Origin: Eremomyces bilateralis CBS 781.70
Taxonomy: Eukaryota
DNA length: 64,000 nucleotides
Assembly: GCA_010015585.1 (NCBI GenBank)
Contig: ML975154.1
Direction: 5' to 3' (one strand)
Shown here: positions 1 through 64,000 of the stretch, piece by piece
Numbering within the stretch: the stretch's first letter is position 1
How the letters are laid out: each line of letters starts with the position of its first letter
Program-made: the position numbers and the translations under genes
Notes under the pieces: generated by a model
Seen by the model: only the letters and a program-made list of their open reading frames with translations
The model's database searches: none
What the model was told of the DNA's origin: nothing

Positions 1-1456
1 CATGCCGGCTCCCAATCCACTGGCCCAGCCTTTGTTTTTGAGGTATGCAAGTATGCTTCCAGGACCTTCATGTCCGATCAAGTGTGACAAGTATCGGCTA
101 GGATGCGATTCGTACAAGTGCTCCTCGTCTGGGTACGGGAAGGACAGTTCCAGTGAACGCATATCAAAGACCGGTTTAGCAAAGACCTGGACGCATAGTT
201 CATTCTCAGTGAGTGGGGAGATGTCCCATCGCAATCGAGGGAGCATCTTGTTCTCTACTGCCGAAAACATTTCCGTTACCCATTGCTCCAAGGTATCAAG
301 ACTCTCTAGTCCAAGAAGCGCCAACTTCATCCGGTTGGCAGAGTAGTGAGTGTGGTAGAATTTCATGAACTCATCCCTGATCCGGACGCCCCGTGCAATC
401 GGATCATCATGGAGAGTCTTATAATTGCCGGTAGAGAAATGATTGTAAGGATGTTTGGGGTTTGATAGAGACTTGTTGATCTGATGGAGCCTCCAGTTGT
501 CACTCTGGAGATTCTTCTTGTTTTCCGAATCAACAGCCCGCAGCTCCCTGTCCAAGGTCTCCTCCAGGAACAGAGGTTCGATGAAGAACTGTGCAAACCG
601 GTCGAGCGCACCATGCAGAGGGGACTCAACGCCACCGGTTGCAAGATTAGTCTGGCTCGTTGACGCCGAGCCAGGTGCCGAGTCCGCATGAGACGAAGAC
701 GCTGCTACCTCGAAGAAGAAATTGGTCGAGGTGGATGCAGTATATGCATTCGAACTTCCGGAATTGGAATTCAGATATTCATGATAGTCGTTCTCACGCG
801 GATACTATGCCGTGATGTTAGTATCCATACGAGAATGTGCCTTTGATCGAATCAAATCAATGATCGAAAACACCATCGGACGTTGGCATGCTAACCTTCT
901 TGGTTCCCATGAACAGCACGTGCTCAACGGCGTGTGCCAATCCAGGCATATCCGCCGCGTCGCTAAAGCTGCCAATATTGACATCGAGCGATGCGCTGGC
1001 CTTGTCCGTCTCTGGATCATGTATCAGAAGCGCCTCGAGCCCATTTGGAAGCTTGATGACCCTATATGATCGATTATCCAGCTCCGGTCGTTCAATATCC
1101 TCCGCCACCCGTTCTACCAGGCGGGTTTTCGTGGGCTCGTTCATCATGTCCATGGCGGCTTTACCGTGGGACCAGTTCGATGTGCAGGTGAATCCGCGAT
1201 GCTGCCGGCATGAAAGATGTGATTGAACAGTTCTAAGACGAAGAAAACGACAGAGTGGTGTTGTCGACGATCTAGGAAGCTTGCTGGCCAGCGAGTGGTT
1301 GGTGAGCTTGGGAATGTGTGGGGACGGAGTGAGCGAGAGAAGCCGACGATGTTGTCGGTAATATCTGAATCTTGTTTGACCCAGCGAGAACTGATCCGAT
1401 GATAGACACAAAGAATTACCAGCTGGCTGCCTGTATGACAATGACAGTAGTCGCAT
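1..1456 (-). CDS. STE23: M16A zinc metallopeptidase, insulysin / a-factor processing enzyme (5' part; runs off window start)
   Basis: DNRSYRVIKLPNGLEALLIHDP...PGLAHAVEHVLFMGTKK (inverted HXXEH); intron 895-805 (GTTAGC..ACTAAC..TAG) joins to YPRENDY..NAYT..ALDRFAQFF..DRELRAVDSENKKNLQSD..SHLIGHEGPGS. Two candidate starts: 1456 and 1153. Confidence 0.95.
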
Positions 1457-2229
1457 CGAACTTCGTATTTCATGCGCTAACACGGCATAGACCATAGGCA
1501 GACAAGAAAGAAAAATGAGTTGTGGAATGAGGGAATGAGGCTGACGATTGAACCCCAGTCGCGGCAAACTCGAGGTCGTGTCCGCTAACGGCTTGCTATT
1601 GTACTTTTCGTGGCAATCCGGAAGAGATGTCTTTGTATAACATCCAATAAAATTAATAAAATATATAGGTATTGTTCTTACAATCCTCCGCTCCCATCCT
1701 TCACGGATGAATCCAGTTGAGACGGGACGGGCCTCGATGCCCGTGAGACATGATATGTACCGCAACGATGAATGCAGCGTCGTATTCAACGAGCATGGAG
1801 GATCATGGAGGATCGGGAAGTGGTTGAATCGTGATGTTGCCCCCGAACTGCTCTTTATGAGCAGTGCAGACTGCAGATTTCCCCCATGCAGCCTGGAAGC
1901 CTGGGCGGGTAGAGACATGTCTCACAGGAACACGGCTTCTCAGCCCCTAGATGGTGCATATATTATGGAATTAAACTTGCGTGCACGACACACAATGCAT
2001 GTCGAGGCCTCTTCTTTCTCGGAAGCCTCGAATCGAAACTTCACAAAGACATTGTCAATTGTGCATACCACCAGACAGATCCGACTAGCTAGGTGAAAGA
2101 ATAATCAATGTTGCCCAACTCACGCGCTCAAAACGTTCAGACGCTTATGAATATCACCATACTTTCACAAGCGCTTCGTGCCACCATGTAGACTCGACGC
2201 GTCCAATAACAAAAACAGCAAGGCGTCAT

Positions 2230-4928
2230 CTACTTCCCATCTTCGCTATAGATGAGCAACTCTTCCCCATCCCACATCCGCGCATCATCCGCACCATCCC
2301 CCTCCTCGGGGTCGCATAGGAACGCGTTGGCAATCTCCGCGTCATGCAGCTCGTCGAGGTCGTAACCGTTCTCGCTGCGGAACGTACTCCGCGCAAGGGC
2401 CTCGTCGTAGTTCTCTCCGATCTGCCGCTGGACGGCAGCAATGTGTTTTTCCAAACCAGGCGACGGTCCTGGATGTGCAGGCAGGCCGGAATTGGTATCT
2501 TCAGCTGGCAGCGCTGGAGGTCCGAGGTCCAAATCGACGAAGAGGCCGTTCCGTGTCTTCCCTTTCCGCATCGGTTGAAGAACCTGACCCTTATGAGAGG
2601 AAGAAGCCTCGCTATCGCGCACGATGGTTCGGCTACCGACATTCGGGCGGATAGTGCTGTCCTTTGTAATTGCTGACATGTCCAAGTCCATACCCGTAGA
2701 AATATTCGATTGTGCTGACCTAGGGGTTCGCGGTATGGGCGTCGCGTCGACATAGCCTTCCCCAGCGGAAACTTCGAGCGAGAGCCTTGCCACGTTGCCG
2801 GGTGTAGGATAGAATGAATCCGGGTCCGCGTCGAGCAAATCCCGTGCCGGGGGCACATTCTCTCCTTGACCAACGATGATCGATTGAGGCGTGACGGTCA
2901 GACTTTGAAGCTCATCCTTAACCACGCGACGGACGATCCCTTCGAGTCGATTCTGACGGTCCGCGTTCTGTGCAAGCGGCCTGTGTTCTCGGCGGCGGAG
3001 AGTGCCCTGGTTTCGGTTGATCTCCGTGCATCCCCCATCAGGTCGCATGCGCTTCAAAGGTGAACCGGAATAAATCATCTCAGCTGAATCCAAGTCGGAG
3101 TCATGACCAACCTTCGACGCTGGTGTGGTGTCATAGGATGCTACCCAAGAGGTCTGACGTTTGCTGGGCGACGTGGGCGGTCTGGACGGGCCAAATGCGG
3201 CGTCCCCTCGGGCAGAGACCAGCGTCGGAAAGTCTTTGCGGATGCGATTCTTGAAGTGATGATCAAAGGCAGGAATGGATCGGGTGGTGGTGGTACCATA
3301 ATCTGAAACCTCGCTGGGTTCCTCCGAGGCCAGACTATCCTCATCACAAAGAAAGTCGTCGATGGAAATCCGCTTCGAGCCGGTTTCAGGCACTCGCCTA
3401 CGCACTTTGTTGGTCATGCTCTGAAACGGAGCGCGATGAGTCGGAGCCGGAACATGCATTCCAGGGCCACCAAGTGGCATTCGAAATATTGCCGACACTT
3501 CTCTCGGAGGATGCATATTGGCAATAACTGTGCTGCCAGTCGCATTGGCCATGGAATCATTCCTGCCAGCATTTCTAAGCCTCCCAGGACGCGTGACGTT
3601 GGATTCGGTTGTGAAGATCGGAGAAAAGCTTGAATCGCTCGCAGATGATATGAAAGAATCGGTCCTGTGAAGCCGACGAGCGAAAGTTTTTCGGAGTGAT
3701 TGGGACTGGGATTCCAGCGCGGGAGACGGTCGGCGTTCCGAAGCATTGATGGCAATCCGAGACTGCAGTTCTCGTTCGAGGCGAACCCCGTTTGGAAACA
3801 GATCATCGTAGATGGACATGATGCGGAATTCCAGTCGCTGCATGCCTGCAGCCTCGTTTGTACTCCATTCTCCAAGCCAAGGCTTTCGCGACGAGTAGCT
3901 AGGAACGATCCCTTCGAAAGAGTTTGTCACATGATTCCAGAAGACGTCAAAATCTCCGGAAATGATTTTGTGCTTGCAGACCGTAGCGTATTGAGCGGAT
4001 GCTCCAGTAAACTCAATGAAATCCGGCGCCTCGATGACGAGGTTGATTCGACAAGAACTGCCAACCTCGATACTTCTTGGCAGGTCGGGGAAGATTGTCC
4101 GTAGGGGCTCCCATAGAACCTTTCCCATGACATTAACCATGTATTCACCTTGAAGGGTCATCTTCGGGGGATAGGCGCGGATATGAAGGACTGTGACCGT
4201 GCACATCGCACCACCGCTCTTGAAGCATTCTCTCGTCCCCAAGAAATGTAGAAGATGCTGAAAGAACTCGAAGTGCGACGGGCTGTATAGCCATGTATGT
4301 TGGGACCCTGCCACGGTATGACATTCGATCATGGAACGTATCAGCTCTGAGGGTTGGAATTGGAATTCCTTCTCATCCAAGCGGTTGATGTAGGCGTAGA
4401 ATTCATGAGCGGCGTTTGGCGGGGCAGCAGATCCTGAATTGCGTGAGTAAATAGCAAGAGGCACCGTGGGCAGATGCAGAATAAGCATCACATACCCAGA
4501 AACTGGATAGATCTCTCGAATTCCGTCAAAAGCGCATCTCGAACCGCATTCTCGAGCGTCCTTCGAAACACATTCTCCCAGAAGCCGACCTCGTGGGCTT
4601 GGGCAATGCTAAGTCCTTTCCATGTAGAGATGATTTCCAGCCCATGTGCATCCGGATGAGCCACTCGATCCGCCGCCGGGAAGAATTGCATCAACGGCTT
4701 GTAAACATCGGAGATGTCGTCTCGCGTCGGGAACATCTCGCCGCTCAACGCCACGGTGGCCATCGGCATCTTCTCCACCGTCGAGAAGTCCCACGACTGT
4801 CGATTAGCGAGCCGCTGAAAGCCGAACATGTTGTCGTAGAGCTATTTCCGTCAACACTGACCCGACACGGAGAGTTGGAGAGCCGAACGTACCTTTCGAG
4901 GGGTGCCCCCCGCTCTTTCGGTCCCCAT
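2230..4928 (-). CDS. Hypothetical protein (~870 aa), folded N-half and low-complexity/acidic C-half
   Basis: 753-aa ORF joined by two GT-AG introns (~4892-4842, ~4494-4434) to upstream exons starting MGTERAGGTPRK|LYDNMFGFQ; no family confidently recognised. Confidence 0.75.
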
Positions 4929-5187
4929 GCTGACCTGATGAAGTTGGAGAACCGCACAACGCTAACAGTGCTCGATGACTTATGCAAGGAATAAGAAGAT
5001 GCCGCAGGATTTCAGACCGCATTCGCCTGAGGATGGCGCCAACGGAGAGAAATACTGTAGAGCGATAATGGTGACCGAGGGGAGTGTTGGAGAAGGACAA
5101 CAGGCCGCGATCACCAGGAAAGACGTGTTTCAGTCCTACAAGAAGGCATGGTGCATCTTCACTTCTCTATACGGCAGTGAAGTGTAT

Positions 5188-6745
5188 TTACACCGCATTC
5201 ATACTTGCCCGAGTAGTCAATCGCTCATTCTTGTTGCCCAATTTCGGGATCTGCAAGAATGCATCCACGCCGTATCCCTCGAGGCTATGCAGCTCCAAGC
5301 TCCCAGCCCAGTATTCAGCATATATCCTGCTCATGGGCAAACCGATCCCCAGCCGCAGATCCGGAGACCTTGCGGTTAATGTGCTCAGAGAACTCGGATG
5401 TTTACCGGTGGCTGCATCGCGATCGAACGGCTTGGGCGTTGGTTCTTGCTCAGCATCTGTCCCGTCCACACGCAGCTCCTGCAGTGTCGCCGCCAACTTA
5501 GGGACTTTGTTCAAATTCTCCAAGCGCATCCGACGTCGCGGACCCTTGCTGAAGGACCACAGATACGGAAGGATCTCGCGAGGAACACCGCCGCCCTGGT
5601 CGGAAATTCTGATGATGACATGTTGGGCGGTATCGCATATCAGCACTTCGATCGGCGGCGGCGGAGATTCTTTATGTTTTCGCTGTTCGGTCACCGCTTG
5701 GAAGGAATTGCGGAGTAGCTCCCCGACGATGTACTGAAGATGACTCAGGATATAGGGAAATGTCGCGTCCGTGTGACCCTCGATTTTTACTTCGGGGATG
5801 GCGACTTCAGAGCCATACGATTGCTGCATCAGGCTCCGTGTCGTGGTGGCGCATTGCTCCACCACCTCTTTCGCATTGCAGCGAAGGAACACCTCACCAA
5901 CGAAATCGGCGCTGTGATCATCGTCCTTCGCATCAGGAAAATGCCAGGGCGAATGGAACGTCTCCGACAGCGCCAGATGCTGCTCTGCAATCACTCGTCG
6001 AGATATTCTCTGGAGAGAATCCGTCAGTCCTTCGATCACTTCCGCATTTTCAAGTCGACTTTATACGCACCGATCTCAACAACGTCAGCATGAACTTGTC
6101 CGTTTCTTCCGGCTTCATCAAGCCTTGGATCTCCAGCACTCCCATCGCCAGGTGTGGTATGACAGAGAGGTGCTCTCCCAACGTTCCTTTTATTACATCG
6201 CAGAATCGATCGTTTTCTTCCACAGTCTTCACTTCCGGTATTCGACGCAGCTTGTCGAAAGCCTTGTAATATAGTTCGTATACGTGTGAGAGGTTGTCGT
6301 TGGTGAGGACCACATATGGGAGGGTTTGCATATCGCGGATCCGATGCGATATCCTATCGAATGATAGCGGTTAGCCATAAAGAACTGCATGCAACAGAGA
6401 TATCAAGCACATACCTCAATGGCAGTTCCGTCCGTACATAGTTTGCGGAACTGATCAGCCTTGACTCAGTTAAGGTTCGCCCGAAGAAGGTGAGCTGTCG
6501 CAAACTGATCGGTCTCGCTTCTTGCTGCACCCAGCTGGAGCTCGTCAGCTTCTTGCTTCCCCGGACAATTCGAGATAGTCTTACTCATCAAGTACAGTTG
6601 ACGGGCGCCACATAGGCCCTCTGGGAGGTTGCGGTGACTTGTCAGCGGCATTGTGTACTCTGCAACGCTGAGGAGCGGAGGTTAGTGGCAGAACCGTTCT
6701 CGAGAGACCGTTGCGGGTGCCCGTTGCAGGTCTAAGGGCAAGCAT
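5188..6745 (-). CDS. Mitochondrial pyruvate / branched-chain ketoacid dehydrogenase kinase (PKP2-like)
   Basis: Basic presequence MLALRPATGTR; ARPISLRQLTFFG, SANYVRTELP, HRIRDMQTLPY; GHKL boxes ELLRNSFQA, IRISDQGGG, GIGLPMSRIYAEYWAG, EGYGVD; 3 introns. Confidence 0.92.
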
Positions 6746-8025
6746 GGTCGCTCAGTTCGTCATATCATTGGAAGCAATATATAAAGAACGACAATCGTGG
6801 AGATTGGAGGTTAAAGGTTAAACACGACTCAATCTTCATCACCCGAGCTCATCGCCCTTCACAGCAGGGAGTAGTCAAAGCCCATATGGGAGTGAGAGGT
6901 GAGAAGTGAGAAGGGATATCACGGTCAGAATGGTCTGACAGCCATAGACACATGTCTCACAGGACTTCATTGAGCCGTGAAAAGAATGGTGAAGCATTCA
7001 ATTCAACCAAGTCGCCCACTGCACGAGACTAAGGAATGGCTCGTGTCCTGGAGATACCAAGACTCCAAGAGCTCTCTAGTCTCGCTGCTGACAGAACGGA
7101 GGTTGTGGGGTTTTGGCGCGTCACTGAGCCGCGATTGGGCTGTAGCGAAGGCGGGGGCGCTGCCGACAGCCTGCAGCTGGGCACTTTCCAGGCGCTGTAC
7201 AGGCTGCACCCCGGCTCTACCCCCGGCTCTACCCCCGCCTCCCGTAGTGTTACTTCTATATGATATGATCCCGTACCGACGACTAAGCATTCACGGAATC
7301 ACGAGCTTGTTGGATTGTTGGAGGTTGGAGTTGGAGTCATTCCTTCACAGAAAAGTATAATTATTAGTTTTTATTACTTCTACTTATTACTACCTCCTAT
7401 ACCCCGGATGCCATCTGCCCTGGATGCCAAGTTGCGCGTCACTTCGATATCAAACGACACCATCCAGGCCATCACACACAAGGCACAATACCTTGGGACT
7501 CCTGTTCCCATCCCCCACACACTCGTGGACATCATCGGCAAAGACTGGAAGTGGCGTATTACCCAAACCAACCTGTGCTGAACCACTCTGAACTCTGACC
7601 CGCGACATCCCACCAACATTACGTTCGCTCCACAGTCCACCGTCTCCACTCCTGGCAACAGTCCTGGTCCCGCTGTGGTGAGCACAGGAATAACGACAAC
7701 GACAACCACTACAACGCTGCGACAACGACACCACCCTCCAAAGAACCCAACCACGCCGCCAAGTCTTGTCGAAGCTTCAAAGGCCATTATTATTGCCTTT
7801 GACCTCTCATTTAACTTCCCGCCACCTTGCCGCCGAGCGTTACCTGCTTGCTCACTTCCACGTTATTCCTTGTTTCCGCTTGAAAAGTCTCCTCTTGGTC
7901 CTTCCGCAGACCTTGGACTCGCTGACTTGAGGTAATACGGTTGGCAGTTCTTGCCAGCAAACGATTTTGAGCTGAGCGAAGCTCCTGCACTTTCTAACCA
8001 TTTGGCCACCTTCTCCAGCGTAAGA

Positions 8026-11000
8026 ATGGAGCCGGTATGTGATCCTCCACTGCTCCACAACCTGGCTAACGATGCTGTTTCTTGCGCTCACATAGATCGA
8101 GGCTGATATCCCCATGGAGACCGAATTTGACGAGAAGCAAGACGTGGCCATCATTTCCAACGACGAATCCATGGAAGGCACAGAGAATGACGCGGATCAG
8201 ATCCGCGCCGACGACTTCGACGCCATAAAGAAGAAATACATGCCGGAGGTCCCGGATCAGGAAATAGAAGATGAAGCCACACACACATGGGAGATCGAGG
8301 ACTGGCGGGCTTTGGGCAAAAAGGAGCATGGCCCCATCTTCCAATGCGCTGGACACCCGTGGCGTGTGCTCTTCTTCCCATATGGCAACAATGTCGACTT
8401 CGCTTCCGTCTACCTCGAGCATGGATTTGAAGACAAGCCCTCGGATGATTGGTATTCATGCGTGCAGTTCCTTCTGATCCTATGGAATCCAAACGATCCC
8501 ACCATATACCAGCAACATTGCGCCAATCATCGGTTTACCGCAGATGAGAGCGACTGGGGATTCACAAGATTTGCAGAGAACAAGCGGCTATTTCATTCAC
8601 CATGGGAGGAAGGAAAGGACCGTCCACTCGTCGAAAACGATACGGCCAAGTTGACTGCATTCGTTCGCGTCTACAAAGATCCTACTGGCGTGCTCTGGCA
8701 CAACTTTGTGAACTATGATTCGAAAAAGGAAACTGGAATGGTTGGCCTCAAGAATCAAGGCGCTACATGCTATCTGAATTCCTTACTTCAGTCACTATAC
8801 TTCACCACAGCGTTCCGAAAGGTAGGGCTCAACTGAAATCCAGGGATGTGAAGCGCAGGTTAACGTATTGCTAGGCTGTCTACCAAATCCCAACCGAAAA
8901 TGAAGTCGAATATCGAGAAAATAGCGCATATGCGCTTCAGAGGCTGTTCTACCAATTGCAAACCAATCCCGGCGCGGTTTCCACTCTCGAGCTTACGGGT
9001 GCATTCGGGTGGGATTCGAAGCAGATTTTCGAGCAGCAGGATGTCCAGGAGCTTTCAAGAATTCTAATGGAGCGACTAGAGAAACATATGAAGGGCACCG
9101 AAGCCGCCGACGCCCTGGGGAGGATGTTTGTAGGCAAGATGAAGACCTATATCTCCTGCATAAACGTCGACTACGAGTCATCGAGAATAGAAGACTTCTG
9201 GGATCTTCAACTCAACGTCAGCGGCAACAAGAACCTCGACGACAGCTTCAAGGACTACGTCCAAGTCGAAACCCTGGACGGCGAGAACCAATATGACGCT
9301 GGAGAAGGACTGGGCCATCAAGATGCCAAGAAAGGGGTCATTTTCGAGACTTTCCCGAATGTGCTTCACCTTCAATTGAAGCGCTTCGAGTACGATTTCC
9401 AGCGCGATGTGATGATGAAGATCAACGACCGATACGAATTCCCTGATGTTTGGGATGCCTCACCCTACCTCTCCGACGACGCCGACCGATCCGAACCGTA
9501 CATCTATCACCTCCATGGCGTCCTGGTCCACAGCGGTGACCTGAACGCCGGACACTATTACGCTTTCTTGAAGCCAACCAAGAATGGCGACTTCTACAAA
9601 TTCGACGATGACCGAGTGACACGAGCAACCAAGAAGGAAGCATTGGAGGAGAACTTCGGTGGGGAAAATACTCCGCTTGCGAACGGCAACGTGCAGCAGC
9701 GGAATCCTTACACCCGAACATGGTCATCGAAGCGATCAATGAATGCATACATGTTGGTGTACATCAGAGAGAGCAGATTGGACGAGATCCTCATGCCGAA
9801 CGAGGTTGTCGAACCGCCATCACATCTTGGTAAGCCCGGCATTGCAAGTTGATTAATTGATTGGTTGCTAACAGCTCGCCAACAGAAACGAAATTTGCAG
9901 AAGAGAAAGAACTTCTGGAGCGAAGGCGAAAGGATAAAGAGGAAGCCCATCTGTACATGGAGGTGCAAATCGCATCCAACCACAACTTCAAAGCCTACCA
10001 AGGATTTGACATCGTTCCTTGGAAGACTGAGACGGGTACTCCTGCACACCCGAAGCTTTATAAGTTGCTCCGCAAGTCTACCTTGGCCGACCTTTGCGAG
10101 ATGGTTGGAAAAGATCTGGAGCTGGATCCAACGCTCATCCGTCCTTGGGTAATGGTCAACCGACAAAACGGCACCATCCGCCCCGACCAGCCTCTCGAGC
10201 TGCCCGACATGACTTGCGAAGAAGCGCACACAAAGTTTGGCACGAAGACGACCAACACCTTCCGGATCTGGATCGAATCCACCGACGAGAAAGACGAGAC
10301 CGGCAAACCCGTGTGGCCGAGCTCCAAAGTCGACCTGCATGGTGTCCAGAACAACAAACCGGTCCTCCTATTCCTCAAGTCTTTCGAACCAGACGCCCAG
10401 ACCCTTCTCGGTAAGGGCCAATTCTGCGCCGCGCTGCACGACAAAGTCTCGGACCTGTCCCCGCAGATTCTCAAATTGATGAACTGGCCGCCCGGGACCC
10501 CGATCAAGCTCTTCGAGGAAATCAAGCAGAACATGATCGAGCCCATGAAGCCCAAATCGACCCTCTACCAGTCGGAGATCCAGGATGGGGACATCATCAC
10601 CGTCCAGAAAAATCTGAGCGATAAGGAGATCGCGGCGTTGACCGCGAAAGGCCATTACTCGGAAGCCCGGGAGTACTACGACTGGATGCTGAACCGCATG
10701 AAGGTACATTTCGTGCCGAAGAATCAGCCGGGGTCGGTCGAGACCGACTTTGATTTGATGCTGTCGAAAAAGATGCTATATCCACAATGGTCAGTGAAGG
10801 TTGCCGAAAAGCTGGGTGTGGACGCGGGATATCTTCGTTTCTTCGCGGCCAATGCCGCCACGGGTCGTCCTAAAGGTGCGGTACGGCATACCTCAAACCA
10901 GACACTTGGACAGACTCTGAGCCCGAACTGGACCGGCTACGGGCCCAGTCACAATCAGCGACCAGACGTTCTTTTCTACGAAGTCCTCGAGGTGACGTTG

Positions 11001-11776
11001 ACGGAATTGGAGACGCGGAAGGGCGTCAAGGTGACACTTGTGTCGGAAGGCATTTCCAAAGAGGTATTTGCGCAGATGTTGTGTGGCACATTATGGGGTT
11101 CTAACCAATATGCAGGATTCCTACGAAATTCTCGTGTCAAAAATAGGCAACGTGAGCGACCTTGTCGACGGACTAGCGAAGAAGGCCGGGTTGGACCAGG
11201 AGACCGCGCAGCGTCTGCGGGTATACGAAGTGCATGCCCACAAGATCCACAAGGTCCTAACCGCGGACTATCCGGTTTCAAGCCTCAACGAGTACTCCAG
11301 CTTCTTCGCCGAGAAGATCCCGGAGGAGGAGGATGCGGCGGATGAAGGCGACCGCCACGTTCTGACGTTCCATTATGACAAGGAGCCGTCAAAACCGCAC
11401 AACGTCCCCTTCGTCTTCTTGGTCAAACAGGTATGTCCTTCTACTTCCATCTTCCATAAATTTCACATGATTGACTTTTCTAGGGTGAACTTTTCAAGGA
11501 TACCAAAGAACGACTGTCCAAGCGAATCGGCATCAAAGGCAAACAGTTTGAGAAGATCAAGTTCGCCGTTGTTCCCAAAGGCGCTATGTACGCCAAGCCG
11601 GAATATCTAGACGATGGTAAGTCCCAACCTCTCCCGGTGGTTGGAATGCCGCTAACAGCACTGTAGACGACATCCTCTACGAGCGGCTCGCCTCCCGCGA
11701 CGACATGCTAGCACTCGACCACATGAACAAGACTCGCAGCGTCTGGAACCGAGCGGATGCCATCCAAATTCGCTGA
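8026..11776 (+). CDS. UBP15: Ubiquitin C-terminal hydrolase USP7/Ubp15 (MATH + USP catalytic + UBL domains)
   Basis: MATH domain (WRVLFFPYGN..DWGFTRF), Cys box GLKNQGATCYLNSLLQ, QQDVQE, His box VHSGDLNAGHYYAF, KFDD; micro-exon ATG GAG CCG at 8026, 6 introns, stop TGA ends 11776. Confidence 0.96.
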
Positions 11777-12458
11777 AGCGCTTTCGGCGATAGCCATGTC
11801 GAGGGTATCTTAATCTACCATGGGCAGTCGTCCATCGTGTTGTGCGGAGCAGTGGAATGGACGAAGCGGAGGCAGATCTTGCGTGAACGTGCGGCATTGC
11901 CATGTCTGACAATTCCAAGCACCAGAATCGGAGCGGGGAGGCAAGACACAGTGGGGAATTGCGGCTTGCTGATTGCGAAATGGGCAAGACGAACACGGAG
12001 GTGACAGACATGATACGATTTCCTGGTCGATTGGTCACGGCGTCGACGAGTAGACAACGCAGTCATGGTGTATGCTACTATGGACGATGGTTATTCAATT
12101 CATTCCCGTCATCAATGTACGTATAACGCGCCGAAAGGCTTAGATAAGAAATGGCTGTGCGAAATATTCTGGTCATGATGTCGTCACGCACTGTGAGTCT
12201 GTGACTGCTGCTACTGTTTTATATCACGTGCTACCCGTTGGATTTGCTGGATGTGTGGCGTTCATTTGTTGTCAGACAAGGGTAGATTTCGGTAGGGGCC
12301 CACCAGTTTGACACGCAGCCTGGCCAGGGCTCGTCACGGTGGCTTCAACTGAGTTCAACCTCGATCCATCAGCTTGAAATCATCCCCTACCATATCGCCA
12401 TGCGACTTCTCCTCTAAGTGATTCCGTCCACTTCTGATGTTTGCTTTCTCCCGCCACG

Positions 12459-13272
12459 ATGAGGACCTTCAGCGTTTTCCTTAGTTTGCTCACCTTCCTC
12501 CTCTCCTCCGTCTCCGCGACCGCCCTCACGTACAAGCTCGCGGCCAACGAGAACACATGTTTCTTCGCCACGACGGAGCAGAAGGGCCAGAAGATCTCGT
12601 TTTATTTTGCGGTAAGGGACCCGATCACGGTATTCATGTAGGGGCTGGCTGACTGATGCCATGTAGGTGCAATCGGGCGGTTCGTTCGATGTCGACTACA
12701 AGGTGATCGGCCCGTACGACAAGACCATCACGGCCGGGCAGAAAGAACGGCAGGGCGACTTCGTTTTCACCGCGAACGATCCGGGTGAATACGCGTTCTG
12801 CTTCAACAACGAGATGTCGACGTTCGCAGAGAAGATGGTCGACTTTGAAATCATCGTAAGTGGCAACTTGAGGTTCTAGACACGGGGTGGTGCGGTCCGA
12901 AGCTGATGGCGTCGCACAGGTCGAGAACGAGACGCGCGCCGCGAAGTTGCCCTCTAAGCAGGGCAGCTCGCCCGAGCAGACAACGGTGCTGGAGGAGTCG
13001 ATCATGAAGCTGTCGGGACAGCTGTCGACGATCAATCGCAATCAGAAATATTTCCGGACGAGGGAGAATCGGAATTTCAGCACGGTGCGGAGCACGGAGA
13101 AACGGATCTTCAATTTCAGTTTGATCGAGAGCGCGATGATGGTCACGATGGCGGCGCTGCAGGTGTTCATCGTGCGGTTCTTCTTCCAGGGCGCCAGGAA
13201 AGGTGGGTTGATTCTGTCATTCGCTGGTTGCTACTTTTTGACGGTGCTAATGGCCACGCAGGTTATGTGTAA
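12459..13272 (+). CDS. p24/emp24/gp25L ER-Golgi cargo receptor (Erp2/Erp3-like)
   Basis: Signal peptide MRTFSVFLSLL, GOLD domain (FYFAVQSGGSFDVDY..YAFCFNNEMSTFAEK), RTRENRNFSTVRSTE, TM helix, tail FFFQGARKGYV; 3 introns. Confidence 0.93.
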
Positions 13273-13600
13273 ATGCATCTATCTAGTATGCAAAAAAAGT
13301 ACCTGTACAACATCCTATTTGCTTGTGTCAAAAGTGACTGGAGAACGACACGGCATGCCTATCCATCAGCCGATTCGAAGCCTTGCAGAAGGGCAATATG
13401 GAACGCAGAATGCCATTTCCGATGGTCCGAATGTGTCCCTAGTTCCGGGTCCTCGTCTTCCCGCTTTTCCTGCGCAAATGCGCGAGGCGCCGTAGGCTCA
13501 CCGTGGAGCCCGAAGATGTCCTCGCATATCGATCTACACCGGCATGAAAGGAGGGCTACCGCATGTAATATTGTGAAGGGGTTCGAATCCATAGCGTATC

Positions 13601-14590
13601 TCAGACCAGGAGGACGCTGCTTCATGTTAGATCCTGAGCCTTGTGAACAAGTGTCTGCAACTTACGCGTTGACACATCCGTCCATCTCAACGTTGTTCAT
13701 CACCTGGGCCCATCGACCCCAGACCACCTTGCCTCCAGGGGTCACCAATCCAAGTTCACTACAATCAACCTAGGACAAATCAATAACGGTGCGATAGAAG
13801 AAGGGAAATTCGGTGTGCTGCTAACCTCGATGATGGTTCCCTTAGTCAATACACCAAGCTGGGTGTACATCGGATTTTGCGGGTTCTTCTTGACTGAAAT
13901 GATCGGCAGTTGAACCGTGACGCCCAACTCCCTGTGGGTAACATTGGCCTTCTTGTATCGGAGACCCATGGGCCGGATAAAGCGCTCGTATTTGACCGGT
14001 CGTCGAGTGAACTCGTTCCCAACGAACGTGGGCTTCGTGACGACTCGCTTCCACGCCTTCTTTTTCGTTTTCTTTCCCGTATGGACCACTTTGAACATCT
14101 CTTCCTCCGAGATACCACGGACCTTCGGCAGTGGGACGCTGAACTTCGCCACCTTCTCGGACCGCTTGTTCTTAACCGCGCTTGACAATGCCTTCGCGTT
14201 CGTCGGATTGGACCGGTCAAGGAGATACTGTGGTAAAGGCGTGGAAGGCTCGGGCGCCGTCGAAGATTTAACATCTCGCTCCTCATCTGTTGCGCAAGAT
14301 CAGCCACCATGTCAGGAACGTGCGAACACACGGCGTACGCATTTTGATCTTCTTCTTCATCTCGATCTTCTCCTTGTGTCGCCGCTGCTGGAGCATCTTG
14401 GCCCGATGGCCACGGAAATTCTGCGCTTCATAGGATGCCTTATGCGCCTCACGGGCTGTTCGCTTCCGTGTCCGCTCTTCATGATCGAGCCTGTGGGAGA
14501 TTAATGGCGGCGCGCAATGTGGTGGACCAGAGCAGCATACCTGCGTCCGTGGCGCTTTCGCCAGCGGTCGATGTAATCGTGGTAAGGCAT
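13601..14590 (-). CDS. NSA2: 60S ribosome biogenesis protein Nsa2
   Basis: [85 protein letters not shown]; 4 introns. Confidence 0.97.
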
Positions 14591-14956
14591 ATTGAGTCAA
14601 CGCTTAGGGTGACTCTGTTTTCGGTGGTTTCGTGGTATAAACGCAAAGGTATCCCTCAGCGTTTCGAAATGTAGACTGTTTCTATGAAAGAGCCTGGCAG
14701 TCGTGAATTTTTGAGGTTGGAGGGCGAAATCTTGGCGGCCCCTCGGCTGCCCATAGATACCATGTGCGCATGTTGGTTCGTGGCCTTGTGTCCTTGAAAT
14801 ATCGGCCTTGTGGCCTTATATCGATTCCCCCTCCACCCTCCGCCCTCCATTCCGGTTCGTCCCATCATCAAATAAATATCAATCATCATAATACATCAAC
14901 CGTGGAAAGACGTGGATTCTTTCATTACTAGCACGGAATACAGATTCAAGAACAGA

Positions 14957-16084
14957 CTAGAGAAACAGCCTGAGGAACTCCACTAGCGCCATCATCGCCA
15001 TCGATTGCCCGTACGGCATGCTCGTACGCGGAATGTCCTTATAATGCTGGAACGTGTGTCCCATTCCTGTACCAAAGCTAGTGTCCAACAACTCCCCGTC
15101 AACACTAATCCTCTCCAGGATTGCTTTGACTGCCTTGACCGCCACCTCTTCATACTCCCTGCCGATATATCGTTTTCGGGAAGCTTTCAGAATTCCATAT
15201 GCGAACCCCGCCGTCGCGGACGCCTCGATGTAGCTGCCTTCGCTGGTCGGGATGTCCAGCAACGTTCTCCACATGCCGTTGGGCTCTTGGAGCGCTTTGA
15301 GTGCCTGGCATTGCGATTTCAGGATATTGATCAAATACATCCGGAAGCCATCACCTTCAGGGAGGTCTAGCAATTCGATGAAATCAGGGATGAAAATCGT
15401 CAGCCACGAGTTTCCTCGTGCCCACCTCGCTTGAGCAAAATTGTGTCCAATCGTTCCGTTTTTGTCCTCGAACTTCCAGCCGTGGAAGAAGAGCCCGGTC
15501 GGTGCGTCGTACAGATACTGAAGATGTAGGAGGACCTGTCGCTTGGCTTCCTCGATGTACTCTGGTTTGTTGAGGATCTTTCCGATCTTCGCAAGAGGCA
15601 AGACGCTCATCATCAATGTGTCATCCCACAGCTCATTGGTGTTCGGGCCAGCGTAAGTGATATGCTGCATGCCGTTGCAAGGCGTTCGAGGAAGATCGTG
15701 CATAACCCAATCGGCCCAGGTTTCCAGCCAGGGAAGATACGACGGTTCCTTCGATTGTTCATAGATGTATGCCAGAGTCAGGAACACGGCCATCGTATTG
15801 ATGTTCTTCGTCGTACCCTTCTCCAGCTGGATCTTGAACCAATCGACAATGACTTGCTTGGGATAATCGGACCCCGTCAACGTGTGATATTGGTAGAGGC
15901 CGTATAGGCCGATTCCGTGAGTCCATTCCCAGTCATTCCATCCTTTGGTGTCTATTACGCGGCCATCGGGAAGTTTCAGCAAGAACTCGCCAGTTGAATC
16001 CTTGATGTTAATGAGATTGTTGATCAAGAGCTGGATTTTCTCATGAATCAGCGCTGACTCCAACCCAAAAGCATTGAGCGGCAT
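14957..16084 (-). CDS. Glycoside hydrolase family 105 (unsaturated rhamnogalacturonyl hydrolase, YteR-like), no signal peptide
   Basis: Intronless 375 aa; WEWTHGIGLYG, LWDDTLMMSV, TGLFFHGW, WARGNSW, EASATAGFAYGI, PYGQ motifs. Confidence 0.92.
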   Translation of the reverse strand: MPLNAFGLESALIHEKIQLLINNLINIKDSTGEFLLKLPDGRVIDTKGWNDWEWTHGIGLYGLYQYHTLTGSDYPKQVIVDWFKIQLEKGTTKNINTMAVFLTLAYIYEQSKEPSYLPWLETWADWVMHDLPRTPCNGMQHITYAGPNTNELWDDTLMMSVLPLAKIGKILNKPEYIEEAKRQVLLHLQYLYDAPTGLFFHGWKFEDKNGTIGHNFAQARWARGNSWLTIFIPDFIELLDLPEGDGFRMYLINILKSQCQALKALQEPNGMWRTLLDIPTSEGSYIEASATAGFAYGILKASRKRYIGREYEEVAVKAVKAILERISVDGELLDTSFGTGMGHTFQHYKDIPRTSMPYGQSMAMMALVEFLRLFL

Positions 16085-16513
16085 CGTGAGAAATATGAAA
16101 CAAATGTCGATGAAAATTGGTGTGTATATCGTACTGTACAGTTCATGAGGTCAAGAATGAAGAATCTACTACAAATCAGAGATCTTCATGGTTTTTCGGC
16201 GGCAACGGACTCCACAATCTCTTTGATAGCTCCTTGACGAGCACCTGGCTTTCTTCATCCTTCACTCGAGTCCGCATCGGCTCTCTCGTCCTCATTTACC
16301 CTTCTCTTGATTGCTTTGTGGGTGTCACGATCAAGAGACATCAGACGCTCGACCAGCTCAATGACCTCGTTGCGTGCAACATTGCTCCGATGACCGAGTG
16401 AAGACATGGATTTGTTGGCGAATGACGGGTTCGGTAGCTCGGTTCATAGTTCACGCTGCTGACATTTTGCCATTAATTAAGGCATCGCGGATGTTAGCTT
16501 CATTCGTTCATTT

Positions 16514-16697
16514 CCCCGCAGACCGGCGGTCACCCCCAGCTAGTAGGTGAGATGGAGCCCAAGGGTCCCCGTTACCCCAGGTCCACCAACTATCAACTCA
16601 ACGTTCATCGTGGTACACCAACACTCCACAGTCCACACCTCCACAGCCGTTCGATTTATCCACTTCCCGGTCGGCGGGCACCGCTTCGGATGCGGAG
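16514..16697. promoter_or_regulatory. Cluster of six CreA/Cre1 consensus sites (SYGGRG) in the GH105/transporter divergent promoter
   Basis: CCCCGC 16514, CCCCAG 16534 and 16575, CTCCAC 16624 and 16639, GCGGAG 16692. Confidence 0.5.
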
Positions 16698-17052
16698 GTT
16701 TATCTCCCTTAGATCGTCCATCTTATCCCGACTTTCATTATTGTCAAGTACACACCAAAGACGATCAATTGCCCTTCTGGCCTAGTCCAGAGCACGTAAA
16801 CCAATAAGTGCTGGATCTCGAGTCACGTAAGGATGCCGACAGGGCAATCGTGCAAGACAACTGTATGTTCTCCGGACTATTGCATCCCGAGAGTAAAGTT
16901 ACTCGGGCTCACAATGTTGATATTATATTGAATCTCGATGAACGCACCAGTCTCTTTACTGGGATGGTGTGGATTCGTCTCGACTTACGCTGCCTGAGTC
17001 TTGTTTTATCAACGTTGTTCGTACTTCCAGTCATCAGGGACCAATGATCTAG

Positions 17053-18893
17053 ATGGCAGACATTAAAGAGCAGGGGACCGTCGAGCAGGCGAATCCAATC
17101 CGTCAAGAACAGTCAAAGGGGCACGATGTCTCCCAGGTGGAGAGAGTCGTCTCCGCCTCCGAGTTCGACGAGAAGGACCATATTGACTATGGACGTATCG
17201 ATCAGGAGGTCGCATAGTACGCCAACGCTGTCGCGGTGGAGATTTCTCCTGAAGAGAACAAGCGTCTGAAGAGGATGATCGATCGCCGGGTGCTCCCGAT
17301 CATGATCTTCACGTACTTCCTTCAAGCCTTGGATAAGGGAACACTTTCATTTTGCATCGACCATGAACTTTCGAGAGGATTTAGGACTTCTCCAAGGCCA
17401 GTCGGTAAGTTCGACCATCCCATACCTTTTGTCCAACTGGTGTTGACTGAAGACGCTCCAGTACTCCTGGCTCACCACTTGCATCTACATTGCCGTCTTA
17501 GTCGTCGAATATCCGACGAACTGGATCATTCAACACGTTCCACTTGGAAAATATTTAGGCGCGAACATCGTCCTCCGGGGCAGCGTCCTCGCCTGCCATG
17601 CGGCCGCTGTGAATTTCCCCAGCATTCTCGCTCTACGAACGCTCCTGGGGATCTTCGAAGCGGTCTGCCAGCCTGCATTCTTGGTCATGAGCAGCATGTG
17701 GTATAAACGTGAGGAACAAGCAGAGATTGTTACCTATTGGGTAAGTAAATGAAGAAAGATCATATTTTTTGAGACAGCCCGTGCCGACCATACCCCCTCC
17801 ATGCCCCTCGACCGTACCCCTCGTACTAGATATGGTCCCCTCCCTTTCCTTAACTAAACATCCACTGACATCCCTGGTAGTATATGATGAACGGCGGCCA
17901 ACAAATAGTTGGCGGAATTCTATCCTACTGCTTTACGCTCCTCAAAACCGGCCCCATCACATCCTGGCAAGCTCTCTTTATCACCTACGGAACGTTCTCT
18001 GTCCTCTGGGGCCTGTTCGTCCTCTGGTGGCTTCCCGACTCCCCCATGCGGGCCCAATGCTTCAGCGAGGAAGACAAGCGGCTCATGATCGAGCGCGTGC
18101 GCGGCAACCAGACAGGCATGCAGAACCGCAAGTTCCGGCCGGAGCAGGTCAAGGAGGCGTTGTCGGACCTCCAGACGTGTTGCTACTGTCTGATTGCCAT
18201 TTGCACTACACTTCCGACGAGCGGTCGGGGGGCCTTTGCGAATATCATCATCACCGGCTTCAAATTTACAGTGCTTCAGTCGCAGCTGCTGGCCATGGTC
18301 CTGGGTGCCGTTATCATCATCATCCTGCTAACCTCCACCTGGTTGGTCAAGAAGACTGGCCAAAACTTGATCGTGGTGGGCTTCTATGTGATCCCGTAAG
18401 TTTCTCTTCCCATTTCGACCGACTGAGCTCATAAATCTAGGTCCTTTGTTGGCACCATTGTGTTAATGACAGTCGAGAACAAAAACAAGGCGTCACAGGC
18501 GGCCTTCTCATCAGTTACTACATTGTCTTGTCTTTCTGGGCCGCTCAGACTCTCGCCATGAGCATGATCTCCCGCAACGTCGCCGGCCAAACGAAGAAGA
18601 CCGTCGTGATTTCCGCCAACTTCGTCTCTTGGTGCACGGGGAACGCGATCGGACCACAGGTTTTCTTGTCCTGGAATGCGCCTCACTACTTCATTGCCTT
18701 TGCTACCCACATCGGTTGTTACGTGTTGCTGGTCATTGTCATTGTCTTCCTCCGGTTTTACCTCAAGACGCAAAATGATGCTAAAGATCAACTGGCGGCA
18801 GAAGGCGATGTTGGAGCTAGGGACGGGACTCTGATTCACTCGTTCGAGGACTAGACGGATAGGGAGAACAAGAATTTCAGATATATCTATTAG
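17053..18893 (+). pseudogene. MFS anion:cation symporter, DAL5/allantoate permease family, disrupted
   Basis: YFLQALDKGT, YSWLTTCIY, RTLLGIFEA, SMWYKREEQ, LPDSPM, SRNVAGQTKK, GNAIGPQVF, TDRENKNFRY motifs; in-frame TAG 17215-17217, +1 frameshift ~17350-17353, -1 frameshift ~18500, TAG 18852-18854. Confidence 0.9.
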
Positions 18894-19753
18894 TACAGAG
18901 AAATCCTCTTTCAAGTTTATATCCTCGACTCGGGCTGAACAAGATCTGCCAGTCTAACACGCTCTTCCGGCACGAGCCAGGACTGTTCTATATCGAATCT
19001 TCCACTGCGTGTGGTCGGCATCCTTGCAACATGACTGTTTCCGAGTGTCAAAGATCCACCTCGTGGAAAGTCTGCGGTGAAGTCGTCGGACCACAATACT
19101 AAATGACTGCTGCCCTGTCTGATAGTCATGGGGTCAAAAGGTCTCCCCATCCATTTCTGATTCTTAGCGTATCGTCGCCATGCTGGTTGGAGACGAGGTA
19201 GTTGAAGACTTGAGTACAAGTCATCTCTGGAGCAATAACATAAAGAAGCGGAAACCTCTAGCATTGAGTCTTGTATTGCTTTCTAGGCTAGCCAAGCCTG
19301 GTAGGTTCCTCGATGTGAGACCATACTTTGTCGGCTATCCTGATACGGCCTCGTACTGAAAACGTGTATATGAATGCCGTCACCATTGTGCTGAGATCGT
19401 TCCGTTACCCGACACCGAACCGGCCTTGCAGCTATTGGGTTCGGACCCTACAGGGTCAAGGGAGGTGGAGCATAGCTGGTTGACTGGAAGCGGACTTTTC
19501 TAGCCGGCGTGTAATCTTAATTACTAGTTTGCGGAGTAGGCCAGGGATCCACTCGAGTCTCGAATCGTGGGGTGCAAACTGGTAGCTTCGGTTTCGCAAC
19601 TCGCACATCGGGCAAAGTCAAGCCGGATCAGAACCGGAAGGTCGAACATTCTCCCGCCAATAGCAACCAGCCAGCATTCTTCTATGACAATACAGCAACC
19701 CAGAAAGGAGATGCTCCACGTTAAATTCAAAGATTTCGCCGTGTCTGATTCTT

Positions 19754-21016
19754 CTAGCTCGTGCTCTGGCTCCGCAGTGATCTCGTCCCCTTCGCCCCAG
19801 CGGGTACTCCTTCTCGTTTTCTCTTCAGCACTCTTCCCATCGCGTCCCGAACCTCGGGGTCGGATCGGATCGTGTTTTGAACGAGCCATTCTTTCAGCTG
19901 CTCGCGCACCAGGCGTTGCCGGTCCGCGTCCTCGGCGAACGGCGCCATTTCAAGGGTGAGGAGCCGAGACGTTTCCAGATCGTATGACCGGGTCAGGGCA
20001 TCGAGGCGGTTGAGCTGGGTCTGAACTTGCTGCTCACTGGCCATGCTCCCCGACCTGTTGATGAAGGTGAGTGCGATGAGAGGTTGGATTTGAGATAACG
20101 CGATATATATTGCGATGGCTGTCCGTCGTGCGAGTGCAAGAATCTGGAAAGGCAGGTACGGTGCGTGGAGGTTGAAGGTTTGGAACAGCGGATTCAAAAC
20201 ACGAGTGGCAATCGCTGGTCCGGTCGGTCGCGTGATGGTGTATGCTTCGAACGCAAGCATGGCCGCGAAGGTGAAATATCTCCACTAGACGGTGTTAGCG
20301 GCATGCCGCGACTGAGAATCATCGAACCACATACGTATCGCCCTGCTTCCAAATATCCCAGAAAGTTGGACACGAGCAGCAAGAACCCCAGCGCAGCATA
20401 AGATGGCGCTATCCGCATTGCGCCGGTTTTCACATAATCTCCGATCGTCTTGCAATGCTTGTACTCCAGAATCTCCGGACCGAATCGATCATAGGCGAAT
20501 CGCTTCACGGGATCGATGAGGGTTTCGCGAGCTTGGTTGATGTGCACATAATATTGCTCAGCTTCCGCTTTCGCATCCCCATGAACTTTGTCAGGATGAT
20601 GTATGAGGGTTCTGCAGACCACCAGCCTTAGCATTGTCGCGAATCCATCACGGTTTATACTCACAGTTTCCGAAATTTCGAGTTTATTGCCTTCACATCC
20701 ACATCGGGAGTCAATCCCAGGTCTTGGTAAAAGTCGCCAGATCGCTGTAATGACCAATCGGCCTCGTATATTGTGTACAGCAGATACACGGCAATGACTC
20801 CAATCTGAATGTTCCGCCTGTGTCGTAGATAGCGAGGTGAGCCTGGAGTAGGCTTTGGTTCGCCGGCGCGAATGGTGACGCTATAGTAGAAAGACTGGAC
20901 CCATGATGCAACGAGCTATTCACCAGAGATTAGCTCTCCTTGTCCAAGTTGGCCATCTATGGAGTACGTACTGAGGGCAGGAAATACCAGCCTGCATAAG
21001 ACAACAAGGAGGACAT
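19754..21016 (-). CDS. Membrane-associated DnaJ-domain protein
   Basis: MSSLLSYAGWYFLPS|LVASWVQSFYY..RAGEPKPTPGSPRY..DFYQDLG..KFRKL|TLIHHPDK..RFAYDRFGP; C-terminal WLVQNTIRSDPEV; 3 introns. Confidence 0.88.
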
Positions 21017-21552
21017 GGTTTATGGGCGTGGGAAGGCGCAAATGACAGGTTGGAGCAATCAAAGACTGAAGGATGCTTCCGGCAGTAAAGATGGTGTTAC
21101 AGGAATGGTTGAACTCGAAAGTAGATGTTCATACCCCCCTTATTAGATTATATTCATACTGAGATGCTTCTTGTGAACTTCATGACAACAAACTTACAAT
21201 AGAATGTCGCTGCACTGCGGAACACGGAAGTATCAAGAGCCACAGCCGAAGCTCCGCCGATTGGCCTGAACGCTTCCTTGTGACGTTCATCTCCATCTTC
21301 ATATCGTTCACCACAATTGGACTTGTTGGTGTACTTCTGCTCTTTTGCACCTGTGCGCTCTATTCATAAGGTAACGTAATGATTTCATGCTTTTTATAGG
21401 GAGTACCGGTGCAGCTTTTAGGGAAACCACTTCTTCCTTCTCTATTCCACATTCCCAATCCAATTCACACCCGTTCTGGTACCCAAAGAATGCACGCATC
21501 ATAGGCCTCATACTTCATAACACTTCTTCCCATGTCCCCCTCATCAACCGCC

Positions 21553-23388
21553 ATGTCTTCCACAACCACAAATAACAAACGGGGACCCACTGCCCTGGTA
21601 CGTGAAATATGCAGTGCACTCCTCTATTAGATGCAGCGAACTAATGGAAGCAGGCGAGATCTCCAACTGGTCAATCAAGAACCAAGGTTATCACCGTCGA
21701 CAACGTCCTAGCATTTGCCTCCGACATGCCCTCTGCCCAACGCCATGATCGCGAGCCTCCCGACCGAAGACCCCTTATGCATACACGCACGCCGAGCGGC
21801 CGACGTCCGCTCGAACCAAAGTTGACGGGTCGGTTCGTCCCTCAAACCATCCCGCAGCGGACGTCCAAGGTTTCGGAGAAGCTGGTGCTGCTCCCTGAGA
21901 CGGGTGATGTCATTGCCGATGACGGCAAAGGCGATTTTGCCGAGGACGATCTGTCGCCGCCCTCGGATGAGCAGCTTCTGCGCAGCCTGCGACCTGGACC
22001 TCGCGATAAATCTTATGCCGAACGACTGCCCAAGTCGAGACGGACGGAGAAGGTCGCGCGAGTCACAGCATACTGCACTGCCCAGGCCTACAACCTGAAG
22101 GCAACCGCCGAGTTTGTGAAGGGCAACCATGGCGCCAGAACGAAACTCTACGGCGACTGTTTATACTGTGCATACCATCTGCCCTTGCTCGGTGGCACGG
22201 GTGGATATCGGATCCGCAGCAGTCCTATCCTCAAAAGTCCCGGCGGGAAATTTATGATTGACGAGGAGATTGAACGAAACGAGCAAATCGAGTATCATGA
22301 AGGGTTCTTTGGTGATACAGAACGGTTCGGCGCAAGGGATTACAATGTTTCCGAGAGTCCTTCAGACGACCATCGAGATTCAAGCGGCATGGATCAAGGG
22401 AAACCTCTGGACACTCCCACCTCCCCCAACCGACCACCATCGCCCCCATCGATCCCAGCAAATGCAGTTTCGTTTGGCGAAGTGTTCGCTTTCAATTATG
22501 GAGTGCTCGTGTTCTGGAACTTCAGTGAAATGCAGGAAAAGAATATTCTCGCAGACCTAACTTTCTTCGCCACGGACAGTGGCTTGAACCTCGCGACCCG
22601 ACCGCAGGACGAAGCTGACTTTGAAATGGAGGAATTTCATTTCGAGTACAACCCATACATACCCAACCCGAGGATATTCAACGACATGATCACATTGAAG
22701 TCGACGGACCATATGATCAAGCTTGCCATGGCCCATGCTATCGCGCAGAGCACCAAGGTTTCGTTCTTCGAAGAGCGAATGCAGGTAACCATGAACGAGA
22801 CCAAGGACATCCCCAAAAACCTCGCGATGACGGGAAAGCTGGGCATGAACAAGAGGCAAGTCATCAGGATCATCGGACGCCTCTTTAACAGCCGGGTCGA
22901 CGTCAATCTTGGTGAGTAAATCTTTCATTCCTGGAAGTGGACGACTCTAACGTGCAAAGCGTCAAATGTGCTGGACGTTCCCAACTTCTTCTGGGAAAGC
23001 GAGCCAACGTTACATCCGTTGTATAGCGCCGTTCGCGAGTACCTTGAGATCAAACAGCGGATTCAGGTGCTCAACGAACGGTGCCAGGTGTTCTTAGATC
23101 TCGCATCCGTTCTCAGTGACACCGTCCGAGACCGGAAGATGTCCCGTAAGCATTGGACACATGCACACAGGCAATATACCAGTCCGCTAATGACCACTTG
23201 CAGGATTAACCTGGATCGTGATCATATTGATCTTGGGCTCGCTCGTAGTGACGGTATTCGAAGTCCTACTTCGGTATGCGCTCCTCTCGAAGAAACGGAA
23301 CCTAGCACCACTAGGGCATTGTCCAGGCATTGAGCCATCGGCGGGGATGCTTGGTCTTCCAAGCACAGCGTCATTGGGTGAACTCTGA
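21553..23388 (+). CDS. DUF155 family sporulation protein (Rmd8/Rmd1, Sad1-interacting factor-like)
   Basis: RVTAYCTA, EVFAFNYGVLVFWNF, PRIFNDMITL, HAIAQSTK, LDVPNFFWESEP, REYLEIKQRIQVLNER, C-terminal TM LTWIVIILI; 3 introns. Confidence 0.92.
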
Positions 23389-25423
23389 GAAAATGTCTGT
23401 ACCCCGCTCGGTTTTACGATTTTACTGGTATGGCGTACGGCGTCTTCTTGCAGTGCGGACAGACGGGGCTTTCTAGATATCCTCCTTTCGTCTGGGCATC
23501 CGATGGGGATATCTTGCGTAATGAGCTTCGCATGCTGTCCCGCAATACCCGAACCATATCGACCTAGGCCACAATGTGCCGCTTCGGGATGGCGGTGAGA
23601 GTTCTTTGGCTCCATAGGCTATCAGAAACAGCTTTCATACTCCCAGAATAGGTCAGTATCATGGGATCGGGATTGTCAAACCCCGCTTTCGCGTCGGTCG
23701 AGTCAACGCAGCATATCTATTAAGCGATGACTGAGTCTCACGCTAGTCGTACGAAGTCTTTTGGAGGGGATATACTCTTCAGATCCAATTACGATGGTTC
23801 GACGTGCCGTGGTCACATCATGAGATTGTGAACAGCAGCCCGCTAGCTAGAGGACAGACGAGAACAGACGACGATTATGGGTGACCTACATACATAGGCG
23901 GCATGCCACATACTACGCAGTTGATAGAACCTTCGGATCATGTAAGGGGAAATAAGAAGAGGCGACTTGATGATTCACGGCTGGCAATATTGATTAGCCC
24001 GTGCTGACGCACTATTGCTGAGCAGAGTGCTGGGATCATGCTGAGCGATGATGAACCGCAGGCTTGGAAACGCCAAATGTCAACGTGAACGAGGGAATTC
24101 GAACTGCAAATATCCAGATGTGGTGATGGGAAGCGATTTGAGGAAATCTACAGCAAGCTGGAAAGATAAGATGGCATGATGCTGCATCGCCAAATGCCTT
24201 GGTGAGTGGTGGTGGTGGAGATCGGATTGGAGAGGTGGATGCAAGAGCGGACGGGATGCGACGTTGAAATATGAATAGCAGTCGTTTTCAATAAACTGAC
24301 ACATGGGGAGCAGCCAGCAGGACGGCACGAGCATGGACGCCAAAGGAAACTATTGAAAATCTGATGCAAGAGGCAAACGATGCCCTCCCGTCGTATTCGG
24401 AATCCAATGGGATGGCTCAGAAAGTTAACGATACATCCATCACCGATTCCCAGAATGAGCTCTCAACAGAGAATTATTGTGCCGTGAACAAACTTATCTC
24501 CAGAGGTGGAGAGCTGAATGGAAAAGTAACTACATTAGCAACAGGAGAACACTTGACGGTACTCGGGCGGCGCGACAGACCGACTCCTGAGATGTTTTGG
24601 GAGGCTGTCGTGATAGTGAGAAGTTCACGGAACTGACGCCGACTGGTGGGCAGAGAATGACGCCACCCCAGACAATAACTCCAAAAATAAACCCCATGAA
24701 CTCCACGCACACCACCACTTCAACGAAATCCCATCGAAATACCACCCTCCCAAAGTCCAAATCGTCATCATATTCCAAAAACACCGAATTTCTAAGCCGT
24801 GACGACCACCGATGTGTCAACTCAGCAGCACCGACTCGGCTATGTGGGCGGTTTGATCTCTCACTTTGATGCTATGTACTATGGCTCAGCCCCGATCGTG
24901 CCATGCAACCGGCCAACGGTCCGCCACGCGATTTGCGTCCCCTTGCTATCCCTCCTGACGACGACAACCATCGCTCCCACTCGTCTCTCTTGCGATGGCT
25001 TTCCGCTGTATTCCATATTGTAGCTATGGCTGTGCAGAACGACTACTCATACAGTGGAGGCCGGCCCCAGCGCGCCGCCAGGGTAATCAATAATACCTGC
25101 AAGCTGGCGATGTTACCTTGAAGTGATGCCCGATATAGCGATCGAATTGTCAACTGTCTTACCTGTCTGTATAAGGTCATTCGCTTCGAATCGCCTTTTG
25201 GTGGTGTGATTCATCAGCATTGTCTGTCCAGTTCGCCTGTCGCCATTTTGTATATCTATCCACACCCTCGCTTTCGTCTCTTCGTTATTAAATTCAGTCT
25301 TTCAGTCAATCGCTTCATCATAACATTCGCTTGAGTCACACCAACACTTTCCATATACTATATCAATAATATATCTCAATACTCCTCTACCAAGTACATA
25401 AGAGACAAAGGTTCATATCGGAT

Positions 25424-26422
25424 ATGCTCAGTTTCCTCCCTGTCCTTGTGGCAGCCTTGGCCGGCTCTGCTGTAGCCGGCGAGAAGCCCTGGGGGGATAA
25501 ACATCCTCACTGGCCGACTGGAAAACCCTCCAGCACTATCTATCCCTCGAGCTCTTCCTCATACACTCACCATCCCCCTTCCTCAACTCTTTATCCGTCA
25601 GAGTCTTCTTCATATACGCATTATCCTCCTTCCTCATCTCCTCCCTCATCGTCTCCCCGGCCGACCAAAACTGGTCACCACTCCACCAAGACGATCACGA
25701 CCTACACCACTGTAACGACTTGTCCGGTCACCATCACCTCCGGCCACCATGTCACCACGACTTGGACCACGAGCACTATCACCGTCACCAGTTGCGTCAA
25801 TGGCTGCTCGCATCCGACCAAAGAACCACATAAGACGCTCCCTCCCAAGCCGACCGACACCACCGTCACCATCGTGTATCCGACCACCGTCACCAAGTTC
25901 GTCCCATGCTCGACTCCCGTGAGCAGCAGCGGCCAAACCACCTTCTACTCGACCTGGCTCAGTACCACTGAATATGTCTCTACCTACACCAAGACATACA
26001 GCCACGGTCCACCCCCGCCTCCGCCTCCAACTACGCTGCCGGAGACATGCCCTCCAGTTGCAACAGTTTACGTTACGGTGACAGAAACCAAGGGCGATAC
26101 TCCCGCCCCGCCACCAACTACAGCTCCCCATCCACCCAAGCCTACTTGCTATTCCGACAAGTGTTATCACACCATCACCTACACCTATCCCAATGGTTAC
26201 TGCACGACGATCACCATCACCGAGACACAATCGCCGTCGCCGAAGCCCACGCACACTCGAACCACCTCTAAAAAGCCGCACCCGCCGCCGACGGGAACAG
26301 GTAACCCGTATCCTCCACCGACCAAAAGCAAGCCGCCAACCCCGCCTCCTTCAGGGACGGGCAAACCTCACCATCCTCATGGGCCGGGAGGCTATGAGTG
26401 GCCTAAACCGGGAGGTCACTGA
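25424..26422 (+). CDS. Secreted Pro/Thr/Ser/His-rich (mucin-like/cell-wall) protein
   Basis: Signal peptide MLSFLPVLVAALAGSAVA, TTCP/VPCSTP/TCP motifs, 17-aa internal duplication (YPSxSSSYTHxPPSS), no hydrophobic GPI tail; TATAA at ~25170 and CT-rich leader. Confidence 0.88.
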   Translation: MLSFLPVLVAALAGSAVAGEKPWGDKHPHWPTGKPSSTIYPSSSSSYTHHPPSSTLYPSESSSYTHYPPSSSPPSSSPRPTKTGHHSTKTITTYTTVTTCPVTITSGHHVTTTWTTSTITVTSCVNGCSHPTKEPHKTLPPKPTDTTVTIVYPTTVTKFVPCSTPVSSSGQTTFYSTWLSTTEYVSTYTKTYSHGPPPPPPPTTLPETCPPVATVYVTVTETKGDTPAPPPTTAPHPPKPTCYSDKCYHTITYTYPNGYCTTITITETQSPSPKPTHTRTTSKKPHPPPTGTGNPYPPPTKSKPPTPPPSGTGKPHHPHGPGGYEWPKPGGH

Positions 26423-29400
26423 AGATTGAGGGCATGACTTTTAAGGTCAATGCTTTCGAACGTTAATGACACTCCTTATAAGCGGGAATAAGATTGTATT
26501 GGTCCCGAGTCCATATGGTCGGATTTATGGTTTTTTTGCAGCATAGCAAAATGGCGTTGCAACGTTTACGGATTTGATCGGCGTCTCTCCTTTCCACGAG
26601 AAGTTCTTCTTACTATACAGTCTTTGGTCACTTTTAATACAAACCCACATTACTTCAATTGTCATGCATGTCTCTGCCTTCGTTTACAGGAGAACCAGTG
26701 TCGTTACTCTGCGCGGTAGTCCCTTATCGTTATCTACAGCTGCACCCCAGATTAGAATTCCTGATAAGCCCAACAGGGGCAGCACGCCATACAGCCCTAC
26801 TGCGTTCACGACGGACCCATTCCGCAATGATGAGTAATAAGCTTCTACACCAATTTGCTGGTTCATCTTCAGCGAGACCGATGTGGTGCCGCCGACATCC
26901 TAAGCGATCCGCATTACACTACTTTCGCCCAATGCAGCATCTCCCCTTTCTTATGATCGTCTCGAGTGCTAGGAATCCGATCCTGTTCAGCATAAGCGGC
27001 GCCTCCCAAGGGGCATCTGAATTCTAAAGCGACGTCCACAACTGTTACGGAGCACTAGAGGAGGCGACCATGCCAGACGCCCATCCACCCCGTACATCTG
27101 CGGATCCGACCAGGGACCGGGATTCTCATTGGAAAGTTTAAGGTTCGAGGTCGGACGGGGATGGACCGGCCGGTTGGGAATTTGCGACGAATTGGAGGTG
27201 TTCGCAATGTCTCCAATGGAAAACAAGGCCTGCAACCATCAGGAGTTGCCGTCGACGAGGCCATCCCAGACCCTTTTGGACGTTCCACAGCCCATACTCC
27301 AGTCGTAAGATGATTAGATGTGACTGGCGTGACTCGTTGGGTTGGATGCGCCATGGGGAAAGGGAGAGCGTTCGTGTTTGATAACGATTCAGGAAACAAT
27401 CACCTGTTCCCCTCCATTTCGAAAGTCATGGACGCCAACACCCGTAAATCGACGTCGGTAATTGTAAAGCGCGATTGGACGATGATCAATCCACCTAGGC
27501 CTCACATCCATCACGGCATCTTCACTTTTCAGTCATCACAGCCAGCATCGACACCATAGGTGAGGTTCTTGCTAAGCCTTTTGTGACTGAGTTGCATCAC
27601 TTCACCACGGCCGCTGCAAGGCTCGAGCGGTTTCTCACTGTCACTAGCGGAGTACGGAATACAGGCGAGCAAGCTTGAGCTGATTTCGTGCAGCAAGCTT
27701 GAGGTTTGTCGGGTCCTGTCGAATGCTGAACTAAAACGAGTTTTCCCAGGAAATGGGAAAGCAGGATCGAACCGGTGAAGAGAAAGTCGGCGAGAAATAA
27801 TGCGGGAGCCGGGAGGTCTCTTCCGCGAGCAGTTCGTCTGTGCGTGCGCAGCATGCGAGGGAGCCGATCAGCGACTTGGCGTCTGCTGAGGCCAAAATGC
27901 AGGGGAACCACCACACCATCTTTTCTTGATGATTGTGAACGACACTGCACTCCATGCGCAACGCTGATACAGCGTGAACCGTCCAAGTGGGACACAACTA
28001 TCCAGTAATATTCCAAGCGGATGTGAAGCCACCGGGTCGTGCCATAACATTGCGCTTACTGAGACGGTTGATCCCTCGCCATCTGCCGGAATTGCCCTTC
28101 ATTTGTAACTAAACTGCCGGGAATTCGGTCATATCCGGATGTTAGTCGCAACGATTGCGGGGGGGAATTATTCCAGCAGATCTACCCCTAGTTATGCGAA
28201 GGTCAGAAGCTCAGCGCAGTCATTGAAACTTGAATGGGATAGATCATGGAAGAGATGAAATGTATTAACGGGTTAATACAGGCTTCATGTCAAAGGTAAA
28301 AGGTTCCTGTTTACTCCGCACAGTCTGCGGGTCTAACCGAACCGCTCGTTCATCTCAAACCCTATCCCCAAGATCTGGGTCAGGCTGCAACGCCACCAAG
28401 GCAAACACGAAATGACAGCTGCATATCTCTAGCTTCATCCCCATGTCCTGGATGGTTGGATCACTCGGATGCATTCACGGTTTCGTCCTGGTGTGTATGG
28501 TTGACCATCGCTCTCCGATAATCGGAAACCAGCTGTTCCTGAGACTGAGTGACTGACGATCCTTGATTTGTTGTGTCATCTTCTGCGCTCCCTACGGGTC
28601 TACTGTTTCTTGTTAGACTAGGGAGGTTGTCCTGTATCGTGTGACTGGATAATCATTCGGCTGCTTCCCAGAACGGAGAACGTCCCAAATATTCGATGGA
28701 TACCCTGCTCCTTCAATCATGGCTTGTGCGTCCCAAACAGGATTGCTTGCATAATTAGATGATACATCCAAACTGCATGTCCGTCCTGTCAAGCCAGAAT
28801 ATCGTTTGGCCCTGAAGGCCTCGCGACATAACCGGCAAGTCGACTGCACAGGAGTGCTCCGCGATTTTAACTTTCCGACCAACTACATGGTGACAGTCAT
28901 GAAAATTCGATCCCCGACAAATTGCCAGTGAGCGGAACTCAGAACTCAGAAGTGGTATATCGGGTCATACTGTGGTAGGTACGCGCAAGAGCCAATAGGA
29001 CATACAGTAATGTAGATGTACGCTCACACGCTGTACGGAACGCAGTTGTGCGACGAATTTCGTGTTGGAATAACATGGTCTTTTCATTTCTCTGTGCTCC
29101 TCTTCATACCTTCGGTATGTCGGCGACTACATCCGTTCGGCGTCTACATTCCGCGACGAGTCATACTTAAGCGACATGGGACGCATGTTGTAACTTGTAG
29201 GGTTGTACCGGTTGTACGGGTACCGCTCGTGTTTTGGTACCCAGCGCTTAGAGCATCCAGATTTCAGTGGGCACAATCATCATCATCACATCGCTTCGGA
29301 CGTGAAAGCTTCCGGATTGTGAACGCGCTTCTGGCGAATGATGCTTCAACCCGAGACCAATCTATAGTCTGGGTTTGCGTGACGAATCTCGATGCTAACG

Positions 29401-32400
29401 CGTAAACTCGTAGAGTGAGGATCAGCCCTAGAGACGTATAGAATCCGGTTGATGACCAATTAGCCGGGATGCCATAAGTTGAAACTGGATTGACGCTCAC
29501 CTAAAGTCCAAAGCTGAACCTAAGCGATAACTCATAACTGCCGATATGCTGTATGCGGCATTGCGGCCGAAATCCTTCATTTCTCTCATACAGACCAGGG
29601 CAGAGAGACAGAATGGGAACTCTTACTACCGCGATCTAACGTATTGGAGGTTGGCGCAATCTGATTTCTAATAATACTAATAACCAGCGCAGTGGTATTG
29701 ATGATACACTCATTGATGATTGATCCTGCTGAGTTCTGACATGGAGTGTTCAGTCCGGTTCCCCGTTTCAGACCCCCAACCTCGACGCCCTCAAGATGTC
29801 CAATGAGGATTCATCATGTGCTAAGCTTGAGCAAACAGGACCTTATTACCATGCTGCATCAACATGAGGAAAGCCGGGAGGCCGAGTAAATTAAGGCGCC
29901 TATGTCTGGCATGGATTTGACGAATATCGCCAATATTCAATGGTTTGGCGGGATTTCCGCATACGCAGGATTCTGGTCTCTGAACTCCTGTGCTGTCTGA
30001 TGCCTCTCATAAGTCGAGGTCGTAAGCCGTCTCATGCATAACAACCTGGGCGGAAATAATCAAATACTGAGAGCGGAGACCAGAAGACACTAAGACACCG
30101 AGAAACAGTGCATGCGGAGCTGGAACAATTTAGAATATATGAAGGTCGCACAATGCAATGTAAAAATTCCCCGAATAAGCTCCACGACCACAGATCCGCT
30201 CCGAGACTGCGGGATTCCTGCGGTTGAAGGATGTCGTGAAGGATGTTGTGAAACCATCGAGCCAATGACTTCTCCGGTCCGGTATTGCTCCAATCCAATT
30301 CGAACGATCCCACTGTTGGACCAGATTCCGCCGTCCGTCGCACGGCATGATTTGCCGCTGGATTTTGTCTGTTGTCGATCCGATTCCATGCAAAAGCCGT
30401 GCAGCTTGGTGGACGACGCTGTCGCACAGAGCGCTGGCTACATCGGACCGTCCACACGGACATAAAGAGGAGAAGAATAGGCAAATGCACGAGTATTTCG
30501 AAATGAGCCTGAATGAACGAAGTGGAAATTGCTTTCTATGGCCATGACGAGCATCCATAGGGCAAAGTGCCAAAGACTGATCAGAGAAATATCTTCAGAG
30601 GTGGATGCTTATTATGCTATTTTTAGAGGTTATTCCTCATATACAGTTTTGTCCTTTGAATAGGACATTGGGATTTGGGATTTGCCAACCAAAGTGGTGG
30701 CTTGAGGGTAGGGGTACTCTGTAGTCTGTACTGTGTACTTCCTAGGGTATTTGCAACTTGGGTCATTACCAGCAATCCAACATGTCATTAGTATCGGCTG
30801 GGACGATATGCCTCACCTGCACCAAAGTCTCATTTCGATAGCGGGGAACGACACGACAAACAAAGCATCATATCCAACAGAAACTGTGACCTCCCAGCCA
30901 CATATCGCCGACCTCGTGTCTCAGATACACAGTGAATGTACGTCAAAAGGTGCCAACGCATGATACCACTGCAGAGCGCCCTCTTCTGGTACGTTACGAC
31001 AGTCCGACATGCATAACCCTTTGGTATCGGATAAATCATAAATCTGGATACAGGAAGGGCCTTATTTGATCAATTCCAATAAAACACTCCGTTAATGAAA
31101 CACTGAGTAGATATATCTCCACTCATAATCGCAATTGGGCAATGGACCGAAGATTTAACGGGCAGTCCCACATATCATTTGCTGAGAAGATGAGATTCAA
31201 ATCAGGTCGTGTTCCATGACGATTTGTTGTTCATCCAGTGAACAAATGGATCCGGGTTACCGGAGAGAATAAGGTTGAATGAAGACTGGCGTTCCCTATA
31301 TCAGACCGACTCTAGACGTTTTCCTATTGCACAAGCATGCGACTAAGCTGCTGCCACCTGGACCGGACCGATGAGGAGAGATTGCTAAATTAGCAATCAA
31401 CACCTGTCCCAGTGTTGCGGTCCGTGAAATTTGGGATCGTGGCTCTGATGAGCCTGACGTTCCTCGACCTTTAACACTGGCATGAAGTTTGACAGGGAAG
31501 TACCCGGTATATATCCGCGTGATCACTGGCCCTGACTCCTGATGATCATAGGGGGTATTTATTGTTATCTACGGTTATACGGTATCTTCAACAATCAATC
31601 AAGGACATATGATAATGCCGGTATGGGGTACCTTAACTCCACGCGATGCGCACGGTCTAGGACCACCCATGGCCTTTGGCCATATCCTATGTCCTCTGAG
31701 CCCATGGGGGTTGACATTTATCAAGCATCTTGATTCGCGAAGGTTGTTAGTTTGCTGCTAACCTTAGCCCAGGGCCCGGCGCAGCGGCTATTGCGGCAGA
31801 ACAAGGAGAATTCAACTTCCCTCGGTCCCTGTCAGACGGAATGACCAAAGCCCAAAGGAAGGTGGGCAGCAAGAGGCCTTTTGGCTGGATCGACTACCAG
31901 CATCGATGCAATCGAAATACCAATGAGAAGTCAAGACGCTGTGGATTCCAAGGCCCTTGGTCGTGTTAGCCCCCGACGCATCATCCGTCTTATGAAGTCA
32001 TGAGAGTGTGCCAGGGCGGTCCTGGTCACAGAACGCAAAAAGGGTTAATAATTGGCCAGTTTTCTGCATGTCCACCAAGCTGCAACGAATCTTGCAGATC
32101 AAGCGTGGCGTTATCCAGGATCTTCGGTTCCTGTTGTAATATAACAACGTGGTTGAAGAAAAAGACGGTGAAGCCCATGGTGAAGGTGAAGGGCAATTCA
32201 ATGCGTTGTCAAGAAAGCGGCCTTACTTGTTTGGACACATCGGTCATCACTCATGAGACTAATAACGTGTATCTTGCCAGATAATGCCCTAGGAGCCCCG
32301 TAGAGTTTGTCCAAGACATCTACTCCTGAAAATCCGAGACACGGAGAACAGCGGCTCCGTTGAAACGGTGGATTCTTTGTTTCCAGAGTACGGGGTAACG

Positions 32401-33216
32401 CCCGCCATGCAGAAATTCACAAAAGCAAAGGTACTGTGGATAAACGAAAATATCGGCACCGGATTGTCGGGACGACTAGCCAATTTAGGGATGGCAAATT
32501 GGCAAATTGGCAAATGAATCAGGACAGAATTGCCTATTGGTGGGCAGACGGCGCAGTTATGTCAGTCAAGCTGCATCTCTAATCATAATTTAGAAGTATT
32601 TAGAGGGGATGCGCTGACAGAACATGAACCGCAGTCAGATCGTATTGAAATTTAAAAGCTGGGACATTGTCAAAGATCCGATTCTTTGGGCTGAAATGGT
32701 CGCGATCCGTCCGAACTTACTGAGGGTGAGACAAGGCTTGAGGCTAAGTGCAGCCGCAATAGATGATCAGACCTGATGTGTATCGGATAGGTTGATAAAA
32801 AAAATCACATCTCATGTACGGAATACAGTTGTACACGTAGCTACCGCACATAAGCTACTGTAGGAAGTACTTAGTACTAGCCCGCTACTAGGTAGATATT
32901 TACTGTACACGTTGGTGATAGTTATAGGAATGTACATGTGCTTCGTATTACCTGTGGGCTGTGGGGCCGTCTTTACTATGTATGCCATACCCATTGCACG
33001 ACCATGAAATAGTTCCTCGTGTCTTCCTTCGATCCGGAATCAAGGCCCGCCAGAGACCCTGGGAAGGAAGGCGACTCATTGCGCCTTCTTCATTTGACGT
33101 CTTTGTGGGCGTCAAAAAGGCTGTGAGAGCTGTGAGGAATGAGGATACTACCCTCCTCAGAAGGCACACAAAGGAGAGGGACCGGCATGAAGACCCAGTC
33201 CCAACGGAACGTCACC

Positions 33217-33256
33217 TCCACAATCCACAATCCACAGTCCACAATCCACAGTCCAC
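33217..33256. repeat. 7-bp tandem repeat (TCCACAR)x5.7
   Basis: tccacaa tccacaa tccacag tccacaa tccacag tccac. Confidence 0.85.
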
Positions 33257-36054
33257 CATGGCGCTTCGGTGCATAGGCGCCAAGCACCAGGAAACTGCGG
33301 TGGTCCGCGAGCAGCGACATGCGAAGTCAGGGAAGCAAACTCGGGCAGAAAGTCGGCCCATTTGCAGGAATCCCTTCGGTTTGGCGCACTGGCGGGTGCG
33401 CAGGTTGTGGAGACGTCACAGTGCAGTCCAGTTTGAGAGTGGACCAGTGACCCGAGAGGAAGGAACAGGCGGCAAATGAAATTTGACTGGCAGCAGAAGC
33501 ACCGAGCAGCGGCCAGTTGGCCCCTTGCAAACGAGCCCACACTTGCTCGTCGCTAACTCGCTACTGCCCTTTGTTAGTTTTGTTACTCGCCCTAGCGGTA
33601 GCGGCAATCCCGACAGTGTGGTTATGGGAACTTTGAATCCTGGGACGCCCGAGGTTTGCACGACCACTCGACCCCGGTGGCCACTGCCTTTTCCGGGGAG
33701 CGCTGAGTGCTTTTTCCCCCTTCACCACGGTGCCAAGCAATCAGCGAGTTCTCTTGTCTGTGGGAGGGGTGAACGGTGGGACATTGAAAGTTGCTGGTCA
33801 GCGACCCAAGATTCCGCTCAATCCTTATACCGTGATATTCTCTCCCAACATCCGGAGCTGGTTCTGTAGTATTATTTATTGCCTGCACCATGTCCGTCGG
33901 GAGGTCATGCGTAATGCAGGACCTGGCCCCTGGAAAATGTCTGGGAAATGATGAGGCAAGTTCCGGACCGGGCTGCGGTACCTCAGTATCGTATCGAGTC
34001 GGGGATGGGATAATGATGGCATTTGGGAAACTGGGATAGAGACAGGGGGTAATTGAGAGCGGGTTTGGCTCATCCAACGGAGTACCTACCCTGTATTCCC
34101 GTTCCCGAATTATAGGGAGTTAGCTTGCCCTTTGCTCTGGCCTTTGGACTCTTTTATCCACGCCTCTTCTCGGCCTTCTTCCGCTCTTCACATCGTGGCT
34201 TTTTCCCGGCTCTACTCTCCGATTTCGATTTCCGAAATAATCTATACGAGGTAAACCGCAAATATCAGATGCGGTGCCCTTGCTGGAATCACCAGCCTTG
34301 TCCCCTGTCGGGCGATTGGAGGACCGGCCGGGCATTCAACAGCTTCCGGGCCATGTCCAGCAGGACAAAACAGGCACATGATAGTGAGCGGTGTGCGGGG
34401 ATAATATAGGCACCCAGCGACCTAAACCTCCCCAATTCCTCCACCAAATCCGAAGTTGTTTGGAGACCTGACAACGGACCGTGATGAAAACCCCCTTTCC
34501 ATGAGCTGAAAATTACCGGAGGCACCGTGCCTGCCTCTCACCAAGTCATCGGACATCGGGCAGGGAAGAAGCCAACTAGTCAAGCCGCGCTCCCTCCACG
34601 CGTCCCACATCGGTGGATTCTTGGATTGGGAACAGAACTTGGGTGTGAGCCGGGGTTGCGCCCTCGCGCCTTTTTCAATCTCAGCCTGCAATCATCATTC
34701 AGCACTAACTCCCAGGAGCGGAACAGTGAGCAAGAAAGCCAGGCGTGCTCGGGTCTTGGGTTGCACTGGGTCAGGCAAATTCAGCAGAAAATCAATCCAG
34801 TGAAATCCAATCCGCCATGCTGGTCCGCCCCTTTGGCGGTTTGGCCCTTCTTTAGATTGGCTTCTGAACCCGTAGTAGTTCCATACCTTTCTTACCAAAC
34901 CTGCTGTGCTGCTGGACTTGGACCTGTGTGTGTGCTTTCCATCCTTTGCCAATAAAATACACTGCCGCTCCCCTTTCTCCAGCCTCAGCCGATTTCCTTC
35001 CTGTTCTGTTTTTCTCCTCCTCCATCCCCATCGCGATACCTCAGAATTGCCCATACGCTCACTCTGGAGCTCGATCTCGAACACGAACGCGTCAAGACAC
35101 TTCCGTTGGCCAACTCGAATCCAGCCTGCCCGAATAACCCGCCGAAACAAACATACTTCCCGTCCCATCACGCTCAAGCGGTCCCAAAGCATTGTAATCA
35201 GTTGCGTCGGCCGAGCAAGCAGATCAGGACTTCCCGTATCCCAAGGGATTTGGAAGCATCAACGAACGTGAGCGAAGGGCAACGCATCAATCGGTAAGTC
35301 AGAAACATTTCCAGTTATGTGCAGCGAGCGAGCGAATGTGAATCGTGCCTCTGGAGCTCAGGCCCCAACCGCAATCATGAAGAATCCCCGAACGAGAAGG
35401 GACCGAAGGAGATCGCATCAGGCGCTGTTCTACGTCCTTCGATCATTCCCGAACACAGCTTGCCGAGCCTGAATGCGATTCGCATCCGGACGATCCTCTT
35501 GGTCAATCTTGCTCGTGCAAGAACGGGAAGCAGCATCTGTGTTTGGATTGTCGCTCGGTCGACTGGTATCCGTGGCGGAACTGCAAGTGTGTATCTGGCA
35601 CCACAGCACAACATACACACTCCACTCCAGGCTAGAGGAACTTGAGAATGTCGGAGTGTGCTTACAACCCGAGAACGACCCCAGCAATTTGGTTCTCCTT
35701 GCCGGGCATACCCTCCAACATTGCTTTTGCTGGGGTTCCTGGCGCAACTTCGTACTCAGGCGGGGGGGATACGTAAACCGTCGGCCTCGCTGTGCACTCC
35801 AGAATTCTTCTCACGGAAAGCCCCTGCGACCGCCAACAAAAAACCCTTGCATATCCTCTGTACCTCCTGGCGTTACCTACCGGTGCAAGAGGAGCTGTAC
35901 ACGACATACACATCGGTCGAGTCGCTACAGCCGATGTTTTAAAGCCGAAAAGAGCGCTCTGGGTGTCGGAACTTGGAACACAACCTGAGTCCGGATGCAT
36001 GGCTAGGAAAGCAGCTCATCATCTATGGTCGTCTGCACTTGAACTTCGACATTA

Positions 36055-36104
36055 AGTTCAACCCCCTGTCAAGTAGCCAACCACTCGAGTAGCCAGTATC
36101 ACCA
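36055..36104 (+). repeat. Left terminal inverted repeat
   Basis: AGTTCAACCCCCTGTCAAGTAGCCAACCACTCGAGTAGCCAGTATCACCA, exact reverse complement of 37817-37866; internal AGTAGCCA doublet. Confidence 0.97.
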
Positions 36105-36149
36105 TCTCAACCTCCATCGGTCAGACAGCAATATCTCTACTAAAACATA

Positions 36150-37766
36150 TTATATTTGGAAATCTATACAGCATGATTCAAAAGATACAGCTTGGAGAGA
36201 CTCTGATGTAGATTTGGCCTCCGAAATTGGATGTCTTCGTTGGTAATCTTCCTCTACCGCTCGTACAGCTTCTTGTGCCAATTTGATCTCCCGAACTTGC
36301 GCAAACCTCTGATTAAGATCTATCTGAACTTTCTTTTTACGTTTTGGTGCTGTAGCAGCATCAAGGCGTGCCTGTAAGCCCGCGATTTTCAGATCTGATG
36401 AGGCCTGACGCGCCTGTAGCACTCCGATCGCCTTGGCTGCCTTCTCTATATACGACTTCGTCGTCTTTGCCACGCGTGTATTCTTGCTAAGAACGCGTAA
36501 TGCACTCTGTACCTGTTTTGGCTTGTAGGGCGTCGTCTGGAGAACGGAGGGGACTGGTATGGGGGTGCGTGGAGGCGTGTTTGGTGGTGGAATTGGTGGT
36601 GCGGTTACGGTAGGCGGTGACGGTACAACGAAGCGGTTACTGAGGCCCTTTGACCGGTCAAACGGCACAAGTCCTGCAGCCTTCCACCCAGATCTGATTG
36701 TACGGTCGGTTAGGCGTGCCTGACGTGCCTCTGCATAGAGGACAATGAATCTCCGTCGTTTAATCGGTAGGGCCTCGTCGATATACGCGCTTTGGCGGAG
36801 GAGGGTCTTATAAAAGCGTTTTAGAGGCGAAAAACAGGCGAGATCCAGAGGTTGAAGGATATGGGAGGTATGTGCAGGTAGGAAGACCACGATTACGTTG
36901 TTTATCTTGCATTCGTACAAGAAATCGATGGTTGCGTGGCTACCGTGCCCGTCCATTAGCAGAATCCGGTACTGCCGCTGTGTAGCGGTTTCAGGCAGGA
37001 AAACCGTACGGAGCCAAACCAACGCGTGTTGATTTGAAGTCCAGCCGTTCTCTGATACCGTATAATGGAAGTCTGGAGGTTGTTCAGGGAACCAAGAAGA
37101 CTGTAACGTGGCGCCTTTCTGTATAATCGCTGGTCTGATGTACTGGCCGGTCGCGGAGACAGTTTCAACGATACTAATCCATTCGCGGCCCATAGGACTA
37201 GTGATATAGGCCGTTGACTTCTGCGAGTCTGCGATAACCGTAGAATTAGCGCAAATCCCTAGTCCTATACCAACCTCATCCATATTCCAGGTATCAGAGG
37301 GGTGGACATCGTACTGAGTTTGAACTTGGTGAAAATACGTGTAGAACGCGTCGATTGTATCCTTAGTTGCAGCCTGACGTCGGGCAACATCAAGACTACG
37401 CCCGATACAGGTCGCAACGCGTGGATTACGGTGTAGGAAACGCGTTACCCAGTTCTTCCCGAGGGGCGTTGAGTCTCCTTGGAGGCGTAGAACTCGAGAT
37501 GCCATTTCGCGAAGCCGTGCGTGAGTAGGGGGGAATCCTTGAGCGTCATTTTCAAGTATCCAGTCGACTAAAAAGGATTCTTGGTCCGGTGTAAGGCGTT
37601 GGCGAGATTGTTGAGCTACTACGCGTGGTAGGCGGCCTTTTAAGCGGGTTTGAAGGGTGCGTCGGTTGACCTTGAATAGCGCCGCAGCTTCGTTTTGTGA
37701 TTTGCATTGACCGGTCTGTAAGGCATCAATAGCCTGTTGGACCGGGTCTTCCGAGTTTGGTATCAT
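36150..37766 (-). CDS. Pogo/Fot1 transposase (psq-HTH, CENP-B HTH, DDD domain), 538 aa
   Basis: LTPDQESFLVDWI, LGKNWVTRFLHRNP, WNMDEVG, SENGWTS, LLMDGHGSH, PAHTSHILQPLDLACFSPLK; uninterrupted. Confidence 0.96.
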   Translation of the reverse strand: MIPNSEDPVQQAIDALQTGQCKSQNEAAALFKVNRRTLQTRLKGRLPRVVAQQSRQRLTPDQESFLVDWILENDAQGFPPTHARLREMASRVLRLQGDSTPLGKNWVTRFLHRNPRVATCIGRSLDVARRQAATKDTIDAFYTYFHQVQTQYDVHPSDTWNMDEVGIGLGICANSTVIADSQKSTAYITSPMGREWISIVETVSATGQYIRPAIIQKGATLQSSWFPEQPPDFHYTVSENGWTSNQHALVWLRTVFLPETATQRQYRILLMDGHGSHATIDFLYECKINNVIVVFLPAHTSHILQPLDLACFSPLKRFYKTLLRQSAYIDEALPIKRRRFIVLYAEARQARLTDRTIRSGWKAAGLVPFDRSKGLSNRFVVPSPPTVTAPPIPPPNTPPRTPIPVPSVLQTTPYKPKQVQSALRVLSKNTRVAKTTKSYIEKAAKAIGVLQARQASSDLKIAGLQARLDAATAPKRKKKVQIDLNQRFAQVREIKLAQEAVRAVEEDYQRRHPISEAKSTSESLQAVSFESCCIDFQI

Positions 37767-37816
37767 GATATTGTACGGTGGTGGAGATATCGCGGTTAGA
37801 GAGATGGTGATAGAGG

Positions 37817-37866
37817 TGGTGATACTGGCTACTCGAGTGGTTGGCTACTTGACAGGGGGTTGAACT
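37817..37866 (-). repeat. Right terminal inverted repeat
   Basis: Exact reverse complement of 36055-36104. Confidence 0.97.
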
Positions 37867-38646
37867 TACTTGCGAATTGGCGGCAAGGCAAATATTGCAT
37901 TTGCACCCTCACAATGCTTTTAGGAAGCTCTAGTCGCTTCTCGGTCCATGTCGATGGGTGTGCACTGTCTGTCGGCGATTGAATTGGGCGGGTGGTCCAG
38001 TTCCCCTCCCTGCAAAGCGCATCCTCTCCCTGTCGCTGGGCTGCTAGGCATCACCTGGTCCAACGTTTCCATCGTGGCTGCACTCTGGCTGCACTCTCGC
38101 CCTGCTCAGCTTTTCAAGTCTTTTTATCACCACCTGCCCAATTCGCTAGTCTATATATGGTTCACAGTGTCCTTGCTAGAGTCTGGCTGTTTTTGCTTCG
38201 AAAGCGCAGTGGTTTCCACACGATACTGCTTTCTGTTCCAAGCGCTTTCGGCCAGAAACATGAGAGCATATGGTCCCCACATTCGGACAACTCACCGTGC
38301 ACCCCCGTCGCTCGCTCCCACATCGTCGGAATTTTGGCTTTCATCGTTGGAGATTTATGAGGCAAACTCCGCTGACATTTACGTTCAGACCAGGCTACTC
38401 GCGCCTGCATCATTTCGCTGCCCACGTCTCCACTCCACGCTACATCGGTTGTCCCATGACCTTGTGCTGGCGCTGGGACCGTCCGCTGCGAAGCCCTTCC
38501 CGCTGCGACTCTTATACTTCCCGTCGTGCCTGAACCTCGAGCATTCTCCTCCATATTCTTTCGTCTCCTCCATCCCGCTCGGATTTCCTCTTGATCTCTA
38601 GCTTCTCGCCGCCCGCGTGGCCGGCTGCCCACGAAGTCGACTCCCG

Positions 38647-40587
38647 ATGGTCACAATGGCTGCGAATGGGTAAGTCTATCTATCCGCTTTGCTTGCAGCC
38701 AAATTCGCCTGTGCCGAGCTGAACATGACGGCGCACAATTGAAATTGCATGGATGGTCCCGTTATGAATCGCCCTCAGATGGTGCCTCTCCATCTGTGTA
38801 CCGGACGATTTGAGTCCAAGATTGCAATTGTGGGTGAAACTGGTCATTGCTGACTTGTCGACCCAATTTCCAGGCAGGCTATCGCGGTTCCGGAGAATTA
38901 CCAAGAAAATGGACGGTTGGTAAGTAACCCTGGACACCGGCAATTTTTAAGCCGCAATCTTCGGAAGAACCTTTGGCTGACCGCATCCGATGGCAACAGT
39001 ACCATGGATTTAGACGAGGGATCTACCTGTACCCATGTGATGAGGTACGGTTGAAATACCTTTGCGAGCTGCCGATTACCCCGACCTGCATTCTACGCTC
39101 TCGATAGCAGCAGCAAAGAGCCCATCGCTGACATGGACCCCTGCACAGCACGAAAAGGACCGCATGGACATTTGCCACAAGCTGTTCAGCATCGCCCGAC
39201 GAGGCCAATTGCACAATGCGCCGGTCAGCGCAACCTCCAACCCGTACAGTCCAACGCGTATCATGGATTTAGGTTGCGGAACGGGTATCTGGGCTATCGA
39301 TATGGCAGAGTGAGTGGATTCTATTCTTTAAAAGCATCTCCAAATCGTCATAAAACGATCGTCCCCAAATGGTCCCCAAATTGCCACCAGACGGGACCAT
39401 CCGGGTGTCGGAAGGTGCGGCCCTCGCGGCCGGCCCCACGGGAAGGTGCCAGCGGGGTTGTTGCCCTGCCACGCTTTCGGCACCTTTTGCACTTGTGGCA
39501 CCTGTGGAACGCCGAAATCCACCGCTCCCCCAATTCAATTCGAGCAATCTGCTAACGCTTTGGGCTTTTAGCAAGTTCCCCCACGCCGAGGTATGTTCCA
39601 ATCGTTGGAATTCAATCTGGGACGAGGCTCCGGGTATTCGGATTGTTTGCTAACCAGTTGTGTCACTGAAGGTTGTCGGTTTGGACCTGGTCAACATTCA
39701 ACCTGAAAAGTGAGTGCTTGGAACGATGGGTGATGCAGGACAGACCCGGACGCATCATTTCCGTGCCACATGCGTATCTGCGGTAGTAGTACAAGACACT
39801 AATTGGTACGCTAGGATCCCGCCGAATCTGCGATTCCGAATTCCTCGAGACTACGAAGCACCATGGACCTATGGAGAGGAATCCTGGGATTTGATCCATA
39901 TTCAAATGGGCTGTGGCAGTGTTTCCAGCTGGCCAGAGCTGTATCAAAAAATCTTCGCGTAAGTGGACGGTCGCCATCTTGTCATTTTCGAGAGTTTCGA
40001 GAGTTTCGAGCTAAATTCCGCCCTTATCAGACACCTCAAACCAGGGTCTGGTTGGATTGAGCAGGTCGAAATAGACTTCCAGCCCCGATGCGATGATGGA
40101 ACGTTACGACCAGAGTCCCACGTCGTTCAGTGGTATCAATATCTCGCCGAAGCCACCGGTCGTGTGTCTAAGTCGATCACATATGAATCGAATACGGGGC
40201 ATATTCTGCGGTCAGCGGGATTCATCGACATCCAAGAGACTGTCATTCGGGCGCCGTATAACGGTTGGCCAGCGGATCCCCATCAAAAACACATTGGGCG
40301 TTGGTACAACTTAAGCATCACCGAAGGGCTCGAGGCTCTCAGTCTTGCTGCGCTGACCAGGATCAATCGATGGGATGCAGACCAACACGTCCGGCCGTTG
40401 CTGTCGGCTGTACGTGCGGAGATAAACTCACGGAAAATCCATGCGTATAACAACATGTGAGTAAATTTTCTTCGCATACTGTGCCAGACTCCTGTCCAGG
40501 AGCAATAATTGGTTTCAATTAAAATCAAAGAAGGTCGAACTAACTTTACCTAGCCATATCTGGACTGCACGACGGCCCCTACAGTGA
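38647..40587 (+). CDS. laeA: LaeA SAM-dependent methyltransferase, velvet-complex regulator of secondary metabolism
   Basis: 9 exons splice to [68 protein letters not shown]..|[18 protein letters not shown]|..[20 protein letters not shown]..|[25 protein letters not shown]..|[10 protein letters not shown]. Confidence 0.88.
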
Positions 40588-43500
40588 ACTCAGGCATCAT
40601 TCATTCATTTGCTGATGTCCGGAACACATGAGAAGCCGATCCCGCATTAATTGTCGAAGCACAAATTTCCACCATACATTTACCACTTAGACTGGATCAG
40701 CGCCCGGCCTTTCAGGAATCCTGGCACCAGAAGTGGTATTCTACCTTCCTACCAGCAATCGCACAATCCCAGATGATATATCGGAAGGGGTCGATCAGCC
40801 TCCGGGTACAGACACCACACAGAGAATCTCCTTTGCAACTGAAAGTATCTGCTCTGGCAATACGATATTCGGATACAAGGCGGAGCAAGCCGAATCGATG
40901 CACGCGTCGCACTTGTTGAGCCCTCGGTGGCTACAGAGACCGCAGTCCTGTTGCATGTGCTTGGAGTACCAAACTCCACCTTCTGCCCTCGCAGTTGTTT
41001 TACGCCGGGGGTTCCAACAAGGACGGGGGGCTCGCCACGTCTTTCCCCTTCGCAATCCAATTCCTAGGCTATCCACCCCCATTTTCCGATTCAGGTGATG
41101 CAAACGTTCCCATAGCTTTGCCAGAGAGTATGGTATGCATCTGGGACCATGTCTTGTCTCCATTACTTTCATGGGAGAAAAGGCATTTGTTTCTTTATCT
41201 TCGGAGGCGAATAACTTCTTTCTCAGTAACTATACCCATCCATCCGGTGAGGGACTCTCTTGTTTAGCCTCATCGCAGTAGGAGGCTCTTTGGACGATTT
41301 TTATGTCTCCTAAATTATTTCCTTTTAACTTTGATTGTATGCTCAATCCGGTTTGTCAGTGCGTGCCATGAATATTTCAGAGCATGTAGTGATTTCTCCT
41401 ATTTGGGTCGTTGATCTATCTCCTTTGCATTTTAAAACGGATGGCACGGGCGTCGTTGGCATTCGGAAGGACGGGAAAATCCTTCGGATCCGCCATTCCT
41501 GGTTTAGCATTCATTTCGAAAAATCTTATTTCGGCGGTATTCAGGGTTGGAATCGCTTGGAGCCAGAGTCTGGTTGACTGGCCAAATTTGCCCTATATCG
41601 AATGCGTCAAGACGTGAATGGGAATGGTTTCCTTCCATAGTTCTCGAGCGTCGTCTTGGATCTCATACCCCAAATGCATGTGCTACAGTCACGAAAGAAT
41701 AGGCGCCAAGGCCTCCCTTCCCTGCGATTCGGCGTCTGCAGTTGCCGGCCATGGGCGATTCCTGCACGGTCACACCGCTACAAGTGGTCTTGGGAACGCC
41801 AGCCTACCGTAACGCGGCGCCCTGCACAAAACCGGAAAGACGACGATGGAACAGAACAGAACGAAATCGCGGTTCCTACGACCCAGGGCTCTGGAAATCG
41901 AGGGAGTGGGGAGACTGGTCATTCCAGCTATTAACTATCCTATCAACCTGATAGGCGACCAGAGCTGAGTGTGTACTGAACGTACGGCGCATCGCATGGA
42001 TCTTGACGGGAAGCAGTGAGGGATTGGTTACCAGGGCCTCGCGGGGTTGAGGATGGGCTGATATAACAGTCCTGGGTGGGAAGGAGGAGATCCTTCAAGG
42101 GCGCCATGGTGTAATTGAATTCTAGGGCTGCTCACGGATATCGTGGCTTCCTCCCAAAATGATAAGGCTGGTCATCAGTGGACTTTGTCAAATCGCCACT
42201 ATGTTGTGCAGACAAGAAGAAGCAAGGCGCCCCAGCATGACGTTCAGCTCAGATAGCTCCTATCCTCTTGAGCATCGACTCTACCCTGCCATTGTTCCGA
42301 GTAAATCTTCACTTGCATACGAAAGGTGGGCTGATGATGGATGTCTGGCTTCAAGCCCTAGTGGCTCAATACGGCGAGTGAATATTGACCACTCAAAAGA
42401 TCCATCCTCCAATTTAAACTTTCAAAGGATTCATCCTCCTCCTCATCCTCCTCACCTATCCCCGGCACCTGCCTCTACAATTTTCTAATCCTCACCTCAC
42501 ACTGCAGACCAAGAGCGAGGGGGTCGGCTAGGCCAAGCGATCGTCTGTCCGCTCGGACGGATGTCGTAAACCAGTAAAACCTCCCGGATGCAGGACATCT
42601 CTAATCGAGGTGGTTTAGGATGGATTAGCCAGATACTGCTTTTCGGGAGCGGCACAGCTGCACCAGCACTGCGGGCGTTTGCTCGTTCGGGACGTCACAA
42701 CCAGACTGCGAAGTCCGACTCAAGGATGATGCTTGATGGATGGCTACAAGGAACACGTCGATCCTGGTTCATTCCATTGCCGATCTTTTGTTTGGTAAGT
42801 TAAACTCAGTACAGACCTCACAAAGTCACAATTGCTACAAGAACGCGGGGAAACTCGTACTATCGATAGACAAGGTTCGAGACGCAAGACAAAGAGTGAC
42901 AGATGCATGTGAAAAAACATTGCCCTTTAGATGAGCGACTTGGATACAATACATACAGAGGATACTACCAGTCCTCGGCACCCTTATTGCGTAATCCTGT
43001 CCGCCCACCAGGCCTGGAGTCTCCAGCAGGTCTAGCCGAACAGCTTGGCGATATTCCCCAACTTCCTCCCCTTGTTTTAGAATGATGTCTGCTAATGCCT
43101 TGCTTCTTTCTATCTCCACGGGAAACCGGGTGTTCCTCCACTCGTCTAGTACAAACACTCCCCAAAGGCAGGGAGAAAGAAGGGAAGCTTCGGGTGTACC
43201 ATCCTATATTTATCTTGCCCAATCATGAGGTTTCCCTGGCTTCGAAAAATCCCTTGTTTCCTGCCATGGTGCTTCCGAGCTTTCTGTATGGACAGTCGGT
43301 GTTGACACTAAGCTCTTCGACGGGAAAGATGCATATGTGAGATCCTTCTTGTGGTAAACCTGCTTTCAGGATGTGCTCGATCCAGGTGAATGCCATGCGT
43401 TGACCCTAGTAGGATGGCAGTCGCTAGGTTCTAGGATTCAACGAAGTCGTCTCATCGCGTCGGCACGCGGTTGAAGGTGCTGAAATGGCAGCGCGCGGGA

Positions 43501-45322
43501 ATTTCGGTTCCGGTTTTGCGGATTAAACGCATATTCCCAGGTCGTGCTGCGATTGTATCCATACTTCCTCCACAGAAGCCTCCAGATGAGCTGGAGGGTG
43601 ATGAAGAGAAGCAGAGGAAAGGTGGCCCATATGTCAGTGTTGAGTTCTGATGTGAGGGACATGGCCACGACCTCGACCTGAGCTACTCACGCTCCAGTGA
43701 ATTGCAGTTGGGTGGAAATAGAATTCTGTAGAAGAAGGCTTGAGCAGGAATCAGAGACTACCACCTTAGCTAATAATAAGTTAGTAAAATCGCACTGGTC
43801 AACAAGGTGTACAATCCTGCTCTACTGTAAGGTGTCTCATACTATGCCGGTGTTGTACCTTCTCCTTCCTGCCTACCTCGAAGCCTTGAACTTTCCTATC
43901 TCGTTACGCAGGCGAAGTTCAAATGTACCTCAAGCTGTATCGTATTTGGTAGAATCTTACAATCAATGGTTGATTCTCGCACGAGCACACTCTCCTGTTC
44001 GCCGAAGTGTTGTATCCCGCAGGGCTCACACAGAATTCAGTGGATGAACGCAGGAAGTGACTGGTAGCAAGGGTGCAGGAGCTTTCGCTTCATATTGTAG
44101 ATGTCGTACAGCGGATACCCGCATATGGCCCAACGCACGAGATTGAAGTTTGATGGTGTCTGTGTTACAAACATTTGTAAACGACCTTGCTTCCAAGTTA
44201 GAGACCATAGAATATTGGCACACACGAATGGCGTGTACGTCCACACGAACGACTCCGGAGCCAAGGTTGTGGAAGAGTCATCTTGGGCTAGTGGAAGAGC
44301 TACCAAATCTGTTCACGGTAATACGCAGGCTTTCGACTGAGAGAATGAACTCCTTGAGTTTCCCTTTGGTCACACCACGGACAGAAGTTTCCAAGTGCAG
44401 GTGGCTAGTCTGTCTCCTGGTTTTTGCTGAGTACGATGGATTTAAATGTAATTAGGTAAATATCAAACTCCAAGGAAACGTATTGATTTCCAGTCTATTT
44501 AAGAGAAAGTCCATCCGGAATGGACGGGATTGGTGACCTTGCAGTGCACCCCCAAGGTGTCGGAACCTCTCGAACGTTGCGTACTTTGCCTTACTACCTT
44601 TCTAAAGTTGTCGAATTCCTCTTTTATATGTTCTTTAGTTTAGTCATTACGTCGGTAGGCTTCCCCTTTCGGTAGGCTGGAGGAGCACGTCAAAGGTGAA
44701 GGACCTTCGATTGCTTCCACCCTGGATGGTCAATATCAGCCTCAACTCTGGTCCGACATATGGGTATCTACTTGATTTGTTCCTCTTCAGTTGCGTTAGG
44801 CTCGTTTATTAGTCGTTTGTTTAACTAGTCCGGATGCATTCCTACTCAAAGTTGATATTCTGAAAGATGCTTCCGAGTACAATGTGGTATAATCTTCGAT
44901 ACCGAACTGCGAAGTCCCTACACCAATACGATAGGAGATATTACATATAAAACTACAAAATTTCACAGGAATTGTCTTGGTCCTTGTGCTTGGCGGGCCT
45001 CAAAGATTTCTATTCCATGGGGATGTTGATCATGGGAATATTTAGCTCATCTAACCGTTCTTTGGCAGGGACCACTGAAGGGACTGATAGGAAGGAGACA
45101 GTTCTGGTACGGTTCCAATCCATTACCTGGAACAAAACCAATTCTATTTATCCAGCTACCATAAAAAATCATCCTGAAGAGAGTAATGAGAAAAGGCCTT
45201 CCCGACCAATTACCTTTTTCATCCTCAAATACTCTTTGGTACTAGATTTCTGCAATTTAGCTCTTTGGCTTCCTATACCCTAGTAGTCAATTATGGACCT
45301 GTCTCGCTATTTATAGAAGAGC

Positions 45323-46279
45323 ATGACTATGGGCAACACGGAGTCCAATGAAACTCCTGAAGCTCCTGAAACGCCCTTATTGCTCCAACTTCCTGTCGAA
45401 CTTGTCATGATGATTGTAGAAAATCTTAAGCTTCACGACCACCTTTTTCTGAGCCAAACTTGTTGGGACCTGCGGGCACTTCTAACCTCCTCGTGCACAA
45501 CGGGGGTTGCTTCATTATGCCGGTCAGGTCGTGAGCGGGAGGCATTCGTCACAGGGCTCATTGGCTAGCAACCTGGCAAGTTGCTGTGCAAGGGTTGTAG
45601 ACAAGAGAGGGAAGTGGATATATCAGACCTCCCAAGACCTCTGCCTAGGACGTAGCTTTTACGACTTTCCGCTCCACCGGGATTGCCGGTTATACAGCAG
45701 GCTCCACAGTTGAGGGGCGGACTATACCGTCTACCACCATCATGTCTAGGTGGCGCTTAAGTATGCGCTACGAAGCCTTGAAGCTACTACCAGCAGTACC
45801 TAGAGGCTATGCTAGCATCTCACCATCGAAATTTCGTCCACAACTACCGACGTACTTCCACGGAGTTCACTGCGGACCCGAGAGTGATCAAGGGTAGATT
45901 CATCCTCTGTTGCAAATGGACTATACAGGAGGAAGCCCACACTCCAGATCTTACGCTGTCGAGATTTCCGCATGTTCGGATCTGTCCGCACCTATCGGCC
46001 TTCTCGAGGCCTCAATCCCATCAAGTTGAACGGTCATTAAACCGAAGCCCAAGGATCCGAGCTCGAAAATCCCACTCCTGCGACGGCTGTTGGACGGATT
46101 ATGCCGTGGATGCGTCTCCGAAGGTGACGACCTTTGAACCGTGGCAGGACTTTGGCACCGCTACCTGCATCCGCCCCCTCCAGGATTCTACAGCCCGGCA
46201 TGGTGATGCAGAGGTCATTCCTTGCCAGTCCCCTCTTTTCCTCCGGGTACCATCTGGCACAGGTACATATTTGGGATGA
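45323..46279 (+). pseudogene. Degraded F-box protein gene
   Basis: F-box LLLQLPVELVMMIVENL..FLSQTCWDLRALL, then TAG 45566-68, further stops/frameshift, HHHV*VALKY (TAG 45747-49), downstream PRVIKGRFIL..RICPHL..SCDGCWTDY..WQDFG. Confidence 0.72.
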
Positions 46280-47461
46280 ACCCGAAAACAAAAGAGGACT
46301 GGAGACTGCTGAAAACACTATTTTCAAGTATAGGGCGAGAGTAAAAGGAGTTCGAATTTGTATAGGGGATTTCCTAGGTCCAGATTCTCGAAAATTATCT
46401 GCTCTAGAATCCATCGAGATGTATGTAGTGTTTCCTGTGTTGGGGGTTGCTGAGGACAAGCGCTGTTATCATAAAGCAGCGAAAGGGATATGAAACTGAG
46501 GACGTACATCGACCAAAATGAACCTGGGACCTTCGACAAATACAAATGAAATGGCATGTATTCCTTCAAGGACTTCCACCAAGGTCTGAACTGATTGTTT
46601 GAATGTAATCCTCACAAATGACATTGAGTAATCGGACATAAGTGGATCAATCTTCTGAGACAGGCGAGCATGTACTTATACGACCATCGTCCCAGAAACC
46701 ATGCAAAGGACCATGAGATTTTCTTGGGCGATACGTATAAACCGAGACAGTCGCCTTGTCAATTCAATTCTATCCAATCATACACACGTTGTATGTTTCT
46801 AGGGATATCGCACGAAAACCCACAAATACGGGAGGAGTATCAGTACTGTCCGGGAGCCCGGTCCTCCAGCAATGCATGAGCTACGCGAGGGTACGCAGCA
46901 GCAGATGATCCGCGGCGCCGAAAGTGAGATGGGACCTGAAACCTGAGACACAAACGGATCGCGCATCCCACGCGTCTGGTTGGATGTTGCGATGTTGGAG
47001 ATCTCCTTCAATGAGCATATACTTATGCACTCCGCACGCCACCCCCAAGCTTGCTCTTCCAGGTTGCACGTACCGATGGAAAAAGCACGTCTCCAAGAAC
47101 TTTTGCGAAGGCTGCACCACGTCGTCCACTGGTTGCGCCCGGCCTGCGATACATCTAAAGATAGGATAAATTGCAAGGACTTTGTGACGCCGAGGGGATC
47201 CCCAGTGATCTGATTTATCTCCTGGATGTTGACCCTACAACAGGCATTAAGCTTACGATGCTGAGACTATAAGGTAGCTTGTAGCTATGCACACTCGGGT
47301 AGTGAGGAAGAGACGCTGCGACAGGAAAATAAGAACGCAAGTAGAAAGGAGCAAGCACCTGTACGAACCATCCAGATACCTGTAGGCTTTCCTTGAAACA
47401 CCGTTTGGCTGAAATGGCAAAAGTCCCCCCAAGCGCTGCAGATATGCTCTGTACCATGAAT

Positions 47462-48757
47462 CTACCACTCTAAAATCTTGCTCTCACCATTGTTCACATC
47501 TTGATAACTGGTATATAATGGATCGTTCCCCGCATTATCGCCGTTGTCCGCGTTGTGTTTCGCTTCGGTTTTGAGCGCTTCCTCAAGGCTAACGATCTTC
47601 CTCCGGAGTAGCCATGCCACCACTCCGCCTCCTATCTTGACCTCGTCGTGCGTTGGCATCCAATAATCGGCCTTTAGAATCCGTTGCGTTGCAAGCGCGT
47701 TATGTCCGCCTAGATTGAGTTGATTTGTCGGCCGGAGAAAAATATCGTGGAGGCCGTGAAGGAGACACAATGCTTTGAGAGGCGGCGACGCGGAGGATAG
47801 AATCTCAACGGCACTGCTATGAATCCCATGTGGCGTGTATAGGACAAACGGCGTGACAGCTTCATCATCTGCTTTAGACGACACCGAGGAAGGCGTGTGT
47901 AATCCTATTGAGGTAGTTCTCGTTTTGGTCGAAGTTGTATCGGGATGTGTTGGAGGTATGGAGAAAGCAAATAAGAGGGCCGAGTGGTAGTAGAGTGCAT
48001 CGTCTTCCTTTTCCACGCGACATATCGCAAGCCATTCGGGGAGAGGCGGCAGGCTTCCGACCTGGTAGTCCGCGGCAGGGCCCCGTAAACGCGGGATCTC
48101 CGCTACAAAGTGGAAATGGTCCCAGGATTTGATGAGATGGAAGGCATTCTATACATCGCTGTGAGCCTGAAGTTCAAAGTCGGAGGCCCAACTCACCGTC
48201 GCCGCGAAAACTGGCACCTCTCGATCGAGCTGCAAAAGGGTCTCTTTGTGGCAGTGGTCTGTAAACTCATGCGATATGGCCACCACATCAATGACGGACC
48301 CTCCATTCCATATATCATCGTCCTCCACTTCGGCCATGGACGAGAGTGTCCTTCGACCTCGAGACAACTTCCTCCGCTTCCCTCCCAATGATGGACCCTC
48401 CAAGGCTTCCTTCATATCTCTTGCCTTTCGCGCGAATGTCTCCACTCTCATCACCAGCTCTTCCACTTCTAGTATGCTCTTGACCTTGCTTGGTGTCGCG
48501 TGCCATTGCCGGCTAAACCACGACGCGACGTCGCTCTGTGGCCCGTCCAACCAAGGGTCAACCAGGATGTTATAGTAGACGCGGCCACCGTGTCGTCGTG
48601 CCGAAGCCGGTCGCGGTATTTGAAGCAGCCATGATGAGTCTGCGTTCAGGTGGTGAAGGAGGGGCTGCGGCTGCTGAAGGCTTTCGATGATAGCGAAGGA
48701 GAGGTCGTCGTTGAGTTGAACAGAAGGAGAGTCGGGGATGGTGTCGTGGTCAACCAT
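47462..48757 (-). CDS. Conserved fungal protein with metallo-beta-lactamase-like motifs
   Basis: HLNADSSWL, ILVDPWL, ISHEFTDHCH, YTPHG, LLHGLH, THDE; one intron starting ~48195. Confidence 0.78.
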
Positions 48758-49520
48758 CGTCAAGTGTAAGACGTTGGGAAGCAACGGAAGCTCTGGAATC
48801 ACAGTATCATTGCGTTAGGGGTTGGAGTTTGAAGTATTATTTTGTAAATGGTTTACAGTTGACATCATTGGAGTTCAGGGTGACCGGCATCTTGATGGTC
48901 GTGCTTTCCGAACCGTTTGGACTTTTGATTTTGGCTGGCGATTTGGGAACAGCAATTCCGTCGAGTGCATGATACTTTAATATTTATCAAGGACCCTAAA
49001 AATCAGAATAGGTACATGCTCAAGTTATGGACTTGCACCGATGGATTTTGATATTGGTACTGTATTATCTGGAAGGGCGTTGGATAACTGAAGGGCTAGA
49101 AAATAGATGGATTGCGACGACTGGCCCCTGAGCTTGAAATCAGACAACACCTCTACCGAGAACGTTGTAATATATGATATAGCCTCCAAGACTCTTTGAA
49201 TTGTGAGGTGGACATCTATGAGGACACTCACTATCGTGTCGTAGCTATTTGATGGCTCCTCTTCAAAGCATTGTACCCCGTAACGTAGTCCTGGTAAGGA
49301 GTGCCTAGGTATTATACAAAGCGTGATACGTGATGGCGTAATGATCGTGGAGCTGTGCCTTTCTCAAGCTTTCTTTGTTCTTCTCGCAGACAGCTCAACC
49401 CATGATCAAATCCCATACACGGGATACCCAATGTCGTTATATAAAACCACGGGCTGATCGACCCTTCCTTGAATTTCCAAGGCGCAACGAGCCTTGGCTT
49501 CCCCGGTGCATCCCATTGTT

Positions 49521-51466
49521 TCAGGCTGTCTCTGGGCGAAGAACCCATCTCTTTTCGGTGGCCTTTGGCCCAATCCGTTCCGCGACGAGGTTGAGTGTGT
49601 TGATGATCGCATCCTTGGGTATCTTCGGGAACCTGGGCGGCGTAAGCTCACTTTATTCAGAGCTGCTGTCTTTGAACGTACCTCTTCTTCAAGTCCTCAA
49701 CAATAGCTATTTTGGTGAGGTCGCTTCCTTCAATGGCCTGTTTGAACTCAGGAAGTTGCTCTGACCCAACTAATCGTTTCTGGCCTGGCGCAGCGGACAA
49801 TGCTTTGGCGCCTATAGATTTTGTAGGTATTGGGCCGGTGTTCGATCCATTAAGGAAGGAATTTGGGCGGACTGTAAGAGGCAATCGAGGTGGATCCATT
49901 GACGATTTACCCGATGAAAGTTTAGCGAATAGAGAAGAGCCTGAGGCCGTCGGCTTGGGCGACACCTTCTCCCAGTAAGAGACTGAGTATGGGTCGATAG
50001 ATGCCGGTGGAGGGACTGTTACTCATTAGTGAAAGTATCTCTCGGCCCTGGTAGGGAACGTACCCATCAATACACCCATTTTGTATCCTGGGAACAAGGC
50101 GATCTCGTTGGTATCTGCGTTTCTGGAGGAGGCCTTCTGATCCTGCCAACATATGCCAGTTGAGACGGGAACAAGTTCTGTGCCCCCAAGCATAGCTCTA
50201 GGCTTCACGGGCTCAACTGCCCCATCATCGTCCAAGAACCCATCCATATCTTCTTCACCCTCTACCGATTCTTCGTCGTCATCGTTCGACGCAAGGTCTT
50301 CCCCGTCATCCGCCTCTTCCCATTCTGCTTCCGAGTCGTAGTCGTAGTTGATGTCCGGTATGCTCCTGGATGTTGGATTTCGGCAGAGTTTTAGAGCAAG
50401 CGACCGGTCCTGCACACGTGTGAAGGTCCCGTAGTATGGTGGTCTGACATCCTCCCCAAAGTGAATGTACTTCATGGGAATGGATTGGAGGGTCTCCAGA
50501 GGCGATCGTGAGGCTTGCAACGAGCACTCGCTTGTCAGATCAACCGGTTTCATAGCGGAACCATTAATTTCAGCCATGATATCCCGAACCGAAGGACTCA
50601 GGTTCTGAGACGGTGGCCGACGGACAATGTTGAAATCCGAGCAGATCCTTAACCACGTAGAAGTTTCTGTAGGCCGCCTGCTGTACTCATCCATCCGGGC
50701 CCTAATTTCGGGTAGCTTGTCTGGCGGCGGAAGTTGAGGGTTATATGGAGCTAATATTGTATTTGAAGGTGGGAAGTACGACAGAAAGAACGCCTCATAA
50801 TCCGTAAGAGGCTTTCTTGACGATTTGGGTGATCTTCCGGCACCGGATCCTTTAAGAGAGTCTATCGGGTCGATAGACAATGACCTTCTCGTGGCAGCTT
50901 CTTTCGTGATGTAACGGTGTTTCTCAGGACTCTCGTGGAATGGTTTCGTAGCCTTCGGCCCGATGAAGAAAGCATTGAGGCGCAATTGAGACTGGAACTG
51001 TCAGCAACGGAGTATCTGACATTCAATATTAACTCACCCTCTCCTTTTTCTGCTTCTCCTGCTCGGCTTGTAGTTTCTTAAGGTCCTTCTCGCGCCGTTT
51101 CTCCTCCAATTCTTCATGTTTCTTCCGCTTCTCTTCGTCCCTCACGCGTTTCTCCTCGGCTTTCGCCCTCTTCTGCTCTTCCTTCTCCCGAGCTCTCCAT
51201 TCCTTTTCAAGCCTCTGGGCCTCCTTCTCTTGGGGCGTCATTTTCCGTCGTTTTGCGGGCGGCTGACCAGATTTGGCGCCAGCACTCAGCTCAATGGTTG
51301 GTACTGGGGTCTCTGAAAGAGAGGTCAGAGTGCTAGGGGCCGGTGAGCCACGACTGTCTTCTCCTGACACCTCAGGCGAAACTTGTAGGGCGGCGTTCGT
51401 AGGGACGGTAGAGGGATCCGCGTCGAAGGCTCGCTTCTTCGAGGGAGTCAATGCCTCGACCGTCAT
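49521..51466 (-). CDS. RLF2: Chromatin assembly factor 1 subunit A (Cac1/Rlf2/p150)
   Basis: KER coil, PIP box QLRLNAFF, MKYIHFGEDVRPPYYGT, NYDYDSEAEWEE, EDMDGFL, C-terminal winged helix FKQAIEGSDLTK..KRWVL; 3 introns. Confidence 0.93.
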
Positions 51467-51639
51467 CTTGGAGGCAATTCGTGAAAGATAAATTCCTGTT
51501 ACCTCACGTTGAACAGGACGGACGACATTCGTATGGGGTATTCGATCAGTTGGCGGAGTTCTGGATGGGAAGTGGCATAGAGGTGTTGAGGGAGTGTTCG
51601 GGTGGAGGTGGAAACGGGAAAGTGTCACCGTAGCGGTCG

Positions 51640-51662
51640 ACGCGTGAGTGGAAGTCACGCGT
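51640..51662. promoter_or_regulatory. Two MCB (ACGCGT) boxes in the CAF-1A/SPO11 divergent promoter
   Basis: ACGCGT at 51640-51645 and 51657-51662. Confidence 0.6.
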
Positions 51663-51925
51663 CTTGGGCTAATCCTGTTTGAGCTAGCGTGTTCTGAAAC
51701 ACTCAAAGTTGGTCTCAGGTCAACACTCAAATGAATTTCTCAATGTCTTAATGTTATGGAGACGGGGAACATTTCACTTTCACTTAATTAATAGCCAGAG
51801 ATGACATCCTGATTGTGTTTCGTAGATTGCACGAAGACAATCAAACAATACATGGACACTACGGGCGCTGTGCCAGCCATTTTCCTCCAAATTTCTGTCA
51901 TGTCTCTAACACTGAAGGAGGCATA

Positions 51926-54088
51926 ATGAATATGGAAGATGAGATGCTGCTCGTCTCATCTCCTAGTCCCGGCTATCATGTTCCCGACCATCTTCTTGAG
52001 AGCACAAGTTGTGCAATAGATGAAGACGATATGCTGCTGTTCTCTAAATCAGCAGATCCTCTAGTCAAGGGGTCTTTCGCTGAACCGGACCTCGATGGAC
52101 TTGATGGTGAGCCTAATCAGAGCGAATCTTCGCGAATGGACTTGGATCCCATAATACAGCCTTTGGATCTTCGCGATGAAGCTCTTCTCCATGTCTCCAA
52201 CGATGATGCTCAGGGTGAACCTTTGCGGATGGACTTGGAACCCGTGATACACTCGTCGGATCTCCCTGATGACGCTGTTCCCCACGTCTCCAACGCTGAT
52301 GCTCAGGATGAATCACCGATTTCGGACGACAATTCAGACTCCGTTTGGAGCTCACAAAACACCTCTTCTTTTGCCTTTAGTCAGGACAATGTCTATCACG
52401 GAAGCATCTGCAGCGATGAAGAGGCTTTACTCTTCGATTCCCCGAGTTCTTTCTTCTTGCATTCCAAGTCTCCTGCTTCTGAAAATAACGCTCATTCGTA
52501 TGAAGCCTCCGAAAACCACCCCGAAATTCAAAATCTTCTACGGGCCATGAATCAATCTCTAAAACTTTCTTTGGGGGTTACTGGCGGAAGCGTGGAGCAA
52601 TCGTTATCAGTGTCAGATGCTGCTAGCCCTGTGGAAACCGGCACTGCGAGCACCTTCTTGCAGCTGCAAGACGGGACTCATGACCACGACGCTGTCGCGG
52701 AACGAATACGCAGCGTGCTCAGTGGCGTCGCCCTCCAGAATTCGAGAAGTGAATCCCCTTCAATATTCCTAAAGAGCAGAAAGGAGCCTCAACAAGGAGA
52801 CACAAACAACGCAGATCCTCCATCAGGCCTTGCCAATCAATTGTCATACAGAACAATATGTCTACGCACATCTTCGCTTCCTAGAACGGAAAGATTTGGT
52901 GAGATAGGTTACAGGCTATCGTTGGCCAGCGCTAATTTCTCATCCAGTCACATTAGTGCTGGTACTCTCGCAAATCTTAATGTGCATACAGGGCAATATC
53001 GTCCTGTCGAAAAGGTCAGGGCAAACCTTGATTGGTGTCTTTTGTTGGCTAACCGGTGCTTAGAGACATCTACTACCGACATCCGGACATCTTCCGAACT
53101 CAATCCACCGTGGATCGTATCATCGACGATGTATCATTCTCTCTGGACGTCCCTCGACACTTGTTGCATATTGTCTGTACCCACTCCTGCGCCAACACAT
53201 TGGTACAGCTAACGTGGAGGGTTACTTATAGACTGCCGCAGCCAAAGGTCTGGCTCTTGGAGCTTGCAGACTCGAAAGCGGCTTCGGAAGCAGTTCGAAA
53301 TTTTCCAATAAAGAGGTATGATGGTGCTATAGATTGCGGCATTCACGCACAAAGCAATTTGCTGATCCGCTTGTGAACTATAGGGCACCTTGCTCCACCG
53401 AGTCAAAGACAACGAGGGGCTGTATTGCCCCGATGTTAAGTGGATCATTGTTGTTGAGAAAGAGGTTTGCAATGGCTCAAGTCTTCTACAGCCTATGTCT
53501 CACCTCAGCTAGGCTTCCTTTCGTTCACTGGCAGAGTCATGGCTGGGGTCTATAGCAATCCAGGAAGGGCTAATCATAACCGTTTGTCATCCTATCTGAC
53601 TTTGGCTCATATGCTAAATCAGACAGGCCAAGGGCTATCCGGACATCGCCACTCGATCATTCCTTCGGAAAGTAGTGGATGTCAAAAGTCAGTGCGGAGA
53701 TGGCACCGTGCCAACGTATGCCCTTGTCGATTTCGATCCCGATGGCATATCGATATACCTGACCTACAAGTACGGCTCTCGAGCTCTTTCTCATCTCAAC
53801 AGTGAGCTCAACGTAGCATCTCTACGATGGATGGGGCCGACGGGTAGCGATGTCGTCGCGTCAGGCGCCGAGCATGGTGACGATCTGCTCAGCCTCACAG
53901 AACGCGACCGACGAAGAGTGAGGTGTCTATTGGGGCGAAAAGAGCTTGACCAAGACAATACCGAGCAGGATCTGAGGAGAGAGTTGCAGGTTATGTTGCT
54001 CCTCAACGTGAAGGCCGAGATACAATGCTTAGATCGTGGGCACAAGGGGGTTGCTAATTGGGTATCAGAGCGCATGAAGCAGCGATAA
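51926..54088 (+). CDS. SPO11: Meiotic double-strand-break transesterase Spo11 with long acidic N-terminal extension
   Basis: SKR|DIYYRHP (catalytic Tyr), QSTVDRIIDD, TAAAKGL, VVEKE|ASF, IIT|AKGYPD, LVDFDPDGISIY, KAEIQ; 6 introns. Start codon uncertain. Confidence 0.92.
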
Positions 54089-54120
54089 AATACCATCAAC
54101 CAATATTGAATGCTCTCAAG

Positions 54121-55575
54121 TTAACCCTTGGCACGAATCAGCTCACCACATAGGGCGTCGAACTCCATCTGGTCGGCGGCTGCAGCCGCACGTATCTTCC
54201 GCTGTTGAGATACCTCAGCGGGTGACCAAGTAGCGTTAAATCTTTCGACTCCATCGACAACATAACCTCGAATTGAAGTCAAAACCCAGTCTTTCTCTAT
54301 ACGATCAATTTGTCGACTTCGTAATGACGCGAGCGGTGTAAATGAAGAAACGTATTGCGGCGTACGCGACCCTCGAAGTGATTGGGACCTGTTGCTCATA
54401 ACACACGCGAATCTGGGACAGCCGGTGTTTGCACCCTCGTAAGTGCAGATGCCCCCGTCAATATTAAACCCTTTCTCCAAAAGCACTTTCACCCGTGCCA
54501 TGAACTCGTCATTCGACAATGGGCGGCCTGGAGAAATCCCCTTCTCGTAAGCGGTGTGCAACAGGACTGTGGTATATCTCGTGTTGATCGACTCCCAGCG
54601 AGACGTATATAAAGATCCTCGAGTTCCGGTAGTTTGGATCTCAATGCTTGTACATTCCATTCCGCGGTCCCGAAACGCTCTGCTGCTTATGAAGAAGTCG
54701 GATTCAGACTACTCCAACACAAACTCCGATTTTCGATCGCGTAAAACCACCGATGGCTGTTTCTCAAACAGCGACGCATATCGGACGTTGTCCTGGACAT
54801 CGATATATGATGTCGACGCTCGCCAGATGCAATCATTCAGGGTTTCGATTGCCCCACAAATCCCGTTGCGATCATGCCCAAGGAACGGTATTGTTTCTGG
54901 TCCATCCTCCTCCCAAATGGCACAGAAGCGGTTCTTCCCTCGGTACCTGTAACATGAGAGGTACGAGAATGTCACACCTTTCGACCTATTCAGATCACCT
55001 AACGCTCGAAATCCGCCAGTCTTCCGCGTATGGTCCTCCGGTATCAGTGCTCTAGTATCCATTTCTTCTACTGCCGACCCCCAGTCAGGCATGGCGGTGA
55101 AATTAGATGCTGGAGATGCAATTCCTTGGCCTGGTTGAAGGTTCGTATACGTCGATGTCGCCTCAGCGTATCGAGGTGGAGGACCATGGCTGGACGGCGC
55201 CAGACCTTTTGATGAACACTGGCTATCTTTCTCCCTGAGCAGTGCAGTGTTGATACCCTGCAGCTCCCCCACCAGCGTTGTAATACCCGACCTCGACGAG
55301 AACCACCGGAGTGGGCTAGTCCGACCCATGGCTTTCACCTTCTCGTCCAAAATAGGCATTAACTTTGTGCACGCGGAAAATAGAGGTCTCAGTGAATCCA
55401 GTTCAGCGTCGTTCATGTCCTGTTGAATTGTTTGGAGTGTCTCCAGCACGGCGTGCAATATTGTTTCTAGTTGTTTGGCTTCCGGAAGAGTCTTCGACGC
55501 TGAGGTTGACTGGATTTCTATTTCAAGGCGTGAACAGTTACTGATGAGCAAATGCAAGGTTCCGCTCGTCGCCAT
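54121..55575 (-). pseudogene. HeLo-like/SesA-type N-domain fused to five polyglycine-hydrolase-like (BTRD1-type) repeats; one in-frame TAG
   Basis: ORFs 54709-55596 and 54121-54660 share a frame and are separated only by TAG 54711-54709; repeats end RFCAIWEE, RYASLFEK, LYTSRWES, RFACVMSN, RFNATWSP. Confidence 0.65.
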
Positions 55576-56837
55576 CGTTGCTTGGTGCAAAGTCACAATT
55601 CAGTGGTGTACGGTATACTAACACCCTTGATTTCAGAAGAGGATGAAATGTTTCAACAAGCATGCCCGTCCAGGTTCAATTATAGCGATATTCCGACTAG
55701 TTAGGGCATGATATCTTGCTTTGAGGAAGGCAGTGCCTTTCAACTTGGCTCCTATCCAAAATGCTGTTCTGAGGCGGAGCAGTTCAGCCTTGACCCTAGC
55801 CAAGCACCACTGGAATGGAGAAAGCAAGCGACCCAAAAACGACTCCGAGGCATGTGGATGTAAAATTGGTTGATATAAATTCGGGTTCTCCTCAAAATAC
55901 CAGTAGCCAAGTGCCTGTATTACAGCTCTGAAACGCTGCATGTCCGAAGATGACATCCGGGAGAGGTTGCGACTCGGACTCGGACTCGTCTGAGACCTGC
56001 ACTTCAACCACCATACGACCAAGTCTAAGTTGTGGAGGAGCATACTGAAGAGGTACGTACCGACTGTACGTTTCAATGGTCAAGTTTTGTCAAAAAGAGC
56101 TGGAAGCCCGAGGATGCAGAGCGGAACCGCTGGCGGAGTTTGATCTACTCAGAATTCTTGTCTCCTGCTCCCACATGGCATGACTGAGCACCTTGATGTG
56201 ATTCACGCCCATCTGCGATTGCTCGAGAGTTATGGTCGCTGGTGCTCGGACACTTGCAACATTGATATGTATCCAATGGGGGGTACTGACGGCGGTGTGC
56301 TTCCAAATCAACAGATCACACCATCAGGTTCTGGCCCGAGGGGTAGTGTCGTTCTGTTACTACTGCTCGCTTGCGCTGTAGAGGTTGACCCTGGTGTGGC
56401 TTCAATATATTCGCCAGCGGGGCTGCTAGCCACATTCACAACAAACATCATTCGATGTACGTACAATATGCCTCGGTGCATGGTATATTCTCTCCCAATG
56501 ACCTGAATCAACATATATGTACAAGGGTGATGTCAGTACGGCCCTGACCGACGACGAGGGAAGAGTAATATCCTATCCCAGGATTTCGGTATCAGGATGC
56601 TCTCCTGATGGAATGACATTTGCCCAAAAGTCATGCGAATGGAGCTCATACTTCCTATCTCTTAGGATAAAGAAGCATATAAAAGTAAGGTCAGTAATGA
56701 GCATTCTGGACTCCAATTGCAAAGATATTCTCGTGCAGTCAATTGCGATACTGCGTTACACTTATAGATTCACCTAAGGACATTAAACCAATACGTTCGT
56801 CGCCACCAATCTCGTACCCCTGGTGAATCCATCCGCC

Positions 56838-57509
56838 ATGGTCGACGTCCCCTACATTTTCCCTAACCAAGGGGTTCCCGCTCCCCATCTCCCCCACATC
56901 CACCTCCCGCACCACAACCCTCACTCCCTCGACTATCACCCTCATTCCCGCCCCTCCGCCCGCGTCCCGCTGTTCGACCTCCGCGAATCCAGCAAAGCCT
57001 ACTTCCTCGAAGGCGAGTTAGCCGGCGTCACAGACGCCGGCGCCGTCCACATCGAGTGGCTGGATGACCGCACCTTGCTGGTGGAGGCCGAGGTGCTCGG
57101 CGTCGATTGGACGAAGGAGTGGGAGGAGGGCGCGGGAAAACCGGCCGATGGAGGGAGTGGAGCGGCGGAGAGCTCGGCTGCCGCCGCGGCGAGAGGCAGT
57201 ACGGATACGGGGGGTACGAAGGGAGACAAAGAGCACCATGAAGATGTTCCAGTGGTAGAGGCCGCTCCTGCTGTTGCGACCACTGGTGGGCTGGGTGAGG
57301 TGCGGCAGTGGTTGCATGAGCGACATGTCGGGCATCATAAGAGGCAGTTCACGTTCCCAGTGCAAGTCAAGCATAAAGGAGTGTCGGCGCGGCTAGGGGG
57401 CGGATTGCTGAGGGTTGTGGTGCCGAAGCAAAAGGAGGAGCCAGCAAAGAAGGTGAGGAAGGTTATAGTGTTGGGTCTTGAAGGAGTGGAGGTCGGCTTG
57501 AGAGCGTAG
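56838..57509 (+). CDS. Small heat-shock protein (HSP20/alpha-crystallin)
   Basis: PLFDLRESSKAYFLEGELAGV..IEWLDDRTL; WLHERHVGHHKRQFTFP..VSARLGGGLLRVVVPK; start context GCCATGG. Confidence 0.9.
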   Translation: MVDVPYIFPNQGVPAPHLPHIHLPHHNPHSLDYHPHSRPSARVPLFDLRESSKAYFLEGELAGVTDAGAVHIEWLDDRTLLVEAEVLGVDWTKEWEEGAGKPADGGSGAAESSAAAAARGSTDTGGTKGDKEHHEDVPVVEAAPAVATTGGLGEVRQWLHERHVGHHKRQFTFPVQVKHKGVSARLGGGLLRVVVPKQKEEPAKKVRKVIVLGLEGVEVGLRA

Positions 57510-58057
57510 AAACGTGCATGTATGGTTGCAGTGGTAGTGGGAGAGACGACAGGGAAAGGAGGAGAAGATTGAAGTGAGATACCTACAGTGCAGGGATATG
57601 AAGGAAGTTAAGCTGGAGACTGCTTTTCGCAATTCATACTTAATAATCGTTATACCCCTTAACCAAGGTCAATTTTAGATGTTGAATTTGCAATTATTCC
57701 TCGACGTGTTGAAGAAAGCGCCTGAGAGGGCAATCCTAGACTCTAGCAAAGGAAGCGCCCTGTCGTGATTGAAGGGAGATCAACTGCTTCCGCGGGTGCT
57801 AAATATTAACCGCGACTAGGAAACAAACGCTATACGATGAGGACCTTGACGATAAAAGGTGACTCTGATCGCTCTTCAAACTGACTTTCGTGGAAAAGCA
57901 TTGCGTGGTTAGGGTATCCGAAAAAGAAGAATGGCCTGTCTGGCCATGAATCACCACTCCAAAAAGAAAGAAAGAATTAATACGCAGCCATGCGCCTCTC
58001 GTCGTATCGTTGCTAATCATGTCGTCGTGCCTTTCCAGCAGCGGGCCGGATCATTCA

Positions 58058-61000
58058 TCATTCATCATCATCATCGCTAAGAATAATGCATTCCGACACC
58101 ATGGCCCTCTTCGACGAACTCGATGAGGGTCTGGCCGAATACCCTCTCTTTGGTTCCACCGAGCCCAGGAGTATTCCCTTTCCCTTGCTTTTACGCCGCT
58201 CATTATCCACTTGAGTATTTTGGGTTCTAGATGCCACCTCCCACGACCCATCCTCCTTGATCACAATCGCTTCTGCCGATTCCGCCACCTCCTTCCCTCG
58301 GCTCTCCAGCTCCACCCTCACGTCGCTCAAGAATTCATCGAGTCCCATATTCTTTGGCCGCACATCGCTCTTGCATATCGGGCACCGCCAGATGTCGACG
58401 CAGGCGGGCCAGTTCGGATGGTCGCGCGTGGCGATTTGCAAGAAAGCGGGGAGGTCGAACGCGTTAGGGTGTCGACAGTAGCGGCCACGAATGGGGAGTT
58501 TGCAAATTCGCGACTGAGAAATGGGGTCGCGGAGTGAGATCCGCAGTGACGATGTGGTGACCATAAAGTCGTCGTCTTCGGTATCTTTGGGGGACAGATG
58601 CCTAGATACTGCGGCAACGAGCTTGGACTTGGTGTTTTCGCTACTTATGCGCCGGTGAACAACAACGGAAGTGCAAATCTCGTTGAACGTGGTAATGGTG
58701 ACAGCTTCAACCCCGAATGCCCAACGGATGGCAGTAGGGGAAGCAGCAGTCGGGGTGGGATAAATGTTGAAGCACGCTTTGAGCTTGTTCTGGCCTTGTT
58801 TGAGGTGAGGCGTGAGATCAATAGGGAGATCTTTTCCCCAGTGAAATTTGCGACGCGGGAAGATGTCGACGTCGTTGATCAGCATGTAGCAATTGGACGG
58901 CCATGTCGTGTCCGCTGTGATCCACATCCGCTCATCGAACGTGATTGCCTCTGCGTTTTGAGGCAGTTCGATGCAGCGCAAACGGAATGTCTTTGAGTCG
59001 GATCTTAACTGGCGCAGCGGACGCTTACCTGAAGCCCCAGGTATATCTTTCGGAATCTTGGCGAAATCCTCAGGCGACAGGTCGAAGGTGAAGTCGTGAA
59101 GGATCTTATCCGCTGGATAGGCCTGCGGATCCATGGCAAACCCGCTGACCACGCGGAATTGATTACTTGGGGTCCTCGCAGACTCGTTGTCGACCGGTCC
59201 GAGCCTCGGACTTCGTAAATGAGCCTCTTGAGCAGCCGTCACACGCGGATTTGCTACCGCTCTTCGAGCAACCATTTGGCCGGCAGTTGGGTAGAAGGGT
59301 ATATCCCGCCTTGGATTAATCTGCCCGCCGACACGAGCAATTGTATTCTGCGGTCGCTGAGGAGCTTGGTTGCGGGTCAAACTCGGATTTTCAAGAACAG
59401 CATTCACAGGTGAGTTTTGCAGTGGGTTCCGAAGTGACGGTTCGGACATCGGTGGATGAGTGAGTTGCGGTGCAGTATTCGTATTTGAATTTGCTGTTGA
59501 GTTCCGTGGACAGGAAGGGCCTCGAGTAGCTGAATTTGAATTAGACAGCCTGTGGAGGGTGTCATCAGTTGCTCCCAGCCGTTCGGAGACGCCATGTAAG
59601 GGGTGATTCCATAGGACTGACCCGTTGGAACTGTGAACCGTTGGGGGCTGCGTCACTTGGTGGCTCGCAAGTGACGGCGCGATGTGATACCTCATTCGAA
59701 GTGCATTATACACGGACGCATGTTTGAAATATTCGTGCGCTGCCTCTGGAGCTGATAGCGCTGGATCGTCCCGTTGACGTCGTTTGAAGTGCTCCAGCTG
59801 GTTCTTCAGGAAGACATTACTTAATGATTCGGTATTGGCGTCGGGGGGAATATTCCAGATGTGGTGCGCCACCACCTGGAAGACAACATACTGAAGCACA
59901 ACTGAATGGATACATAAATTCTCCACTAGCTCGTGCACTAGCGGCGGGAATGACCGTTCCCTACAGCTATCCACCAGCTTGTGCAACTCCAGGGGAAGCT
60001 TCGAGATAAATTGCGAGATTAAGTCTAGTTTATCGATGAAAACTCCAGGCGACTGTACAAGGAGGGTGGAGAGGGGGCACGGGAAGTCAGCCAGCTGGCG
60101 GAGCAACTGTAAATTGAACCCCGAATCCGAGAAGAGAAGCCATCCCTTGACGATGGATAATGCAGGCCGGAGATTCGGGATCTGAAGTATTCGATAAGGT
60201 AAGTCGGCACGAATGACGTCCATACTTACGATCTGGTGGAGTAAAAGGTACCACCAGTCGTATCGGTTAATGGCTTCGCTCAAAAACCGGACTCTTAGGC
60301 CATCCGATGGCCCGATGTTCTGGATACCGACCGCTCTCTCGATTTTCCGAAGCCTCTCCTGGACGGCATTGGGGTCCCAATTAGGGACAGAGGAAACTAT
60401 CCGTGGCTGCCCGGCGAGCTGTTCTCTCTGCGTCGGAGTTTCAATTTCGGCGTTGTTCGAGGAAGATCTCGGCCCGACCGCTCTTGGTGGGTCTCTCCGA
60501 ACGGTGGGCGAATTGTGCACTGGATTCCGCTGCCTGTCCGGGAATTCGAATAGGTGAATATCTGTAGGTTCGACCGCAGCTCGTGATTGGTCTCCGACGA
60601 CGACGGTTGTGTTATTGGTGCGATTGTCTACACTGGCGGAAGCGGCACTTCGGTCGGCAGGGAGACTCTCCAATCGCACGCTCGATAGGCCATTTTGCTC
60701 GGTTGGGAGAATAACCCCATTGCTCAAGGCTGGAGACGGTAATGGGTTTGGGGCGGGATTTTCAACCTGGCCCTGTTGCGGTCTTGTCCCTTTAGGGAGT
60801 GTGTGTAGGTAAGCTGCTGGGGATAAGGATTGTACTGGCGGGGGGTCAGGTTGCCTGTGTGACGACGATTCGGGGACACTAATAACGGGGCGTGCGACGC
60901 CCACATTCGACGAGAGATTTATCCCGCCTGGCCGTTGCGTGGGAACCACGGAAGACGGATTGACATCTTCAGATCCCGTGAGCTGAGCAGATGGAAGCGG

Positions 61001-61177
61001 AGGAGGGTGATGTCCCAAGGCAGGGAAAGGAGCAGCAGTCCCCGTCAACCAGTTGTAAGGCCGTCGGACAGTGGGCCCCAGGAATCGGTTCAAAGTCAAA
61101 TTCGTGTCGGCAAAATCGGTAGATGTGCCATCGTTGTCGGATATTCGAGAGGAGCGGGACTTCCGTTTTGCTGGCAT
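58058..61177 (-). CDS. MIZ/SP-RING zinc-finger protein (putative SUMO E3 ligase)
   Basis: ISLRDPIS..PIRGRYCRH..FDL..WRCPIC; RRKFHWGKDLPIDLT; C-terminal SIM-like IILSDDDDE; intronless. Confidence 0.9.
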   Translation of the reverse strand: MPAKRKSRSSRISDNDGTSTDFADTNLTLNRFLGPTVRRPYNWLTGTAAPFPALGHHPPPLPSAQLTGSEDVNPSSVVPTQRPGGINLSSNVGVARPVISVPESSSHRQPDPPPVQSLSPAAYLHTLPKGTRPQQGQVENPAPNPLPSPALSNGVILPTEQNGLSSVRLESLPADRSAASASVDNRTNNTTVVVGDQSRAAVEPTDIHLFEFPDRQRNPVHNSPTVRRDPPRAVGPRSSSNNAEIETPTQREQLAGQPRIVSSVPNWDPNAVQERLRKIERAVGIQNIGPSDGLRVRFLSEAINRYDWWYLLLHQIVSMDVIRADLPYRILQIPNLRPALSIVKGWLLFSDSGFNLQLLRQLADFPCPLSTLLVQSPGVFIDKLDLISQFISKLPLELHKLVDSCRERSFPPLVHELVENLCIHSVVLQYVVFQVVAHHIWNIPPDANTESLSNVFLKNQLEHFKRRQRDDPALSAPEAAHEYFKHASVYNALRMRYHIAPSLASHQVTQPPTVHSSNGSVLWNHPLHGVSERLGATDDTLHRLSNSNSATRGPSCPRNSTANSNTNTAPQLTHPPMSEPSLRNPLQNSPVNAVLENPSLTRNQAPQRPQNTIARVGGQINPRRDIPFYPTAGQMVARRAVANPRVTAAQEAHLRSPRLGPVDNESARTPSNQFRVVSGFAMDPQAYPADKILHDFTFDLSPEDFAKIPKDIPGASGKRPLRQLRSDSKTFRLRCIELPQNAEAITFDERMWITADTTWPSNCYMLINDVDIFPRRKFHWGKDLPIDLTPHLKQGQNKLKACFNIYPTPTAASPTAIRWAFGVEAVTITTFNEICTSVVVHRRISSENTKSKLVAAVSRHLSPKDTEDDDFMVTTSSLRISLRDPISQSRICKLPIRGRYCRHPNAFDLPAFLQIATRDHPNWPACVDIWRCPICKSDVRPKNMGLDEFLSDVRVELESRGKEVAESAEAIVIKEDGSWEVASRTQNTQVDNERRKSKGKGILLGSVEPKRGYSARPSSSSSKRAMVSECIILSDDDDE

Positions 61178-62871
61178 TTTTAAGAGGACGACAAATGCTG
61201 TCCGCTCACGCCGGTTGTCACCTAACTGGGTAGTCAGCAAGGATCACGATGGAATAACATCGCGATCCTGTTCGGTACAGAGGTACAGAGTACCGTATCT
61301 GGTCTAGGTAGTCGAGTAATAGGAGGACTATCGAACGTGACGATGCAGAGTTTCGATATTTTCCAGTTGCCGTTGGTAGAGGACTGCGATTTTTAGGGGA
61401 CCTGAAGGAGGGGGGTAAAAATATAAAAAAGGGAAGGAACGCGTCCACGCGTGTTTCAGGACGAGGAATCAGCGAACCACCAGGGACGCCTTGGCGGCTA
61501 TGTAGTACAGGATTTATATACGCTAACAATGATGAATTGTTGACTCGCGTGGAATGGTTGCGAGACATCGCAGGAGAGCAACCAATGAGGAGAGGTATAA
61601 ATATCAAATAGACAAGGAGTCCCTCAACGACGAACGCGAGCCTTCATCTTTTCGACTGAATAGGACGACCGTTCATGGATGGGCGACTTGATTTAGAACC
61701 GCGAAGTAAAAGCGATAGCTCACATTGTTGAGTCCGATGCAGAACACCATTCTGCAGAAAATACTTCCTCAGAACTCTCCTTGATTGGCCGCATCTACGG
61801 TTACCCCCTATCGCGGGGGCGCATATGCGTAGGCTCGGGGCATCCCGATGCAGGTGACGATCAGTTGGGGAGCACCCAATGTTGCAGGTGGACATCACTG
61901 CATCGGCCCGATGAAGGTTTTGATCTATCCCTTCGTTCGAACTGTGGAAGCTGTCCAGTGTCCAATAGTCCAGTCAGAAGAAATACCGTTCCGGGTATAG
62001 TAGTTTATCTGTTTGGCTTGACTCTGAGAACTGAGGATCGCTAGGCACGTTATGCCGATGAATCCGACGCCACCGATGCTAATATCAAAGTCCGCCCCGG
62101 CACATGTGATCGGTGAAATCCTGCCCACCCCATTTAGGATCAATAGAATATGGAGTACGTTGGGTCCTTGGGGCATACTTATACTGTAATAGATCATACC
62201 GGTCAAACTAAGTATACTTCCGTACGGGACAGTACCAATATCAAAATCAACTAGAATCTCCAGGAGGATCTATCGTTGTCTTTCATGGTTGGGGCATCTC
62301 CAATCGGCATTCACCAACCAGGACAGCGAAGCAAGTGAGACACCGAGGAACGGACCTACCGATTTGCAGCTAGTGACGATAATACCGTACAGACTACGGT
62401 AGCTGACAGAACCACTTCCCGATAACCCGTCTCCCCACCACTCAGCTGTCAAATAGCGAACCTGACCTCAAGCGCTAACGTCCTCAGATTTGGGCGCTAT
62501 TCACTCCGGGTTTAGCCCATTCTTCCACTCCCCAAGCTTTCCTGAAAAACGTGGAAATGTCCTGGTCTAGATTCGGTATGGGTTCGGTGCTGCAGAGCTC
62601 GCTGTTCCCCTGTATCCAAGCCGCCTGGGGGGTTCCGATCCAGAGCGTTCGGATGGTAGGTAGCAATACTTCTCGTACAGAAGTCCAAGGCAATTGAGGA
62701 AATCGGGGACCGGCTCGTCTGGCACGACCACAGATCAGGATGGTGAACGTGAACGTCAAGGTGACTTGTTCGGTTGTTCCTCAGTTGGCTGGTCGGGCGG
62801 CGTCCACGTCAGGAACGCAGCGTTCCCACTCGTTGCGCCGGCTGGGACCTTGACTTGGTGGCCCTCCACCG

Positions 62872-62911
62872 TACACACTACACACTACACACTACACACT
62901 ACACACTACAC
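62872..62911. repeat. 7-bp microsatellite (TACACAC)x5.7
   Basis: Perfect tandem copies, followed by CACCAC-rich low-complexity sequence. Confidence 0.9.
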
Positions 62912-63528
62912 TACAATGCACACCACACACCACCCACGGACTGTACCTCTGTAGTCTGTACTACCACCAGATCCACTACAGGCACCACTACAGGCACCAC
63001 TCCACCCACCACGGCATCCACCATCCACAATCAGCCTCTTGTCCACGACACCTCGCCAAAACACTTGCATACTGTACCTACCTATCTACCTACTGCTTAA
63101 TCCTGTCGCACCACATCGCTATCCAACGGTACTCACCACCTCCACACCGTTGAACTTGGTGTTCCCTCGCCTTGATTGAACTCGACCGCGCTCCCTTCCA
63201 ATCGATCTCCGTCTAGATTCCCCTCGGTGTGCTGGCTGAGTGTTGGTCGCATCTCCGCATGTCCCCGCCACCCATCGTGCGACACGACTGACAAGCGACA
63301 TGCCTGCCGCCGCCTCTTGACTCTCCTCAGTCCTCACCTATCGTTCGCCTACCTGGATCGGGAATCCCCTGATAGGATATTAGGGCAGCACGCCGGACTT
63401 TCGATCCGCGGACAAATCCACAAGAGTTGACATGACTATCAAGAGCGCCCGCGATCGCTTCCAACCCTCTCCGATTTGATTGAGAACGTATATATTCAGT
63501 AGCTTGTTCCCGGATCTTGGATTTCGTC

Positions 63529-64000
63529 ATGGCCACTCGGGCTCAGCAGATGCAGAGAGCCCGCCCCGGCGACATCCTAATCGTTATCCGTACGTACGGC
63601 CCAATATCACCGTGGCGGACCCGAACGCCAACCCCACTCCTCAAATCTTGAGCGCAACCGGTGTGCTGACTTCCTGGGTATGCAGATGACTTCGAAGCGC
63701 GAACACCGGACGAGCTCGGTCTGTCCAAAGGTGATAGGATAGAGTTGCTCGTGCGGGACGATGATTTTGGAGATGGCTGGTTCCTGGGGAAGCACACATT
63801 AAACGGCTTAGAAGGGCTGTTTCCGGAGGGTAAGCGATCCGATTATTGACGGAGTCTTTGCGGTCCTGACGAAATGTCAAAGTCTATACAACTCCTTGGC
63901 CAAGCCAGCAGGTCACTCGAAATAGTCTTCCACCCCGCAAATCCGAACCCGCAGTTCCGGCAGAAGATACCGATAGCCACAACGAGAAGACGTTGCCGGT
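63529..64000 (+). CDS. SH3-domain polarity protein, Boi1/Boi2-like (5' end; runs off window)
   Basis: MATRAQQMQRARPGDILIVIH|DFEARTPDELGLSKGDRIEL..DDDFGDGWFLGKH..GLFPEV|YT; two GT-AG introns. Confidence 0.85.

Follow-up and report, generated by a model that had tools for sequence, protein, structure and literature searches.

A fungal reading frame, interrupted once by an in-frame TAG, for a predicted protein with a helical head and five BTRD1-type repeats

We identified a gene on the minus strand of a fungal DNA stretch of 64,000 nucleotides (Eremomyces bilateralis CBS 781.70; the whole analysed stretch is referred to here as the window). The gene encodes a helical N-terminal head that a disordered linker joins to a five-unit BTRD1 domain with a short helical tail, and it is interrupted by a single in-frame TAG (Table 1). 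It is real, or was so recently. We see about an even chance that this is a genuine, lineage-restricted fungal gene of Ascomycota type which specified a cytosolic two-domain protein and has recently been inactivated by the nonsense codon. The TAG is codon 289, at the start of repeat 3, and the product as encoded therefore has two of the five repeats. In this genome it would be a protein of 288 aa made up of the head, the linker and those two repeats, too few for closure of a barrel. The title of the first-pass annotation did not mention the interruption, and the TAG was given too little weight; the encoded protein stops after the second repeat.

Table 1. Coordinates of the gene and its parts within the window
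Feature	Position	Strand	Basis or remark
Whole frame	54121..55575	-	484 codons plus terminal TAA (54121-54123); single exon as read, interrupted once
Helical N-domain, residues 1-122, four long helices	55210..55575	-	AF2 single-sequence model; Pfam below cut-off; ESM Atlas neighbours
Linker, residues 123-170	55066..55209	-	69% P/G/S/T/N/Q/A; pLDDT 21-31
PPRY (PPxY-type) motif, residues 133-136	55168..55179	-	in low-confidence linker
Putative BTRD1-type repeat 1, residues 171-223 (…SYLSCYRYRGKNRFCAIWE)	54907..55065	-	hhalign E 1.4e-4; hmmsearch with unit profile; BLASTP against P0004
Putative BTRD1-type repeat 2, residues 224-272	54760..54906	-	hhalign E 6.9e-4; Pfam stretch 257-273
Putative BTRD1-type repeat 3, residues 273-329, holds premature stop	54589..54759	-	hhalign E 0.078; P0003 alignment runs through stop
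Premature stop TAG, codon 289	54709-54711	-	between first strand and helix of repeat 3; same in three runs
Putative BTRD1-type repeat 4, residues 330-395, most divergent	54391..54588	-	pairwise alignments only; missed by unit profile
Putative BTRD1-type repeat 5, residues 396-452 (…IRGYVVDGVERFNATW)	54220..54390	-	Pfam best stretch 428-450; hhalign E 1.8e-4
C-terminal helical tail, residues 453-484	54124..54219	-	helices 455-465 and 469-483, low-confidence model

The reading frame and its repeat domain

Translation of the minus strand from 55575 to 54121 gives a frame of 484 codons that is broken internally only once. With the terminal TAA included it has two stops, compared with 18 and 23 in the remaining frames of the same strand, and an open frame of this length is thus far from anything expected by chance. 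Its first ATG is at 55575, and the stop-to-stop frame is only eight codons longer upstream. The longest uninterrupted genomic ORF of the gene is 288 aa. The G+C content of the stretch is approximately 51%, and it carries no RIP-type dinucleotide bias, including in the 50-60 kb part of the window. No paralogue of the gene occurs within the window, and scans of the window for Rfam families and tRNAs were both empty.

The stop codon of the gene lies 32 nt from that of Spo11/Top6A, whose last exon occupies positions 53618-54088 on the plus strand (Toprim domain, E 7e-27). The 3' ends of the two genes converge and their transcripts are likely to overlap, and a meiosis gene as antisense neighbour may have a bearing on stage-specific expression. 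On the other side, upstream of the studied gene, is a divergent HSP20 gene (56838-57509, plus strand, E 8e-8), with approximately 1.26 kb between the two start codons. Further neighbours encode a MIZ-finger protein and CAF-1 subunit A. The window also holds a Tc5/pogo-like transposase (36150-37844, minus strand), with 564 uninterrupted codons containing a Tc5-type HTH and a DDE_1 domain, apparently an intact transposon. A gene for a USP7-type deubiquitinase (8096-11345, plus strand) extends over three neighbouring open frames, which presumably are exons separated by short introns and together encode MATH, UCH, ICP0-binding and C-terminal domains. There is no sign of a defence island or a secondary-metabolite cluster among the neighbouring genes.

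Sequence comparisons support the assignment of the C-terminal half to a putative five-unit BTRD1 (polyglycine-hydrolase-like) domain. Five repeats of about 50 aa with the pattern R(F/Y)xxxW had been annotated on the first pass. The strand motif is indeed found five times, with spacings of 49-66 residues (RFCAIW at residues 216-221, RYASLF at 265-270, LYTSRW at 322-327, RFACVM at 388-393 and RFNATW at 445-450), but the literal R(F/Y)xxxW occurs in only two of the five. When the stop is read through as X, the Pfam family BTRD1 (PF17660, 'Polyglycine hydrolase-like, structural repeat') matches with a score of 28.1 bits (cut-off 23; E 1.9e-6). Each half alone scores below the cut-off (14.9 and 18.2 bits).

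The repeat assignment also draws on individual relatives. In a BLASTP alignment with the bacterial protein P0004 (pairwise E 5e-9), residues 198-450 match one 51-residue unit after another and keep in phase with them. The unit profile made from P0004 matches four of the five repeats (1, 2, 3 and 5), but not repeat 4. When the read-through (P0001) and its relative P0003 are combined in a profile, this has a single match at E<=10 among 177,635 PDB sequences, to the N-domain of 7tpu_A (E 0.45); the read-through alone has no match among PDB sequences at E<=10. The annotated likeness to the repeats of polyglycine hydrolases is borne out by the Pfam score, the unit profile and the matches to P0003, P0004 and 7tpu_A. 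In the ESM Atlas, the 194 residues after the stop are nearest to BTRD1 clusters (0.93). This is a weak result, with a recognition value of 1519, below 2300, and agreement among five of the ten best named matches. Automatic alignment of the five units with MAFFT did not find their register.

An exhaustive phmmer search of 1.84 billion representatives returned four proteins at E<=0.001, namely the gene's own 288-aa ORF, P0003, P0004 and P0005. There is one true relative among them, P0003. This is a fragment of 274 aa, a JGI 'hypothetical protein', with 25% identity over residues 204-463 (E 2.4e-8 library-wide) and a BTRD1 score of its own of 36.2 bits. The alignment crosses the stop site with no gap at the position of the stop. 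The 703-aa bacterial protein P0004 carries an array of 51-residue BTRD1 units. The N-terminus of P0004 is a lysyl-oxidase-like catalytic domain (PDB 5ZE3, E 4.5e-12), and this protein is a further case of BTRD1 repeats joined to an enzyme. P0005 was rejected as a relative because it is a chance match of a short FMAR-type repeat.

Word-indexed protein searches with the read-through, with the alignment of P0001 and P0003, and with the N-domain yielded nothing new. Scanning metagenomes yielded 41 pattern matches for P0003 and 95 for the alignment, and a scan of prokaryote genomes for P0004 yielded 139; none was confirmed in any of the three scans. The first-pass annotation had called for a survey of the architecture across fungi. 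As the family is almost empty, with a single distant and fragmentary relative, there is no conserved architecture to survey.

The N-terminal domain and the linker

The N-terminal domain is all-helical in the predicted model. The full-length AF2 model, made from a two-sequence alignment, has a pLDDT of 34.1, which is too low to use. AF2 on residues 1-125 gives, with moderate confidence, four long helices together with a short one (residues 4-25, 33-53, 56-60, 63-82 and 95-122; pLDDT 68.8, pTM 0.51). The string LRWFSSRSGITTLVGELQGINTALL, with which the annotated helical domain was said to end, is located at residues 89-113. Foldseek, a wide VIA search and a second-look VIA search with the N-domain model found generic helical bundles only. 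The best match is DbpA (Z 9.4, rmsd 3.1 over 107 residues), and for helical models a Z below about 13 means little. HET-s, MLKL and other HeLo-type structures are absent among the fold matches listed.

The best Pfam match of the N-domain is SesA (PF17107), with 14.8-15.1 bits against a cut-off of 26.3 and E 0.027-0.033 over 24,736 models; residues 24-78 align with positions 18-78 of the 122 in the model. PigL_N (PF17111), which we take to be Helo_like_N under a new name, is second with 13.7-14.1 bits against a cut-off of 27.2 (E 0.031-0.04). The two matches are mutually consistent in register and lie near the N-terminus. The next match, to the unrelated family SAVED (E 0.038-0.049), shows the level of the noise.

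An embedding search of the ESM Atlas placed the N-domain closest to 30 clusters that are all from Ascomycota (scores 0.91-0.94). Half of these (15) belong to a set in which 10% of the members carry PigL_N, two to a set with SesA on 21% and one to a set with both. Altogether 18 of the 30 clusters are in sets with PigL_N or SesA on 10-24% of their members, and the other 12 have no common family. Shuffled proteins reach at least 0.9 in 4-10 of 100 cases, a figure that applies to whole proteins, whereas the query here is part of one. The search of 1.84 billion representatives returned no homologue of the N-domain at E<=0.001, proteins of 68-219 aa that share words with it gave none at E<=10, and a comparison with PDB sequences gave two matches only, both at chance level.

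The annotated HeLo-like/SesA identity of the N-domain thus stands as a lead only: SesA and PigL_N are its two best Pfam matches, but their 14-15 bits fall well short of the cut-offs (26.3 and 27.2), and no structural match stood out. We regard the lead as a reasonable one and candidate membership of these families as somewhat probable. It is unlikely, though well worth weighing, that the N-domain is instead a generic helical or coiled segment unrelated to SesA and HeLo-like domains, in which case the gene, whether alive or dead, would be one for a BTRD1-barrel protein with a lineage-specific helical extension and a function other than cell death. This would agree with the sub-threshold scores of every N-domain family, with SAVED scoring as well as the others, with the lack of sequence homologues and the generic fold matches, and with the frequency at which shuffled proteins reach at least 0.9 in the ESM Atlas. 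However, the top two of the 24,736 models are related families, collinear and at the extreme N-terminus, where such domains sit, and an independent embedding search arrives at the same families, in Ascomycota only.

The PPPRY reported in the linker is present at residues 132-136. By chance, a PPxY motif appears in 466 of 20,000 composition-preserving shuffles. Regulation by Rsp5 through the PPRY would be only a guess from a motif that is one among many that could be sought. The linker has 48 residues and leaves no room for an NTPase module. No NACHT, NB-ARC or other NTPase matched the whole protein in Pfam at E<=10, in agreement with the annotated absence of NACHT and NB-ARC. The same annotation described the protein as lacking a signal peptide, and there is no hydrophobic leader or transmembrane segment, as judged by Kyte-Doolittle hydropathy alone (mean of the first 25 residues 0.27; maximum over a 19-residue window 0.61). 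There is also no beta-lactamase domain, BTRD1 being the only Pfam family matched by the whole protein at E<=10, and the protein ends 32 residues past repeat 5. Lacking NACHT or NB-ARC, a signal peptide-like segment and a beta-lactamase domain, the predicted protein is neither an NLR nor a polyglycine hydrolase.

Status of the in-frame stop codon

The Logan contigs of three sequencing runs are identical over positions 54000-55700 (1.7 kb), with no difference, gap or joint; X1 and X3 are of one sample, possibly the source of the assembly, and X2 is of another sample and study. The TAG is real in the sampled contigs, and the agreement of the three runs makes an assembly error unlikely as its origin. 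The runs listed as covering the gene included none of RNA. A fourth run, X4 (DNA, assembly-sized), had no match on 54000-55700 at >=85% likeness, which is no proof of absence. X4 shares the species label of X2 but is shown as organism B, X2 being shown as organism A, and its lack of a match could be presence/absence variation or a labelling difference.

Opposite codon 289, P0003 has a Ser, and the canonical unit has the Ser of its 'NLTS' turn. The 195 codons past the TAG are still open and recognisably BTRD1, which favours a recent inactivation, and the present state of the gene is most likely that of a young pseudogene.

A very short intron could remove the TAG, and a GTTTGT...CAG span of 42-45 nt, the least poor candidate, does cover the TAG and preserve the frame. 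However, all 50 frame-keeping GT..AG spans over the TAG (36-250 nt) lack both a CTRAY branch motif and a canonical donor, and the 42-45 nt span would take away the first part of the helix of repeat 3, which aligns with P0003. An intron of this kind or an assembly error, the latter opposed by contigs of three runs that show neither joint nor difference, is an extremely unlikely explanation of the TAG. We also find it distinctly improbable that the product of 288 aa, with its head, linker and two repeats, is functional and that the 195 codons downstream are its decaying remnant. The 288-aa ORF does stand as a protein in public annotation (P0002; NCBI/UniRef), and similar heads are found as stand-alone short proteins of 127-161 aa in the nearest ESM Atlas clusters. 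However, two of five repeats cannot make the closed barrel of 7TPU, and the tail would probably be unfolded. In addition, the 90% identity cluster of P0002 has one member, and no other protein of such length was found.

The TAG could also be read after editing. Some filamentous ascomycetes edit A to I in their mRNAs during the sexual stage, which turns UAG into UGG (Trp). That this happens here is the main alternative to a young pseudogene but rather improbable, and so is its consequence, a full-length protein in fruiting bodies only, with at most the 288-aa stump in vegetative cells. According to passages of PMC11156358, the editing prefers U at -1 and hairpin loops, and 71 genes of F. graminearum need UAG-to-UGG correction. 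The sole break in the present frame is a TAG, the stop that such editing turns into sense, with the required U at -1. When the 61 nt around it are folded, its A stays unpaired in the MFE as well as the centroid structure, and the 195 codons downstream are intact. Portions of PMC10776026 indicate that corrected stops are often derived from codons other than Trp and that ancestral versions without editing can cause harm at stages other than the sexual one; such harm would fit a potentially lethal protein.

However, the local fold is no stabler than those of shuffled sequences (z -0.12; 88 of 200 shuffles fold as well), and the A lies in a loop of 14 nt rather than an anticodon-like loop of 7 nt. 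At the aligned position both P0003 and the canonical unit have Ser rather than Trp, and an open downstream frame is equally expected of a young pseudogene. The sections of PMC11156358 and PMC10776026 consulted here describe sexual-stage A-to-I editing for Sordariomycetes and one Pezizomycete, and a passage of PMC11156358 adds that Aspergillus nidulans and Botrytis cinerea are species in which it was not detected. We continue to favour a gene recently inactivated by the nonsense codon.

Possible function and comparison with known systems

By analogy with MLKL and HET-S/HELLP, the barrel of an intact protein may have acted as a binding or regulatory module that kept the helical head inactive until a trigger freed it to act on membranes. 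Such a logic of head plus regulatory module would be that of MLKL and HET-S/HELLP as outlined in parts of PMC12881547 and PMC4986451. An immune or cell-death function, including the compact immune receptor proposed on the first pass, is something that we infer only from this analogy. We consider it very improbable that the gene encodes a potentially lethal, MLKL-like executioner with a SesA/HeLo-like head, a BTRD1 barrel as sensor and no NTPase, in which the UAG is read as Trp only after sexual-stage editing. If that were true, the stop codon would be a developmental safety catch on a cell-death protein and not a lesion.

A full-text literature search on repeat-domain terms found no work with a pairing of this N-domain and BTRD1, and we provisionally regard the pairing as undescribed. 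The BTRD1 barrel has no known function according to the available text of PMC9912923. If the head is a HeLo-like executioner, the pairing would give the barrel its first hypothesis, that of an intracellular sensor or regulatory module. With an interruption and a single, fragmentary relative, the near-orphan gene has little general significance as it stands. For practical purposes two points should be kept in mind: the frame is broken, and the evidence behind the N-domain call is sub-threshold.

The predicted C-terminal domain resembles the N-domain of the polyglycine hydrolase Fvan-cmp (PDB 7TPU), with five tandem units of about 50 residues, each a helix and then a hairpin ending in a strand of the R-[FY]-x-x-x-W type. 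In the portion of PMC9912923 consulted, Dowling et al. describe the 7TPU domain as five quasi-identical 44-residue EHEE repeats that form a barrel of unknown function. However, the protein described here lacks both a signal peptide-like segment and a catalytic domain of the beta-lactamase type, and its repeats are C-terminal, whereas those of polyglycine hydrolases are N-terminal. In addition, its repeats are extremely divergent, to the point that profiles miss unit 4, and a stop interrupts the gene.

The head is similar to the SesA (PF17107) and PigL_N (PF17111) heads of fungal NLRs and small proteins in its length of about 120 residues, its all-helical character and its position at the extreme N-terminus. 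However, its scores are approximately half of the family cut-offs, and no NACHT or NB-ARC follows it. BTRD1, the partner domain here, is not among the NLR repeat types (ANK, WD40 and TPR) given in the consulted section of PMC4986451, where sesA and HeLo-like annotations are also noted to overlap.

The single in-frame TAG in an otherwise intact frame recalls the premature-stop-corrected (PSC) pseudogenes of Fusarium graminearum. However, the hairpin around the TAG is not significant here.

As presented in parts of PMC12881547, HeLo, HeLo-like, SesA and Goodbye domains are grouped with the four-helix bundle of MLKL. The same source portrays MLKL (a four-helix bundle plus pseudokinase) and HET-S/HELLP (HeLo or HeLo-like domain plus amyloid motif) as having a head, a linker and a C-terminal regulatory module with no NTPase, the layout also predicted here. 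However, neither the sequence searches nor the fold matches listed turned up MLKL or HET-s, and its regulatory module would be a repeat barrel, in place of the kinase fold of MLKL and the prion motif of HET-S/HELLP.
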